Assembly: GCA_963733035.1 (NCBI GenBank)
Contig: CAVTBU010000005.1
Location: 800,001 to 864,000 of the forward strand
DNA: 64,000 nt
Direction: 5' to 3'
Origin: Pirellulales bacterium
GTDB taxonomy: Bacteria > Planctomycetota > Planctomycetia > Pirellulales > PALSA-1355
Shown here: positions 1-64,000 of the stretch, in pieces
Layout: the number at the start of each line of letters is the position of its first letter
Numbering within the stretch: the stretch's first letter is position 1
Notes under the pieces: model-generated
The model's input: the letters and a program-made list of their open reading frames with translations, nothing else
What the model was told of the DNA's origin: nothing
The model's database searches: none
Position numbers and translations under genes: made by a program

Positions 1-1500
1 ACGGCTCCACGATGATCACCGGTCGCTGTTGTCCCGGCTCGCCGACGCCAACCAATGCCGATCGGTAAACGGCCGGGTGCTGGTTGTAGACCGCCTCGCA
101 GGGAATCGTGAACATGGTCCCCGTGACCGTTTGCACGCGATGCGCCTTTCTCCCACAGAACCAAAAGCGCCCCGCATCGTCGAGATAGCCAACGTCGCCC
201 ATGCGATGCCAGGTATGATCACCATCGATGATTTTGGCCAGTGCGTTCGATTCCCGTCGGGTTACGTACTTCTGCGTAACCACTGCTCCGCGAACAACGA
301 TTTCGCCAATTTCGCCGGCCGGTAGCTCAACTGCGTCTTCGATCCGCGCGAGCGGACGGTCGCTGATTTCAATAATCTTCCATTCGATGCCCGGAAATCG
401 ATGGCCAACACAAGTGCCGCGCCCTTGCGCCAGAGATGCCGCGTTTCACCCAGAATTGCGCTGGCCGAAAGGGAGGCCACGGGCAATGCTTCGGTCGCTC
501 CATACGGCGTATGCACGTCGCCGTCAGTCGCAATGCAGCCTTTCATTCGCGCAAGCACGTGGGGCGGCACTGGCGCACCGGCGGAAATCACGCGGCGCAA
601 GGAAGGCATGGCAACGTTTCGCTGCTGACAATACTGGCCAACCCGGTTCCAAACAGCCGGAGACGCGAACGATTGCGTGGCCTGCCAGTCGTGCACGGCC
701 TCGACGATGTTACGAGGATTGACGCGGGCAGGCCGCGTCGGATCCATGTCGGGGACGACGGTGGTAACACCCATCGCACAATTGAAGAGCCCAAACAGCG
801 GGAAGCCGGGAACGTCGACTTCGCCCGGCTCGATGCCGTAGAACTCGGCTAGTTCCGTGACTTGCCGATCGAAGTTGCCATGACAATAAAGGACCCCCTT
901 TGGCGGACCCGTGCTCCCGGTCGTAAAGATGATGGCGGCCGGATCCTGCGATGCCGTATCGTGGCAGAACGTGTCGGGGGAACCCATGTCCCGCAGTTCG
1001 TCGAGGGTCACGCCGTCCCCATACCATTTGCGACCGACGGTCACATTCAGTCGCGCCCGGGCGAACTTCGCCCGCAAGAGCCTCCGAACCACATGCACCG
1101 CCGGAATGGCAATGAAACCCTGCGGATCGGCGTCGGCAAGACAACGCACGAGGTTGCGCCGCCCCATGCCGGGGTCGATCAACACGATCACCGCGCCAAC
1201 CTTGAACAGCGCAAAAACCAGTGCGATGAACTCGCGGCCAGGACGTACAAGCAAGGCCATGCGCATGCCCGGTTGCACCCCCAGACGCCTAAGGCCGCTG
1301 GCCAACCGGTTGCTTTCCTCCTCTAAATCGCGGAAGGAGCAAGATTGATATTGTCGTTGCCGCCGACTGCGGCGCCCCGGCACGGCAATCGCCACCGCGT
1401 TTGGCATCCGAGCCGCCATCGCCGCGAGGCGCCGCGCAACATTCACGCCCCGAGCATCGGTGGGGCTGGAGTGCAGCGGAGAAATGGCCGCTTTCGTCAT
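1..1500 (-). CDS. oleC: OleC-like fatty acid-CoA ligase / olefin beta-lactone synthetase; runs off the window end; one frameshift near 420
   Basis: AMP-binding motif IIFTTGSTGPPKG, plus LIDPGMG, DMDPTRPA and TPYGATE. After a 1-nt shift near 420 the reading continues GTCVG...WHRMGDVGYLD...FWFCGRKAHRV. Confidence 0.8.
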
Positions 1501-1525
1501 GACAGTTTTTTCGCCCCAGTGCTGA

Positions 1526-2404
1526 TCAGTTCGCGACGACCTGCGCCTCAACAAAATCCAGAACGTGCCGGGCCACGTCCACGTCGAGCACGCGTGACAG
1601 GGATTGCCAACCTGGCACGGCGTTAACTTCGATCACGTACAATTGACCGTCGCGCCCGGGGAGCAGATCGACACCAGCTACCGTGGCGCCAATCGCCACC
1701 GTGGCACGGCGCGCCAGATCGGCCCATTCGGGAAGCAATTCGACCCGTTCGGCGACGGCCCCACGACTGACGTTCGTTCGCCAATCGAGCGGATTTCGGC
1801 GACGCATGGCCCACATCCGCTCGCCGACTACGAGCACCCGCAGGTCGTATCCATCATGTGGAACGAATTGCTGCACGTAAAGCACGGCCCCCAAACCGGT
1901 GAGAAGACTGAAGGTGCGTTGCGCCAGCCCCTCGTCACCGACCCGGGCGATGCCTCGCCCTTCGCCCCCAAACAGCGGCTTTACGACGACGTCGCCCCCG
2001 AGTCGCTCAAATGCCGTCATTCCCGTTTCGACAGATTGACAGACGCTCGTTGGCGGAGTCGGAAGCCCGGCCGCCTGTAATTTGGCGCTGGCCAGGTACT
2101 TGTCGACAGCCGCTTCGATGGCTCGCGCTGGATTGATTACGACTTTGCCGGCGGCCTCCAACCGGGCCAGCACGTCCATTCGCATGACAACCTGCTCCAG
2201 CGATCCCGGCGGCATGGTGCGCACCAGTATCGCATCCACGTCGAGTAAATCGATGCCGGCAACCGTGAAGCAGGGCCCCTCGCGCGTAAGTTCTGCCGCC
2301 AGGTCGCGGAACACTAGCGGGGTTACCTGGTGGCGGTCGGCGGACGCCCGGCGAAAGTCCTTGAGATACCAGCTGTTCGGCGAGCAAAGAATTGCGACGT
2401 GCAT
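1526..2404 (-). CDS. RimK-family ATP-grasp ligase (Orf5/MptN-like, H4MPT-linked); in frame with mch in this assembly
   Basis: VRTMPPGSLEQVV, VVKPLFGGEGRG, WRTNVSRG, EVNAVPGW. Has its own ATG at 2404 preceded by GGAG. Confidence 0.8.
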   Translation of the reverse strand: MHVAILCSPNSWYLKDFRRASADRHQVTPLVFRDLAAELTREGPCFTVAGIDLLDVDAILVRTMPPGSLEQVVMRMDVLARLEAAGKVVINPARAIEAAVDKYLASAKLQAAGLPTPPTSVCQSVETGMTAFERLGGDVVVKPLFGGEGRGIARVGDEGLAQRTFSLLTGLGAVLYVQQFVPHDGYDLRVLVVGERMWAMRRRNPLDWRTNVSRGAVAERVELLPEWADLARRATVAIGATVAGVDLLPGRDGQLYVIEVNAVPGWQSLSRVLDVDVARHVLDFVEAQVVAN

Positions 2405-3388
2405 CGGGCGCGTCTCCAACGCTGCTAAGTGCGCAGCGTGGCGGAGGTCAAACGACTCGTGAATCACGCGCGGCAAGGTGCGCCCGAAAGTAAAAGTATG
2501 GCCGGTATCAAGGTTCGAAAAGGTAATCCGGGCCGGGCTGAACAGATGAGGATCGATCTTATAGAAATCTCGATGGTACCGCTCGAAGATGGCGGCGAAT
2601 GGTTGGCCGTGGTCGGGCGAAGCGCCGCTGGGAACTTTGGGCCCAAGCGCTTCCAAGCTGGCGTCATCGCCGCGAACGTAAATTGTTGCTTCGCCGCCGT
2701 AGAGAATCGCATCGTTGGTTCGCCCAATTGCAACCAGGTCGTCGGCCGATGCTGGAGGCAGCGGCGCCGTACCAAAGCCGCTCACGACGCGTGACAAATC
2801 AAAGTCCAATTCGAACAGTTTGTGCAGCGCCGTCTCGACGCTGCGGGCCACAACCTGGATCGTGCCAGCGAGGCTCGCCGTCGGAGCCAGCAGCAACGTC
2901 AGCTTCTCCGGAGCCACGCCACAACTGTCGGCCAGGTTTTGGCAAACGTCGTCGGGCGGAAATTGCCGAGTCTCCAGCACTCCCACGGCACGGTCCGCCT
3001 TTTCTATGTGCCCAATCTTCTCGAACAAGGCTTCCTTGGCAGCCAGTGCTCGCATCGGCCCCGATCCCATGGCGAAAAACTTGCTGCCGGTGATCCGCCA
3101 ACCGGCATACTGCGAGGCCATGCAAGCCGCCACGGGGTGATCGGTGAACACCAAAACCGCCAGCCCTGGCGTGTTGTCGAGCGACGAGGGGACCAACTGG
3201 ACGCTTCCCAGGCCTGCAAGACAGATCTCGGCCAGGCGACGGCCCGTTTCGAGCCCGCCCGGTGTATCGATACCACAGTCCACCAGCAGCGTGCCGCAGG
3301 CCGTATTTCGCCGGCTGATACGTAGCAACTCACGATCGCCCAATAGAGCGTCGCATAGCTTGGCGGCTTGCGGATTCAGGGAGGGCAT
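2405..3388 (-). CDS. mch: Methenyltetrahydromethanopterin cyclohydrolase (no stop before the RimK-like ORF)
   Basis: PVAACMASQYAGW, AMGSGPMRA, TASLAGTIQVVARSVETALHK, GRTNDAILYGG, DFYKIDPHLFSPA. Confidence 0.9.
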
Positions 3389-3608
3389 CGAATTACCGGC
3401 GGAAAACCTGACCGTCAATTGGCACGCTCATAATGCCCTGTCGCGCTGGCCCATGCAATGCCCGGAAAAGGCCAGCGACGGCCGACGACATTGCGAAATT
3501 GTAACGCCCCGGCACCCTGGTCTCGGCGTGGCGGCGTTATTTCGCGCGGGCTACAATTGCTATACGTATCGCGAGTTTCCCTATGGCGCGGTTGGACGGG
3601 AGGCAGTT

Positions 3609-4269
3609 TTGGCAAGCCTGACAGTTGAGAATTACATCAAAGCAATTTTTCAGATTTGTCAGTCGGGTGACGGACAGGCGGCGACGGGGCAATTGGCCAC
3701 GGCGTTGAGCGTATCGCCCGGCACCGTGACCAGCATGCTCAAGACGCTAAGCGAGAGCAAGCTGGTCACCTACACGCCCTACGAGGGCGTGCGGTTGACC
3801 AATGCCGGAACCGCGCTGGCGCTGCGCGTCGGTACGGCGCCATCGACTGATCGAATTGTTCCTGGTCAAAACGCTCGATCTCTCCTGGGACGAAGTTCAC
3901 GAGGAAGCCGAGCACATGGAACATGCCGTGAGCGATCGGCTCATCGACCGCATCGATGCGTTCCTGGGCCATCCCGAATCGGATCCCCACGGCGACCCTA
4001 TTCCTCGTTCCGATGGCACGCTAAAAATGCCCAATGCCCACTCGCTCGCCGAATGTAGGGTTGGCGACGCGTTCCAACTCGCGCGCGTCATCGATCAGTC
4101 GCCGGAGTTCCTCCGCTTCTTGAGTGGCTCAGGTCTGCCGCTGGGCGTGGCCGGCCAAGTCGTGGCCAACACGCCGGAAGCCGGCATTGTGACCATCCGC
4201 GTCAATGGCCACGAGACGACCCTTGGCCAGGCAGCGGCCGAAAAGCTGCTGGTCACGGCGCCGAACTAG
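3609..4269 (+). CDS. DtxR/MntR-family metal-dependent regulator with FeoA-like C-domain; frameshift near 3831
   Basis: ENYIKAI...VSPGTVTSMLK...YTPYEGVRLT, then in the next frame RRHRLIELFL...VHEEAEHMEH...DPHGDPIP. Confidence 0.85.
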
Positions 4270-4284
4270 GCGCACTGCCCCCCG

Positions 4285-4320
4285 AAAAAAAAGCCACTGC
4301 CTCCCGTAAGAGACAGTGGC
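4285..4320 (-). terminator. Intrinsic terminator of the 4349-5995 gene
   Basis: Hairpin GCCACTG...CAGTGGC preceded on the + strand by A8 (U-tract on the - strand). Confidence 0.65.
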
Positions 4321-4348
4321 CCGAGACGGTTGTCCCGTTTGTAGATTA

Positions 4349-5995
4349 CTACGCGTCCGTGCCTGCTGGAATTCCAGCCGCTGGTGGAGTTTTCGGCTGA
4401 GCCGCGGGTGCGCTGGCAGCGGGAGCCGCGCCGTCCAGTTTTGGCTGCTGGTCGGAATTCTGGACGGCCGCCGGCGGGCGGGCCGGAATGCCAGCTTGCT
4501 TGGCGAATATGTCACGCAACTTCTGCGCTCCCACGTCGCGTGGCTCGATGTCAAGTGCCTTGTCCAACTCGCGCACGGCTTGCTTCGGATAATTCAAGTA
4601 ACCGAAGTGGTAACCAAGCAGAAATCGAATGGCCCCATCGTCGGGCTTTGCATCGCGGGCTTTTTCGGCGGCACGAATCTGATTGGTGTAGTCCTCGATA
4701 TTGCCGTAAAGCTGCGTGTAATTCTTCACCACGTTGCCCCACTCGCTTTCCGGGAGCATTTGCATGGCCATCTGCACGGTGTTCGCCGCGGCATCGTATT
4801 GACCGAGCGCGAACATCGCTTGCCCCATCAGCAAGACGACAGCACCGTTGTCGGGATTGTCGACCATCGCATGCTGCCAATCGCGGAGAGCCTGTTCGTA
4901 GCTTCCAGTGCGGAAGGCCTGTTCGCCAACGCTGACAAAATCATCGGCGCTGGCCAGTTGACCCGTCGTTGGTGTGGGCTGCGAAGCGGCGCCTGATGAA
5001 TTGGCATAGATGTAGGTCGTCGACGGATAGCCACCATAGCCCGCGTAGCCGTAGTAGGGATACCCATAGCCATATCCGTAACCGCCCCAACCTCCGTAGC
5101 CGAGACCGTAGCCCAAACCGTAGCCAAGACCCCAACCATAGTACGGGAATCCGAAGCCCCAGCTCAGCAGGCTATAGGGATAGAAGCCTCGGTAATAGCC
5201 ACGACGACCGTAGCCGTACCAGCCATTGTTCCGGCCCCACCAGTTGTTGTTCCAGTTTCCGTGGTGGCCATAGCCACCGTAATGGTTCCAGTTCCCACCG
5301 TTCCAATTTCCACCCTGGTGGCCATGGTGCGCGAAGTTTCCACCGCCCGAATTGGATGGGAACCGGAAGCTTTGTCGTGCGCCGTTGGCCAGGCTCCCGG
5401 TGCTATTGAAGTTGCGGCCGACGAAGTTATTGCCCGGCGTGTGCCGTGAGCCACTGAACGAATTGGCCCGCGCGAACGAGCTCATGCTGGAGGTCCGATT
5501 TCCGAAGGACGAACGGTTGCCCGAGAACGTCCCGAAGTTCGAACTACCGCCAGGATGCGTGTTTCCGCTGAAGTTTCGGTGCACGAAGTTGGAACCGCCA
5601 CCGAAATTGTGACTTCCGGAGAAGCCGCGAGCACCCGACAGCGAACCACCAGAAAACGAGGACCCACCACGCGAGAAAGACGGCATGCTACCGCGCGAAA
5701 AGGATCCGCCATGCGAAAACGACGGCGAACCACCACGCGAGAAGGAAGAACCGCCATGAAAACTATGGCCGCCGCTGAAGCTGTGGCCGCCTCCACCGAA
5801 ACTGTGGCCGCCACCGTGGAACCCACCACCGCCGTGGAACCCACCACCGCCATGGAAGCCTCCACCGCCGTGGCCGCCGCCGCCATGGCCGCCACCGCCG
5901 CCGCCATGGCCACCACCGTGCGCCAGTGCCGACGTCGCCGGCAACAATAAGAGGGTCGCCATCAAGGCGACCAAAAACCGATTAGCGACTTTCAT
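4349..5995 (-). CDS. Secreted Gly/His/Asn/Tyr-rich low-complexity protein with C-terminal TPR domain
   Basis: Signal peptide ending ALA-H; GGGGFH and SFSRGG repeats; GYG-rich segment; TPR-like helices (GEQAFRTGSYEQA, FLLGYHFGYL). Confidence 0.75.
   Translation of the reverse strand: MKVANRFLVALMATLLLLPATSALAHGGGHGGGGGGHGGGGHGGGGFHGGGGFHGGGGFHGGGHSFGGGGHSFSGGHSFHGGSSFSRGGSPSFSHGGSFSRGSMPSFSRGGSSFSGGSLSGARGFSGSHNFGGGSNFVHRNFSGNTHPGGSSNFGTFSGNRSSFGNRTSSMSSFARANSFSGSRHTPGNNFVGRNFNSTGSLANGARQSFRFPSNSGGGNFAHHGHQGGNWNGGNWNHYGGYGHHGNWNNNWWGRNNGWYGYGRRGYYRGFYPYSLLSWGFGFPYYGWGLGYGLGYGLGYGGWGGYGYGYGYPYYGYAGYGGYPSTTYIYANSSGAASQPTPTTGQLASADDFVSVGEQAFRTGSYEQALRDWQHAMVDNPDNGAVVLLMGQAMFALGQYDAAANTVQMAMQMLPESEWGNVVKNYTQLYGNIEDYTNQIRAAEKARDAKPDDGAIRFLLGYHFGYLNYPKQAVRELDKALDIEPRDVGAQKLRDIFAKQAGIPARPPAAVQNSDQQPKLDGAAPAASAPAAQPKTPPAAGIPAGTDA
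5811..5873 (-). repeat. 18-bp tandem repeat encoding GGGGFH
   Basis: Unit CCGTGGAACCCACCACCG repeated about 3 times with divergence. Confidence 0.6.
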
Positions 5996-6291
5996 TGCGT
6001 ATGTCCTTATTCAACCGCCCCGTTTCTTGTCGCCACGTAATATTCTACGCGGTGGCGGAACGGTCGATTGCGCCAAACGCCTTACTTGCAAGAAATTAAT
6101 TCAAGTCAGCCGACCAACTGGCCGGTCGTGGGGGCAGGGCAACCCTTACGGCCGGATGACGTCCATTCGGCTGACCGGAACTCGGTCAGTGGAACGGGCC
6201 ACGGCGTGCTCCGGGAGGTTTTTGGCGATGAAAAACGGAGCCTTTGACGAACTGTCTCGCGTGCGTAAGAATAGCCGTGACGTTTTTCCGC

Positions 6292-6407
6292 TTCGGCCTC
6301 CGATGAGAGGCCCTCGCAATGGGGACCTGTGAACCTGGTCAGGGACGAAAGTCAGCAGCCATAAGCAGTCATCTCTTTGTGCGACGGGTCTCTCATCGGA
6401 GGCCGAA
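6292..6407 (+). ncRNA. ffs: Signal recognition particle RNA (4.5S)
   Basis: Domain IV motif GGTCAGG-GAC-GAAA-GTC-AGCAGC. Terminal stem 6292-6313 pairs with 6386-6407. Canonical position upstream of dnaX. Confidence 0.9.
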
Positions 6408-6492
6408 CCTCTTTCGGGCCAATGGATTGCAGTGCATGGCCCGCTGAAATTAAAACCGGCCGCTTCCGCAAGCGGCCCTGAGCCACGCCAAG

Positions 6493-8247
6493 ATGGCCGT
6501 ACCCCCCGTTAAACCGACGGACAAACCGCTCGCGCTGGACGGCCTTCCACCGCGACAGGCCGAATACGTCGTCGTGGCCCGTCGCTACCGCCCGCAGACG
6601 TTCGACGAGCTCATCGGGCAAGATCACGTTGCACGGGCGCTCAAGGGGGCCATCGCGGCCAACCGCGTCGGGCACGCCTACTTGTTCACCGGCGCGCGGG
6701 TGTGGGCAAGACGTCGGCCGCTCGGATCCTGGCCAAATCCCTCAATTGCGAACAGGGCCCCACGGCCACTCCCTGCAATCAGTGCGACATCTGCCGCAGC
6801 ATCAGCACGGGCAGCGATGTCGATGTGTTGGAAATTGACGGTGCCAGTAACCGAGGCATCGACGAGATCCGTCAGCTTCGGCAAAACGTCAACATCCGCC
6901 CTAGCCGGGCGCGGTTTAAAATCTATATCATTGACGAAGTGCACATGCTCACTCGCGAGGCCTTCAATGCCTTGCTCAAGACGCTCGAAGAGCCGCCCGA
7001 GCATGTGAAGTTCATCTTTTGCACGACGGAAGCGAACAAGATCCCGGTCACGATTCTGTCGCGTTGCCAACGGTTCGATTTCGCCGGCATCCATTTGGCT
7101 TCCATCGTCGAGCGGCTATCGCAGATCGTGGCCGCCGAAGGAATCAACGCCGAAGCCGAGGCGCTGGCCATCCTGGCGCGACGTGCCGGCGGCTCGATGC
7201 GTGATAGCCAGTCACTGCTGGAACAGTTGCTGGCGCTGGGCGGCGAGACCATCACCGCCCAGGATGTGCATGCGATGCTGGGGACGGCCGGCGACGCGCG
7301 GCTGGCGCAGCTCGTGGAACACCTCTCGGCGCATGACGCCGCTGGCGCAATCGCCGATCTCGACGCTGCTACCACCGAGGGCGTCGACGTCGGACAATTG
7401 CTCGAACAACTGCTGGGTTACTTTCGCGATATGATGCTGGCGACTGTCGGTTGCCCGTCCGACGCGATGATGCACGCCGCACCAGGTCGTTATGACGAAT
7501 TCGTCGCGGCCGGACGCGAAACGGGATTGGAAACGATTCTGGCGATCATGCAGATCCTCGACCACACCTTGTCGCGTTTGCGGTACACCACGCAGGGCCG
7601 TACGCTGACGGAGATGGCGCTGGTGCGAATTGCGAGCTTGGAACGTCTTGACGAATTGGCAGATTTGATCGCCGATTTGCAAAGCGGCTCTCCAGCGGAC
7701 ACAGACAGCAGAACGTCCGTGGCTGCCAGCCGGCACGCTTCATCGGCCGGGTCTTCCGCTGCGGCAAAAAAAAAAGCTGAACAGCGAAAAGACGATGGCC
7801 CCCAGGTCGCCTCGGAAACCAACGGTCGCGCCGCACCGCGAGACGAATCTAACCAGCCGGAACGCTCAGCAGGTATGGCAGCAAGCGCTGGCAAGTCTCG
7901 AAGGTCTGTTGGCCGAAAACGCGTCGCTTTGCGAAAGCGTAGCTGCCCCTGGAGACGGTCGTCTGGTCGCTGCTTTTCGCGCGAAGTATAATTCCTGCAG
8001 AACGTTCTGCGAGCGGGCCGAGCAACTGGCGCAGCTTGAACGAGTGCTGGGCGAGATTATTGGCGGCCGCGTCAAACTCGAATTCACCACGCTCGCGGAT
8101 GATCCGAAATCGAGTTCTTCCCCTAAGCGAGCCGTGCCGCAGCGCCAGCGAATGGCCGAGGTAGCCGACCAACCGATGATCCGCCGCGCGGCTGAATTGT
8201 TCGACGCCCACGTGGTCCGTATTGAAGAACCAAGCGAACCTGGCTGA
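6493..8247 (+). CDS. dnaX: DNA polymerase III subunit gamma/tau; frameshifts near 6700 and between 7766 and 7850
   Basis: [49 protein letters not shown]-terminal tau segment ends [12 protein letters not shown]. Confidence 0.9.
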
Positions 8248-8274
8248 TACGCCATTCGAAAGGAACGATGCAGC

Positions 8275-8655
8275 GTGTTTGAAGGACTCGGCAAATTGGC
8301 GAACCTTGGTTCGATGCTCAAACAGGCCCAGCAGATGGGCGGACGCCTCAAGCAGCTTACCGAGGAGTTGAAGACGAAGCGGGCCGAGGGATCTGCCGGC
8401 GGCGGGCTCGTAACGGTTGACGTAAACGGGTTGGGGGAAGTCCTGGCCTGCCGGATCGACCCGTCGCTGGTCACGGGTGGCGATCGCGAGTTGCTAGAGG
8501 ATCTGATTCCGGCGGCCGTGAATCAGGCCGTGGCGAAAAGTAAGGAGCTTCACGCCGAGGCAATGAAATCGCTCACCGAAGGGATCGACATGCCGGGGCT
8601 CAACTCGATGCTGTCACAACTTTCGGGGGGTGACGCAGAGCCGCCAACCTCTTAA
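8275..8655 (+). CDS. ybaB: YbaB/EbfC nucleoid-associated protein
   Basis: MLKQAQQM, GSAGGGLVTV, LLEDLIPAAVNQA. dnaX-ybaB-recR synteny. Confidence 0.9.
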   Translation: MFEGLGKLANLGSMLKQAQQMGGRLKQLTEELKTKRAEGSAGGGLVTVDVNGLGEVLACRIDPSLVTGGDRELLEDLIPAAVNQAVAKSKELHAEAMKSLTEGIDMPGLNSMLSQLSGGDAEPPTS

Positions 8656-8751
8656 TGGGCGCGCGATGCCAAAATAGTTAGCCGCCGAATGGCGCCGGGA
8701 ATCGGACCAGATCGGCAACGGACCTATGAACAATTCGCAGGACATTACAGC

Positions 8752-9345
8752 TTGATCAGCGAATCGGTAACCAAGTTGGTGGAGGAGTTTGCAAAGCTGC
8801 CGGGGATCGGCAAGAAATCGGCCGAGCGGCTGGCCTACCACATTCTCCGAGTCCACCAATCGGAGGCGTTGGCCCTTTCGGACGCCATTCGCCACGTAAA
8901 AGAAAACGTCCGCTACTGCCGGAACTGCTATAATCTCACAGAGCAGGACGAGTGCGAGATCTGTCGCGACCCGAAACGCGATCGCAGTCAGCTTTGCATC
9001 GTCGAACAACCTCGCGACCTGATCGCTCTGGAACAGCCGGGAACCTACCGCGGATTGTACCACGTTCTGCTCGGACGGATCGCTCCGCTGGAAGGCATCG
9101 GCCCGGAAGACCTGACCATCGAGCCGCTGGTGGAACGGGTCCGGCAAGGCATTTTTCGCGAAGTGATCATGGCCACCAATCCGACCCTGGAAGGCGACGG
9201 CACGGCACTTTACATTTCGAACTTATTGGCCGGAATGCCGCTGGAGATCACGCGATTGGCTCGGGGCATCACGAGCGGCAGCGTGCTAGAATTTGCTAAC
9301 AAAGAGATACTGGCCGACGCCCTGGCGGGCCGTCAGAAGTTTTAG
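8752..9345 (+). CDS. recR: Recombination mediator RecR (start uncertain)
   Basis: [17 protein letters not shown]4 zinc finger, TOPRIM motif [16 protein letters not shown]. Confidence 0.92.
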
Positions 9346-9385
9346 ATCGAACAACACCAGTTTTAGCCGAAACAACGCGGGCGTT

Positions 9386-10921
9386 ATGCGACTTTCATTC
9401 GGTCAAGAGTTGCGATTGGTTCAGAAGCAGGTGCTCGCACCCCGCATGATCCAATCGATGGAAATCCTGCAGCTGCCGATCATGGCCTTGCAGGAACGCA
9501 TCGAGCAGGAGATCCAAGAGAATCCTGTCTTGGACTTGACCGAGGAAGATAGCGATCTACCCGAGGAACAGATCGACGCCGAGAATCCAAACGCTCCAAC
9601 GGAAGAGGAGCGTGAATTAGTCGTCGACGAGGGCAAAAACAACGAAGAGGATTTCGAGCGACTGCTCAATATGGATGAGGAGTTTCCCGATCACTTCGAG
9701 GAACGGACTCGACCGTCGAGCACGCGCGTGGAAGAAGAGGGCGCTCGCAAGCACGACGCCATGGCCAACATGGTGGCCCGGCCGCAATCGCTGCAAGACT
9801 ATTTGCACGATCAGCTGGGTTGGTTCAATCTTGACGCCGATCTGCGATCGATGTGCGATCGCATCATCTACAACCTCGACGCCAACGGTTATCTGCAATC
9901 GCGCCTTGAGGACCTCATCGACCCTAACGCGGCGCCGGAGCAATTGGCGCTTGCGCAACGGGCACTGGCCATCGTGCAGAAGCTCGACCCACCAGGCGTC
10001 GCCGCGCGCGACTTGCGAGAATGCTTGCTGCTGCAACTCACGGCGGGCATGCCACACTACGAACAACTCAAGACGCTTATCTCCAGCCATCTGGAAGACC
10101 TGGAACACAATCGCCTGCCAGCCATTGAACGAAAAACGGGGTACTCGATCGCGCTGATTCAACAGACTCTGGGAGAGTTGCGGAAGCTAAACCCCAAGCC
10201 TGGCGCGAATTTCGGTGAAGTGTTCGTGCCGAACGTCATTCCCGACGTGTTTGTTGAACTGGGCGACGACGGCAAATATCGCGTGCGTCTCGAAGATGGC
10301 CGCACACCGAAGCTCTATATCAGCCCCACCTATCGCAACATCCTAATGAGCGATAAGGCCAACGCCGAAACGCGGGAATATATCAAGCGCAAGATCAATT
10401 CGGCCCAGTGGCTGATCGAGTCGATCGAGCAGCGCCGCAACACGCTGACGCGCGTGGCCCAGGCCATCGTCGATCACCAGACGGAATTCCTCAGCAAGGG
10501 CCCGGAAGCGATCGAGCCTTTGAAAATGCAGCAAATTGCCGACAAGGTCGGCGTGCACGTGACCACGGTCAGCCGGGCGGTGGACGACAAATGGATTCAG
10601 ACGCCGCGGGGCATCTTCCCGCTCAAGCGGTTCTTCTGCGGCGGCACGGTGAGCGCCGACGGCGAGGAAGTGGCCTGGGACACGGTGCGGCTGAAGCTCC
10701 AGGAAATCATCGACAACGAAAACAAGCAACACCCATTGAGCGACGACGAGTTGGTTCGCGAGCTCGGCAAGCATGGTTTGACGGTCGCCCGCCGTACCGT
10801 GACCAAGTATCGCAAGGCAATGGACATTCCTAGCAGCCGTCAGCGCCGCGACTGGAGCGCCGAAGCCAGCGACGTGCAACCTGCCGCCGCCGAAGTGAAC
10901 GGTGCGCAAAAGGACGAATAG
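9386..10921 (+). CDS. rpoN: RNA polymerase sigma-54
   Basis: Region I QSMEILQLP, HTH VHVTTVSRA, RpoN box ARRTVTKYR. Confidence 0.95.
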   Translation: MRLSFGQELRLVQKQVLAPRMIQSMEILQLPIMALQERIEQEIQENPVLDLTEEDSDLPEEQIDAENPNAPTEEERELVVDEGKNNEEDFERLLNMDEEFPDHFEERTRPSSTRVEEEGARKHDAMANMVARPQSLQDYLHDQLGWFNLDADLRSMCDRIIYNLDANGYLQSRLEDLIDPNAAPEQLALAQRALAIVQKLDPPGVAARDLRECLLLQLTAGMPHYEQLKTLISSHLEDLEHNRLPAIERKTGYSIALIQQTLGELRKLNPKPGANFGEVFVPNVIPDVFVELGDDGKYRVRLEDGRTPKLYISPTYRNILMSDKANAETREYIKRKINSAQWLIESIEQRRNTLTRVAQAIVDHQTEFLSKGPEAIEPLKMQQIADKVGVHVTTVSRAVDDKWIQTPRGIFPLKRFFCGGTVSADGEEVAWDTVRLKLQEIIDNENKQHPLSDDELVRELGKHGLTVARRTVTKYRKAMDIPSSRQRRDWSAEASDVQPAAAEVNGAQKDE

Positions 10922-10960
10922 AGTCGTTGCTTGGCCACTTCGCACAGAAGTGCCGATGAT

Positions 10961-11644
10961 TCACGTCTGCCCATCGATATTGCTGAAGTCAATCCGTCGG
11001 CCGCGGCGGACTTGCTCGGCTCGCCGCGCCTTGTCGATCTCACCGGCCACGGACTCGACGTTTTCAATGCCCGAGAGAGGCAACCGCGGGTGAGTTCGGT
11101 CGGCTGATGAAATGATGATCGTACCGACACCGACGGCGCGTTCGAACAGCCCCTGCGACCAAGTGACGTCATGGACTTCGATCAGTTCGACTCGGTCGGT
11201 GACGCGATTGAGGACTCCTTGGCGGTGATAGAGCATCTGGTTCGTGAGCCGATAGCTCTTGCCCAGGCGATTCGCGGCCAGTCGCACGGCGGCAACCCCC
11301 CAGACCCCCACGATTGCCGCCAGCAGAATCCAGGTCAGCGCTGCCGATGTGGAAAAGCCGATGGCAATCACGAGCAGAGCCAGACTCGCCAAACCACAGA
11401 GAATCATCGTGCCGAGCATCGCCTTTGGGGAGTAGGTGCCCTCCCACAACGTTTCCTCGGGAACGTCGCGCGAACGCCCACTGGACGACTGCCTGGCACT
11501 CGGCGCAGACGCCGAGGATCGGATGGCCGCTTCTTGCGTGGTAACCGGCGGCTCGTCGAAACCGGAAGTTTGCAGTTTGGCACCGCACTGCGGGCAAAAA
11601 ACGGATCCGGGCGATGCTTCCGCGTTACAGACCTGGCAATTCAT
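10961..11644 (-). CDS. Membrane protein with N-terminal Zn ribbon and bacterial PH domain
   Basis: CQVC...FCPQCG, two TM helices, YRLTNQ...QGLFER..GVGTI. Confidence 0.7.
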   Translation of the reverse strand: MNCQVCNAEASPGSVFCPQCGAKLQTSGFDEPPVTTQEAAIRSSASAPSARQSSSGRSRDVPEETLWEGTYSPKAMLGTMILCGLASLALLVIAIGFSTSAALTWILLAAIVGVWGVAAVRLAANRLGKSYRLTNQMLYHRQGVLNRVTDRVELIEVHDVTWSQGLFERAVGVGTIIISSADRTHPRLPLSGIENVESVAGEIDKARRAEQVRRGRRIDFSNIDGQT

Positions 11645-11963
11645 ACTCGATCGATCTCCGCCGATAGGGTGCGAACGGGGCATTCAAGCGTAGTTCCAGT
11701 TGCGCGGCCATTATAGCGCTGTGGCGGTGCCCAATTCCAGACAGCATCGTCGTCGCCCCGGGGGCCGCAGGCACCGTGACACTTTGAATCATTCGCTCAC
11801 CATGTGCGAATCTTGCCGCGAACGCATGTTCAAATCGGGGGTGCGGTGCTATTCGGCTCTGCCGTTCTTGTTATCATGAACGGTGTTTGGGTGGCAAAAT
11901 TCTCGGCTAGGGAGGCGACTTGCCGACATTTTAGTATTTGGCTCGCACGCGCGCGAGTATTCC

Positions 11964-12590
11964 ATGAAATGTCCCAGTTGTGGCGTCGACAACGATCGCG
12001 TGATTGACTCGCGAGCCAGCCAGGATGGCTTCGCCATTCGCCGGCGGCGCGAATGTCTTGCCTGTCAGGCACGTTACAACACGTACGAGCGCGTCGACGA
12101 CCCGATGAGATGCCCTTTCTGCCACGAGGATTCCAACCGCGTGGTGGAAACCGAGATTGGCGAAGGCGGCTTTGCCATCCGCCGACACCGGGAGTGCCTG
12201 GCCTGTCGCCGGCAGTACACCACCTTCGAACGCAGCGAAGAGCGATCAATCAAGGTGATCAAGAAAGATGGCACGCGTGCCCCGTTCGATCGACAGAAGA
12301 TTCGCGAAGGGTTGGAAAAGGCCTGCTGGAAGCGGCCGATCAGCGATGAACAGATCGAATCGATCGTGGTGGCCATCGAAGGAGAAGTCCACGCCAGCAG
12401 CGAACCGGAGGTGCCCTCCACGATGCTGGGCGAGCTCGTGATGCAGCACCTCCGCAAGCTCGACCAGGTGGCGTTCGTGCGGTTCGCCAGTGTCTATCGC
12501 GAGTTCAAGGATGTCCAGGATTTCGTCGACGAACTCGACGAGATGATGGCCAAACGGGCCAATCCTCCGGGACATATTGCCCAGAACTAA
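11964..12590 (+). CDS. nrdR: Transcriptional repressor NrdR with duplicated N-terminal Zn ribbon
   Basis: MKCPSC...VIDSR...IRRRREC, second copy MRCPFC...IRRHREC, ATP-cone VIKKDG, and VAFVRFASVYREFKD. Confidence 0.9.
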   Translation: MKCPSCGVDNDRVIDSRASQDGFAIRRRRECLACQARYNTYERVDDPMRCPFCHEDSNRVVETEIGEGGFAIRRHRECLACRRQYTTFERSEERSIKVIKKDGTRAPFDRQKIREGLEKACWKRPISDEQIESIVVAIEGEVHASSEPEVPSTMLGELVMQHLRKLDQVAFVRFASVYREFKDVQDFVDELDEMMAKRANPPGHIAQN

Positions 12591-12609
12591 GCATCATGTT
12601 GAGCTCTGC

Positions 12610-13614
12610 TCAGTCTTGTCGACTGACGACCAGTTCACTCAACGCCGCGAGCACATCGCGTGCTTCTCCCGACGGCAGTTGTGTCGTTTCGGCACGCGCC
12701 TGTTCGGCATAAGACCGAGCCGTTTCGCGGGCGTACGCCAAGGCGTCGCCGCGCTCGAGCCAGAGCTTGATTTGGCTACGGTCGGCTCGACTTGGCGAGG
12801 AAAGCAACTCGCGAATCTCCGCCCGTTCATCCGCGGTGCTTTGGGAGAGCAGCCGAATCAAGGGCAACGTGAGCTTTTGCTTTTCCAGATCGGTGCCAAG
12901 GCTCTTGCCCATCGAATCCTCATCGCCGACGAGATCGAGCATGTCGTCGGCAATTTGAAAAGCAATCCCCAGGCACCGGCCGAAGCGGTCGAGCGCGTCT
13001 TCAGTTGCAATTGCCGCGCCTGCATAGTGTCCGCCCAGCCGGCAGCAACAAGCGCAAAGTTCCGCTGTCTTGGCCTCGATGATCGACAGGTATTCCGCCT
13101 CGGTGAGATCGAAATTGCCGCGGCTGTTGATCTGTCGAAGTTCGCCGGCGCAGACGATGTTTGTCGACCGACCGATCGTGCGACAGGCGTAAGTCGTTTC
13201 GAGTGAGCTCGCCAGATAAAACGAATGCGTGAACAGGAAATCGCCCACCAACACGCTGGCCTCATTGTCACTGCGGGCGTTGATGGTCTCGCGATGTCGG
13301 CGGAGGCTGGCCTCATCGAGCACGTCGTCATGGACAAGCGTGGCGGTGTGGATCATCTCCAAGACGGCCGCCAGCACGACGTGGTCGCGTGAAAGGACGC
13401 CAACGGCCTTGCCCGCGAGCAACACCAGGGCCGGCCGCAAGCGTTTGCCGCCCAGTCGAAAGGCATGCTTTACCAGGCTGTCGACAAACGGGTCGTCACT
13501 GGTTAATTCTCCGCGAAGTAAATCCTCCGACGCCGCAAGTTCGTCGGCGATCGGTGCATAGAGATGTTTCCAGTGACGAGCCAAAGCGTCTTGCTCGCGG
13601 ATCGCTTGCTTCAT
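12610..13614 (-). CDS. Polyprenyl diphosphate synthase (IspB/HepT-like)
   Basis: GGKRLRP, first Asp-rich motif HDDVLD, second motif FQIADDMLD, GKSLGTDL. Confidence 0.88.
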   Translation of the reverse strand: MKQAIREQDALARHWKHLYAPIADELAASEDLLRGELTSDDPFVDSLVKHAFRLGGKRLRPALVLLAGKAVGVLSRDHVVLAAVLEMIHTATLVHDDVLDEASLRRHRETINARSDNEASVLVGDFLFTHSFYLASSLETTYACRTIGRSTNIVCAGELRQINSRGNFDLTEAEYLSIIEAKTAELCACCCRLGGHYAGAAIATEDALDRFGRCLGIAFQIADDMLDLVGDEDSMGKSLGTDLEKQKLTLPLIRLLSQSTADERAEIRELLSSPSRADRSQIKLWLERGDALAYARETARSYAEQARAETTQLPSGEARDVLAALSELVVSRQD

Positions 13615-13643
13615 CGAGTGAAGTTCCTTCCTAGCCAGCCCAC

Positions 13644-14135
13644 TCAACCGGTAGCTCCCTGCGATGCGCGGCGAAAATGGCCGCTTCGGCCACCGGACTT
13701 TTCTTCCAATTGCACCTGCTCAATCACCATCTCACGATCGACTGCCTTGCACATGTCATAAATCGTCAACGCCGCGACACTTGCGGCAACGAGCGCCTCC
13801 ATTTCGACGCCTGTGCGGGCCGTGGCCCTGGCCGTGGCCGAAATTGCAACATGCGTGTCATCCGGAAAGGCGAACACCACTTCCACCGCGTCCAGCGGCA
13901 CCTGATGGCATAGTGGAATCAACCCGGCCGTCTGCTTGGCGGCCAAAATTCCAGCCAAACGCGCCACTTCCAGCACGTCCCCCTTGGTGACTTTGCGGTC
14001 GCGAATGTGTAATAGCGTTGCCGCCTCCATCTGAACCCGACCACTGGCCGTGGCTATTCGCTGGGTGACGGGTTTGGCGGCCACGTCGACCATACGGCTA
14101 GCCCCCTCGGCGTCAAAGTGCGTCAATTCGCTCAT
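13644..14135 (-). CDS. moaC: Cyclic pyranopterin monophosphate synthase
   Basis: LTHFD...[34 protein letters not shown]. Confidence 0.95.
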
Positions 14136-14395
14136 AGATCGTCAACGGTCGAGAACTGGCGTACTAACCGCAGCCAGGGCCGCCGCATCACTGCTTGCAA
14201 CCCGAACCCCCACTGGGCAATGCGGAAATCAGACCCCTATTCTAGAATTCCAGGGCAAACCGTCGAGAGGTGCGGCGACAGGACCGTGCAAGTTCGGAGT
14301 TTTTGACCGCCGTCACTTTGCGGCGTAAAGCACGACAGGGACGCGCGTGCAGCAGGCCGGTGAGCGGATCAGGATGTCGTTCACCGTCGGCGCAT

Positions 14396-14426
14396 AAAAA
14401 ACCGTCGCGGGGGTCATCCGCGACGG
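14396..14426 (-). terminator. Intrinsic terminator after the response regulator gene
   Basis: CCGTCGCGG/CCGCGACGG stem with A6 on its + strand 5' side. Confidence 0.65.
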
Positions 14427-14475
14427 GTTGGTGGCGAGTCTTGGGCGCCCAGAAGCCCGGCGAGTCTGCGCCGCT

Positions 14476-15048
14476 TTAGACGAGTTCTTTGCGAGCACCG
14501 ATCAAGGTCCGGATTCGCTCGGCCAACAGGGCGGCGTCAAACGGTTTCTTGAAGGTCTCGTTGATGCTCGAGCGGTCGAAGCTGATCGAGCTGCCGTCGT
14601 CCGGCAACAGGGCAATCAGGATCGTGTCAGCATACTCGGGGTTGCGACGCAGATTCTGACAAATCTGCAGGGCTTCGACACGGCCGATCGAGAAGTCGAC
14701 AATAATGCAGTCGGGATGGAAGCTCTCGGCTTGGATGCCAGCCTCAAAACCGCTGGCGGCCACGGCCACTTTGAACGAGCGGTCGAGTGGCAACTTCTGC
14801 TTCAGGTTCTCAATCAGCACCTGGTCTTGGCCGACCAGCAATACCTTGGCCATGGCCTCGTCTTCGAGGTCGCCCAAGGGCATGCCGTGCTCTTTGAGGA
14901 ACCGGATCAAATACTCACGCGGAATTCGGCGGTCCTGGCTGCCGGGGATGCGGTATCCCTTGAGCCGACCCGAATCGAACCATTTACTTACCGTACGTGG
15001 GGCAACTTTACAGATCTTAGCGACCTGACCCGTTGTGAAGACCTTCAT
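14476..15048 (-). CDS. Excisionase-like HTH (HTH_17) plus receiver-like domain regulator
   Basis: FTTGQVAKICKVAPRTVSKWFDSGRLKGYRIPGSQDRRIP followed by a REC-like domain (PDCIIVDF, KPFD). GGAG precedes ATG 15048. Confidence 0.8.
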   Translation of the reverse strand: MKVFTTGQVAKICKVAPRTVSKWFDSGRLKGYRIPGSQDRRIPREYLIRFLKEHGMPLGDLEDEAMAKVLLVGQDQVLIENLKQKLPLDRSFKVAVAASGFEAGIQAESFHPDCIIVDFSIGRVEALQICQNLRRNPEYADTILIALLPDDGSSISFDRSSINETFKKPFDAALLAERIRTLIGARKELV

Positions 15049-15890
15049 CGCAGGCTCTCCAATTGACTCGCGCTGTTGTGGGAACTCAACTCCGGGGATG
15101 GCCCGCGGAGCAAAATCGCCCCTTGCTTGCGGCTGTTCGGCCTTTGGTCCGTTCCTTCGGTCCGGTTGTGGGGGCAACCGGCCTTCCGCAAACATCTGGG
15201 TCGGGGCATGACGTTATTAATCGCTTCTCCGGGGCGTGGTTCAGGTCCTTCTGATCCGAGCCTCGTTTCAGTCATCGGCAGTCCGGTGCGCTTGAGCGTC
15301 GATGAAAATTCGCAAGCCTTAAAGCTTGCCCATCGTTTCATGGATGGTTGAACTTTCCTCGTCGGGCCGAACTTCTCGGCTTGACACAAGCTTTCGGATA
15401 CGGGGAGGGCATGCGCGTGCAGCCGAGCGGTTCGACATTCGCCGAGTCCGATGGCTGTGAGCAAAACAGAACTTGTCTTGCGGCAGGTCCCCCCTGCAGC
15501 TCACCCCGCCAACTCCCGTTAAAAGTCGCTGGCGGAACAAACCTTCCGAAGTTAGTTTCGATTCACGGAGGGGGGCGACTTTAGAAACTTTCTCCAGTCG
15601 TAGCGAGCACTCCGGTCCTAGCGCCGGTGACGAACCTCCCGATGCGCCCGGCCAGGCAAGGCATGCTAAAGGCAAACCATTGTGTGGTCTGGCTTTAACG
15701 CCGACGGTTGTGGTGACCGTGACGGTTGTCCCCGGAACCGGGAACTAGCGAAAAGATAGAAAAAACCCACCTCTCCTCCGAACGCGAAGACCTCAACTCA
15801 CGTTCCCATTCTATCAATTATACGCCTGACGCGGGGCTGAGTTCGCCGCACCCCAACAAATGGCCGTCCAAGATCGGCGCTTGCACGGTC

Positions 15891-16769
15891 TTATGCGGCT
15901 GGTGAGCCTTGCCCTGCTCGTACGACTGGATTGGAGAGAGTGCCGATTCCCGTGATCGAGATGTTCACCACGTCGGCCGGTTCGAGCGTGAAGTCATCGT
16001 TTGGCACGATTCCGGTGCCGGTCAACAAGATGACGCCCTGCGGAAAAGAATTGTCGCGTGCCAGCCATCCGATCAGATTGTCGAACGATCGCGCCATCTG
16101 ACCGATGGAGGTCGTGCCGGCAAATGTCACCTCGCCGCCGCGGACAATCGACAGCTCGATGCCAACTTCACTTGGCCGTGGCATTGATGCCGCCAGAGTG
16201 ATCACTGGGCCAAGTGCGCAACATGCGTCATAGACCTTGGCCTGGGGAAGATAGAGGGGGTTTTCTCCCTCGATGTCTCGGGAGCTCATGTCATTGCCGA
16301 TCGTAAAGCCGACGAGTTGCATCCGGGAATTGAGCACCAGCGCCAGTTCTGGCTCGGGCACGTTCCATTTCGCGTCGCGACGAATTCGCACCCCCTGCCC
16401 TGGGCCCGAAACGCGGTGCGGAGTTGCCTTGAGAAATAACTCTGGTCGATCCGCCGTATAGACCAGATCGTAGAATACGGCGGCGCCTTCCGACTCTTTC
16501 ATCCGGGCAGCTTGGCTGCGTTTGTAGGTAACGCCGGCCGCCCAAACTTCCTGCCCGTCGAGCGGTGCCAGGAACTCCACGCTGGCCAAGCTCGCGTAAC
16601 GCGTACCATTGCCCAACAGCGAACGCACCACGGCTTCGGAGTCAGGTGCTTCCAGAACGGAAAACAGCGTCGGAAAAGTCTCCGACGCGGCGAGAATGGC
16701 AACGTTATCTCCCTCGACGACTCCAATGGCTTCGCTCTGGTCCGCCAGACGAATTTTGGCGAGTTGCAT
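15891..16769 (-). CDS. Fumarylacetoacetate hydrolase-family protein (2-keto-3-deoxy-pentonate dehydratase-like)
   Basis: QEVWAAGVTYKRS, RPELFLKA, PEPEL, GNDMSSRDIEGENPLYLPQAK, LLTGTG. Confidence 0.85.
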   Translation of the reverse strand: MQLAKIRLADQSEAIGVVEGDNVAILAASETFPTLFSVLEAPDSEAVVRSLLGNGTRYASLASVEFLAPLDGQEVWAAGVTYKRSQAARMKESEGAAVFYDLVYTADRPELFLKATPHRVSGPGQGVRIRRDAKWNVPEPELALVLNSRMQLVGFTIGNDMSSRDIEGENPLYLPQAKVYDACCALGPVITLAASMPRPSEVGIELSIVRGGEVTFAGTTSIGQMARSFDNLIGWLARDNSFPQGVILLTGTGIVPNDDFTLEPADVVNISITGIGTLSNPVVRAGQGSPAA

Positions 16770-17282
16770 GGTCGGGCTAACTCCAGTGGATTGAAACGAG
16801 GCGTCCTGTTCGCCGGGAAGCAGAATTCGATGGGTCTATTCTTGTTTCGCCAGATCCCGTTCGATCGGGCACCCGACTCTAAGGTCGCCCTCGCACGCCC
16901 GTCCGCCGACACGGCCGGACACGTGTCCAAGTGCCCTGCCAAGGTCCGTGTAGCCGTTCTGATGATCGTGATCGCGGAACACGTCGCGCATCGGCCGGGA
17001 CTCCTGAAGCCGGCGAATGTGTCGCCGGTTTCGTAATTCAATCCGACCCGTTCGCGGACTTGCCCGTCGAACTTCTGGGCGACGCGTTTTGTTTCAAAGG
17101 TCGACGACTCGAACGTGAATCAGAGCCAGTTCGTTTCAATGTACTCTTCGCGCCCATCGACTGCCATCGCTGAACCAAACGGGTGTTGGATGCCTGTTCG
17201 GCCGCCGCTTGCAATTCGCATCTGATCCAATAAGATGCCCGGTTCAGCCACCAAAAAGAACCGAAGCGGGGGAAACCAAACC

Positions 17283-18452
17283 ATGGGCCACCATCAGACC
17301 AGCTCGCACCGTCCTGGCAAACATTCTTACCACCAGATCGGTCTCGTACGGGGACAATTTGGCAACGTGCCGGAAGACCAATGGCTTGATTGGATTGCTG
17401 ATGCCGGTTTCGACGGTTGGGAAGAAGCGAGTTGGGAACTCGACCTCGCACGTTGCGGTGACGACGCTGGCGCCAAAGCCTATGCTGAGGAACGCGTGGC
17501 GAAAGCGAAGAAGCGGGGGATGGAGATCTTTTCACTTGCCGCACACCTACAGGGTCAAGCCCTGGGCGACGAGCCGAGCGCCAAGACGCTTCAGTTCCTG
17601 GGTGGCGAATCGGTCGAAGCCTATGCCAAGTGGCGCGCCGCGGGGAACAATCCGCCGCGCAACAACCCATTCCATGTGCCGGATGACGTCGCCGAAGTTA
17701 CGCGCAAACAGGCGGCGACGGCAATGGTCAACGCCGTCCGACTGGCCCATTTCGTCGGCAAGCTTGAAGACCGTGTGGTGCCCGTTTCAGGCTTCGTCGG
17801 CTCACCGGCCAACTGCTGGAGCCACTGGTTCCTGTTTCCACCGCTCCCCAATTCGCTGGGCGGACATCCGATTCCGGATGTCTACGAGGTGAGCCTGGAG
17901 TTGCTTGTCGAGCGATTCTCGCCGGTGTTTCAGGCGTGCTTGAAATACGGCACGACCTTTGACCTGGAGTGTCATCCCAGCGAGCGGGCCATGGGCGATA
18001 TCACGAGCGCAGGTGACTATCTGGCCGCCGTCGATAAGGCCGGCTTCGAAAAAGCCGCCGGATTCAATTTCGATTGCTCGCACATGGAATGGCAAGGCGT
18101 CTCAGGTGTCGACTTTATTCGCACCTATGGCGAACGGATCCACTGCGCCCACATCAAGGGCGTACAGGTGGCCAAGGGCTATACCCGCAATGGCCGCTTG
18201 GGAGGGCACAAACCAATGGGCGACCGGCACAACGGTTGGAATTTCGTGACGCCCGGCACGGCACGCGACGCCACGAATACCGAGGAACTGCTGGTCGAGC
18301 TCAATCGGGCCGGGTATACGGGTGCGGTGTCGATCGAGTGGGAGGACAACGATGCCGAGCAGCATGCCGGCGCCAAGACGGCCTTGGCCAACGTGCACCG
18401 AGCCGACGTCCCCCCCAGCGGCATGCGGCACGACGAACAGCTCAAGGCATAG
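17283..18452 (+). CDS. Sugar phosphate isomerase/epimerase (xylose isomerase-like TIM barrel)
   Basis: AAHLQGQ, LECHPSE, FNFDCSH, AHIKG, SIEWED. Confidence 0.75.
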   Translation: MGHHQTSSHRPGKHSYHQIGLVRGQFGNVPEDQWLDWIADAGFDGWEEASWELDLARCGDDAGAKAYAEERVAKAKKRGMEIFSLAAHLQGQALGDEPSAKTLQFLGGESVEAYAKWRAAGNNPPRNNPFHVPDDVAEVTRKQAATAMVNAVRLAHFVGKLEDRVVPVSGFVGSPANCWSHWFLFPPLPNSLGGHPIPDVYEVSLELLVERFSPVFQACLKYGTTFDLECHPSERAMGDITSAGDYLAAVDKAGFEKAAGFNFDCSHMEWQGVSGVDFIRTYGERIHCAHIKGVQVAKGYTRNGRLGGHKPMGDRHNGWNFVTPGTARDATNTEELLVELNRAGYTGAVSIEWEDNDAEQHAGAKTALANVHRADVPPSGMRHDEQLKA

Positions 18453-18638
18453 CCGACCCGGGAGGGTCGAATTGGCGTGACTTAGCGCGGGCATGGACAG
18501 AATTTCTCGGATTGCCTGTTACGCAGCATGCAGGTTTTCTTGCAGTTTTGCCAAGATCGACCATACTGAGGCGAATACTGCGGGAAGGGCATCATTTCCC
18601 GACTATCGATCGTCCTCTCATGAAAGAACCACCCCGTC

Positions 18639-18908
18639 ATGGACTTTCCCATCGAAGCGATCATTGGAATCTGCGTGCCCTTCGCCTCCTTTGTCATTGT
18701 GGGAATCACGCTGATACTGTCGATCAACAAGCGCAAGATGCAACGCGACGACATGGAAGCCACGCTGAAGATGGAAATGATTGAGCGCGGTATGCCGGCC
18801 GAAGAAATCGAACGGGTGCTCGCGGCCCGAATGGGGCCGCCCCGCGGCGGTTGCAAACATCGCGGGTATCGCAGACCCGCGGAGTATCAGGGCGACGTGC
18901 GACGTTAG
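18639..18908 (+). CDS. Small single-pass membrane protein
   Basis: N-terminal TM helix, then LKMEMIERGMPAEEIERVL. Fills the gap between neighbouring genes. Confidence 0.65.
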   Translation: MDFPIEAIIGICVPFASFVIVGITLILSINKRKMQRDDMEATLKMEMIERGMPAEEIERVLAARMGPPRGGCKHRGYRRPAEYQGDVRR

Positions 18909-18925
18909 AACGACTGACCGGCAAA

Positions 18926-19816
18926 TTACTTTGCCGGCCAGTACTCCGCGATCTTCCGCCGCAAGAATTCGGCACTGCGCTTGAGTTGATCGATTCCGTC
19001 GACACCGTCCTCGATGCTGATCCAGCCGTCAAAGCCGACGCCGGCCAGCTTGCTAAAGATCTGATCGTAGTCGTTCATGCCCTGTCCAATCTCGCCATGC
19101 CGTAGCCGGCTGGCATAGCCCACGCTGTCTTCTTCCTTGCGCAGGTCCTCGATCGTGCCCTCGGCCAAATAGCGGTCACTGGCATGCATCGTGACGACGC
19201 GATGCTTCACTCGCTCCAATAGCTCCAGCGGATCTTCACCGGCCAGGAACGTGTTGCTCGGGTCGTAATTCACGCCAAAGTTAGGCGACTGGATCCGGGC
19301 GATCAGGTCGCAAAAAACGTCCATGTGCTGCGCGAATTCAGGATACTGCCAGTAGTTGTCCTTGTAGTGGTTTTCCAAGATCAGCGTCACACCACCGGCC
19401 TTCGCGTGCGGGATGCAGGCTTCGATGCACTCGGCTGCATAGCGAATGCCCTCCTCGCGCGAGACCTCGGGACGTCGCTGTCCGGAAAGCACCCGGCAAA
19501 ATCGCCCGCCGAGTTCAACCGTCATGTCGATCCAGCCTTTTTCCAATTCAATCTGCTGGCGACGGAACTCCTCGTCGGGATGCGTGAAGTCCGGCGAGCA
19601 ACAAAGCATCGGAATGGTGAGCCCTTTGTCCTCGACAATCTTGCGTGCCTGGCGCCAATTCCGGCTGTCCTTCAGTTCCAAGAACCCGCTGTAGAATTCG
19701 AGACCGTCGATATCGAGATGCGTGGTCGCCAGATCGACCCAATCGCGAATCGTCATCGAGCCGTCGACGACGAGATTGTCCATGTAGGCCTTGGGAAAGG
19801 CAGCGAGCTTTGGCAT
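18926..19816 (-). CDS. Sugar phosphate isomerase/epimerase TIM barrel
   Basis: LENHYKD, NYDPSN, MHASDR, WISIEDG. Confidence 0.8.
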   Translation of the reverse strand: MPKLAAFPKAYMDNLVVDGSMTIRDWVDLATTHLDIDGLEFYSGFLELKDSRNWRQARKIVEDKGLTIPMLCCSPDFTHPDEEFRRQQIELEKGWIDMTVELGGRFCRVLSGQRRPEVSREEGIRYAAECIEACIPHAKAGGVTLILENHYKDNYWQYPEFAQHMDVFCDLIARIQSPNFGVNYDPSNTFLAGEDPLELLERVKHRVVTMHASDRYLAEGTIEDLRKEEDSVGYASRLRHGEIGQGMNDYDQIFSKLAGVGFDGWISIEDGVDGIDQLKRSAEFLRRKIAEYWPAK

Positions 19817-19908
19817 GGGATAGTGTTGCTGCTTCGTGGTTGGTGGTTAGCGATCTAGAATCGGATTCGGCGATGCTTGCGTGACTGGTTTTCTCGTGGC
19901 TTGGCCGG

Positions 19909-20688
19909 CTATTCCGTCACTTCTTTGGGTGGATTTCGCCCGACAACGGGATGCTGTTCCAGGTCCACGATACTGCCGCTGATCGGGTAGCTTTCATCGC
20001 TCATCCAATAGACAGCGGCGGCCGCAATTTCTTCCGGCTTGAGCAGGCGGCCAGAGGGAGCCTTCGTGCGTGGAACACGCTGTGGCCAGTCGGGTGGCAG
20101 GCCGTCGGCAATCTTCACTTCGTACTCGTTCGGTGTCAGTACCCAGCCGACGTTGAAGTGGTTGACGCGTATGCCGTCGAATGCCAAGGCATCGCCCAGA
20201 TTGCGCGAGAGCGTCACCAGCCCTCCCTTGGAACAGGAATAGGCCAGTAAATTTCTTTCGCCGCAATAGCTATTGAGGGAACCGATGTTGAGCACCGCAC
20301 CGCGCGTCTTCTTGAGGTGCGGAGCAGCAGCCTGAATCAACAAGAGCGGCGCCCGCAAGTTAATGGCAATGATCCGATCAAATAATTCGACCGTGGTGTT
20401 CTCGAGGTTGCTGCGCTGCACCGAGGCGGCATTATTCACCAATGCGTCGAGCCGGCCAAACGCTTGAACGGCCGCTTCGATCATGCGTGGCGCCGCCGCC
20501 GGATCGGAGATATCGTCTTTGTGAAAGACCGCGCGGCCGGAAAGCTCCGCCACCAAGGCCTGGCCGCGGGCTTCGTCGCGTCCGTGGATCAGCACACGCG
20601 CCCCTTCAGCCACGGCACGGCGAGCGATCGCCTCGCCAATGCCGGTCGTGCTGCCGGTTACCAGAATGCATTTGTCTTGGAGTCGCAT
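19909..20688 (-). CDS. Short-chain dehydrogenase/reductase
   Basis: VTGSTTGIG, LVNNA, catalytic YSCSK. Confidence 0.88.
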   Translation of the reverse strand: MRLQDKCILVTGSTTGIGEAIARRAVAEGARVLIHGRDEARGQALVAELSGRAVFHKDDISDPAAAPRMIEAAVQAFGRLDALVNNAASVQRSNLENTTVELFDRIIAINLRAPLLLIQAAAPHLKKTRGAVLNIGSLNSYCGERNLLAYSCSKGGLVTLSRNLGDALAFDGIRVNHFNVGWVLTPNEYEVKIADGLPPDWPQRVPRTKAPSGRLLKPEEIAAAAVYWMSDESYPISGSIVDLEQHPVVGRNPPKEVTE

Positions 20689-20699
20689 GGAAAGGACGG

Positions 20700-21722
20700 C
20701 TATGGCTTGAGCACGGCTTTGACGATCTTGCCCGAGTGCATCGTCTCGAAGGCTTCGTGCCATTGTTCGAGCGGCCAAACACCGCCCATAATCTTCTGCA
20801 CGTCCAGCGTCCCAGTATCGAGCAGCCGAATTACGCGCTCCCAGATCGGCCAGTTGTGGCTGTAGCTGCCTCGCAAGGTAATATTCTTCTGCACCAGTGG
20901 ATCGAGTGAATGGCCGTAAGGCAACTTGCCCCAGCCGACCTTGGTAACCCAGCCGGCGGGCCTCACGATTTCGAGCGCGGTCTTGAGCGTCGCTGAAATA
21001 CCGGCAGCATCGATGACACCATCGACGCCCAATCCATCGGTCGCCTTGGCCCAATCTTCCAGCCCGTCGACGATCGAGACACAGCCGAACTGTTCGCCAA
21101 CAGCCAACCGCGCACGATCGCGCTCCAATCCAACCACAGCGACTTCAGCTCCCTGAAGCTTGGCGATTGCGGCGCACAGTAAACCAATGGGACCGGGACC
21201 AAGCACAACGACTCGGTCGCCCGGTTTGACGTTCGAGTTCACAGCCACCGCATTGTAGGCCACGCAGCACGGCTCGGTGAGTCCCGCCTTTTCGAACGGC
21301 AGGCTGTCGGGCAAATGATGCAGACAACGAACCGGCACGCGCACGTACTTGGTCATCGCTCCATTGACGCCGTAGCCAAATCCCTTGCGCGTGGGATCGA
21401 GGTTGTACAACCCCTGTTTCGTCAGGGGGCTATCGAGATCGATTATGGCCGCCGTCTCGCTGACGCCGCGATCCCCCTCGTGCCAGCCTTTGACGTTCTT
21501 GCCCAGTTCGACTACGACGCCCGCGAACTCGTGTCCGAGGACGACGGGATAGTTGACCGGCCAACTGTGTTCAGCCGTCCATTGGTGGAGGTCGCTGCCG
21601 CAAACGCCCACGGCGCCGACTTCCAGCAACACGTCGTCGGCACCGATCTCGGGTCGCTCGATCTCGCGAATCTCAACGCTAAACTTTTCCGGTCCGAAGT
21701 TGACGACGCCTGGTGATTTCAT
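20700..21722 (-). CDS. Zinc-binding (MDR) dehydrogenase, polyol/threonine dehydrogenase-like
   Basis: GVCGSDLH, LGHEF, TEPC, GPGPIG. Confidence 0.88.
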   Translation of the reverse strand: MKSPGVVNFGPEKFSVEIREIERPEIGADDVLLEVGAVGVCGSDLHQWTAEHSWPVNYPVVLGHEFAGVVVELGKNVKGWHEGDRGVSETAAIIDLDSPLTKQGLYNLDPTRKGFGYGVNGAMTKYVRVPVRCLHHLPDSLPFEKAGLTEPCCVAYNAVAVNSNVKPGDRVVVLGPGPIGLLCAAIAKLQGAEVAVVGLERDRARLAVGEQFGCVSIVDGLEDWAKATDGLGVDGVIDAAGISATLKTALEIVRPAGWVTKVGWGKLPYGHSLDPLVQKNITLRGSYSHNWPIWERVIRLLDTGTLDVQKIMGGVWPLEQWHEAFETMHSGKIVKAVLKP

Positions 21723-22429
21723 GATTTCTTTCCTACTGCAATGTCGCCATAGCTGTGAACCTTCTCGCAAATCAGCCGCAAGGAGCTTTCCAGATCGCCG
21801 CCGGCCGTCTTGAAGGCGTCGGCATCGATGGTAAGCGGTGCCCCCAGCACGACCAACGGAGCGCCATACTCCGGCGTTTCGATCGCTTGTTCGAGCGTCA
21901 AGCCGCCGACGGCTTGCACCGGAATACTTACGGCATCCACGACCGCCCGCAATTGGTCAAGGGGGCTGGGCATCCGCAACCCCCGGGCGGCGATGCCGCG
22001 ACGTTCGTCGTAGCCGATGTGATGGATGACGTAGTCGCAACCGACGTCTTCGAGAAACTTCGCGCCGGCGACCATGTCCTCGCAGACCATGTTGTCACCC
22101 ATCACTTCGATGCCGAAGTCCTTGCCGGCTTTGACGACACACCTGATTGTTTCTTCGTGCGCCCGAGCCATGACCACGACGTGCGTTGCACCCGCCTTGG
22201 CCATCATTTCGGCCTCGAGATAGCCGCCGTCCATTGCCTTGAGATCGGCCACGATGGGCGTGTCCGGGAATCGCTCGCGCAGGGCGCGTACACCGTGCAT
22301 GCCCTCGGCAATGATCAGTGGCGTGCCGGCTTCGAGCCAGTCGACGCCAGCGCGCATGGCCATCTCGGCCGTCTCGAGGGCTTCCTCTTTCGTGGTGATA
22401 TCGAGCGAAATTTGAACGATGGTTTTCAT
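21719..22429 (-). CDS. HPS/KGPDC-family protein (3-hexulose-6-phosphate synthase-like)
   Basis: VQISLD, WLEAGTPL, VADLKAMDGG, HIGYD, QAVGG. Confidence 0.8.
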   Translation of the reverse strand: MKTIVQISLDITTKEEALETAEMAMRAGVDWLEAGTPLIIAEGMHGVRALRERFPDTPIVADLKAMDGGYLEAEMMAKAGATHVVVMARAHEETIRCVVKAGKDFGIEVMGDNMVCEDMVAGAKFLEDVGCDYVIHHIGYDERRGIAARGLRMPSPLDQLRAVVDAVSIPVQAVGGLTLEQAIETPEYGAPLVVLGAPLTIDADAFKTAGGDLESSLRLICEKVHSYGDIAVGKKS

Positions 22430-22705
22430 CGGCGAGGCCTGGGTGTGAGGAAGGTTTGGCAGACGAAGCGGGGCAACCGCCAGCAAGGAAATCCAGAGAC
22501 ATCTGTCCCCGGAAAACTTCCGCCAGCAAATACCTGGGCCGGCGGTTTTCGCCAATCCGCAGTGGTCTTAGCGCCCCGTTTGCGGTCTCTATAATGACGT
22601 TTAGTGAAAAGATTCACAAGCACCCTTCATCATGGCCGTATTTGCGGTCATGAGCCGCGACGAGCGCCGCAACTGGGTGCGATACTGGAGGCTCCGCAAT
22701 CCCCC

Positions 22706-23520
22706 ATGACGAACCGTGCGAAGATACGCGTCGGTGCGGTCAACTATTTGAATACCAAGCCGCTGGTCTATGACCTTGCGCGGTTTGCTCCGCAGGCCGA
22801 GCTCGTGTTCGATTACCCCAGCCGGCTGGCTGACAATCTGGCCGCTGGCAGGTTGGACGTGGCGTTGATCCCGTCGATTGAGTTCTTTCACGATCCCAGC
22901 TATACGATCGTCTCTGACGCCTGCATTGGATGCCGTGGGCCTGTGCTGTCGGTCAAGCTCTTCAGCCGAGGCCCCATCGAGAACATTCGTACTTTGGCCC
23001 TCGACGAGGGATCGCGGACCAGCGTCGCGTTAACTCGGATCCTGCTTCAGGAGCGATACGGTGTGGCGCCGAAACTGGAAGGATTGCCCGTTGGTAGTAC
23101 GCTGAGCGACACGACGGCCGACGCGGTCTTGCTCATTGGCGACCGAGCCATGCACTCTCCGGCTGGTCAATTCGAGGTCGTTTGGGATTTGGGCGACGAA
23201 TGGTGCCGCTGGGCGGAACTGCCGTTTGTGTTTGCGATGTGGGTCGCCCGGGCCGGGCGCAACTGGATGGACTCGAAACGGCCCTTTGCCAAGCCCGGGA
23301 CGCCGGTCTCGCCCATCTCGACGATATCGCCGCCCGCGAGGCCGCACCGTTGGGACTTACGCGGCCGCAATGCCTGTCGTACCTGCGTGATAACCTGTAC
23401 TTTTTTCTCGGCCCCCGCGAGCACCGTGGGCTGACATTGTTTTACAAGAAAGCCGCTGAGCTGGGCCTCGCGCCCGCGGGAGTCGATTTTGGATTCAACG
23501 ATTGCCAAACTTCTGGATAA
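22706..23520 (+). CDS. mqnA: Chorismate dehydratase (futalosine pathway); frameshift near 23258
   Basis: GAVNYLNTKPL, GPVLSVKL, SRTSVAL, LLIGDRA, DLGDEW...LPFVFAMW. C-terminus (YLRDNLYF) lies in the -1 frame. Confidence 0.88.
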
Positions 23521-24592
23521 GGCTGCCAACGGCGACCGACTGTCGCCTGAAGAAGGCCTGAGGCTGTTGGAGTGCCACGATCTTGCCGCACTAGGCCGAG
23601 CGGCCGACGAGGTCACGCGCCGACTGCATCCCGAGTCGTATCGCACGTACAACATCGACCGCAACATCAACTACACGAATGTGTGCGCGGCCGTGTGCGA
23701 TTTCTGCGCGTTTTATCGCAGCCCGAAGCACGAAGAAGGCTATGTGCTCGACCGGGACACGCTGTTGCAGAAGATTCAGGAAACCGTCGATCTTGGTGGC
23801 GACCAGATCTTAATGCAAGGCGGACTGCATCCTGAGCTTTCGCTCGAGTGGTACGAAGGGTTGTTGCACGATATCAAAGCTCGGTTTCCGCAGGTCAACG
23901 TGCACGGATTCAGCCCACCGGAAATCCATTTCTTTGCGAAGCTATCGAAGTTGCCGCTGCGCACGGTCCTCGAACGGCTCAAGGCAGCCGGCCTGGGAAG
24001 TATTCCCGGCGGTGGCGCGGAAATTCTGGTCGATCGGGTACGCAAAGAAATTACGCGCGGCAAAGTGCTCACCGACGACTGGCTCAACGTCAATCGCGTG
24101 TGGCACGAAATGGGAGGTCGCAGCACGGCTACCATGATGTTCGGCCACGTCGAAACGCTATCGGATCGCGTCGAACACCTCGAACGCCTGCGCCAACTGC
24201 AAGACGAGACAGCTGGTTTTACCGCCTACATCTGCTGGACGTTCCAACCCGGACACAACATGGCCAATCTTCCTGCCGCCGGATCTTTCGAGTACTTGAA
24301 AACCCAGGCCGTTAGCCGGCTCTATCTCGACAACTTTGCCAATATCCAGTCGAGTTGGGTCACCCAGGGCCTCAAAGTGGGGCAAATCGCGCTGCTCTAT
24401 GGCGCCAACGACATGGGCAGTTTGATGATCGAGGAAAATGTCGTGGCCGCGGCCGGCACGGTCCACTACCTAACGCTCGATCAGATGAAGGATGCCATTC
24501 GCGAACTTGGCTACACACCGCGGCGGCGCAACGTCTTATATGAACTCCTCGACGATGCACCTCTAGAACCAGTGACCGTGGAAATCGCTTAG
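23489..24592 (+). CDS. mqnC: Cyclic dehypoxanthinyl futalosine synthase (radical SAM)
   Basis: [55 protein letters not shown]. Confidence 0.92.
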
Positions 24593-25980
24593 TGATGGAA
24601 ACCGGTGGCCTCCGACGCCTCCAGCGACTTGGCCACCGGATGCTTCTGGAAGAATTCGAGTGCAGCCCGGAAATCGTCGAGCAATAGCTTTGCCAGATCG
24701 CGGCTGACTCCGTGGCGAATGAGCACCCGCTGGACGACGGTACGCTGTTGCTCTGGCGGAAGTGAATAGGCTGGTACCTGCCAACCCCGCGAACGCAGTC
24801 GGTCGGCCAGGTCGTAAAGCGAGAAACTGACGTTCGCGTCAGGTTTGAGCTTCCAGCATGCCCCTGGGATGCCGCCTCGGCCATCGTAGACAATTTCAAA
24901 GGGCCCCAGCTTGGCGATTTCCTCAGCCACGTAGGCACCGGTCTCGGCACAAGCCTGCTGCGTCCGTTGATAACCGCTCCGGCCTAACCTGAGAAAGTTG
25001 TAGTATTGGCAAGCGATTTGACCCCCAGGGCGTGAGAAATTGAGGGCGAACGTGGGCATATCGCCGCCCAGATAGTTCACGCTGAAGACGAGGTCCTCGG
25101 GAAGTTCCTCTCGGTCTCGCCAAATCACCCAGCCGCATCCCAGCGGAGTCAACCCAAACTTGTGCCCCGAGGCATTGATCGATTTCACCCGGGGAAGTTT
25201 AAAATCCCATATGACTTCCGGATGAATAAACGGGGCCAGGAACGCTCCACTCGCGCCATCGACATGCACGGGAATGTCCCAGCCCTGTCGTTTCTGCACA
25301 TTGTCGAGCGCCTGGCAAATCCCCTGCACCGGTTCGTAGTGCAAGGTGAAAGTTAGGCCCAGCGTGGGAACGACGCCGATTGTGTTCTCATCACAGCGTT
25401 TGACGGCCTCTGCGGGCGTCATCATAAGTCGGCCTTCGGCCATCGGCACTTCGCGCAACTCGACGTCAAAATAACGGGCAAACTTGTGCCAGCAAACCTG
25501 CACCGGACCGCAAACCATGTTTGGCTTGTCGGTGGGCCGACCGGCGGCGCGCTGCCGCTCGCGCCAGCGCCATTTCATCGCCAATCCGCCCAACATGGCT
25601 GCCTCACTCGACCCGGTTGTTGAGCAGCCGACCGTATTTTCAGCCTCCGGGGAATTCCACAGATCAGCCAGCATGTGCACGCAGCGCCGCTCGACTTCGG
25701 CCGTTTGCGGGTACTCATCCTTGTCGATCATGTTCTTGTCCCAGCACTCGGCGAGCAATTTCTGCGCCTGAGGCTCGCTCCACGTCTGACAAAACGTTGC
25801 CAGGTTCATCCGCGAGTTGCCATCTAGCATCAACTCGTCGTGAACCATGGCATAGGCGTGCTCGGCACTGTGCTCGTCAACTGGGAAATGGTACTTGGGC
25901 ACACTCACCGAAAGATCGGTTGAAGCGTAGACGTCGTCCAACAAGTTCTGGCGAATGTGTTCGCGAAAGTGGAGCGGCAT
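24589..25980 (-). CDS. gadB: Glutamate decarboxylase (PLP)
   Basis: [50 protein letters not shown]. Confidence 0.93.
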
Positions 25981-26375
25981 CGTGCATCTCCTTCGGGCAA
26001 AGTACGCGTCGGCGGCGTAAGGTGGCGGGGTGCTTTCCCGAACCGCGAGGAATCATCGGACCGCGGCAAGAAAAGGGAGGCGGGACAAGTATAGCCGACA
26101 ATTCAGCCCGCGGTCGGAGGATTCAGCATTTGGGCAGCGTAGCGACGAACAATCAGCCGACAGTTTTACGTGTAACTACGGACGAGACGACCAGGGCCAA
26201 CGCGGAAGGGGCCTCAATCCGGTATTAAGCACCACCAAATTCTACGCGGAGCAAAACGGCTGCCGAGCGACAGGGGGACGAAAACTCGAACACGTATGCA
26301 AGGGTACACTAGGACTCGTGAACACCGGAACAGGATTCAGACGGCAGTTCACGGCTCACGCCGGTGCCGCTACGT

Positions 26376-26409
26376 AAAAAAGCTGGCCTCCTGTTGGGGA
26401 GGCCAGCTT
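26376..26409 (-). terminator. Intrinsic terminator of the PEP-CTERM gene
   Basis: AAGCTGGCCTCC...GGAGGCCAGCTT stem with an A-run. Confidence 0.75.
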
Positions 26410-26442
26410 CGTCAAAAGCAATTCAGCTCCAAGTTCGGCTAC

Positions 26443-27207
26443 TTACGCCTTGCGGAAGCGGCGACGGCCGAAGGCCACCAAACCGATCAGGCCCAGGCCA
26501 AGCATGGCAACCGTGCCGGGTTCGGGCACCAAGCGAGTCGCGACGATCGTGCCAGTCAGGCTGCCGTCGATCGTAAAGCTACTCACAGGGATCGGAATTA
26601 GCAGCGACACGGGAATTGTGATCGTCTGCAGCAAGCCAACTTGAGTGGCCGTGCCACCTGGTGCGCCGTTTAGTGCCGAGTTTCCGGAGATGTCCGAACG
26701 GCCGACAGCGGGCGCAAGTCCGCTGAGATTGTAATCCAGGAAACCTTGAACAAGCCCCAGAGTAAGTTGGGTCGCGTCAAAGGCAATACCAGCAACGGGA
26801 ACCACACCGCTGGTAAGTTCGGCCAACAGATCTCGTCCAGCCGCGGGGCCGGTTTCAAGGCCGCCAAGCGCGTTCACGGAACCACCGTAATTGCCGGGGG
26901 CGGTCCCCGCGACGCCATTGATTCCGGGGGACGGGTCAACCGGTTGCAGGGCGAACGTCACTGTGCCGCCACCCAAGAATTCCACACTGGTGCCTGGCGT
27001 GAAGTTGATGTCGAGCGTACCGCCCAGTGCGTCCGTTAGGCTCCCCGGGGATTGTGGGAAAAGGACTGGACTTCCGGATAGCGAGGCGCCAAGAGTTAGC
27101 GAGCTTAACCCCGAGTCGATGGTGAATGTCGCTGCCGAAGCGACGGATGCGTAGCCAACAATGGCTACCATGGCGAGTGCTGCGAACACTCTAGAAACAG
27201 TTCTCAT
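26443..27207 (-). CDS. PEP-CTERM sorting-domain surface protein
   Basis: Signal peptide; C-terminal VPEPGT, TM helix and RRRFRKA. Confidence 0.88.
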   Translation of the reverse strand: MRTVSRVFAALAMVAIVGYASVASAATFTIDSGLSSLTLGASLSGSPVLFPQSPGSLTDALGGTLDINFTPGTSVEFLGGGTVTFALQPVDPSPGINGVAGTAPGNYGGSVNALGGLETGPAAGRDLLAELTSGVVPVAGIAFDATQLTLGLVQGFLDYNLSGLAPAVGRSDISGNSALNGAPGGTATQVGLLQTITIPVSLLIPIPVSSFTIDGSLTGTIVATRLVPEPGTVAMLGLGLIGLVAFGRRRFRKA

Positions 27208-27806
27208 TAGCTTGTCTCCTTTAACGTGCATCAGTCATAACGAGAAGGTGCTTGGAAAATCAAAAGCAAGCGTCCCCGATTATGACGAGCCCCCCCTGGG
27301 GTGCAAAGGAAAAAAATGAAAGTGAAGTGAATTTTGCGCGACCGCGCAATTACGTCTCATGCTTGCTGCTACGTCTTCAGGCGATGCATCGCGGCTGCGA
27401 AAAGGCGGACGGATTTCCAAGCACAACTCTTTACAGGATATTCGTTTATGAGAATCCACCTCGGCGCCGATCGCACCTGGCCCGATCCGCCATCGCATGT
27501 AGAGCGAGAAACGTTCGTTCCCACAGAAACGTGCGCAATGGCCTCCAAGTGCATGTTTTTTTGGATTCCAGCGAAAAACATGGTTGGTACGAGAAATGAC
27601 GGATTCTTCAAATGTGCGCTTTCGAATACGCGTTGAGCCGGGTCGATTTCGGCTCAATCTCCCAAGGCAATGGGCGCGTCAGCCGTCTTGGTTATGTGGT
27701 AGCCTTACGGTAGTCGCACCGAGACAGGCGACTGAGGTCGGTTTGCGCCCTGGCCGCACTCCCCTACACACGGCAACCTCGCCACGTTCCGCAAACGGCG
27801 CGACGC

Positions 27807-28571
27807 ATGATTCACGTACGCCAGCTGACCAAGCACTACGCCGACCTCAAACGTGGCACGGTGGTAGCCCTTGGCGGCGTGAGCTTCGATGCCATGCCGG
27901 GCCAGATCTATGGCCTGTTGGGCCCTAACGGCGCAGGAAAGACAACCGTCTTGCGGATTCTAAGCACAATCCTGCGGCCGAGTGGCGGCACGGCCAGCGT
28001 CAACGGATACGAAGTTCTGACGCAAGCCTCGCAAGTGCGCCATCAAATCGGTTTCGTCTCGGCCAACACGGCCGTGTACGACCGCATGACCGCCTGGGAG
28101 ATGGTCGCCTACTTTGGCCGTCTCTACGGACTGGCCGAAGAGCCACTTTGCGAACGCATGGAAGAAATCTTCGACCGGCTGCAGATGAACGAGATTCGCG
28201 ACGTGCTCGGGGCCAAGATGTCAACCGGCATGAAACAAAAAGTGTCGATTGCGCGGGCCATTGTTCACGACCCTCCCGTCCTGATTTTCGATGAAGCGAC
28301 CAACGGCCTCGACGTCCTGGTTGCAAGAGCGTTGCTCAGTACGGTGGCCGAATTGCGCGACCAGGGAAAGTGCATCATGTTTTCGACGCACATCATGCGC
28401 GAGGCCGAGAAACTGTGCGATCGGATTGCCATCATTCACCGCGGTCACATTCTGGCAGAGGGCACCCTTGGCGAGCTGTGCAAGCAGTATCATCAACACG
28501 ACTTGGAGGAACTCTTCTTCCGCCTGATCCAAGATCATAACCAGGCCCATTCGGTCGTCGAAACATGGTAG
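27807..28571 (+). CDS. ABC transporter ATP-binding protein (NatA-like)
   Basis: [23 protein letters not shown]. Confidence 0.88.
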
Positions 28572-28588
28572 AAGGAGACGCGCCGAAC

Positions 28589-30820
28589 ATGAACTGGTCG
28601 AACGTCAAATTGATCCTAGGACGTGAAATCCGCGATCAATTGCGCGACCGTCGCACGCTGTTCATGATCGCCGTGCTACCGATCTTGCTCTATCCGCTCC
28701 TGGGGATGAGCTTCTTTCAGGTCACCCAATTTCTCCGTGAACATGCAGTGCACGTGCTCATAATCAATGCTCCTCAGAGCAACGACTTGCCGACACTCAT
28801 CACGGAGGATCGTTTTGCGGCCAATTTGTTTGACGAAGACTCGCGCCGGACTGTCGACCTCCTGCAGGTGGAAACCGCCTCGCCAAAGCGCGATTCGAAA
28901 AAACGCTCGCGGCAGGATCCAAGCGAGCAGGCCAAACACGATTTGCAGCAGGGTGGATATGACGTGGTCGTCTATTTTCCACCCGATTTCGCCGAGCGCT
29001 TCTCGCGATACCGCGCGGCCTTGTCCAGGTCGCATCAGAGCGAAGGGCCGGCGGATGAAAAAGCGTTCGAGTTGCCGGACGTGGGCGTCTATCCGAATCT
29101 GGCCCGAGATTCGTCGCGGGCGGCCTACCGCCGGGTTTCGGACGTGCTTAGCCGCTGGCGCGACGAGATCGGTCGCGCGAACCTAGAATCGAATCACCTG
29201 CCCGCCACGGCCGCGCGCCCATTCAAAATTGCGACGCGCGACGTCGCCGAAAAGGGACAGCACCGCGCGGCCGCGTGGTCGAAGATCTTGCCCTTCGTGC
29301 TGCTCATTTGGGCCTTGACCGGCGCATTCTATCCGGCAATCGATTTGTGTGCCGGCGAAAAGGAAAGAGGCACGCTGGAGACCCTGCTGAGCAGTCCGGC
29401 CGAGCGTCTGGAAATCGTCTGGGGCAAATTGTTGACGGTAATGGTTTTTAGCATGGCGACGGCGATTTTGAACCTTTCAAGTTTGGCGATCACCGGAACG
29501 TTGGTGCTCAGCCAAGTGCCGAACCTGGGACCTCCGCCGCCGCTCGCTTTCGTATGGCTATTGGTGGCCCTGGTGCCCATGTCGGCTTTGTATTCGGCCC
29601 TCTGCCTGGCGCTGGCCGTGTTGGCCAAGAGCACCAAGGAGGGACAATACTATTTGATGCCATTGGTGCTCGTAACGATGCCGCTGGTCATTCTGCCCAT
29701 GGCACCGGGAGTTGAACTGAACCTCGGCAATAGCCTGATTCCCGTCACGGGCGTGGTCCTGCTGCTCCGGTCGCTGCTGGAAGGCGAATACTGGGCAATC
29801 CTGCCTTATGCGCCGGTCGTGATTCTGGTCACGTTGTTTTGCTGCCTGCTAGCCATTCGTTGGGCGACCAACCAGTTCAATTCGGAAAGCGTGCTCTTCC
29901 GCGAAAGCGAGCGCTGGGACCTGGGGCTGTGGGTGCGGCACCTGGTGCGTGATCGGGCTCCAACGCCCAGCTTTGCCGAAGCCATGTTTTGCGGCGTGCT
30001 GATCCTGCTGATCAAGTTCTTCATGGGTTTTGCCATGAACACGCCAACGACGTTTTCCGAATTCGTAGACGTCGTAGCACTCACACAGTTAGTCGTCATC
30101 GCGACTCCCGCGTTGCTAATGGCAGTGATGCTCACTCGCAGCCCGGGCCAAACGCTGTTGCTGCGACGCCCGCCATTCCGGACGCCGCTGGCCGCAGGAC
30201 TACTGGCGGTGGCATTTCATCCGACGGCAAACTTGCTGCAGTCATGGGTCCAACAGATTTATCCGCTGGACGATCAAGTGATGAAGGCCCTCAACAGCCT
30301 CGTCTTTGAACCCGACAGTGTTTGGGTTCTGCTGTTGGTGATCGCGGTGCTACCGGCCGTGTGTGAAGAACTCGCGTTCCGCGGGTTTATCCTCTCGGGA
30401 CTGCGGCACATGGGACACAAATGGACAGCGATCATCGTGAGCAGCGTCTTTTTTGGGGCCACGCATGCGATCTTTCAACAGTCGCTGGTCGCAGCATTGG
30501 TGGGCATGATCCTCGGTTTCATTGCCGTGCAGACGGGAAGCATTTGGCCCTGTATCCTGTTCCATACGATTCATAACTCGATGGCCGTGATCGTGCAACG
30601 CGTGCTGGGCGCCCTAGAGGAACGACCCGAGTGGCTCGATTGGATCCTCCGCGACGCGAGCGCCGAAGGGAACCTCTATCGCTGGCCTACGATCGCGCTC
30701 AGCGCTGCTGTGAGCGTAGCCATCCTGTATTGGTTCCACCGTTTGCCCTATGCTCGCACGCCGGAAGAATCGATGCAGGAAGCGATCGACCATCAATCGG
30801 CGCATTGGCTGCCGGGCTGA
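28589..30820 (+). CDS. NatB-like ABC-2 permease fused to a CPBP (CAAX-like) intramembrane protease
   Basis: REIRDQLRDRRTL, AGEKERGTLETLL; C-terminal EELAFRG, FGATH, HTIHN. Confidence 0.85.
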   Translation: MNWSNVKLILGREIRDQLRDRRTLFMIAVLPILLYPLLGMSFFQVTQFLREHAVHVLIINAPQSNDLPTLITEDRFAANLFDEDSRRTVDLLQVETASPKRDSKKRSRQDPSEQAKHDLQQGGYDVVVYFPPDFAERFSRYRAALSRSHQSEGPADEKAFELPDVGVYPNLARDSSRAAYRRVSDVLSRWRDEIGRANLESNHLPATAARPFKIATRDVAEKGQHRAAAWSKILPFVLLIWALTGAFYPAIDLCAGEKERGTLETLLSSPAERLEIVWGKLLTVMVFSMATAILNLSSLAITGTLVLSQVPNLGPPPPLAFVWLLVALVPMSALYSALCLALAVLAKSTKEGQYYLMPLVLVTMPLVILPMAPGVELNLGNSLIPVTGVVLLLRSLLEGEYWAILPYAPVVILVTLFCCLLAIRWATNQFNSESVLFRESERWDLGLWVRHLVRDRAPTPSFAEAMFCGVLILLIKFFMGFAMNTPTTFSEFVDVVALTQLVVIATPALLMAVMLTRSPGQTLLLRRPPFRTPLAAGLLAVAFHPTANLLQSWVQQIYPLDDQVMKALNSLVFEPDSVWVLLLVIAVLPAVCEELAFRGFILSGLRHMGHKWTAIIVSSVFFGATHAIFQQSLVAALVGMILGFIAVQTGSIWPCILFHTIHNSMAVIVQRVLGALEERPEWLDWILRDASAEGNLYRWPTIALSAAVSVAILYWFHRLPYARTPEESMQEAIDHQSAHWLPG

Positions 30821-30865
30821 ATTGGCTACTAGCGACTTTCCCCTCCACTGCATGGACCCGCTCCC

Positions 30866-32093
30866 ATGTCGAACGCTCGACTTGCCCTGCGTGCCCGGTA
30901 TGTACTGCCAGTTTGTGGGCCGCCGATTGCGGACGGAGTGGTGGTCATTGAGGGAACCGAGATCGCCGAAGTTGGAACCAACAGCGGCGGGGCGAGGGAA
31001 CAGGACCTGGGTGACGTATTGCTGCTACCAGGTTTCGTGAACGCTCACACGCACCTGGAATTCAGCGACCTGGCGGCTCCGCTCGGCGCGCCGGGCTCGG
31101 TATTGCCAGACTGGATTCGCGAGGTGATCGGGCATCGGCGCGGCGATTTTGGAGGGGGCATCACGGCGGTTTCGCAGGGCTTGCTCGAGTGTTTGGCTGC
31201 CGGGAGCACGACGATCGGCGAGATTGCCACGTTTGACTGGCGAAGCGCGGAAGGGCTGCCCAACGAACGACCGAACACCGTGATGTTTTTCGAATTGATT
31301 GGCCCTACGATTCCCCGCGCAGTCAGCCGCTGCAAGTGCTGAGCAATTCCTGAAGGCAACTGGGATACGTGACGAAAGGATCGTACCGGCCCTCAGCCCG
31401 CATGCGCCGTATAGCGTTCACCCTCGTCTGTTGGCATCGATTGTCGAATTGAGCCAACGCCATCGCGTGCCGTTGGCGATGCACCTGGCCGAGTCGCGAG
31501 AAGAACTGGAACTGCTGAACCTCGGTTCCGGCCCGTTTCGCGACATGCTCGAAGCCGTGGGGGCGTGGGACCCGGCAGACAAGGCGCGACTCAGCTGCGT
31601 GCTCGACTATCTAACGGAGTTGGCGCGCGCCGAACGTTCCCTGGTGATTCACGGCAACTATTTGGATGACGAGGAAATCGAGTTCGTGGCAGATCATGCC
31701 GAGAGAATGGCGGTGGTGTACTGCCCGCGGACACATCGCTTCTTCGATCACGATTCGTATCGGCTCGCTGATATGCTCGCCGCCGGTGTAACCCTGGCGT
31801 TGGGCACAGACAGCCGCGCATCGAATCCAGATTTGTGCATGTTGGAGGAAATCAGAGCCGCAGTGGAAGCCCATCCCGCCGTTTCACCGGTAACGATCCT
31901 GGAACTAGCGACGCTGGGAGGTGCGAGAGCGCTGGGGCTGAGAGATCGCGTGGGAACCCTGGAGACAGGGAAACGGGCTGATTTGGTCGCGGTACAGGTG
32001 GTCTCGGCGAGAGGCGATGACCCGGTTGAGTTGCTGCTCGGCGACGAAAGTTTCGTGGCAGGGACATGGGTGGCAGGGGAGCGACTTGCTTAG
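30866..32093 (+). CDS. Amidohydrolase (aminodeoxyfutalosine deaminase-like); frameshift near 31320
   Basis: PGFVNAHTHLE, SPHAPYS, MHLAES, IHGNY, GTDSRASN, GKRADL. Confidence 0.8.
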
Positions 32094-32127
32094 TCAGTGA
32101 TCACCGCGGAAGCGAATTGCGCAGCGC

Positions 32128-32173
32128 AAAAAAAGAACCCGCCGCGGGCTTGGCTAATCCCGGGCGGGTTCTT
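32128..32173. terminator. Terminator downstream of the 16S gene (possibly bidirectional)
   Basis: AAGAACCCGCC...GGCGGGTTCTT stem with A7. Confidence 0.75.
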
Positions 32174-32309
32174 ACTTATTCAATTCAGTAGCTTGCTCGG
32201 TCAAATATCACTCGAAAGTGAAACTTGCTGAGCTGACCTCTGTCCAACACAAGAGCTGTCTCCACAATTCTTAACTGCTGGATGTCGCCATCCAGGCAGC
32301 AGGAATCCT

Positions 32310-33837
<1,528 letters not shown>

Positions 33838-33997
33838 TTGTAAGCTTGCCGCTCGCCGACCGAAGCCGACTCACGGGTTAATAGCCATCAAAACTTCTGA
33901 GTTTGGTTTGCCAGGTTATCGCACCCTTCGTGAAAAGAATGCGACCCCAGCTAAGCACAGTCTTGTGCTGGCAAAAAAATTCAGAGGTCACTACCGA

Positions 33998-34010
33998 ATT
34001 GTCAAAGATC
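33998..34010 (-). promoter_or_regulatory. rrn boxA-like antiterminator
   Basis: GATCTTTGACAAT in the 16S leader. Confidence 0.55.
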
Positions 34011-34071
34011 GAATAAAAATCCCCGGCTGACATTCCTGTCGCAAAGGACAGTGCCTTCCAGGGAGCTCATC

Positions 34072-34099
34072 ATTCTAGAGGCTTATAGATTCCTGTCAA
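34072..34099 (-). promoter_or_regulatory. rRNA promoter (proximal)
   Basis: TTGACA-16 bp-TAGAAT. Confidence 0.8.
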
Positions 34100-34244
34100 C
34101 GGCCCGTGCCGAATTTTTCAGCGTGAAAAACTCGCGGCCGTTCGCAGAGGATCCCTCCAGAACGGGCGGCAAAGACTTTCGCTTGGCGTCAGCCTTGATT
34201 TCCGCCTCCATCTGAATACGTCACCCGTCTCAGATGGTTCACGC

Positions 34245-34272
34245 ATTCTGGTGAATTTCGGCCCCTTGTCAA
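34245..34272 (-). promoter_or_regulatory. rRNA promoter (distal)
   Basis: TTGACA-16 bp-CAGAAT. Confidence 0.65.
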
Positions 34273-34360
34273 GCGGTCGCACGTTGCATTCGCCCCGCCA
34301 CGCCACTTGGCAAACTTTTCCGCCGCGCCAATCCGCGCCGATCACCAACTCAACCCGGTT

Positions 34361-35320
34361 TCAATACGCAAAGTCCACGATCAGCGGCCGGTGGTCCGAA
34401 CCCACCGCCGGTCCCACCTGCCGATCCAAGATCGCAATTTGCTGCGAAACCAGACAATGGTCGATCGGAATTCGCAACGGCAACGGAAACCACGGCCAGG
34501 TCGGTTCCACGCCAAATCCGCGGCGGCTGTCGCGCAGGCCCGACACGTCCAACAGGTCCTGAAAAAACGGCGACCAGCCTGTTGTATTCAGATCGCCGAT
34601 CACCATCACCGGACCGCTGCGGGCGGCGGCCAACTCGGCCACTTCTCGCAGCTGCCTATTCCGCACTTCAAAATTTCGGGTTGAGCCGGGGCTTGCCGGG
34701 TGCGTTGCCAGCAGCGTCATTCGACCCTGTGGCATTTCGATTCCCGCCACCAGCGTCGGCAATCCCACCCCTGGCAAGCGTTTCACCTGAAGATCGGCAA
34801 TCGGATGGCGGCTGAACAATGCCACGCCATCGGGCCGATGGCTGGGTAGCACCTCGGAATAGGGATATTCCTTGTCGAGCCGCTTTAGCGCCTCGGCCCA
34901 AGCCGGCGTGACTTCCATCAGGAAGATCACGTCTGGATTGTCCCGCTGGATCAGATCGAGCGTCGGCCCGTAGTTGCGATTTAAGAAGTGCACGTTTAGC
35001 GACAAGATACGCAAATTCGCCTTGGCACTCGGCACCTCGTCGGGACCGAAATACAATGGCAGAATCACCGCCAGGTTGACGGCCGCGAGCAGCGCGGCGG
35101 AAGTCCCCCAGACCCATCGGCGCAAGAAAAGAAACAGGCCCGCCGCACCCGCCAGGGCCCAAAAATACTGCACGCGAAAGTGACATAGCAATTCGAATCG
35201 CCAGGACTGCCGACCATTGAAACCTGCCAGGGTTGCCGTACCGGCGGCCAGCAGCAGCATGACCGCCCCCAGAAACAGCGTCCGGCGGAACCAAATCCGG
35301 ACGGGTCGATGCTCCTCCAT
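34361..35320 (-). CDS. Membrane-anchored endonuclease/exonuclease/phosphatase-family protein
   Basis: ELLCHFRVQY, SLNV, DVIFLMEV, IGDLN, IDHCL, GSDHRP. Confidence 0.85.
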   Translation of the reverse strand: MEEHRPVRIWFRRTLFLGAVMLLLAAGTATLAGFNGRQSWRFELLCHFRVQYFWALAGAAGLFLFLRRWVWGTSAALLAAVNLAVILPLYFGPDEVPSAKANLRILSLNVHFLNRNYGPTLDLIQRDNPDVIFLMEVTPAWAEALKRLDKEYPYSEVLPSHRPDGVALFSRHPIADLQVKRLPGVGLPTLVAGIEMPQGRMTLLATHPASPGSTRNFEVRNRQLREVAELAAARSGPVMVIGDLNTTGWSPFFQDLLDVSGLRDSRRGFGVEPTWPWFPLPLRIPIDHCLVSQQIAILDRQVGPAVGSDHRPLIVDFAY

Positions 35321-35445
35321 GGGCGGGGCATTCTTGTTATGATGCGGCGCTTCGGTCGTCACGGTTTCTTTCGTGCCGGCCGAATTGCCGGCCTCCTGCT
35401 CGATTTTGGGCCGCCGTCGACCCAGTCGCTTCCCTCTTAGAACCC

Positions 35446-36792
35446 ATGTCGCACGACGCCACCCCAATGGTACCTTACGAGCGGCGGCGGGCGCTGGGCC
35501 TGGGCCATGTAAACGGAGGGCTTTGGGCGGCCGGAAACTCCCTTACGACCGGCTCGCTGGTTGTCTATTTGGCCCGCGACCTGGGTGCCCAGGGGCTCGG
35601 TCTGAGCCTCATCCTGGCCGCACCCAACCTGGCCGGACTCCTGCGGTTGGTTGCGCCGGCGATCATCTATTTCGCCGGTACGGCCCGACGCGCGTGTTTA
35701 CAACTGACGCTCGCCGCGTATTTGCTCATCGTCGGACTACCACTGGTCGCCGCGGCAGCTCCGGTCCTGAGCCGCCCGATCGCCGTGGGAGCAATGATCG
35801 GCCTGCTGTTCGTCCATCAGCTTCTTGAGTATCTGGGGACTGTGGCACTGTGGGCCTGGTGGGGCGATTTGGTTCCTGAGAGGATTCGGGGGCGATACTT
35901 TGCCCGACGGCAGCGGATCCAGCTCGCCGTAACGATTCCAACACTCCTTGCCGGCGGTTATTTTGCCGACCATTGGCGCGAGCAGTTTCGCGATCAGCCC
36001 GAACAACTGTTGTTGGCCTACGCCATTCCGACCGGTTTAGGCGCGCTATTTCTGCTGGCTTCGGTGATTCCGCTCTACCTGATGCCGCCGACACGCGCGT
36101 ATCCGAGGCCAAAAGCGCCCTTGATGGCACGAACGATTTGGTCGCCTTTTGCTGATCGGCGGTTCTGGAACTTGCTCATTTTTCGTGGCTGGTTCTCACT
36201 TGCCAATGGCATCTCGCAGGTCGTCCAGAATCTATTCTTTCCGAGGTATATCCTGGGATTTGGGATCGCGCCTATGTCGGCCCTGCGGGTCGTGACACAA
36301 GTCGGCCAATTTGGTGCGGCCCGAACTGCCGGCAAGTGGAGCGACCATTTCGGCAACCGTCCGGTACTCATCGGGGCGCAGGTTTGCGTTTCATTAGCGC
36401 TCGTGTTTTACATCGTCGCCCGGCCGGATACACGCTGGCTATTGGCGGGCGCCTGGGTGCTGTTCTCCGCCTACATCGTCCACAACATTTGTCTGCCAAA
36501 CCTGGTGCTCAAGCTTTCGCCGGAATTGGAGCGCCCTGCCTATGTCGCGGCCAATGAAGCGGTCGGCAGCGTGCTGCATTCGGTCTCGACTGTCGGCGGC
36601 GGTCTGCTCTACGATTACTTGCAGGCCATGACGCCCGATTCCGCCGCCGAACCGCTACGGAGCTGCTTGATCATCCTGACCATCGGGTTGCTGATGCGGT
36701 CGTGCGGCGTGCTGCTGTTGGCCAGGATCCGGGAACCGGGGGCTTGGACGTGGCGAGAGATTCTCGCCAGCCGGCGGCAACGACCGCAATAA
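35446..36792 (+). CDS. MFS-like transporter
   Basis: About 12 hydrophobic segments, WWGDLVP..RGRYF, GKWSDHFGNRP. Confidence 0.75.
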   Translation: MSHDATPMVPYERRRALGLGHVNGGLWAAGNSLTTGSLVVYLARDLGAQGLGLSLILAAPNLAGLLRLVAPAIIYFAGTARRACLQLTLAAYLLIVGLPLVAAAAPVLSRPIAVGAMIGLLFVHQLLEYLGTVALWAWWGDLVPERIRGRYFARRQRIQLAVTIPTLLAGGYFADHWREQFRDQPEQLLLAYAIPTGLGALFLLASVIPLYLMPPTRAYPRPKAPLMARTIWSPFADRRFWNLLIFRGWFSLANGISQVVQNLFFPRYILGFGIAPMSALRVVTQVGQFGAARTAGKWSDHFGNRPVLIGAQVCVSLALVFYIVARPDTRWLLAGAWVLFSAYIVHNICLPNLVLKLSPELERPAYVAANEAVGSVLHSVSTVGGGLLYDYLQAMTPDSAAEPLRSCLIILTIGLLMRSCGVLLLARIREPGAWTWREILASRRQRPQ

Positions 36793-36829
36793 ACGGTCAC
36801 CGTGGAAGGCCCCTCCCGTTGTTGCCAGT

Positions 36830-37978
36830 CTAGATATTCGTCCAGCCGGACTGAGGCGTGTTGAACACCTGCGGCGTTACGCTGCCTTGCAGTTGTGCAA
36901 CGTCTGTTTCGGCAGCGGAAACACCCTTTGTATCGGTGAGGAATTCCAGTTCCGTCTCGAACCTCGCCGTGGCGCCAGGGGCCAGTTCCACGAATCGTCT
37001 TTGTTCGCCTTCGAACGAGCGGGGATTAGGGAAGTTCGTCCCCGGTTCGAGTCCGGTCACGTAGCCATCGGCCTCGTGCGCGGTATTCTTCCAGAGCGTG
37101 AAACAAGGGAACTGCTTCGTGCTGTATCTCAGACTCACACCGGCAGTGCCGTGGGCATTTTTCAACAGCACATGCGTCCTGCCGGCCGTGTCACATGCGA
37201 GCTCGAAGAAATAGACCTGCTCTGTGAAGCCGGCCTGCGGTGCCGCGTAATTCTGCCAACTGGCAATTCCTTCCGCCGCCCGTGGATCTCGGGGCACGAT
37301 GGCTTTGACCGGGGCGACAATGCAAGCGCCTGCGTCGAGCACGGGAGGACCGAAATTGATGTGATAGAGGAGTTGCAATTCCGCCGAATTCCCGGATAGG
37401 TTCGTCACCTCGTCGACCACCGACAGTCCATTCTGGCCGACCGTCGTCGTATAGGTCGACTTGAGGCGAAGTTGGTGAAACAAGAATCGCGTTTCATCGA
37501 CCAGGCCGCTGACGCTCAATTCACCGGTGCCGTCGTCGGCCGAAACCTCGACGTGATGCGCCGGCAGGTTTGCAATTCGGCCATGGAGCGGGTAGCGCAA
37601 CCTGCCGCTGGAGTCAAAATCAGGCGCTCCATTGTTAATCAGCCCGCAACGGCAGAGCAATTCATCGAAGCCTTCGAGCCAGCCCAGGCCGCTGGGCTCG
37701 CTGAGCGGTACAAACTGCGGATGGACGGGGCCTTTGACCGGCGAATTCCAACCGTACTGAAACTTCCCAATCCGCGCTTTCCACAGCCCCATGCCGCGGG
37801 TCGGAACTACGCTAAACCGCAAGTGCCCGTTGTCAACTTCAATCACGTCCACACCCTCGCGCTTGCCACCGCGGAGGGTCTGCCGCCGAACCGAGAAGTC
37901 GGTCCCTTTTGGGCTTTGAAACTCGGGCTCATGGATTCGCTGCTCGGAATCGGTGAGGACCCAAATGCTCTGCGCCAT
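36830..37978 (-). CDS. Aldose 1-epimerase-like protein (DUF4432-type)
   Basis: PTRGMG, GWNSPV, LHGRIAN, LYHINFG, GLEPGTNFP. Confidence 0.8.
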   Translation of the reverse strand: MAQSIWVLTDSEQRIHEPEFQSPKGTDFSVRRQTLRGGKREGVDVIEVDNGHLRFSVVPTRGMGLWKARIGKFQYGWNSPVKGPVHPQFVPLSEPSGLGWLEGFDELLCRCGLINNGAPDFDSSGRLRYPLHGRIANLPAHHVEVSADDGTGELSVSGLVDETRFLFHQLRLKSTYTTTVGQNGLSVVDEVTNLSGNSAELQLLYHINFGPPVLDAGACIVAPVKAIVPRDPRAAEGIASWQNYAAPQAGFTEQVYFFELACDTAGRTHVLLKNAHGTAGVSLRYSTKQFPCFTLWKNTAHEADGYVTGLEPGTNFPNPRSFEGEQRRFVELAPGATARFETELEFLTDTKGVSAAETDVAQLQGSVTPQVFNTPQSGWTNI

Positions 37979-38243
37979 GGTGCGATGCTCCGCTTGGGGA
38001 TTCGAGAGGATATTGACGGTCGCAAGCCGTGGATAAGCCGTGCAATGTACGAATTGCGGCCGGCATTTGCCAGGATGAGCCGTGACTTGTCAGTCGCTAC
38101 GCCAGCGAATAAAACAGGGGCTTCCGGCCGGTTGTGGGCCCGTGTAGAGCCCATCCTTCCGTCCACCTAAGTCCCCCGGCTCGTCATGTAGTTGTTTTGC
38201 CGGATCGCCAACCAATACGCTACTCCATTTCAAGAACCAAACC

Positions 38244-39492
38244 ATGGCTACCGCGACTCCCCTGAAACGTGATAACGTCAGTAAGGCACTTTCCGCGGCA
38301 CTCGATGCGGGCGCAGGACTCCTGCGGCTCACGCCAACCTGGGTACCGCGCAGCTTCCTGCATCCTGGCAAGCGGATCAAGTTGGCACCGGGCGATTGGT
38401 ATGCATTTGGGGCGCATCGCGGCGGTATCGACGAACGCTGGTTTGCCAGCACGACTGAGGCGGCCAACGAAAACCGTACGCCGGACGAAGGCCTAAGCTA
38501 CATCACGCACGGCGGCAAGCGGTTCACATTGGCCGATGCGGTGGCTGAGGACGGCGAGCGGCTCATCGGCAAGGCCATGTTCGACAAGTACGAACGGTGG
38601 CCGGTCTACTCGAAATTCTTCGACAACATGGGGCCCATCCCGCATCACATGCACCAGGGCTTCAAGCATGCAGCGCTGACCGGTCAGCAGGGCAAGCCCG
38701 AGAGCTACTACTTTCCGCCGCAATACAACAACGTCGACAACAACTTTGCGTACACGTTCATGGGCCTCGAGCCGGGCACAACCAAGGCCCAGCTTCGCAA
38801 ATGCCTGGAAGACTGGCACAAGGGAGACAACGGCATCCTCGATCTGTCGAAAGCCTATCGCCTGAAGCGGGGCACGGGCTGGCTGATCCCTCCGGGCGTG
38901 CTGCATGCCCCGGGCTCACTGTGCACTTACGAACCCCAGTGGGGCTCCGACGTGTTCGGCATGTTTCAGTCTCTGGTCGAGGGACGCGAAGTCCCCTGGT
39001 CGCTGCTGGTCAAAGACGTTCCCTCGGACAAGCACCAGGATCTCGACTTCATCATCGAACAGCTCGACTGGGAAAAGAACGTCGACACGCATTTCAAGGA
39101 GCATAATTACCTCGAGCCAATCGTTGACGCATCACGTAGTGGCAATGGTTGCACCGACCGCTGGATCGTCTACGGCACAATCGACGGCGAGCAACTCTTT
39201 ACGCGCCAAGGAACTGACGCTCGAGCCGGGCGCCAAGTGCACGCTCAAAGATCCCGGCGCCAGCGGCTGGATCACCGTGCAAGGCCGTGGCCGGATCGGG
39301 AAGCTGGCCCTGCAAACGCCCGCCATGATCCATTTCGGCGAAGAAACCGAGGACGAGGTGTTCATCACGCACGAGGCCGCCAATGCCGGCGTCGAAGTGG
39401 AAAACACCGGCAGCGAACCGCTGGTCAGCCTACGCTACTTTGGGCCCAACACGCACAAAGACCTGCCGGCCGTTGGGGACTATTTGAAGTAG
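38244..39492 (+). CDS. Cupin / mannose-6-phosphate isomerase-like protein; frameshift near 39204
   Basis: KFFDNMGPIPHHMH, KPESYYF, PGVLHAPG, EPQ. C-terminus AKELT...LRYFGP is in the +1 frame. Confidence 0.7.
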
Positions 39493-39498
39493 GAGGGT

Positions 39499-39608
39499 AG
39501 TGATTGGTGATTAGTGGTTAGTGGTTGGTGTGCAGCAAACAGGCACCAATACGCCGCGGCACCATCACAACGAATCTCCTTCGCACTAACCACTAATCAC
39601 CAATCACT
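39499..39608. repeat. Perfect 25-bp inverted repeat built of heptamers (empty element)
   Basis: AGTGATTGGTGATTAGTGGTTAGTG (39499-39523) and its exact reverse complement (39584-39608), separated by a 60-nt spacer. Confidence 0.92.
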
Positions 39609-39609
39609 C

Positions 39610-40649
<1,040 letters not shown>

Positions 40650-40650
<1 letters not shown>

Positions 40651-41130
40651 GTGATTGGTGGTTGGTGGTTAGTCACACGATGAATTCAGGTGCTGGATAC
40701 GCATCGTGGACAGGAAACCCTCGGAACCGAAGATCCAATCTTTCCGCGACTTGGTCGTTTGGCAGCGTGCGATGGTACTGGCCGAGCGAGTTTACGCGGT
40801 AACACAGGATTTCCCGAAAGCAGAAACTTACGGACTCACCGCCCAGATGCGGCGAGCGGCCGTTTCGATTGCGAGCAACATCGCCGAAGGACAAGGCCGC
40901 AACGGCAGGAGGGAGTTGCTACAATTCCTGGGGCACGCGCGAGGACCTCTCGCAGAGCCGAACACTCAAATCATGTTGTCCGCCCGACTGGGCATGTGCT
41001 CCGTGGAAAGCGAACGGGAACTCACCAGTTTGGCCACCGAAGTGGGCCGACTACTCAACGCCCTGCGGACTTCACTGAAAAAACTCGACGACGACTCCCA
41101 CTAATCACTAACCACCAATCACCAATCACT
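40650..41130. mobile_element. Heptamer inverted-repeat-bounded cassette carrying a four-helix-bundle gene
   Basis: Left arm 40650-40673 matches the reverse complement of 41107-41130 at 23 of 24 positions. Same repeat family as 39499-39608. Mobility is inferred, not shown. Confidence 0.55.
40706..41104 (+). CDS. Four helix bundle protein (23S rRNA IVS protein / Avd-like family)
   Basis: [12 protein letters not shown]...[30 protein letters not shown]. Confidence 0.9.
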
Positions 41131-42288
41131 ATGTCCAAACCTCTCAATATCGGCATGATCGGCTACGGTTTCATGGGCCGGGCTCACTCCAACGCTTATC
41201 GGCAGGTGAGCCAGTTTTTCCAGCGCGAGTATCGGCCGGTGCTCAAGGCCTGTTGTGCTCGCAAGGAAGACAAGATCAAGGCATTTGCTCAAAACTGGGG
41301 CTACGAGTCCTATGAGACCGATTGGCGGAAGCTGATCGAACGGAAAGACATCGACGTAATCGACGTGGGATCGCCAAATAACACGCACAAGGAGATCGTG
41401 TTGACGGCCGCCAAGGCTGGCAAAATGATCCTCTGCGAGAAGCCGCTGGCCATGAACATCGCCGAGGCCGAGGAGATGTGTGAAGCGGTCGAGAAGGCTG
41501 GCGTGGCGAACATGGTGTGGTTTAACTACCGCCGCGTACCCGCCATCTCGCTGGCCAAACAGGTCGTCGACGAAGGCCGCATCGGCAAGCCATTCCACTA
41601 TCGGGCCACGTATTTGCAGGATTGGACGATTGCCAGCGACGTGCCGCAAGGCGGAGCGGCGCTGTGGCGCCTTGACGCGAGCGTGGCCGGCTCCGGCGTG
41701 ACCGGCGATCTGCTTGCCCACTCGATCGACACGGCCGAATGGCTAAACGGCCCAATCGCCCGCGTGACGGCTGCCACCGAAACGTTCGTTAAAGAACGTC
41801 AGCATGCCGAAACCGGCAAAATGCAGCCGGTTGGCATCGACGACGCCTGTATGTTCCTGGCGGTGTTCAAGAACGGATCGATGGGCACGTTCGAAAGCAC
41901 CCGCTACGCCCGCGGACGCAAGAACTACAACACGTTTGAGCTTAACGGTGAGGCGGGCAGCGTATTCTTCGATCTGGAAGACCCACAGTACCTGCAGTAT
42001 TTCAAGTACTCCGACCCCAAGACCGGCACGAAAATCGAGAGCCACCTGACCGGCTGGCAAAAGATCCACGTCACAAATCCCGAGCATCCCTACATGAGTC
42101 ACTGGTGGGTACCCGGCTGCACGATCGGCTACGAACACACCTTCATCAACGCCTTGGCCGACTTTCTGGAAAGCCTGGAAACCGGCAAGCCCGTTCAGCC
42201 CGACTTCCGTAGCGGGCTGCGGACGCAGAAGGTATGCGACGCGGTGCTGAATAGCGCCAAAAGTGGCGACTGGGTGGAGATCGCTTAA
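41131..42288 (+). CDS. Gfo/Idh/MocA oxidoreductase
   Basis: [31 protein letters not shown]. Confidence 0.9.
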
Positions 42289-42378
42289 TCACTTTTGTTC
42301 GGCCGACTTGAGCAATACGACGCGTCATCTGGTTTGAAAACGTACGTAGGCGCGCGATGTGGCACCGGAGCAATGCGA

Positions 42379-43023
42379 ATGAACTATTTCGCTCATGGGT
42401 GCCAATTCGTTCACGAGCCGTACTTTCTTGCCGGCACGGCGCTGCCGGATTGGCTGAACGTGGTCGACCGGCGGCTGCGGGTGCGTACCAAGCATGCGCT
42501 GCCCCACGTCGGCGTTTCCGACCGGGCCGTCTCCCAACTCGCGGCGGGCATCGTGCGGCATCATGCGGACGACGCGTGGTTTCATGGCACGCTGGCGTTT
42601 GCCGAATTGTCGCTCGAGCTGTGTCGAATGCTGCGTAGGGATCTGCCGGCCGACGACGGCTTTCGACCGCACTTTCTGGGACACATCCTGGTTGAAATCC
42701 TGTTGGATGCGGAACTGATTGCGGAGGATCCCGCTCGGCTGGAGACCTACTACGCCGCACTCGACAACCTCGACGTCCAGTTGGTTGCCATGGCGGTGGA
42801 GCGAATAGCTCCACGGCCGGCCGAGAATCTCGCCACATTCATTGGCCTGTTTTCCCGCGAGCGGTTCTTGTTCGACTATGCCGACGATGGCAAACTGTTG
42901 TTTCGCTTGAACCAGGTGATGCGCCGCGTGGGCCTACCGCTGTTACCGGCCCCCATGGCACAGACGTTGGGCGCGATGCGGCCCTTGGTACGCCACCGCC
43001 GCAAGGAATTACTTCCAAGTTAG
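42379..43023 (+). CDS. Hypothetical protein, ACP phosphodiesterase-like
   Basis: MNYFAH, GIVRHHADD.WFH, GHILVEILLD. Confidence 0.6.
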   Translation: MNYFAHGCQFVHEPYFLAGTALPDWLNVVDRRLRVRTKHALPHVGVSDRAVSQLAAGIVRHHADDAWFHGTLAFAELSLELCRMLRRDLPADDGFRPHFLGHILVEILLDAELIAEDPARLETYYAALDNLDVQLVAMAVERIAPRPAENLATFIGLFSRERFLFDYADDGKLLFRLNQVMRRVGLPLLPAPMAQTLGAMRPLVRHRRKELLPS

Positions 43024-43051
43024 CCACCAAAACGCTTCGGAGATTCCCCCG

Positions 43052-43891
43052 ATGAAATACGGCATGAACCTGTTGTTGTGGACCGGCGACGTGACGGATG
43101 AGCATTTGCCGGTGCTCGAGAGTTTGAAAAAGATGGGTTTCGACGGTGTGGAGATTCCGATGTTCGCCCCAGATGCAGACAAGTTTGCCAGGCTCGGCAA
43201 GCGGCTCGACGCGTTGGGGCTAGCGCGAAGTGCCGTGACGGTTCGCAACGCGGCCGACAATCCGATCAGTCCGGACGCCCAGATCCGCGCCGCCGGCGTG
43301 GAGGCCAATAAGCGGATTCTTGATAGCTGCCAGGCCCTTGGCGCGCACACACTAGTCGGGCCATACCACTCGGCCATCGGCGAATTCACGGGGGTCGGCC
43401 GCACCGAGAACGAATGGAAGTGGGGAATCGACAGCATGCGACAGGTGGCCGAGCATGCGGCGAAGTGCGGGGTGACGCTGGGCGTGGAGTACCTCAATCG
43501 TTTCGAATGCTACTTCCTCAACACGGCCGCCGACGCGGTCCGATTTGTCGAGGCAGTCGGGCACCCCAACTGCAAGACGATGTACGACACGTTCCATGCC
43601 AACATCGAGGAAAAGAACCCAATCCAGGCCATCCGTACGGCGGCCCCACATACGGCCCTGATTCACATCTCGGAAAACGACCGCAGCACGCCAGGCCAGG
43701 GCAACATTCCGTGGGCCGAGACGTTCCAGATGATCAAGGAAACTGGCTATGACGGCTGGCTAGTAATCGAAGCCTTCGGCCTGGCGCTCCCCGAACTGGC
43801 GGCAGCCACCAAGATCTGGCGTAAGATGTACGACAGCGAGGAGCAGCTCGCCCGCGAGGGCCTGGCGTTCATGAAGCAGCACACGAGCTAG
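43052..43891 (+). CDS. D-psicose/D-tagatose 3-epimerase-family protein
   Basis: GFDGVEIP, EYLNRFE, YDTFHANIEE, HISENDR, IEAF. Confidence 0.85.
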   Translation: MKYGMNLLLWTGDVTDEHLPVLESLKKMGFDGVEIPMFAPDADKFARLGKRLDALGLARSAVTVRNAADNPISPDAQIRAAGVEANKRILDSCQALGAHTLVGPYHSAIGEFTGVGRTENEWKWGIDSMRQVAEHAAKCGVTLGVEYLNRFECYFLNTAADAVRFVEAVGHPNCKTMYDTFHANIEEKNPIQAIRTAAPHTALIHISENDRSTPGQGNIPWAETFQMIKETGYDGWLVIEAFGLALPELAAATKIWRKMYDSEEQLAREGLAFMKQHTS

Positions 43892-43973
43892 CTGCCGGGT
43901 CGGAATTCAGATAGATTTGCGCCTCGTATGAGTCCGCTTGCCGTCGAGGGAACCGGACGCCTATAGTGCGCGT

Positions 43974-44744
43974 ATGGCACGCTCGCAAAAAGCAAGCGGC
44001 GAACGCAGCGAATCAGCCGGAGGGCCGCCCGCGCTTGCCGCACAATCTGAAACGTCCGGACTGGCGCTCGATCAGCTGAGTGCGGCCCTGGCCGGCATGC
44101 TGGATAGTGGTGCCGATCCGTATACGCCCGCGTCTGACTTGCAATTGCAGACCGAGGCCAACTCCGCAATATCCGACAGCAGCCCGGCCAACGACGCCTG
44201 CGAGATTACACCGCGCAGCATCTTGGAAGCCATGCTGTTTGTCGGCAGCCCGGCCAACGAACCGTTATCGAACCGTCAGGTCGCGGCCCTGATGCGCGGC
44301 GTACGGCCGATGGAGATTGACGGCTTGGTGAGTGAATTGAACGCCGACTATGAGCGGCGGAATTGTCCGTACACGATCGTTGAGGAAATCGGTGGCTATC
44401 GGCTGAAGTTGCGCCCGGAGTACGATCGACTGCGTGACAAATTCTTTGGCCGCACGCGCCAGGCCCGTCTTTCACAAGCCGCAATTGAAGTCCTGGCGGC
44501 GGTAGCCTACCACGAACCGGTGACCGCCGACGAAGTCACCAAGCTCCGAGGGACGGCCAGCGGTCATGTCTTGTCCCAACTCGTTCGACGACAACTGCTG
44601 CGGCTTGAGCGAACCGAAGCGAAACCAAGACGGCATGTGTACTGGACAACCGAGCGATTTCTCGAACTGTTCGGACTATCAACGCTCGCCGATCTGCCCC
44701 GGAGCAGTGACCTGGAGCCGCCCGCCGGAGCCACGGGGAAATAG
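43974..44744 (+). CDS. scpB: SMC-Scp complex subunit ScpB
   Basis: ILEAMLF, GGYRL, LSQAAIEVLA.VAY, TTERFLELFGL..LADLP. Confidence 0.88.
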   Translation: MARSQKASGERSESAGGPPALAAQSETSGLALDQLSAALAGMLDSGADPYTPASDLQLQTEANSAISDSSPANDACEITPRSILEAMLFVGSPANEPLSNRQVAALMRGVRPMEIDGLVSELNADYERRNCPYTIVEEIGGYRLKLRPEYDRLRDKFFGRTRQARLSQAAIEVLAAVAYHEPVTADEVTKLRGTASGHVLSQLVRRQLLRLERTEAKPRRHVYWTTERFLELFGLSTLADLPRSSDLEPPAGATGK

Positions 44745-44983
44745 ATAATCTGTTTGCTAATAATCACTTACACTCTCTTTGCGAGAACCTGCGCAGGCGC
44801 GCCCAAGGGGATTGCTAGAATAATGCACTGGTTTGACGGATGCTGATTCGCAGGACCCATCGCGGCGCCCCGTGGGCGTCTGCCGGATTCGCCAGCCAAC
44901 GCGAGGCGGTTTAGGTGTTTCGCGAAAATGGAATCTCGTACGCTGGCGGTGCTTAACAGGTTTATTCTATTGCGTCCCCACTC

Positions 44984-45700
44984 GTGGTAGACACGCCCTC
45001 CTCTTCCCGCCGTCGGCGCTATGCGGAAATGCGCGCTCGGGCTCCCGTCGTCGTGCCGTCACTGTTGCTGTGCGATTTTGGACATCTTGCCGATGAAGTC
45101 CGGCGTCTTGAAGACGACGGGGCGCAGGCCCTGCATCTTGACGTGATGGATGGCCATTTTGTGCCCAACATGTCATACGGTTTGCCGATCGTCTCGGCGG
45201 TTCGCAAAGTGACTCAGTTACCCATTGAAACGCACCTGATGATCTCCAATCCGGCCGACTATATCGAGCGATTTCATACGGCTGGCGCTAATGCGGTCAC
45301 GTTCCATTTCGAGGCCGTCGACAACCCGCGCCCTCTGTTGGATAAGCTGCGATCGCTCGATGCCGAAGCCGGTTTGGCGATCAACCCGGAAACGCCCGTG
45401 GAGGCGATCCGCCCCTATCTCGACGTTCTCGACGTGGTGCTCGTCATGAGCGTTTCACCAGGCTTCGGTGGCCAGGCCTTTGAAACCGTCGCACTGGATA
45501 AATTGAGACAGCTTCGTGAATCAGTTGATTCTCATGTGATTCTAGAAGTCGACGGCGGAGTGAACGTCAAGACAATCGCCTCGTGCGCCGAGGCGGGCGC
45601 TCATTCATTCATAGTCGGCTCGGGAATCTTCAAACAGCCCGACTACGCCGCTGCCATGGCCACATTGACCGGCCTGGCGCAAGCCGCTGAAACGCACTGA
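44984..45700 (+). CDS. rpe: Ribulose-phosphate 3-epimerase (start uncertain)
   Basis: HLDVMDGHFVPN, HLMI, MSVSPGFGGQ, EVDGGV. Confidence 0.92.
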   Translation: MVDTPSSSRRRRYAEMRARAPVVVPSLLLCDFGHLADEVRRLEDDGAQALHLDVMDGHFVPNMSYGLPIVSAVRKVTQLPIETHLMISNPADYIERFHTAGANAVTFHFEAVDNPRPLLDKLRSLDAEAGLAINPETPVEAIRPYLDVLDVVLVMSVSPGFGGQAFETVALDKLRQLRESVDSHVILEVDGGVNVKTIASCAEAGAHSFIVGSGIFKQPDYAAAMATLTGLAQAAETH

Positions 45701-45743
45701 CACTCGCATAGCCAATTGAATTTACCAAGGACGCAATAAGAAA

Positions 45744-46328
45744 ATGGTCCGGATCGTTTTGATACGCCCTGCCGCCACGGAATACGATGAGCAGGGTCGC
45801 ATTCTGGGCACGCTTGACATTCCCCTTAGCGAGCAGGGCGAACGCGACGTCTCGCGAATTATCGACGAGATCCGTCCGCTGGCCATCAACGCCATTTATA
45901 CGGGTCCCTGCCAATCGGCCTGCCAGACCGCGACGGCAATCGCCGAAGCGCTGGACGTAAAACTGAGGAAAATAGAAAGTCTGCGCAATATTGACCATGG
46001 ACTATGGCAGGGTATGCTGATCGAGGATGTCAAACGTAAGCAGCCCAGGGTCTTCCGACAGTGGCAGGAACAGCCGGGGATTATTTGCCCGCCTGAAGGT
46101 GAAATGCTGAGCGAAGCTCGCCAGCGGGTCCAAGCGGCATTGACGAAGATCCTAAAAAAGTACAAAGAAGGCACCGTGGCCTTCGTCATTCCCGATCCGC
46201 TGGCCGGAGTGGTTCAGGGAGAGCTATTGCAGCGCGAAATCGTGGATTTCTGGAAAACCCGTTCCGCCTGCGGAAAATGGGAAATTATTGACGGCGAACC
46301 GCACAATTTCGTCGAGGCACACTCCTAA
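45744..46328 (+). CDS. Histidine phosphatase-fold protein lacking the RHG histidine
   Basis: LIRPA in place of RHG, G.LDIPLS..G, GLWQG, PPEGE. Confidence 0.75.
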   Translation: MVRIVLIRPAATEYDEQGRILGTLDIPLSEQGERDVSRIIDEIRPLAINAIYTGPCQSACQTATAIAEALDVKLRKIESLRNIDHGLWQGMLIEDVKRKQPRVFRQWQEQPGIICPPEGEMLSEARQRVQAALTKILKKYKEGTVAFVIPDPLAGVVQGELLQREIVDFWKTRSACGKWEIIDGEPHNFVEAHS

Positions 46329-46436
46329 AAACTGACCGAAATATCGCCGCTGGCGTCTAACGATTGCCGATGGTGACATAGATAGACGAATCAACAACCT
46401 GGCTGCCCCCTAACCGGGTTCAGGTTTCAACAAAGC

Positions 46437-47297
46437 ATGTCGACAATTCCCTCGCAACCCAACGTTTCGGTCCCCGCAACGCGACGCCCCAAGCGGGGCG
46501 TCCCTGAGGGACTTTGGCAGCGATGTCCCGGCTGCCAGCAAACCATATTCCGTAAGCAGGCCGAGCGTGCCCTAGGAGTCTGCCCCGAGTGTGACTATCA
46601 CTGGTACGTCTCGGCCCGTGATCGCATCAGACAGGTCCTCGACGAAGGGACTTTCGAGGAGTGGGACGCCCACCTCGAACCAAGCGATCCGCTGAGCTTT
46701 GTCGATAAGACACCTTACGCCGAGAAGCTCAAGAAGGAACAAGCCCGCACCGGTCTGAAGGAGGCCGCCGTGGTCGGAACGGGCATGATCCGCGCCCGTC
46801 GCGTGGCGTTTGGCGTGACCGACTCGGCATTCATCATGGGGAGCATGGGAGCGGTCGTCGGCGAAAAACTCACCCGGCTCGTGGAGCGTGCCACGGCCGA
46901 GCGATTGCCGCTGATCATCATTAGCGCGTCAGGCGGCGGCGCCCGCATGCACGAAGGCATTCTCTCGCTGATGCAGATGGCCAAAATTTCGGCCGCCCTG
47001 GCACGCTACGATCAGGCCGGAGGTTTGTTTATTTCGGTGCTCACCAATCCGACAATGGGTGGCGTCGCCGCCAGCTTTGCTTCTCTGGGCGACATTATAT
47101 TTGCCGAACCAAAGGCCCTGATCGGTTTTGCCGGACCGCGCACGATTCAGGCCACGATTCGCATTGAATTGCCCAAGGGGTTTCAAACGAGTGAATTCCT
47201 GCTCGAGCACGGCTATATCGACCGCATCGTGCGACGTTGCGATTTGAAGACCGAGATCGCTCGAACGATCGACTACTGCGGCAAGATGCCGCGTTAG
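46437..47297 (+). CDS. accD: Acetyl-CoA carboxylase carboxyltransferase beta subunit
   Basis: PEGLW.RCPGC...[40 protein letters not shown]. Confidence 0.95.
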
Positions 47298-47445
47298 GGC
47301 CTGCGTGGCAGGGGTTCGCGTTCTTGCTTGGCAAAGCGGGGAACTTGCCTGCTCGTGCGCCGGGGCCTAAAGTAGCGCTAGGCCGTCGTGGACCGGTTCA
47401 AACGGGCGTTCGCCCTGCCGCGATGGTCGGTGGAGAGGCACCTCA

Positions 47446-48309
47446 ATGGGTCTGCTGGACAAGCTGTTCAAGGGCTCGAAGACCAACCTCAAGTCGCGGT
47501 TTGAGCTGCTGCGCGAGGCGATCTCCGGCACGATGTCCACGTTTCACATGGCCCGCGACCGCAACACCAAGGAGGTCGTGGGACTCAAGATTCTCGATCG
47601 CGAGAAAACCGCGCATTTGGAATCGAGGTTCGTCGGCATTGATAAGCCGAAGGAGGGCGAGATTGCTGTTTCGATCTCGCACGAGTACATCGTCCGCACG
47701 ATGGAGCATGGCATCTCCACGGATAATGAACAGTTCTTGGTAATGGAGTTTCTGGACGGTCCAGGCCTCAATTCGCTCATCGTCGGCCGGAGCGAAAAGC
47801 TGGAAGGTCGACGGGTTGAGCTCTTGCGCCAGGCTGCCGAAGCAATCGGGGCCGTGCATCGGGCGGGTTTTATTCACCGGGACATCTGCCCTAGAAACTT
47901 TGTCGCCGAGAAGGATTGCCAGTCGCTCAAACTAATTGATTTCGGCCTCACTGTACCGAATGCGCCTCCCTTCACGCTGCCGGGCAACCGCACGGGCACG
48001 GCCAACTACATGGCACCCGAAGTGGTTCGACGTCGGCCAACGAGCACGCGGCTCGATATATTCTCGTTCGGCGTCACGGCGTTCGAATTGTGTGCATTCG
48101 AGTTGCCGTGGCCGCGCGGAACCGGTGTGGCCGCGATGACCCACGGCGCAATCGAACCGGCCGACATCCGAAAGTTCTGCCCCAAGATTGATCCCCGACT
48201 CGAAAAGGCGATCTACGCCTGCCTGCAATCGGAACCGGACAAGCGCCCTGGATCGATGGAGGACTTCTTGAGAATGATCAAGAACGTAAAGCACGAATTT
48301 ACCGCTTGA
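47446..48309 (+). CDS. Cytoplasmic Hanks-type Ser/Thr protein kinase
   Basis: VGLK, HRDICPRN, DFG, GTANYMAPE, DIFSFG. Confidence 0.85.
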   Translation: MGLLDKLFKGSKTNLKSRFELLREAISGTMSTFHMARDRNTKEVVGLKILDREKTAHLESRFVGIDKPKEGEIAVSISHEYIVRTMEHGISTDNEQFLVMEFLDGPGLNSLIVGRSEKLEGRRVELLRQAAEAIGAVHRAGFIHRDICPRNFVAEKDCQSLKLIDFGLTVPNAPPFTLPGNRTGTANYMAPEVVRRRPTSTRLDIFSFGVTAFELCAFELPWPRGTGVAAMTHGAIEPADIRKFCPKIDPRLEKAIYACLQSEPDKRPGSMEDFLRMIKNVKHEFTA

Positions 48310-48405
48310 AAGGGCTCGTCCGCAGTCAATCTTGCTTCCGCGAAGTCGCCCGTAAGCTAGATTTAAGGAGCCCAGTTTTCTAGCGTATGGTTCATCGGTG
48401 CGACC

Positions 48406-48999
48406 ATGATTCATCGACTTTTCTTGCTGACCGCGGCCGTCTCCCTGGCGTTATTGACAGGCTGCTCGGAAACACCCGAGGCGCAGGCACTTGCCGCGAT
48501 TGCAAGCGTGGGGGGGCAAGTCCGCTCCGACAACCAAGGACGCATCCTCTCGGTCGATTTAAGCGAAACACCCGCTCAAGACAACGTATTGGCGGCCATC
48601 GCCGTGTTGCCGCACGTGCAAACCATTAATTGCACCAACGCCCATCACATCACCGGCAGCGGATTGGCCGCCTTGAGTGGACTGACAGACTTGCAGACGC
48701 TCTATCTGGTAGGTACCGAACTCGACGACGTTGGATTGTCGCACATTGGCAACCTGACCTCGCTGAAGACGCTGCAAATTGGACATACCAAGATCACGGA
48801 TGCAGGCATGCCCGCGCTGGATCACCTGGAGAACCTGCAAACGCTGTCGTTGGGCAACACCGCCGTGACCGACCAGGGACTCGTCCAATTGCGCGACCTG
48901 CGTCACCTTTCCACGCTGATCCTGCGCGACACCAAGACGACCCGCCGCGGTGTTCAGGAACTTCGCCGCATGTTGCCCGAAGTACGCGTGGTTAATTAG
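48406..48999 (+). CDS. Leucine-rich repeat lipoprotein
   Basis: Lipobox LTGC; 24-aa repeats L..L.L..T.ITDAG. Confidence 0.8.
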   Translation: MIHRLFLLTAAVSLALLTGCSETPEAQALAAIASVGGQVRSDNQGRILSVDLSETPAQDNVLAAIAVLPHVQTINCTNAHHITGSGLAALSGLTDLQTLYLVGTELDDVGLSHIGNLTSLKTLQIGHTKITDAGMPALDHLENLQTLSLGNTAVTDQGLVQLRDLRHLSTLILRDTKTTRRGVQELRRMLPEVRVVN

Positions 49000-49055
49000 C
49001 AGCGCGGCTTTTCGTGCGTGCTGATTCTTGGCGGCGATGCCACGGCGCAATTACA

Positions 49056-50039
49056 ATGCCTTACCAGCGGCGGGGCATTGTGTTCCGACAGGACAATGAT
49101 GTGGCACGGGCTCATTCCGCCAGACGCGGCTTCACGATCGTGGAGCTACTGGTGGTGATCGCAATCATCGGTCTGCTGACAGGATTGCTGGTGCCAGCGG
49201 TTCAAGCGGCGCGCGAGAGCGCCAGGCGTACTTCGTGCCTCAACAACTTGAAACAGATCGGGCTCGCGTTGCACCACTACAGTGACGCGCACGGCCGGTT
49301 GCCTCCCTCCAGTACCTCGGCCGTCGATTTCGGCGTCTGGAATTATGCCTCGGATCCAGCCGTTCACCTGCACAGTTGGCGAAGCTTGATTCTGCCGTAC
49401 GCGGAAGGGGAAAATCTGGCCCGATCGATCGACTACGAGCGTTCATCACTGGCAACAGAAAATCGACCGGCGGCCGCGACCGTCGTGCCATTTTATCGCT
49501 GTGCCTCGTTCAGTGGACGCGACTACTCGGACGAACCGAAGTATACGGCCTTGTCGGCGAACTTCGCGATCGCCAATTACGTGGCCCTGGGAGCCACGAC
49601 CGTAGGCAAACTCTGGGAACCGTCGGCAAGCGGGGGCCGCCGCCCGGACGGCACAATCTATCCGCTGTCGGAGACCCGTCTGAAGGACGTCACCGACGGC
49701 CTGTCACACACGGTCATTGTTGCCGAAACGCGGGAACAAAACGCGGCGGTATGGATCGACGGCACCGCGGCGTCCGCCGTGGCCCACCGCTTCGACATCA
49801 GCCAGGTGCCGGAGTATGCCGGGCCGGAGCTCTCGCTCAACTATTCCCCCTACTACGAGTACGGCGATTCGAATGACTCGATCAATAGCCTCTATGGCCC
49901 GTCAGGCATGCACGCGAACGTTGTCCTGCACCTGTGGGGCGATGGCTCGGCCGGGCCGGTCGAAGTCCAAATCGCCCCCGAGCTGTACGATGCTTTGATT
50001 ACTCGGGCTGGCGACGAAGTTGGCTCGCCGCGACCTTGA
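49056..50039 (+). CDS. DUF1559 prepilin-type protein (start uncertain)
   Basis: RGFTIVELLVVIAIIG...PAVQAARESARR.SC.NNLKQIGLA, DVTDGLS.T, H....HLWGDGS. Confidence 0.9.
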   Translation: MPYQRRGIVFRQDNDVARAHSARRGFTIVELLVVIAIIGLLTGLLVPAVQAARESARRTSCLNNLKQIGLALHHYSDAHGRLPPSSTSAVDFGVWNYASDPAVHLHSWRSLILPYAEGENLARSIDYERSSLATENRPAAATVVPFYRCASFSGRDYSDEPKYTALSANFAIANYVALGATTVGKLWEPSASGGRRPDGTIYPLSETRLKDVTDGLSHTVIVAETREQNAAVWIDGTAASAVAHRFDISQVPEYAGPELSLNYSPYYEYGDSNDSINSLYGPSGMHANVVLHLWGDGSAGPVEVQIAPELYDALITRAGDEVGSPRP

Positions 50040-50281
50040 TCGAACCGCGTTGCCGGCTTTCCTGCAACGATTCCGCGCTTGCTGGCCGCCCGTTTCAGGC
50101 ATATACTGAGCGGTTTCCAACCGCTGCACAACGTGGGTAAAATGCCAGTGCAGTGCGTCGGCGGGACAGAAACCCGCCAGTGTGGCTACGGCTCCCGAAT
50201 GCCGGCCCGCAAATCACCGAACACGGCGCGTCAGCCACGACGATCTGGCGAGCCAAACCGACTGAACAAGGAATTCTCACC

Positions 50282-50512
50282 ATGACGATGGATAAGAGCC
50301 TGCGGGTTCGCCGCGGATTGCTCCGTAGCCGTAGCGTGCTCACCCGGGCCGAACGGCTCAGCCGATTGCAAGAAGCGGAGCGTTGGAACGAAGGCGATAG
50401 CCCGTTGGGCCTGCCCAAGGTGCGCGTCTTCAAGCTTTCGATGAAGAAGAAGAAGAAGAAGAAGGAAGAGGAAACCGGCGAAGGCGCCGCGGCAGAAACC
50501 AAGAAGAAGTAG
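50282..50512 (+). CDS. PVC-superphylum small basic protein (TIGR04137-type)
   Basis: MTMDKSL...[10 protein letters not shown]...[10 protein letters not shown] and a poly-Lys tail, (AAG)7 at 50444-50464. Confidence 0.85.
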
Positions 50513-50607
50513 GCCAATCGGCGACTTGGTGCCGGAGTCACGGCGCAACCTCGTGCTGCGAAGTGCCAATCCGTGTTCAGGTTGCCCTTCAACGAGAAAC
50601 GTCGGCC

Positions 50608-51880
50608 ATGCGCGTTCGACTGGAATACGCTCGCACCGGCCTCGAGGTCGAACTGCCCGACAAGCACGTGGTACGCACGCTGGCGTATAAGGACGCCGCG
50701 CCGCTCGTGGATCCCGCTGCTGCCTTGAAGGCAGTGCTCGCGCAACCGACTGGCACACCTCCACTGGCGACGTTGGCTCGCGACCGTCACGACGCCTGCA
50801 TCGCCATCTGCGATATCACGCGGCCCGTGCCCAACAAGTTGATGCTGCGGCCGATCCTGGCCACGCTCGAGCAGGCGGGTATTCCGCGCGACAAGATCAC
50901 GATCCTGATCGCCACGGGCTTGCATCGCGAAAGCAGGCCGAATGAACTCGTCGAAATGGTCGGCGAAGAAATCGCGGCCAAGTATGCAATCTTTGATCAT
51001 CATGGCCAGCAGATCGAAGAGCACACCTATCTCGGCGAAAGTCCGCGAGGGGTACCGGTGTGGATCGATTCGCGATACGTTCACGCGGACCTCAAGATCA
51101 CCATCGGACTAATCGAGCCACACCTGATGGCGGGCTTTTCGGGGGGTCGAAAACTCGTGTGTCCGGGCCTGGCCGCGTTGCAAACGGTGAAAGTTTGGCA
51201 TGGGCCGGACTTCATCGAACACCCGAATGCCGACTGCGGCATACTCGAGGGCAACCCAGTTCACGAAGAAAACACCTGGATCGCGCGTTGCGCCGGCTGC
51301 GATTTTATTGCCAACGTCGTCATCGATGCCGAGCGTCGACCCCTCAAGTTCGTGGCCGGCGACATGGAACAGGCGTTTCTGGAAGGCGTCGAATTCGTCC
51401 GCGGCGTGGTGATCGACACGGTTGATGAGCCGGTCGACATCGTCGTCACTAGCTCGGCCGGTTATCCGCTCGACACGACCTTCTATCAATCGGTCAAAGG
51501 CATGACCGGCGCTGCCCATCGTAAAGCAAGGGGGCACGATCATTGTGGCTGCCGGCCTCACCGAAGGGATCGGCAGTCCGGAGTTTGAGCGGCTCTTCGA
51601 CGAACATCCCAATCTCGACGTGTTCGTCGAGCGCGTGCTGGGAAGGAACTACTTCGTGCTCGACCAGTGGCAACTGGAAGAATTGGCCAAAGTACGCCGC
51701 AAGGCAAAAGTGAAAATGGTGAGCGACGGCTTGCCGGCCGCAACCATCGACAGGCTATTCGTCGAGAGTGCATCGAGCGTCGAAACGGCCGTGGCCGACT
51801 CGCTAGCCGAATATGGCCCGGATGCCACGATCGCTGTGATTCCGAAGGGTCCGTATGTTCTGCCGAGGGTGGAAGCCTAA
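50608..51880 (+). CDS. larA: Nickel-pincer lactate racemase-family protein; frameshift near 51511
   Basis: [52 protein letters not shown]. Confidence 0.85.
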
Positions 51881-53130
51881 GTTCCAGTCGGCCGCGGCTG
51901 GGCTTTCGCCCATTCTTCCGGGGAGACCGAGCGTTTTTCGTGCAGCAGTACGTTCGCCCCTTTCATACCGCCCACGACAATGTCTGGAAGTCCGTCGCCG
52001 TTGACGTCGGAAACCGTTACCTGGCGTCCAATCCCGGTTTCTTCCGCAGCCATATGCGGAACCCAGTCGACGCCGTCTTTGTGCCGCACGAGTTTGAACC
52101 AATACACAACGGCGCCGGCATCCCACATCGGACTCTGGGTGTGATGTGACCAGTACGTTTTGCCGGTAACGATATCCTTCAACCCGTCGCCGTCCATGTC
52201 GACCAGGTTCACAGAATGCAGTTCGCTAAATACCAACCCGTAGCGATTCTGCGCCGGCTTGCTCCCCATGATCAAGTGCTGCCGAAACGCGATCTTTGCG
52301 CCATCGCGTCGCTGCTCATGCCAGGCAAGTCCAAAGTCATGTGCCGCCAGGCTCGTGATGACGTCGTTATCCCCATCGCCATCGACGTCGTAGACGTACA
52401 TTTCGGCCCCACCCGGACCAGCGAAATTCACTTTGTGGAACTTCCATTGTTCCGCGCTACCGAGAGACTCGGGCTGCTCGAACCAACCGTCCTTGGTGAC
52501 GATGTCGCTGCGTCCATCCCCGTTGACGTCACCGGCACCCAGGCCATGGCCGAAGGGGCGCGGCGCGTTTCGCTCGGAGATGATGTGAAACGTCCAGGCG
52601 GCAAGTGGCTTGTCCCAGTCGATCGTGGCGTAGCCAAAATAGCCGTTGTGCGTGCAGAGGAACTCGGGCCGCTCATCTCCCACTAGATCGATCAATTGCG
52701 GAGATTCGTTGCACACTGAATCGATCACCTTGTGACGTGGCCACGGTTTGTCGAACCCATCGGGTCCTGGGTTCTCGTAGACATAGGCAGGCGTCCCAGG
52801 GAAACCAGCCGTGAGTACGTCGTTGCGTCGGTCACCGTTAAAGTCGTACAGCCAGCAGAAGAAATGATCCGCGTAGGCTTCACGCGGCTGTGCCTTCGGG
52901 GGATAGATCTTGAAACGTTGGGTGAAATCAGGCCCTTTGAACCAGTAGGGGCCGTACACGGCGTCGACCGTGCCATCGCCGTCAATGTCGCCGACGTTGG
53001 CTCCCTCGGAGTAATAGACGTCCGTAAGCGGCACGACTTCGAAATGGTGGACGAAGTGTTCCTCAGCCGTGACGGCGGGCACCATGAATGGCATGACGAA
53101 CGCACACCACAATAGGCGACGACGAAACAT
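51877..53130 (-). CDS. Secreted FG-GAP/VCBS repeat protein
   Basis: Signal peptide; repeated GD(I/V)(D/N)GDG..D motifs. Confidence 0.82.
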
Positions 53131-53372
53131 GGGTCTCTCCTCGGGCGATTCAACTTGAGCAAACACTTTCCCGCCAGAGGCGAGCGTGCCCTGAATGCGC
53201 CTCACTCTGTCACAGGCATTGCCCGCTGTCAAAGGGATGGCGAAAAACCGGCAGCCGGCCGCAGTCTGGCTTGACTGAGCCCAGCCGTAACGTAGCGTTG
53301 CCTGGAGCGGTGCGCCTGCGGAATTGCCCAGGCGCCCGTGGTATCTCTCCCCTCAAATTCTGCCCGATCGCG

Positions 53373-54368
53373 ATGTCGACTCTGCTCCGCCAAATTGCCC
53401 TGGGTGTGGCGGCCGGTCTACTATGTGGTGTCCCAGCATGGGCCGCCGAAAGTCCGAGCCAGCGGTACCAGCGACTTGCCGTGTCGTATGAACAAGCCGA
53501 TGCAGCCGGCAAGCAGCGGTGGTTGGTTGACCTACTTCTCCACCGATCCGATCGCGCTTGTCGCGTCTACCTGGTCGCGGACGATCTGCAGCGGATTCGC
53601 GCCCGGCATCGCGCGATCCTGTTGCGTGCGGCCGCAGGTAGCGAGCTCAGCGACAGTGGCGTGCAGCGTCTGCTTGCGGAAGTCGACACTGAAGAACAGC
53701 ATGCCATTGACAGACTGCAGCGTGACTATGAATTCGCAACCGCCCAAGCATTTCACGACAACCGAGACCAGTTCGAAAGGTGGCACAATGCGTGGCACGC
53801 AATTGAAAGCAAGTGGCTCGCTGCCGGCCAACCGTTTTCGTGGCAGCCAAAGATAATCGCCTGGCTCCAGCAGGCAGGCGAACGTCAGGCACGGCTTGAA
53901 CCGCCAGTTCCGAGCAAGTCCACAGCGGAGCGAGCTGTTCCTCGGCCAGTGAGCCCCACCATCCGTGTCATCCCGCCACCGCTGAGAGCCAGCATCCGGC
54001 ACGACGAACTCGAAGCCAGGATCGCAGGCTATAATCTTGCCCTTTCGCGACTGATTTCCGACCTGCATATGCAGCACACGTGGACGGCTGAGGAACTTGG
54101 CCATGCTGCCAACGAGCTGGCCGAATTGGCCACCGTGCGGCACGACCTGACGCTCTATTGGGAACTACTGCCGCTTGACCATCGTGCTCGCATGCCATCG
54201 CTCGAAGCACTCGAAAGCGCAGTTTCACTGCTTGCAGCGCGCACGGCCCAACGGCGGCGCAAGTTGGAGGTCTCGGCTGCGTCGGCAAATAGTGATACAG
54301 CCAAGGAACTGCGTTGCTTGGACGAAGTTTCTCGCCGGCTGGCGACGCTAGCAGCTACCCGTTCTTGA
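53373..54368 (+). CDS. Hypothetical secreted helical protein
   Basis: Signal peptide ending AWA; long ORF filling the gap; RIAGYNL motif. Confidence 0.6.
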   Translation: MSTLLRQIALGVAAGLLCGVPAWAAESPSQRYQRLAVSYEQADAAGKQRWLVDLLLHRSDRACRVYLVADDLQRIRARHRAILLRAAAGSELSDSGVQRLLAEVDTEEQHAIDRLQRDYEFATAQAFHDNRDQFERWHNAWHAIESKWLAAGQPFSWQPKIIAWLQQAGERQARLEPPVPSKSTAERAVPRPVSPTIRVIPPPLRASIRHDELEARIAGYNLALSRLISDLHMQHTWTAEELGHAANELAELATVRHDLTLYWELLPLDHRARMPSLEALESAVSLLAARTAQRRRKLEVSAASANSDTAKELRCLDEVSRRLATLAATRS

Positions 54369-54594
54369 GCCAGTCGCGGCTCGGCCGAGGCACTTTGGGC
54401 GCTTGCCCACGAAGTGATCTTTTCCGCCAGGTCAAACTTTGCTACTTAAGCCGCCCGCCTGACCAAGCGGACATCGGTTCGCGCTGGTCTGGGGCAAAAT
54501 CGACCACGTCTAGGCCATATGTGTCCAAAGGCTCGTTCGCGCCAGTTTGCGGCTCGAACGGGCAACCCTTCACCTCGTTTGCGGACGCACGAAT

Positions 54595-56818
54595 ATGAAA
54601 CGTACCGTTTTCGGCGTATTGGTCATGAGCTCTCTGGTGGGAGTGGGCTCGGTGGGCGTGTATTACGCCCAGGGCAAACTTGCACCCAAAGCAAATTCAA
54701 CGACTGAAACCGATACACCAGACGATGCATCTGCCCGCGTGCCAAAGCCCATTCCGGTCACGCGAAAAGCCACGGCTACGTCGGCACCGCGCGCCATCGA
54801 CCCGTATGCGAACGAGGCCACCCAAGTTGTTGCCAGTGGCGATCGCTACCAGCCGGCCGACTATGCACAGTCTCCAGTCCGATCTGCGGCTGCCCGCATA
54901 CCGGCCGACGATACTCCGGATGTCGACCAGCTAGCCGACGACCGCTACGCCCCGTACGACGCGACGCCGGCGGCGGCCGCTGAGCCCGCGGTGAGCGACA
55001 TACCCGATGCCGATCAGGTCGCCGCCGTGCCCAGCCCAAGCCCATTCGCCGGACGGGAGCCGGGTTCCGCAATTCCAGCCAACAGCAATCCGCGCTATGC
55101 CGATTCGCCGGCAACAGCCGACTACGCCGACGAGCCGGCGGCGGAACCTGCGTATGCGGCGCCGGCCGATTCCTATTCAACCGCGCCCCGTCACCTGACC
55201 GGCGACGAAGCCGCTCCGGGCGAAGCCGGCAATCCATTGCGCACCGACTTTGACTCGCCGACGCCCCATGCAACGCAGACCCCCAGCGACCGATATGGCG
55301 ACGAGGCGTTCCCAGCCGAGCAGGGAGCGCCGCAGCCATACGATAACTTTGCCGCCGAAGCGGCCGCCGTGCCGTTGGCCGGCTCCGCACCACCCGAGAC
55401 GGAACCGGTCAGCGAAGGAACCGGACGTCCCGGCGACCCGCAGCTGAACGGCACACAAGCCCCCGCTCTGACGATCGAAAAAACGGCTCCGCCGGAAATC
55501 CAGATTGGCAAGCCCGCCAAGTTCACGATTAAAGTCAGAAACGCCGGCACGGTAACGGCTCACGGTGTGGAAATTCACGACTCGATCCCACAGGGAACAC
55601 AACTGATCGATTCGTCTCCGCCAGCCAATCGCGGCCCCCAAGGCGAGCTACTGTGGGAGTTGGGCGCACTCAAGCCGGGCGAAGAGCAGACGGTTGAGTT
55701 GCAACTAATGCCGACGCACGAGGGCGAGATCGGCAGCGTCGCCACGGTTCATTTCCACGCCGAAGCGTCGGTTCGCACGCTGGCGACGAAGCCCATGCTT
55801 GCGATTGAGGTCCTCGGTCCGTCGAAGGTCAACAAGGGAGAGCAGTTCAGTCTCCGCATTAAGCTCTCAAACCCCGGCACCGGTGCCGCCAACGGCATCA
55901 TGATCACCGAAAGCGTACCGCAAGGCTTGACGCATCCGGCCGGCCGCGAGCTGGAATTCGAACTCGGCACTCTGAAACCCGGCGAAACCCGTGAACTCGA
56001 CCTGTCGCTAACCGCCGCCCAAGCCGGGCAGGCAGTGAACCTACTGCGAGCCGAAGGAGAAGCCAGCTTGCAGGCAGAAGCGCAAACCGAGATTGAAGTC
56101 GTCGCTCCGCAATTGCAGGTAGGCGCTGAGTGGCCCGAAGCTCCGCTACCTGGAGCGCAACGCGACTCACAATATTTCCGTCTCAAACCCTGGGACGGCC
56201 TCGGCCAAGAACATCGACCTGGTGGCCGTCTTGCCGCGAAACCTGAAATTCGTCGAGGCCAACAACGGCGGACAGTTCGACGAGGCGACCCATGCGGTCT
56301 ACTGGAACCTCGAAGAACTGCCGCCGCAGGAAACAGGCACGGTCAAGCTCACCACGCTGCCGCTGGAAGCCGGCGATGCCAAGCTGCTCATTAAGAGCAA
56401 ATCGGCCGCCGGACTCACGGACGAGCGCGAGGAAGTGGTCTCGATCGAGGGCCTGGCCGCCATCAACTTCCAGCTATCGGATATCAAGGATCCGATTGAA
56501 GTCGGCGCTGAAACGGCCTACGAAGTGCGTGTCACGAACCAGGGAACCAAGGCCGCCAGCAACGTGCGGTTGGCAGTGCTTGCGCCGCGGGGCATGAAAC
56601 CCGTGTCGGCCGAAGGTCCGGTGCGCTATAAAATCGAGGGGCAGCGGGTCATTTTTGAACCGCTCCGGCAATTGGCCCCCAAGGCCGACACCGCCTTCAC
56701 GATTAAAGTGCAGGCAACAGAAGTTGGGGATCAGCGGGTGCAAGTACAGGTTGTCACGGACGAGATCCGCGATCCAATCAGCAAGGAAGAGAGCACGCGA
56801 GTCTACGGCGCGGAGTAA
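54595..56818 (+). CDS. DUF11-repeat protein (chlamydial OmcB-like) with Pro/Ala/Asp-rich N-region; frameshift near 56123
   Basis: LTIEKTAP...V.NAG, L.WELG.L.PGE, DPIEVG.E..YEVRVTNQG, ends EESTRVY. Confidence 0.78.
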
Positions 56819-56845
56819 TTCTTCGTCATTACGACGGTTGACGGC

Positions 56846-58474
56846 TCACTTCTTCTCCGTCGTCTTGTCCGGTCCAAAGCGGATATGCTTGCCTGCATGA
56901 CCGGCGAACGTGTCGCCCCACAGCCCGCGAATCAGTCCATAGTCTCCGGCCACCACCAGCACCGCACCTACGGCCACGGCCACGGCGGCGTTGCGCACGA
57001 GCAGTCGCAACGGCGGCACGGAGTCGACCCCGGCCGTGCGGTTGAAGCTGGGCAGTAGGATCGCAAATAGCGTACAGACGCAGGCGTTGAGGTGGATGGT
57101 ACCTTCGGTCACGAGTCGCTGCTCGGCGAAAGGAACCGTACGCGACAGGTTCCCCAGCACGATCCACCACAGAAACACAATGAAAAACAGTTGCCCTTTG
57201 CCAAGCCGCGTGGCGGGTAGGACTGGCAGTTCGCGGCCACGGTAGTGAACGAACAACGGCAGAGCAATCGTCACGGCCAAAGCGGCATAAGCAAGGTAGA
57301 ACCAGGTGTAGCTCGAATAACCCCACATCGTATCCGCCAGCGTACGCGGATCCTTGAGCCACACGGCTTCCAGGTTTTTGACGATGTTCACGTAGCTGAT
57401 CGCCAGCAGCACGAAAAACACGCAGACCGGCTCGGCCCACCGCCGCACGGGCGGATCTTCGCTATGCCGCACCGCTCGGGTCGACCAGTATCCCAACGCC
57501 AATCCGACGCCAACACCCGCGATGAAGCCGAACGTTTGCTCAAGCACGCTGTGCCAGTTCGTGCTGATGTGTCGACCAAAGAACCTCTCCTGAAAGCCGG
57601 GATGCACAAGCACGAGTTTGATGGTCGTCGCGCCAGTGAACCCAAGACCGCCAAAAAAACCCACCACGAGCGTCGACCAAAGGACTTCCCACTCGCGGCT
57701 GCGGTAGAGGAACACGATCACGGCCGCGAGCATTCCCAAACCGCCGGACCAGTTGTCTCCGCGGGGCGGAGTCATCCGCAGACCCAGCCCGAGCGTGAGG
57801 ACGCTGAAGCCGAGCCACCATCCGGCGCACATCGCCAGCCCGAGCCGCGTGCCCCAACAAAACCGCCGTCGCACAAGCCCTAGCACCGACAGTGTCACGG
57901 CTGCCACCAGGACTCCCAACCAGTCGGTGTCGTGCCAATCCAGCCACGCCAACTGTTGCTCCATCTGTTCGGCAGTAATGCTTCCTTCTTTCACTTGCTG
58001 AGCAAGGCCCGATTCCGACACGCTGAGATAAATATCCTGTGCGAACCAGGCCGCAAACACGACCAGCGCCGGCACCAATAGTTCCGTCAATCGCGCTCGG
58101 CTCAAGAACGCCGGCAAGGATGTGCCAGTTCCGCCAAGCCCGCCCCAGATGAAACCGATCACGAACAGGCAGGCCAGGCCATAGGCCACGCTCGGGGCGT
58201 GGCCGGAATGTGTGTAGGCGATCACTTGCATGTAAGAAATCGAGCCACCGAATGACCAACCCACCGCGGCAAAGAAGGCGAAAAACGGAATTCGGCGGTA
58301 CCAGTCGTCGCGACCGCTGGCGAGCACCGCGGCCATGGCCGCCAGCGCCCCGGGAATCATCGCCCCGAATTCGTGTCCCCAGTTGCCGCGCACACCCCAG
58401 CCAATCGAAAGCGCCAAAGCCGCAAACAAAATCGCCAAGGGAGATCGCCCGGGCGCATGAGAATTGACCGACAT
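56846..58474 (-). CDS. Multi-pass membrane protein of unknown function
   Basis: SIGWGVRGNWGHEFGAM, GGSISY, NWHSVLEQ; more than 12 hydrophobic segments. Confidence 0.7.
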   Translation of the reverse strand: MSVNSHAPGRSPLAILFAALALSIGWGVRGNWGHEFGAMIPGALAAMAAVLASGRDDWYRRIPFFAFFAAVGWSFGGSISYMQVIAYTHSGHAPSVAYGLACLFVIGFIWGGLGGTGTSLPAFLSRARLTELLVPALVVFAAWFAQDIYLSVSESGLAQQVKEGSITAEQMEQQLAWLDWHDTDWLGVLVAAVTLSVLGLVRRRFCWGTRLGLAMCAGWWLGFSVLTLGLGLRMTPPRGDNWSGGLGMLAAVIVFLYRSREWEVLWSTLVVGFFGGLGFTGATTIKLVLVHPGFQERFFGRHISTNWHSVLEQTFGFIAGVGVGLALGYWSTRAVRHSEDPPVRRWAEPVCVFFVLLAISYVNIVKNLEAVWLKDPRTLADTMWGYSSYTWFYLAYAALAVTIALPLFVHYRGRELPVLPATRLGKGQLFFIVFLWWIVLGNLSRTVPFAEQRLVTEGTIHLNACVCTLFAILLPSFNRTAGVDSVPPLRLLVRNAAVAVAVGAVLVVAGDYGLIRGLWGDTFAGHAGKHIRFGPDKTTEKK

Positions 58475-58530
58475 GACGAGAGACTCTCCCACGATCATGA
58501 AATAGCGAGCGGGTGCGTTCTGGCCCGAGG

Positions 58531-60049
58531 TTAGTTCAAGCCGTAGAGCGGGGCAAGCTTCTCACGCAAGTGCGCCATAAGTGGGCCGTGCGACAGCGGT
58601 TTTCCCGTGATTTCCTGCACAAGCTCGGCCGCCCTGAAACATTGCCCATGCCGGTGAATCTTCTCTCGCAGCCACTCGCGTAGTGGGGTGAATTCACCTC
58701 GTGCAAATAGCGGTTCAAACGTCCCCAAATCGTATTGGGCCTGCTCGAAAAACTGCGACGCGTACAGATTTCCGAGCGAGTACGTCGGGAAATAGCCGAC
58801 GAGGCCCGCGCTCCAATGCACGTCTTGCAGGACGCCGTCGGCGTCGCTGGGTGGTCGAATGCCGAGATACTGTTGGTATTTGTCATTCCAAGCGGCTGGT
58901 AGGTCAGCGACAGGTATGTCGTCAGCCAAGAGTGCCTGCTCGAGTTCGAAGCGAATCAGGATGTGAAGATTGTACGTTGCCTCGTCGGCCTCGACACGAA
59001 TCAGCGACGGCCGCACGTCGTTGATAGCAAAGTAGAACGCGTCCAACGAAGTTTGGCCAAGCGCCTCGGGAAATGCCCGTTGCGCATCGAGATACAGCCA
59101 GTCCCAAAATGCCCGACTGCGGCCAACGAGGTTCTCCCACAGTCGCGATTGCGATTCGTGGATGCCCAGCGACACGGCTTCGCCCGGTGGCAAACCATAC
59201 CACTGGCCGGGTAAGCCCTGGTCATAAATCCCGTGTCCCGCTTCGTGTAGCACACCAAAGAACGCACTGCTGAAGAAATGTTCGTCGTAGCGCGTGGTGA
59301 TTCGGCAATCGTTTGGTCCCAGCCCGGTGCAGAACGGGTGCGCAGTCACGTCCAATCTTCCCCGGCGAAAGTCAAACCCAATCGCCCGGGCGCCACTGGT
59401 GGCCAGTGACACCTGCGCATCAATCGGGTAACGGCGTTCCAGAATTGACACGTCCGGCCGCCGCGAACTGGCGGCGATTTCGGCAACCAACGGCACCAGC
59501 GCCTCGCGCAAATCGGCCAACACGTGCGCAACGTTCGAGGTTCGTTCACCCGGCTCGTAGTCCTCCAGCAGCGCATCGTACGCCGTTTCCTCGAACCCCA
59601 AAGCAGCCGCTTCGGCCCGTTTGAGTTCGAACGTTTTGGCCAACAGCGGCGCGAAAATGGCGAAGTCGTCTTTCGCCCGGGCTTGCTCCCAAGCGTGTTG
59701 CCCCAAGGATGCCGTCCGTGCAAGCTCCTCGACGAGCGACTGCGGCAATTTGACGCGACGGTCATACTCGCGCTTCAATTGCCTGATGGTTGTGCCGGCT
59801 TCGCTGTGCGGGTCCGCGGTGAGCGGACTGTCGGCCAAAACGCTCAACCACTCGGCAATTCTCGGGTCGGTGCGACGCTGGTGCATCAGGCCGGCCAGCA
59901 GCGTCAATTGCTCCGCACGATACTCGGTCGCATCCGGCGGAAGCATCGTGCGCTCGTCCCATTCAAGGGCGCCTTCGGCCGCGGCCAACAGGGCCGTTTC
60001 GCGCGTGCCGGCAAAGTTCGGCGTATGCGGTTTCGTATTCCGGTTTCAT
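58531..60049 (-). CDS. Carboxypeptidase M32 (Taq-type); frameshift near 60003
   Basis: HPF, RITTRY, HEAGH, HESQS, IRVEADE, G.LQDVHW, GYFPTYSLG. Confidence 0.9.
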
Positions 60050-60325
60050 GGAATGGAACTCACGAGAATATTGGTTGACATTGTTGGTGTACCGTCTGCA
60101 TGGTCGCTGGACAAGGCGATGCATTGCTTGAAATCGCTGCTCGGCAACACGGTTTCCGCAGGCCGCGGCTGCGCCATGGTGCTGGCCGGACCAGCGAAAT
60201 CGGTGTCCTTGGCGGGGTGGGAGTGAAACCGGTATACTTGTACGGGGGCATTGCCCGCCGGCCAAAGGGACTGCGCTTTGGGCGACGGAGCCGCCCGACG
60301 CAATGATCTCATCCCACCTAAAGAC

Positions 60326-61162
60326 ATGCCCAAGTACATTGTGCGAACTGGCGTCATGCGAGCTCTTGGCGCTTGCTCGTCGAATCGTGACGAAACGTTT
60401 CTGCGCAGCAGTCGAGTCGTGGTCCGCACGGAGCGAGGTCTTGAAGTCGGAGAAGTGCTCTGCGAGGCCAACGAAACAGCACTGGCCCAACTCGACGAGC
60501 CCGGATCGGGGCAAATTTTGCGGCTGATGGGCGCGGATGATGATCGGGAATGGTCGCGGATGCTCAATGAGGCGCGTCAGGAATTCCAAACCTGCCAGCG
60601 TCTGATCGAGCAGGAAAAGCTCGAGATGCGCCTGGTCGACGTTGAACATATCTTCGGTGGCGAGCGAATCGTGGTGTATTACCTCGCCGAAAACCGTGTC
60701 GACTTCCGTGAACTGGTACGACAATTGGCCGCGGAATTTCAGACCCGCGTCGAAATGCGTCAGATCGGCGTCCGCGACGAAGCCAAGATCCTGGCCGATT
60801 ACGGCGATTGTGGGAAACCCGTTTGCTGTAATACGCACCTTTCCGAAATGCCGCCCGTGTCGATGAAGATGGCTAAGATCCAAAAAGCCACGCTCGACCC
60901 AACCAAGATTTCCGGCCGTTGCGGACGATTGAAATGCTGCCTCAGGTACGAATACGATACGTATGACGCCCTGCAAAAGGAACTGCCGCCGCTGGGGTCC
61001 GACGTCGTGACTTCTCGAGGTCGAGCTCGCGTGCTAGCGCAGGAGATTCTGGCCAGCCAACTGCTCATCGAAACTGAAGATCACCGCCGCGTGATGATTG
61101 CCGCCGACGAAGTGCTCACAGTGCTCAAACGCGGTGGCGGCGGACGCAAGAACTCGAACTAA
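60326..61162 (+). CDS. PSP1-domain RicT/YaaT-family protein
   Basis: RVDFRELV, EMRQIGVRDEAK, CGKPVCC, KISGRCGRLKCCLRYE. Confidence 0.88.
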   Translation: MPKYIVRTGVMRALGACSSNRDETFLRSSRVVVRTERGLEVGEVLCEANETALAQLDEPGSGQILRLMGADDDREWSRMLNEARQEFQTCQRLIEQEKLEMRLVDVEHIFGGERIVVYYLAENRVDFRELVRQLAAEFQTRVEMRQIGVRDEAKILADYGDCGKPVCCNTHLSEMPPVSMKMAKIQKATLDPTKISGRCGRLKCCLRYEYDTYDALQKELPPLGSDVVTSRGRARVLAQEILASQLLIETEDHRRVMIAADEVLTVLKRGGGGRKNSN

Positions 61163-61198
61163 CCCGCCACCGAAACGTTCCGACAGCCCCGATTCACC

Positions 61199-61630
61199 AT
61201 GCTCGACCCGTCGCACCCGATCGCCAAACTGCTCAAAGAAGACCGCCGTTACAAAATCGACGCTTACGCGTTCGTTTTCGAGGCACTCAACTACGCTCAC
61301 ACGCAACTCGGCATGGGCACGGAGCACGCGGCTGAAAGTGAAGAGGAGCCCGAGGAAGGCTCGCAGCGCGAAAGCGAACGGCACTTGACCGGTCAGCAAC
61401 TTTGCGAAGCGATTCGTCAGTATGCCTTGGAACAATACGGCTATATGGCAAAGTGCGTGTTAAACAGCTGGGGCGTACAGAGGACCGGCGACTTCGGCGA
61501 GATCGTCTTTAATCTGATTGGCATCGGGCAGATGCGCAAGACGCCGGACGATCGTCGCGAGGACTTTGACGATATCTTTGACTTCGAAACTGGAATGCAG
61601 CAGAGCTTCAAGATTACTCGTCCCGAGTAG
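61199..61630 (+). CDS. Minf_1886-family (Verrucomicrobia/Planctomycetes-type) protein
   Basis: DRRY..DAYAFV.EAL, HLTGQQLC, WGV..TGDFGEIVFNL, D.REDF. Confidence 0.8.
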   Translation: MLDPSHPIAKLLKEDRRYKIDAYAFVFEALNYAHTQLGMGTEHAAESEEEPEEGSQRESERHLTGQQLCEAIRQYALEQYGYMAKCVLNSWGVQRTGDFGEIVFNLIGIGQMRKTPDDRREDFDDIFDFETGMQQSFKITRPE

Positions 61631-61663
61631 CGCCACCAACCTCGACGGATCGCCAGGCCCGAC

Positions 61664-61837
61664 ATGTCGCGCGCGGAAAAAGAAAAAGCTCGCCCCAACG
61701 AAGTGGCGTCGGCGGACCCCGATGGTTACTTGCCACCGACGGCGCTCCCGCGTAAGCATCCTCTGTTGTTGGCGATTGCCGTGACGCTCTTTGTCGGCTG
61801 GATCGTTTTTTTGATCGTTTTGGCGATCCGCGGTTGA
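61664..61837 (+). CDS. 57-aa single-TM small protein (not in the ORF track)
   Basis: Translated by hand: MSRAEKEKARPNEVASADPDGYLPPTALPRKHPLLLAIAVTLFVGWIVFLIVLAIRG*. Confidence 0.6.
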   Translation: MSRAEKEKARPNEVASADPDGYLPPTALPRKHPLLLAIAVTLFVGWIVFLIVLAIRG

Positions 61838-62001
61838 GATTCGAGTCGCGGCAGAAAAGCCTCGCAGCCATCGAGTTGCTGAACGAATCGCCGCGTGCGG
61901 CCAAAAAATCGCCAGGAAACACCGCGTGGCGAATGCAAGGGTCCTGCCGGTATTGCTGCCGTGTCGACCATCGGCGCCGGATTGCAAAGTAAGGTACGAC
62001 A

Positions 62002-62017
62002 TGGCGCGTCTTTTGCA
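62002..62017 (+). promoter_or_regulatory. Putative sigma-54 (-24/-12) promoter
   Basis: TGGCGCG-TCTT-TTGCA against consensus TGGCACG-N4-TTGCW; about 120 bp upstream of ATG 62140. Confidence 0.55.
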
Positions 62018-62139
62018 GCTCTACAGAGATCTTTGCGTATCGACGTAAACTTGTCCATGCTTTCGGCTTTTGCGACAATTCGAGTATCGGCCCGAGAGCC
62101 CGTCTCGACCGGTGAAGACTTCTTTGGAGATTCTGATAC

Positions 62140-63249
62140 ATGAAACGCGCAGGTTGGATCCCGGTCGTCGCTGGATTCCTTATCACGAGTTGGTTCCTGG
62201 TCGGCACTGCCGTGCGAGCGGACGATGCCAAATCCTTCGAGCAAACTGTGGCCAAGGCCGCGGCCTTTTGCCAGAAGAGCCAGGCCGCCGATGGCTCCTA
62301 CAGCGGCGACTCGGGCCCGGCGATAACGGCGGTCGTCACGGCTGGACTGCTGCGTAACGGCCGCACGGCCGACGATCCGCTTGTGGCCAAGAGTCTCAAG
62401 TACTTGGAAGGCTTCGTTCATCCCGATGGAGGCATCTACGCCGAGGGTTCGACGCATCGCAACTACGAAACTTGCATCGCCCTGCAGTGTTTTGTCGAGG
62501 CCAACCGCGATAAGCGCTATGATGACTTGATCAAGAACGCGGAGCGGTTTGTGCGCGGCATCCAGTGGGATAGCGAAGATGGCATCGACAAATCAAGCCC
62601 CAATTTTGGCGGAGCGGGATACGGCGGCAAGCGGCGACCGGACCTGTCGAATACTTCCTTCTTGATGGACGCGTTGAAATCCGTCGGTGCCGGACCGGAT
62701 GACGAGGCCGTACAAAAGGCACTGGTCTTCGTTTCCCGCTGCCAGAACCTTGAAAGCGAGTACAATACGACGCCCTTCGCCGCGAAAGTCAACGACGGTG
62801 GATTCTACTACACGCCAGCAGCCGGGGGTGCGAGCATGGCGGGCGAGGCCCCCGGCGGTGGACTGCGCAGCTACGCCTCGATGACCTACGCCGGTCTCAA
62901 GAGCCTGATCTACGCTGGCCTGACGAGCGACGACCCACGCGTAAAGGCCGCTACCAAATGGATTCAGGAACACTACACACTCGATGAAAACCCCGGGATG
63001 GGCGCCGCCGGTTTGTACTACTACTATCAAGCATATGCCCGAGCGCTGGCCGCCATGGGCATTGATAAATTCAAGGATGCGAGCGGCAAGGAGCACGACT
63101 GGCGGTCCGAGTTGATCGCGGCGATCGCCTCGCGTCAACAAGCCGACGGCTCGTGGGTCAACGAGAACAGTCGCTGGTTGGAAGGGAATCCGAACCTTGT
63201 GACGGGATACTCGCTGCTGGCCCTGAGCTACGCCAAACCGACCAACTAG
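62140..63249 (+). CDS. Secreted prenyltransferase/squalene-cyclase repeat protein
   Basis: Signal peptide; QAADGS and QQADGSW QW-like repeats; RPDLSNT, LRSYASMTYAGLKS. Confidence 0.8.
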   Translation: MKRAGWIPVVAGFLITSWFLVGTAVRADDAKSFEQTVAKAAAFCQKSQAADGSYSGDSGPAITAVVTAGLLRNGRTADDPLVAKSLKYLEGFVHPDGGIYAEGSTHRNYETCIALQCFVEANRDKRYDDLIKNAERFVRGIQWDSEDGIDKSSPNFGGAGYGGKRRPDLSNTSFLMDALKSVGAGPDDEAVQKALVFVSRCQNLESEYNTTPFAAKVNDGGFYYTPAAGGASMAGEAPGGGLRSYASMTYAGLKSLIYAGLTSDDPRVKAATKWIQEHYTLDENPGMGAAGLYYYYQAYARALAAMGIDKFKDASGKEHDWRSELIAAIASRQQADGSWVNENSRWLEGNPNLVTGYSLLALSYAKPTN

Positions 63250-63288
63250 GACTGCCATTTCATCCGGCGAATAAGCCGGAAATACATC

Positions 63289-63843
63289 GTGCCAAAAGCC
63301 GTTCGCAAAACCACCCAGCCGCGTCTGCTCGGACGCGGCTTTTTCGCGCGCCCGGCACTCGTCGTTGCCAAGGAACTGCTCGGCAAATGCCTGGTGCGCC
63401 GAATAGGCGATGCGCAAATCGAGGCGGTGATCAACGAAACCGAGGCCTATATCGGCCCGCATGATCTCGCCTGCCACGGCAGCAAGGGGCGCACTGCGCG
63501 GACCGACGTGATGTTCGGCCCGGCGGGACATTGGTATGTGTATTTCATTTATGGCATACACTGGATGCTCAACGCAGTTACCGACGACATCGACCACCCA
63601 GCCGCCGTGCTCATTCGAGGCGCCGGTCAATGGGACGGCCCGGCCAAGCTCACCAAGGCGATGTCGATTGATAAGCGATTCAACGCCCTGCCCATCGATA
63701 CTTCCGCCGACCTGTGGATCGAAGACCAAGATATCGTCATCCCCAGCCGCAAAATCCGCCGCACGCCGCGGATTGGAGTAGACTACGCCGGAAAATGGGC
63801 GGCGAAGCCGTACCGGTTTGTGGTGGAACAGCGAAACGACTGA
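63289..63843 (+). CDS. mpg: DNA-3-methyladenine glycosylase (AAG/MPG family)
   Basis: VAKELLG, ETEAY.G..D.ACH, YVYFIYG.H, AVLIR, GPAKL, RIGV. Confidence 0.92.
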   Translation: MPKAVRKTTQPRLLGRGFFARPALVVAKELLGKCLVRRIGDAQIEAVINETEAYIGPHDLACHGSKGRTARTDVMFGPAGHWYVYFIYGIHWMLNAVTDDIDHPAAVLIRGAGQWDGPAKLTKAMSIDKRFNALPIDTSADLWIEDQDIVIPSRKIRRTPRIGVDYAGKWAAKPYRFVVEQRND

Positions 63844-63874
63844 CCCAGCCGAGGCAAGACAGAATCTCACCCAC

Positions 63875-64000
63875 ATGCGTGACCTCTGGCGTCCTTTGAT
63901 CATCGTTTGCCTGGCCCTGCTGGTGCCGGTGTTGCCGTTTCTTAGTTTTGGCGGTTGGCTGGAAGGTCGGGTTGCGCAATGGCTTGATCCGCCGCCACCA
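63875..64000 (+). CDS. 5' part of a membrane protein (possibly DedA/VTT family), runs off the window
   Basis: MRDLWRPLIIVCLALLVPVLPFLSFGGWLEGRVAQWLDPPPP, open to the window end. Confidence 0.5.
   Translation, partial: MRDLWRPLIIVCLALLVPVLPFLSFGGWLEGRVAQWLDPPPP

Follow-up and report, generated by a model that had tools for sequence, protein, structure and literature searches.

A gene-less hairpin with heptamer arms at a stop/start junction of a Pirellulales operon and its probable kinship with a PF05635 cassette

Hairpins and short tandem repeats that resemble the element presented here have been described in several bacterial and phage settings. The intervening sequence (IVS) in helix 45 of the Coxiella burnetii 23S rRNA encodes a PF05635 / S23p-type protein and, in the part of that report drawn on here, its stem is cut in the middle by RNase III while its ORF is reported to be decaying (PMC4990558). 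For Xanthomonas and Nostoc, the available portion of Rehm et al. 2015 describes G-rich heptamers that lie up to 50 bp after stop codons in the sense orientation and before ORFs in the antisense orientation, and these repeats are read there as G-quadruplex formers (PMC4692102). In genes 38 and 25 of phage T4, according to the section of the article used here, hairpins cut the spacing between the Shine-Dalgarno (SD) sequence and the start codon, 22 nt becoming 5 nt and 27 nt becoming 11 nt, respectively (PMC3014915).

Here, a stretch of 64,000 nt from a Pirellulales genome (contig CAVTBU010000005.1, positions 800,001 to 864,000; hereafter the window) was analysed. It holds an operon in which all genes run in one direction, in the order upstream gene, bare hairpin, TIM-barrel gene, PF05635 cassette and oxidoreductase gene, with the following features:

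38244..39492, + strand: upstream gene, family unassigned, present in the window as two frames (38244-39500 and 38905-39492), true stop TAG 39490-39492
39499-39523, + strand: left arm of the bare hairpin, AGTGATTGGTGATTAGTGGTTAGTG, a G-rich array of GTGRTTR heptamers that runs on to 39530
39524-39583, + strand: loop of 60 nt between the hairpin arms
39584-39608, + strand: right arm of the bare hairpin, the C-rich complement of the left arm, without an SD-like sequence
39610..40650, + strand: xylose-isomerase-like TIM-barrel gene (PF01261), start ATG 39610
40650..40673, + strand: left arm of the filled cassette, beginning with the last base of the TAA stop
40706..41104, + strand: PF05635 / TIGR02436 gene for a four-helix-bundle (23S rRNA IVS) protein of 132 aa
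41107..41130, + strand: right arm of the filled cassette, abutting ATG 41131
41131-42288, + strand: GFO/IDH/MocA oxidoreductase gene, starting with ATG 41131

Both elements reach from a stop codon to a start codon, and the bare hairpin takes up the whole stop-to-start gap between two operon genes. The initial annotation had described it as a perfect 25-bp inverted repeat around 60 nt with no ORF, and our inverted-repeat search confirmed this: the 25-nt arms at 39499-39523 and 39584-39608 are 100% complementary with 60 nt between them, and the loop at 39524-39583 contains no ORF. All three reading frames are shut at the left arm (TAG 39498, TGA 39508 and TAG 39512). The heptamer units within an arm differ from one another, yet the arms pair perfectly across 25 bp. 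Folding of the RNA, which had been suggested as a check, showed that the stem forms, the hairpin region reaching -72.1 kcal/mol (z -7.4; 0 of 200 shuffled sequences folded as well) and the hairpin folded alone -55.2 kcal/mol. By partition function, each of the 25 stem pairs has a base-pair probability of at least 0.88. In the 6.6-Mb genome, 401 perfect inverted repeats of at least 14 bp (spacing up to 1500) were found, and only 7, this hairpin included, reach at least 25 bp. The hairpin is thus far beyond chance.

Several known classes of element were considered for the hairpin and rejected. An intrinsic terminator does not fit, as the stem is followed by CAUGAACUCC and the required U-tract is missing; a promoter and terminator scan gave matches at chance level, with no + strand site at the hairpin, and an Rfam search of the hairpin matched no family. 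MITE and REP-type palindromes are likewise short, gene-less intergenic elements with inverted ends that resemble a larger gene-bearing element, but the element in the window has internally repetitive arms, no transposase and no target-site duplication (flanks GGT/CAT and ATA/ATG), and only two copies exist in 6.6 Mb, which speaks against a MITE. A G-quadruplex was rejected for this copy because its GTGRTTR units contain no G-tracts, while the GGGGTTR units of relatives could form such structures.

Concerning the flanking genes, the upstream gene at 38244..39492 had no match in Pfam or NCBIfam. As it is a single continuous frame in relatives, and as metagenome contigs from 3 runs have one base fewer than the window at 39202, the frameshift near 39202 (39195-39210) probably reflects strain variation or a mistake in the assembly rather than a pseudogene. 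The orthologues of the TIM-barrel gene align from residues 1-3, in line with a start at ATG 39610. The metagenome evidence consists of DNA contigs, and no single contig piece spans the entire stretch. One low-depth contig departs from the window at 39530, keeping the left arm and continuing into a different and shorter loop (a single contig), and a low-depth contig at 39592 hints at a right-arm variant with 6 extra bases, i.e. a change in unit number.

The filled cassette has arms of 24 nt (40650-40673 and 41107-41130) that are 96% complementary. Its gene at 40706..41104 scored 117.4 bits with the Pfam model and 114.1 bits with TIGR02436, and the closest solved structure to its protein is PDB 2gsc (E 6e-23), which is Xanthomonas campestris XCC0516 with 5 chains in the deposition. 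The structure comes from a species in which Rehm et al. 2015, as far as the available text goes, examined GGGAATC heptamer repeats (PMC4692102). The only rRNA gene in the window is a 16S gene at 32314-33837, and the genome encodes RNase III (219.9 bits against a cut-off of 166).

Compared with the ORF-bearing 23S rRNA IVS, the locus shows the same complementary flanks that form a stem and, in the full cassette form, the same PF05635 gene in the loop. It differs in that the element lies between protein-coding genes and not in an rRNA gene, in that its arms are tandem heptamer arrays, and in that the bare copy has no ORF; excision is, in our case, a proposal. The bare hairpin therefore has the long stem of an IVS, while the 23S insertion is missing and the PF05635 ORF in the loop is found only in the element at 40650-41130. 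We class it as a gene-less, IVS-like hairpin set in an mRNA. With the Xanthomonas and Nostoc heptamers, in what the available text of that report covers, the window shares 7-nt tandem repeats between co-oriented genes and the same strand asymmetry; that text mentions neither inverted arrays in pairs nor any association with a gene, and the GTGRTTR units of the window have no G-tracts (PMC4692102). Our literature search found no description of heptamer-armed PF05635 cassettes outside rRNA.

The initial annotation had also taken the bare hairpin for a non-autonomous derivative or scar of the cassette at 40650-41130. Across the 6.6-Mb genome, GTGRTTR arrays of at least 3 units occur only in the four arms of the two window elements, and the genome contains a single PF05635 gene (40706-41104). 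To follow the two junctions through evolution, the orthologous operon was taken from 30 genomes within the same family and order, and the loci were oriented. At the junction that carries the bare hairpin in the window, a broken PF05635 gene lies between the arms in L015, the cassette is duplicated and interrupted in L017, the arms enclose an unrelated ORF together with the tail of a PF05635 gene in L019, and an intact cassette is present in the metagenome locus L081. In L004 and L013 the hairpins are bare and consist of GGGRTTR units, and a single remaining arm or decayed arrays were found in L006, L010, L011, L012 and L021. In the same-genus genomes G002 and G003 there is no element at either junction and no PF05635 gene, the orthologous junctions being plain spacers of about 64 and 81 nt. 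This junction thus shows filled, broken, bare and empty states. Given these states in relatives and the heptamer family shared by the two elements in the window, the element at 39499-39608 is very probably a gene-less relative of the PF05635 cassette at 40650-41130. Of the features that define the cassette class, it has the inverted 7-nt tandem arrays and the stop/start site between co-oriented genes, and it has no PF05635 gene between its arms.

The kinship part of the earlier suggestion is upheld by the shared heptamers and by the states in relatives, but the loop provides no convincing gene remnant for the idea of a scar. When this junction was aligned from 16 loci, no convincing remnant of a PF05635 gene was recognised in the hairpin loop, and the loops and spacers were too divergent to align, so that neither a remnant nor a common origin is visible. 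The hairpin may therefore have arisen by deletion from a cassette or may never have contained a gene.

The junction between the TIM-barrel and oxidoreductase genes varies as well. It holds an armed PF05635 cassette in 8 loci (L001, L004, L005, L006, L007, L009, L013 and L026) and plain spacers of 57-98 nt in L002, L003, L010, L011, L014, L020 and L025. The heptamer type is common to both junctions within one genome and differs between genomes, and GTGRTTR arrays of at least 3 units are absent from all three same-genus genomes (G001-G003). In the metagenome, about 15 of 80 loci had arrays at one of the two junctions, with many heptamer types; near-identical versions of the locus with the site filled or empty were absent from the metagenome contigs, where the best match was 84% identical. 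In L022 the TIM-barrel/oxidoreductase junction contains a 554-nt insert with AATGTCT-type heptamer arms, which tblastn with the PF05635 protein of the window (E<=1e-5) did not match, and which may carry a different gene.

Gene-less hairpins are not limited to this operon. In G084, a genome of the same order, gene-less heptamer hairpins with loops of 11-51 nt were found in 6 of 17 fetched regions. There were at least 20 GTGGTTA array sites in this genome versus 5 PF05635 matches, none of which has GTGGTTA arms. This excess of gene-less arrays over PF05635 genes, with no GTGGTTA-armed gene among them, suggests that hairpins may arise or spread without a cognate gene. A PF05635 gene of the Q type (see below) in G084 does have GGAGTGG arms, which share the core AGTGG with the GTGGTTA arrays. 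The G084 regions (L061-L077) are rich in arrays, with at least five types of unit (GTGGTTA, GGGTTCA, GGATTTT, GGGTCTT and GCAATTC), and these often stand side by side in stacks or are nested as compound hairpins. A cassette in L168 is reversed, its PF05635 gene being preceded by the C-rich array and followed by the G-rich one.

The sequence of the arms varies together with a residue of the cassette protein. In 11 cassettes of the family, the residue after the invariant NIAEG was Q with GTG-type units and H or N with GGG-type units. This link was tested on 80 new PF05635 loci from many phyla, of which 66 were assignable after 14 had been dropped because their protein was truncated or their gene had no array close by, and heptamers were read in the register T-Y-R-G-n5-n6-n7. 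The dinucleotide TG or TT at n5n6 was present in 28 of 29 Q loci and in 3 of 37 non-Q loci (Fisher 3.5e-14, uncorrected for kinship). On the tree, residue and arm type need 15 changes each, and only 2 independent pairs lie on supported branches, which is too small a number to reach significance. In 19 disjoint nearest-neighbour pairs that differ in the residue and are 55-76% identical elsewhere, the arms shifted the same way in 16, the opposite way in none and were unchanged in 3, whereas the arms differed in only one of 28 nearest-neighbour control pairs of the same residue class, with the reservation that such pairs are not guaranteed to be independent. The PF05635 proteins did not cluster by arm type when compared by overall identity; it was the single column after NIAEG that stood out. 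Over the loci L161-L240 and L001-L081, Q went with TG or TT, H and N mostly with GG, K often with xC, Y with TA or GG, and R with CT.

This tracking of unit by residue suggests that the PF05635 protein may recognise its own arms, although the association could partly reflect co-inheritance of gene and arms. In the protein encoded at 40706-41104 the residue after NIAEG is Q, and the units of both window elements are of the TG kind, which would make the bare hairpin its second target. From this match in sequence, we tentatively consider the bare hairpin a putative binding site of the resident four-helix-bundle protein.

Taken as a whole, we regard the element as probably the gene-less form of a PF05635 hairpin cassette, with an IVS-like stem that would be cut by RNase III and bound by the resident protein. 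In the operon transcript, the arms would close into the 25-bp perfect duplex, as the stems of 23S rRNA IVS do, and the duplex would then be cut in the stem by the RNase III that the genome encodes. A perfect duplex of 25 bp is a standard RNase III substrate and, with the enzyme encoded in the genome, cutting of the operon transcript within the hairpin stem is a plausible step by analogy, with a chance that we put not far below even. After the cut, the downstream gene would be read from a short, G-poor and CA-rich leader without an SD, like most genes in this genome, and the hairpin would serve as a second binding site for the single IVS-type protein of the genome.

How such an element affects the start of the next gene can be approached from the geometry of the junctions. 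All 14 armed junctions among the 30 related loci have a left array that begins no later than the last base of the stop codon and a right array whose end is within 10 nt of the start codon (the arrays of L013 being read by eye, as the script missed one arm), which bears out the preference for stop/start junctions noted in the initial annotation. The strand asymmetry is constant, G-rich after the stop and C-rich before the start. An SD core (GGAG, GAGG or AGGA) at -18..-4 of the downstream start was found in 0 of 14 armed junctions and in about 17 of 31 unarmed ones; at both junctions of G002 and G003, for example, the ATG is preceded by AGGA at a distance of 10-13 nt. Where arms are present, they thus take the place of the usual SD of the gene that follows. 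Genome-wide, an SD core at -18..-4 was present at 28.8% of 2600 long-ORF starts versus 8.3% in a control window, by a survey with crude start calls, and among the SD-bearing starts its position peaks at -14..-9. With about 71% of the starts in the genome lacking an SD core, the loss of the SD at armed junctions would, on these sequence counts, need no special rescue.

In the window, the motif AGGAGG (39491-39496) overlaps the stop TAG 39490-39492 and the first, degenerate heptamer GAGGGTA. As had been pointed out earlier, it ends 2 nt before the left arm while ATG 39610-39612 starts 1 nt after the right arm, in which no SD (GGAG, GAGG or AGGA) is present, and the anti-SD is kept, since the 3' end of the 16S rRNA reads GATCACCTCCTTTCTA and carries CCUCC. 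On the basis of the genome background, AGGAGG is expected 0.0013 times per 10-nt window, and its presence here may not be pure accident. In the partition function, AGGAG 39491-39495 pairs with CUCCU 39615-39619 (P 0.87-0.99 in three sequence contexts), which leaves the AUG at 39610 in an internal loop between the 25-bp stem and this 5-bp helix (P unpaired 0.65-0.71). That CUCCU, the pairing partner, follows the AUG so closely likewise seems more than coincidence.

From the same geometry, a split ribosome-binding site had been proposed, in which the folded 110-nt hairpin would set AGGAGG beside the AUG at 39610 so that the 30S subunit could use both, as in T4 genes 38 and 25. The two motifs are 113 nt apart in sequence and lie 2 nt and 1 nt from the stem base when folded; the genome keeps the anti-SD CCUCC and uses an SD for part of its genes, AGGAGG is uncommon against the genome background, the right arm is free of an SD, and the window has lost the AGGA that precedes this ATG in the same-genus genomes. 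There is also the T4 precedent, where a hairpin between an SD-like sequence and an AUG shortens the effective spacing, but in the part of that report used here the spans are 22-27 nt with a free SD, compared with 110 nt, a 25-bp stem and an SD-like motif that is predicted to be paired and is not conserved in the window (PMC3014915). The hairpin thus shortens the distance as in T4, while its SD is, by prediction, not single-stranded and therefore not free, and the motif is missing from both related bare hairpins (L004 and L013). Among 12 armed junctions in which the script recognised the left array, only 4 have an SD core in the 14 nt preceding that array, the second element of the window (40650-41130) has no SD within reach, and in lineages farther away an SD follows the right array and precedes the ATG (L087, L088, L093, L115 and L135). 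As most starts of the genome do without an SD in any case, we consider a split ribosome-binding site very improbable, and this claim of the initial annotation is not sustained. Another use of the fold, which we also regard as unlikely, is coupling across the hairpin: the stem would set the upstream stop beside the AUG, the AGGAG-CUCCU helix would mask the start region, and a ribosome ending at UAG 39490 would melt the stem base and free the nearby AUG for re-initiation. The predicted AUG in an internal loop and the overlap of AGGAG with the stop codon agree with this, as do arrays that touch both stop and start in every armed junction and the lack of a conventional SD core in all of them. However, the AGGAG-CUCCU helix exists only in the window and not in L004 or L013, the filling of the spacer can equally be explained by array growth through slippage, and the 25-bp duplex would likely be cut by RNase III first. 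Were coupling to operate, the insert would stay almost invisible to coupled translation.

The elements could also be functionless by-products, either arrays that grow by replication slippage or decaying scars of lost cassettes, that persist where they do no harm. The half-arms and decayed arrays in the five relatives named above would be expected from such a process, and the right-arm variant in unit number hinted at by the low-depth contig, the loops that cannot be aligned and the many heptamer types at these junctions in the 80 metagenome loci are in keeping with it. It accounts less well for arms that pair perfectly over 25 bp although their units differ, for a constant strand asymmetry that is also seen in the Xanthomonas and Nostoc heptamers in the available part of PMC4692102, and for a protein residue that tracks the unit sequence. 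Overall, we judge it improbable that the hairpin is without function, and we favour an IVS-like hairpin that would be cut by RNase III and bound by the resident protein.

A wider version of the favoured reading, which we offer as a speculation of low probability, is that the IVS protein reads the units of its own arms and that gene-less hairpins are its targets in trans, the two together making up a two-part system at stop/start junctions that would control the cutting of transcripts or gene-to-gene translation. Within such a system, and with as much doubt, the hairpins would be protein-bound, self-closing RNA (or DNA) set exactly at stop/start junctions.

To our knowledge, neither the PF05635 proteins nor the heptamer repeats between genes have been explained so far, although bacteria very commonly have both. 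The locus described here provides a natural series: in this genome a single protein gene goes with a single filled cassette and a single bare hairpin made of the same units, and its closest relatives have none of the three. With the usual SD of the following gene gone from the armed junctions of the operon, the elements would not be neutral for the expression of the operon genes. If the link between residue and repeat holds, it would join rRNA IVS, dispersed heptamer repeats and the PF05635 family, and it is directly testable by binding. If gene-less hairpins are indeed targets in trans, this would give a first function to a very large uncharacterised protein family and likewise to the excess of 7-base repeats between bacterial genes.
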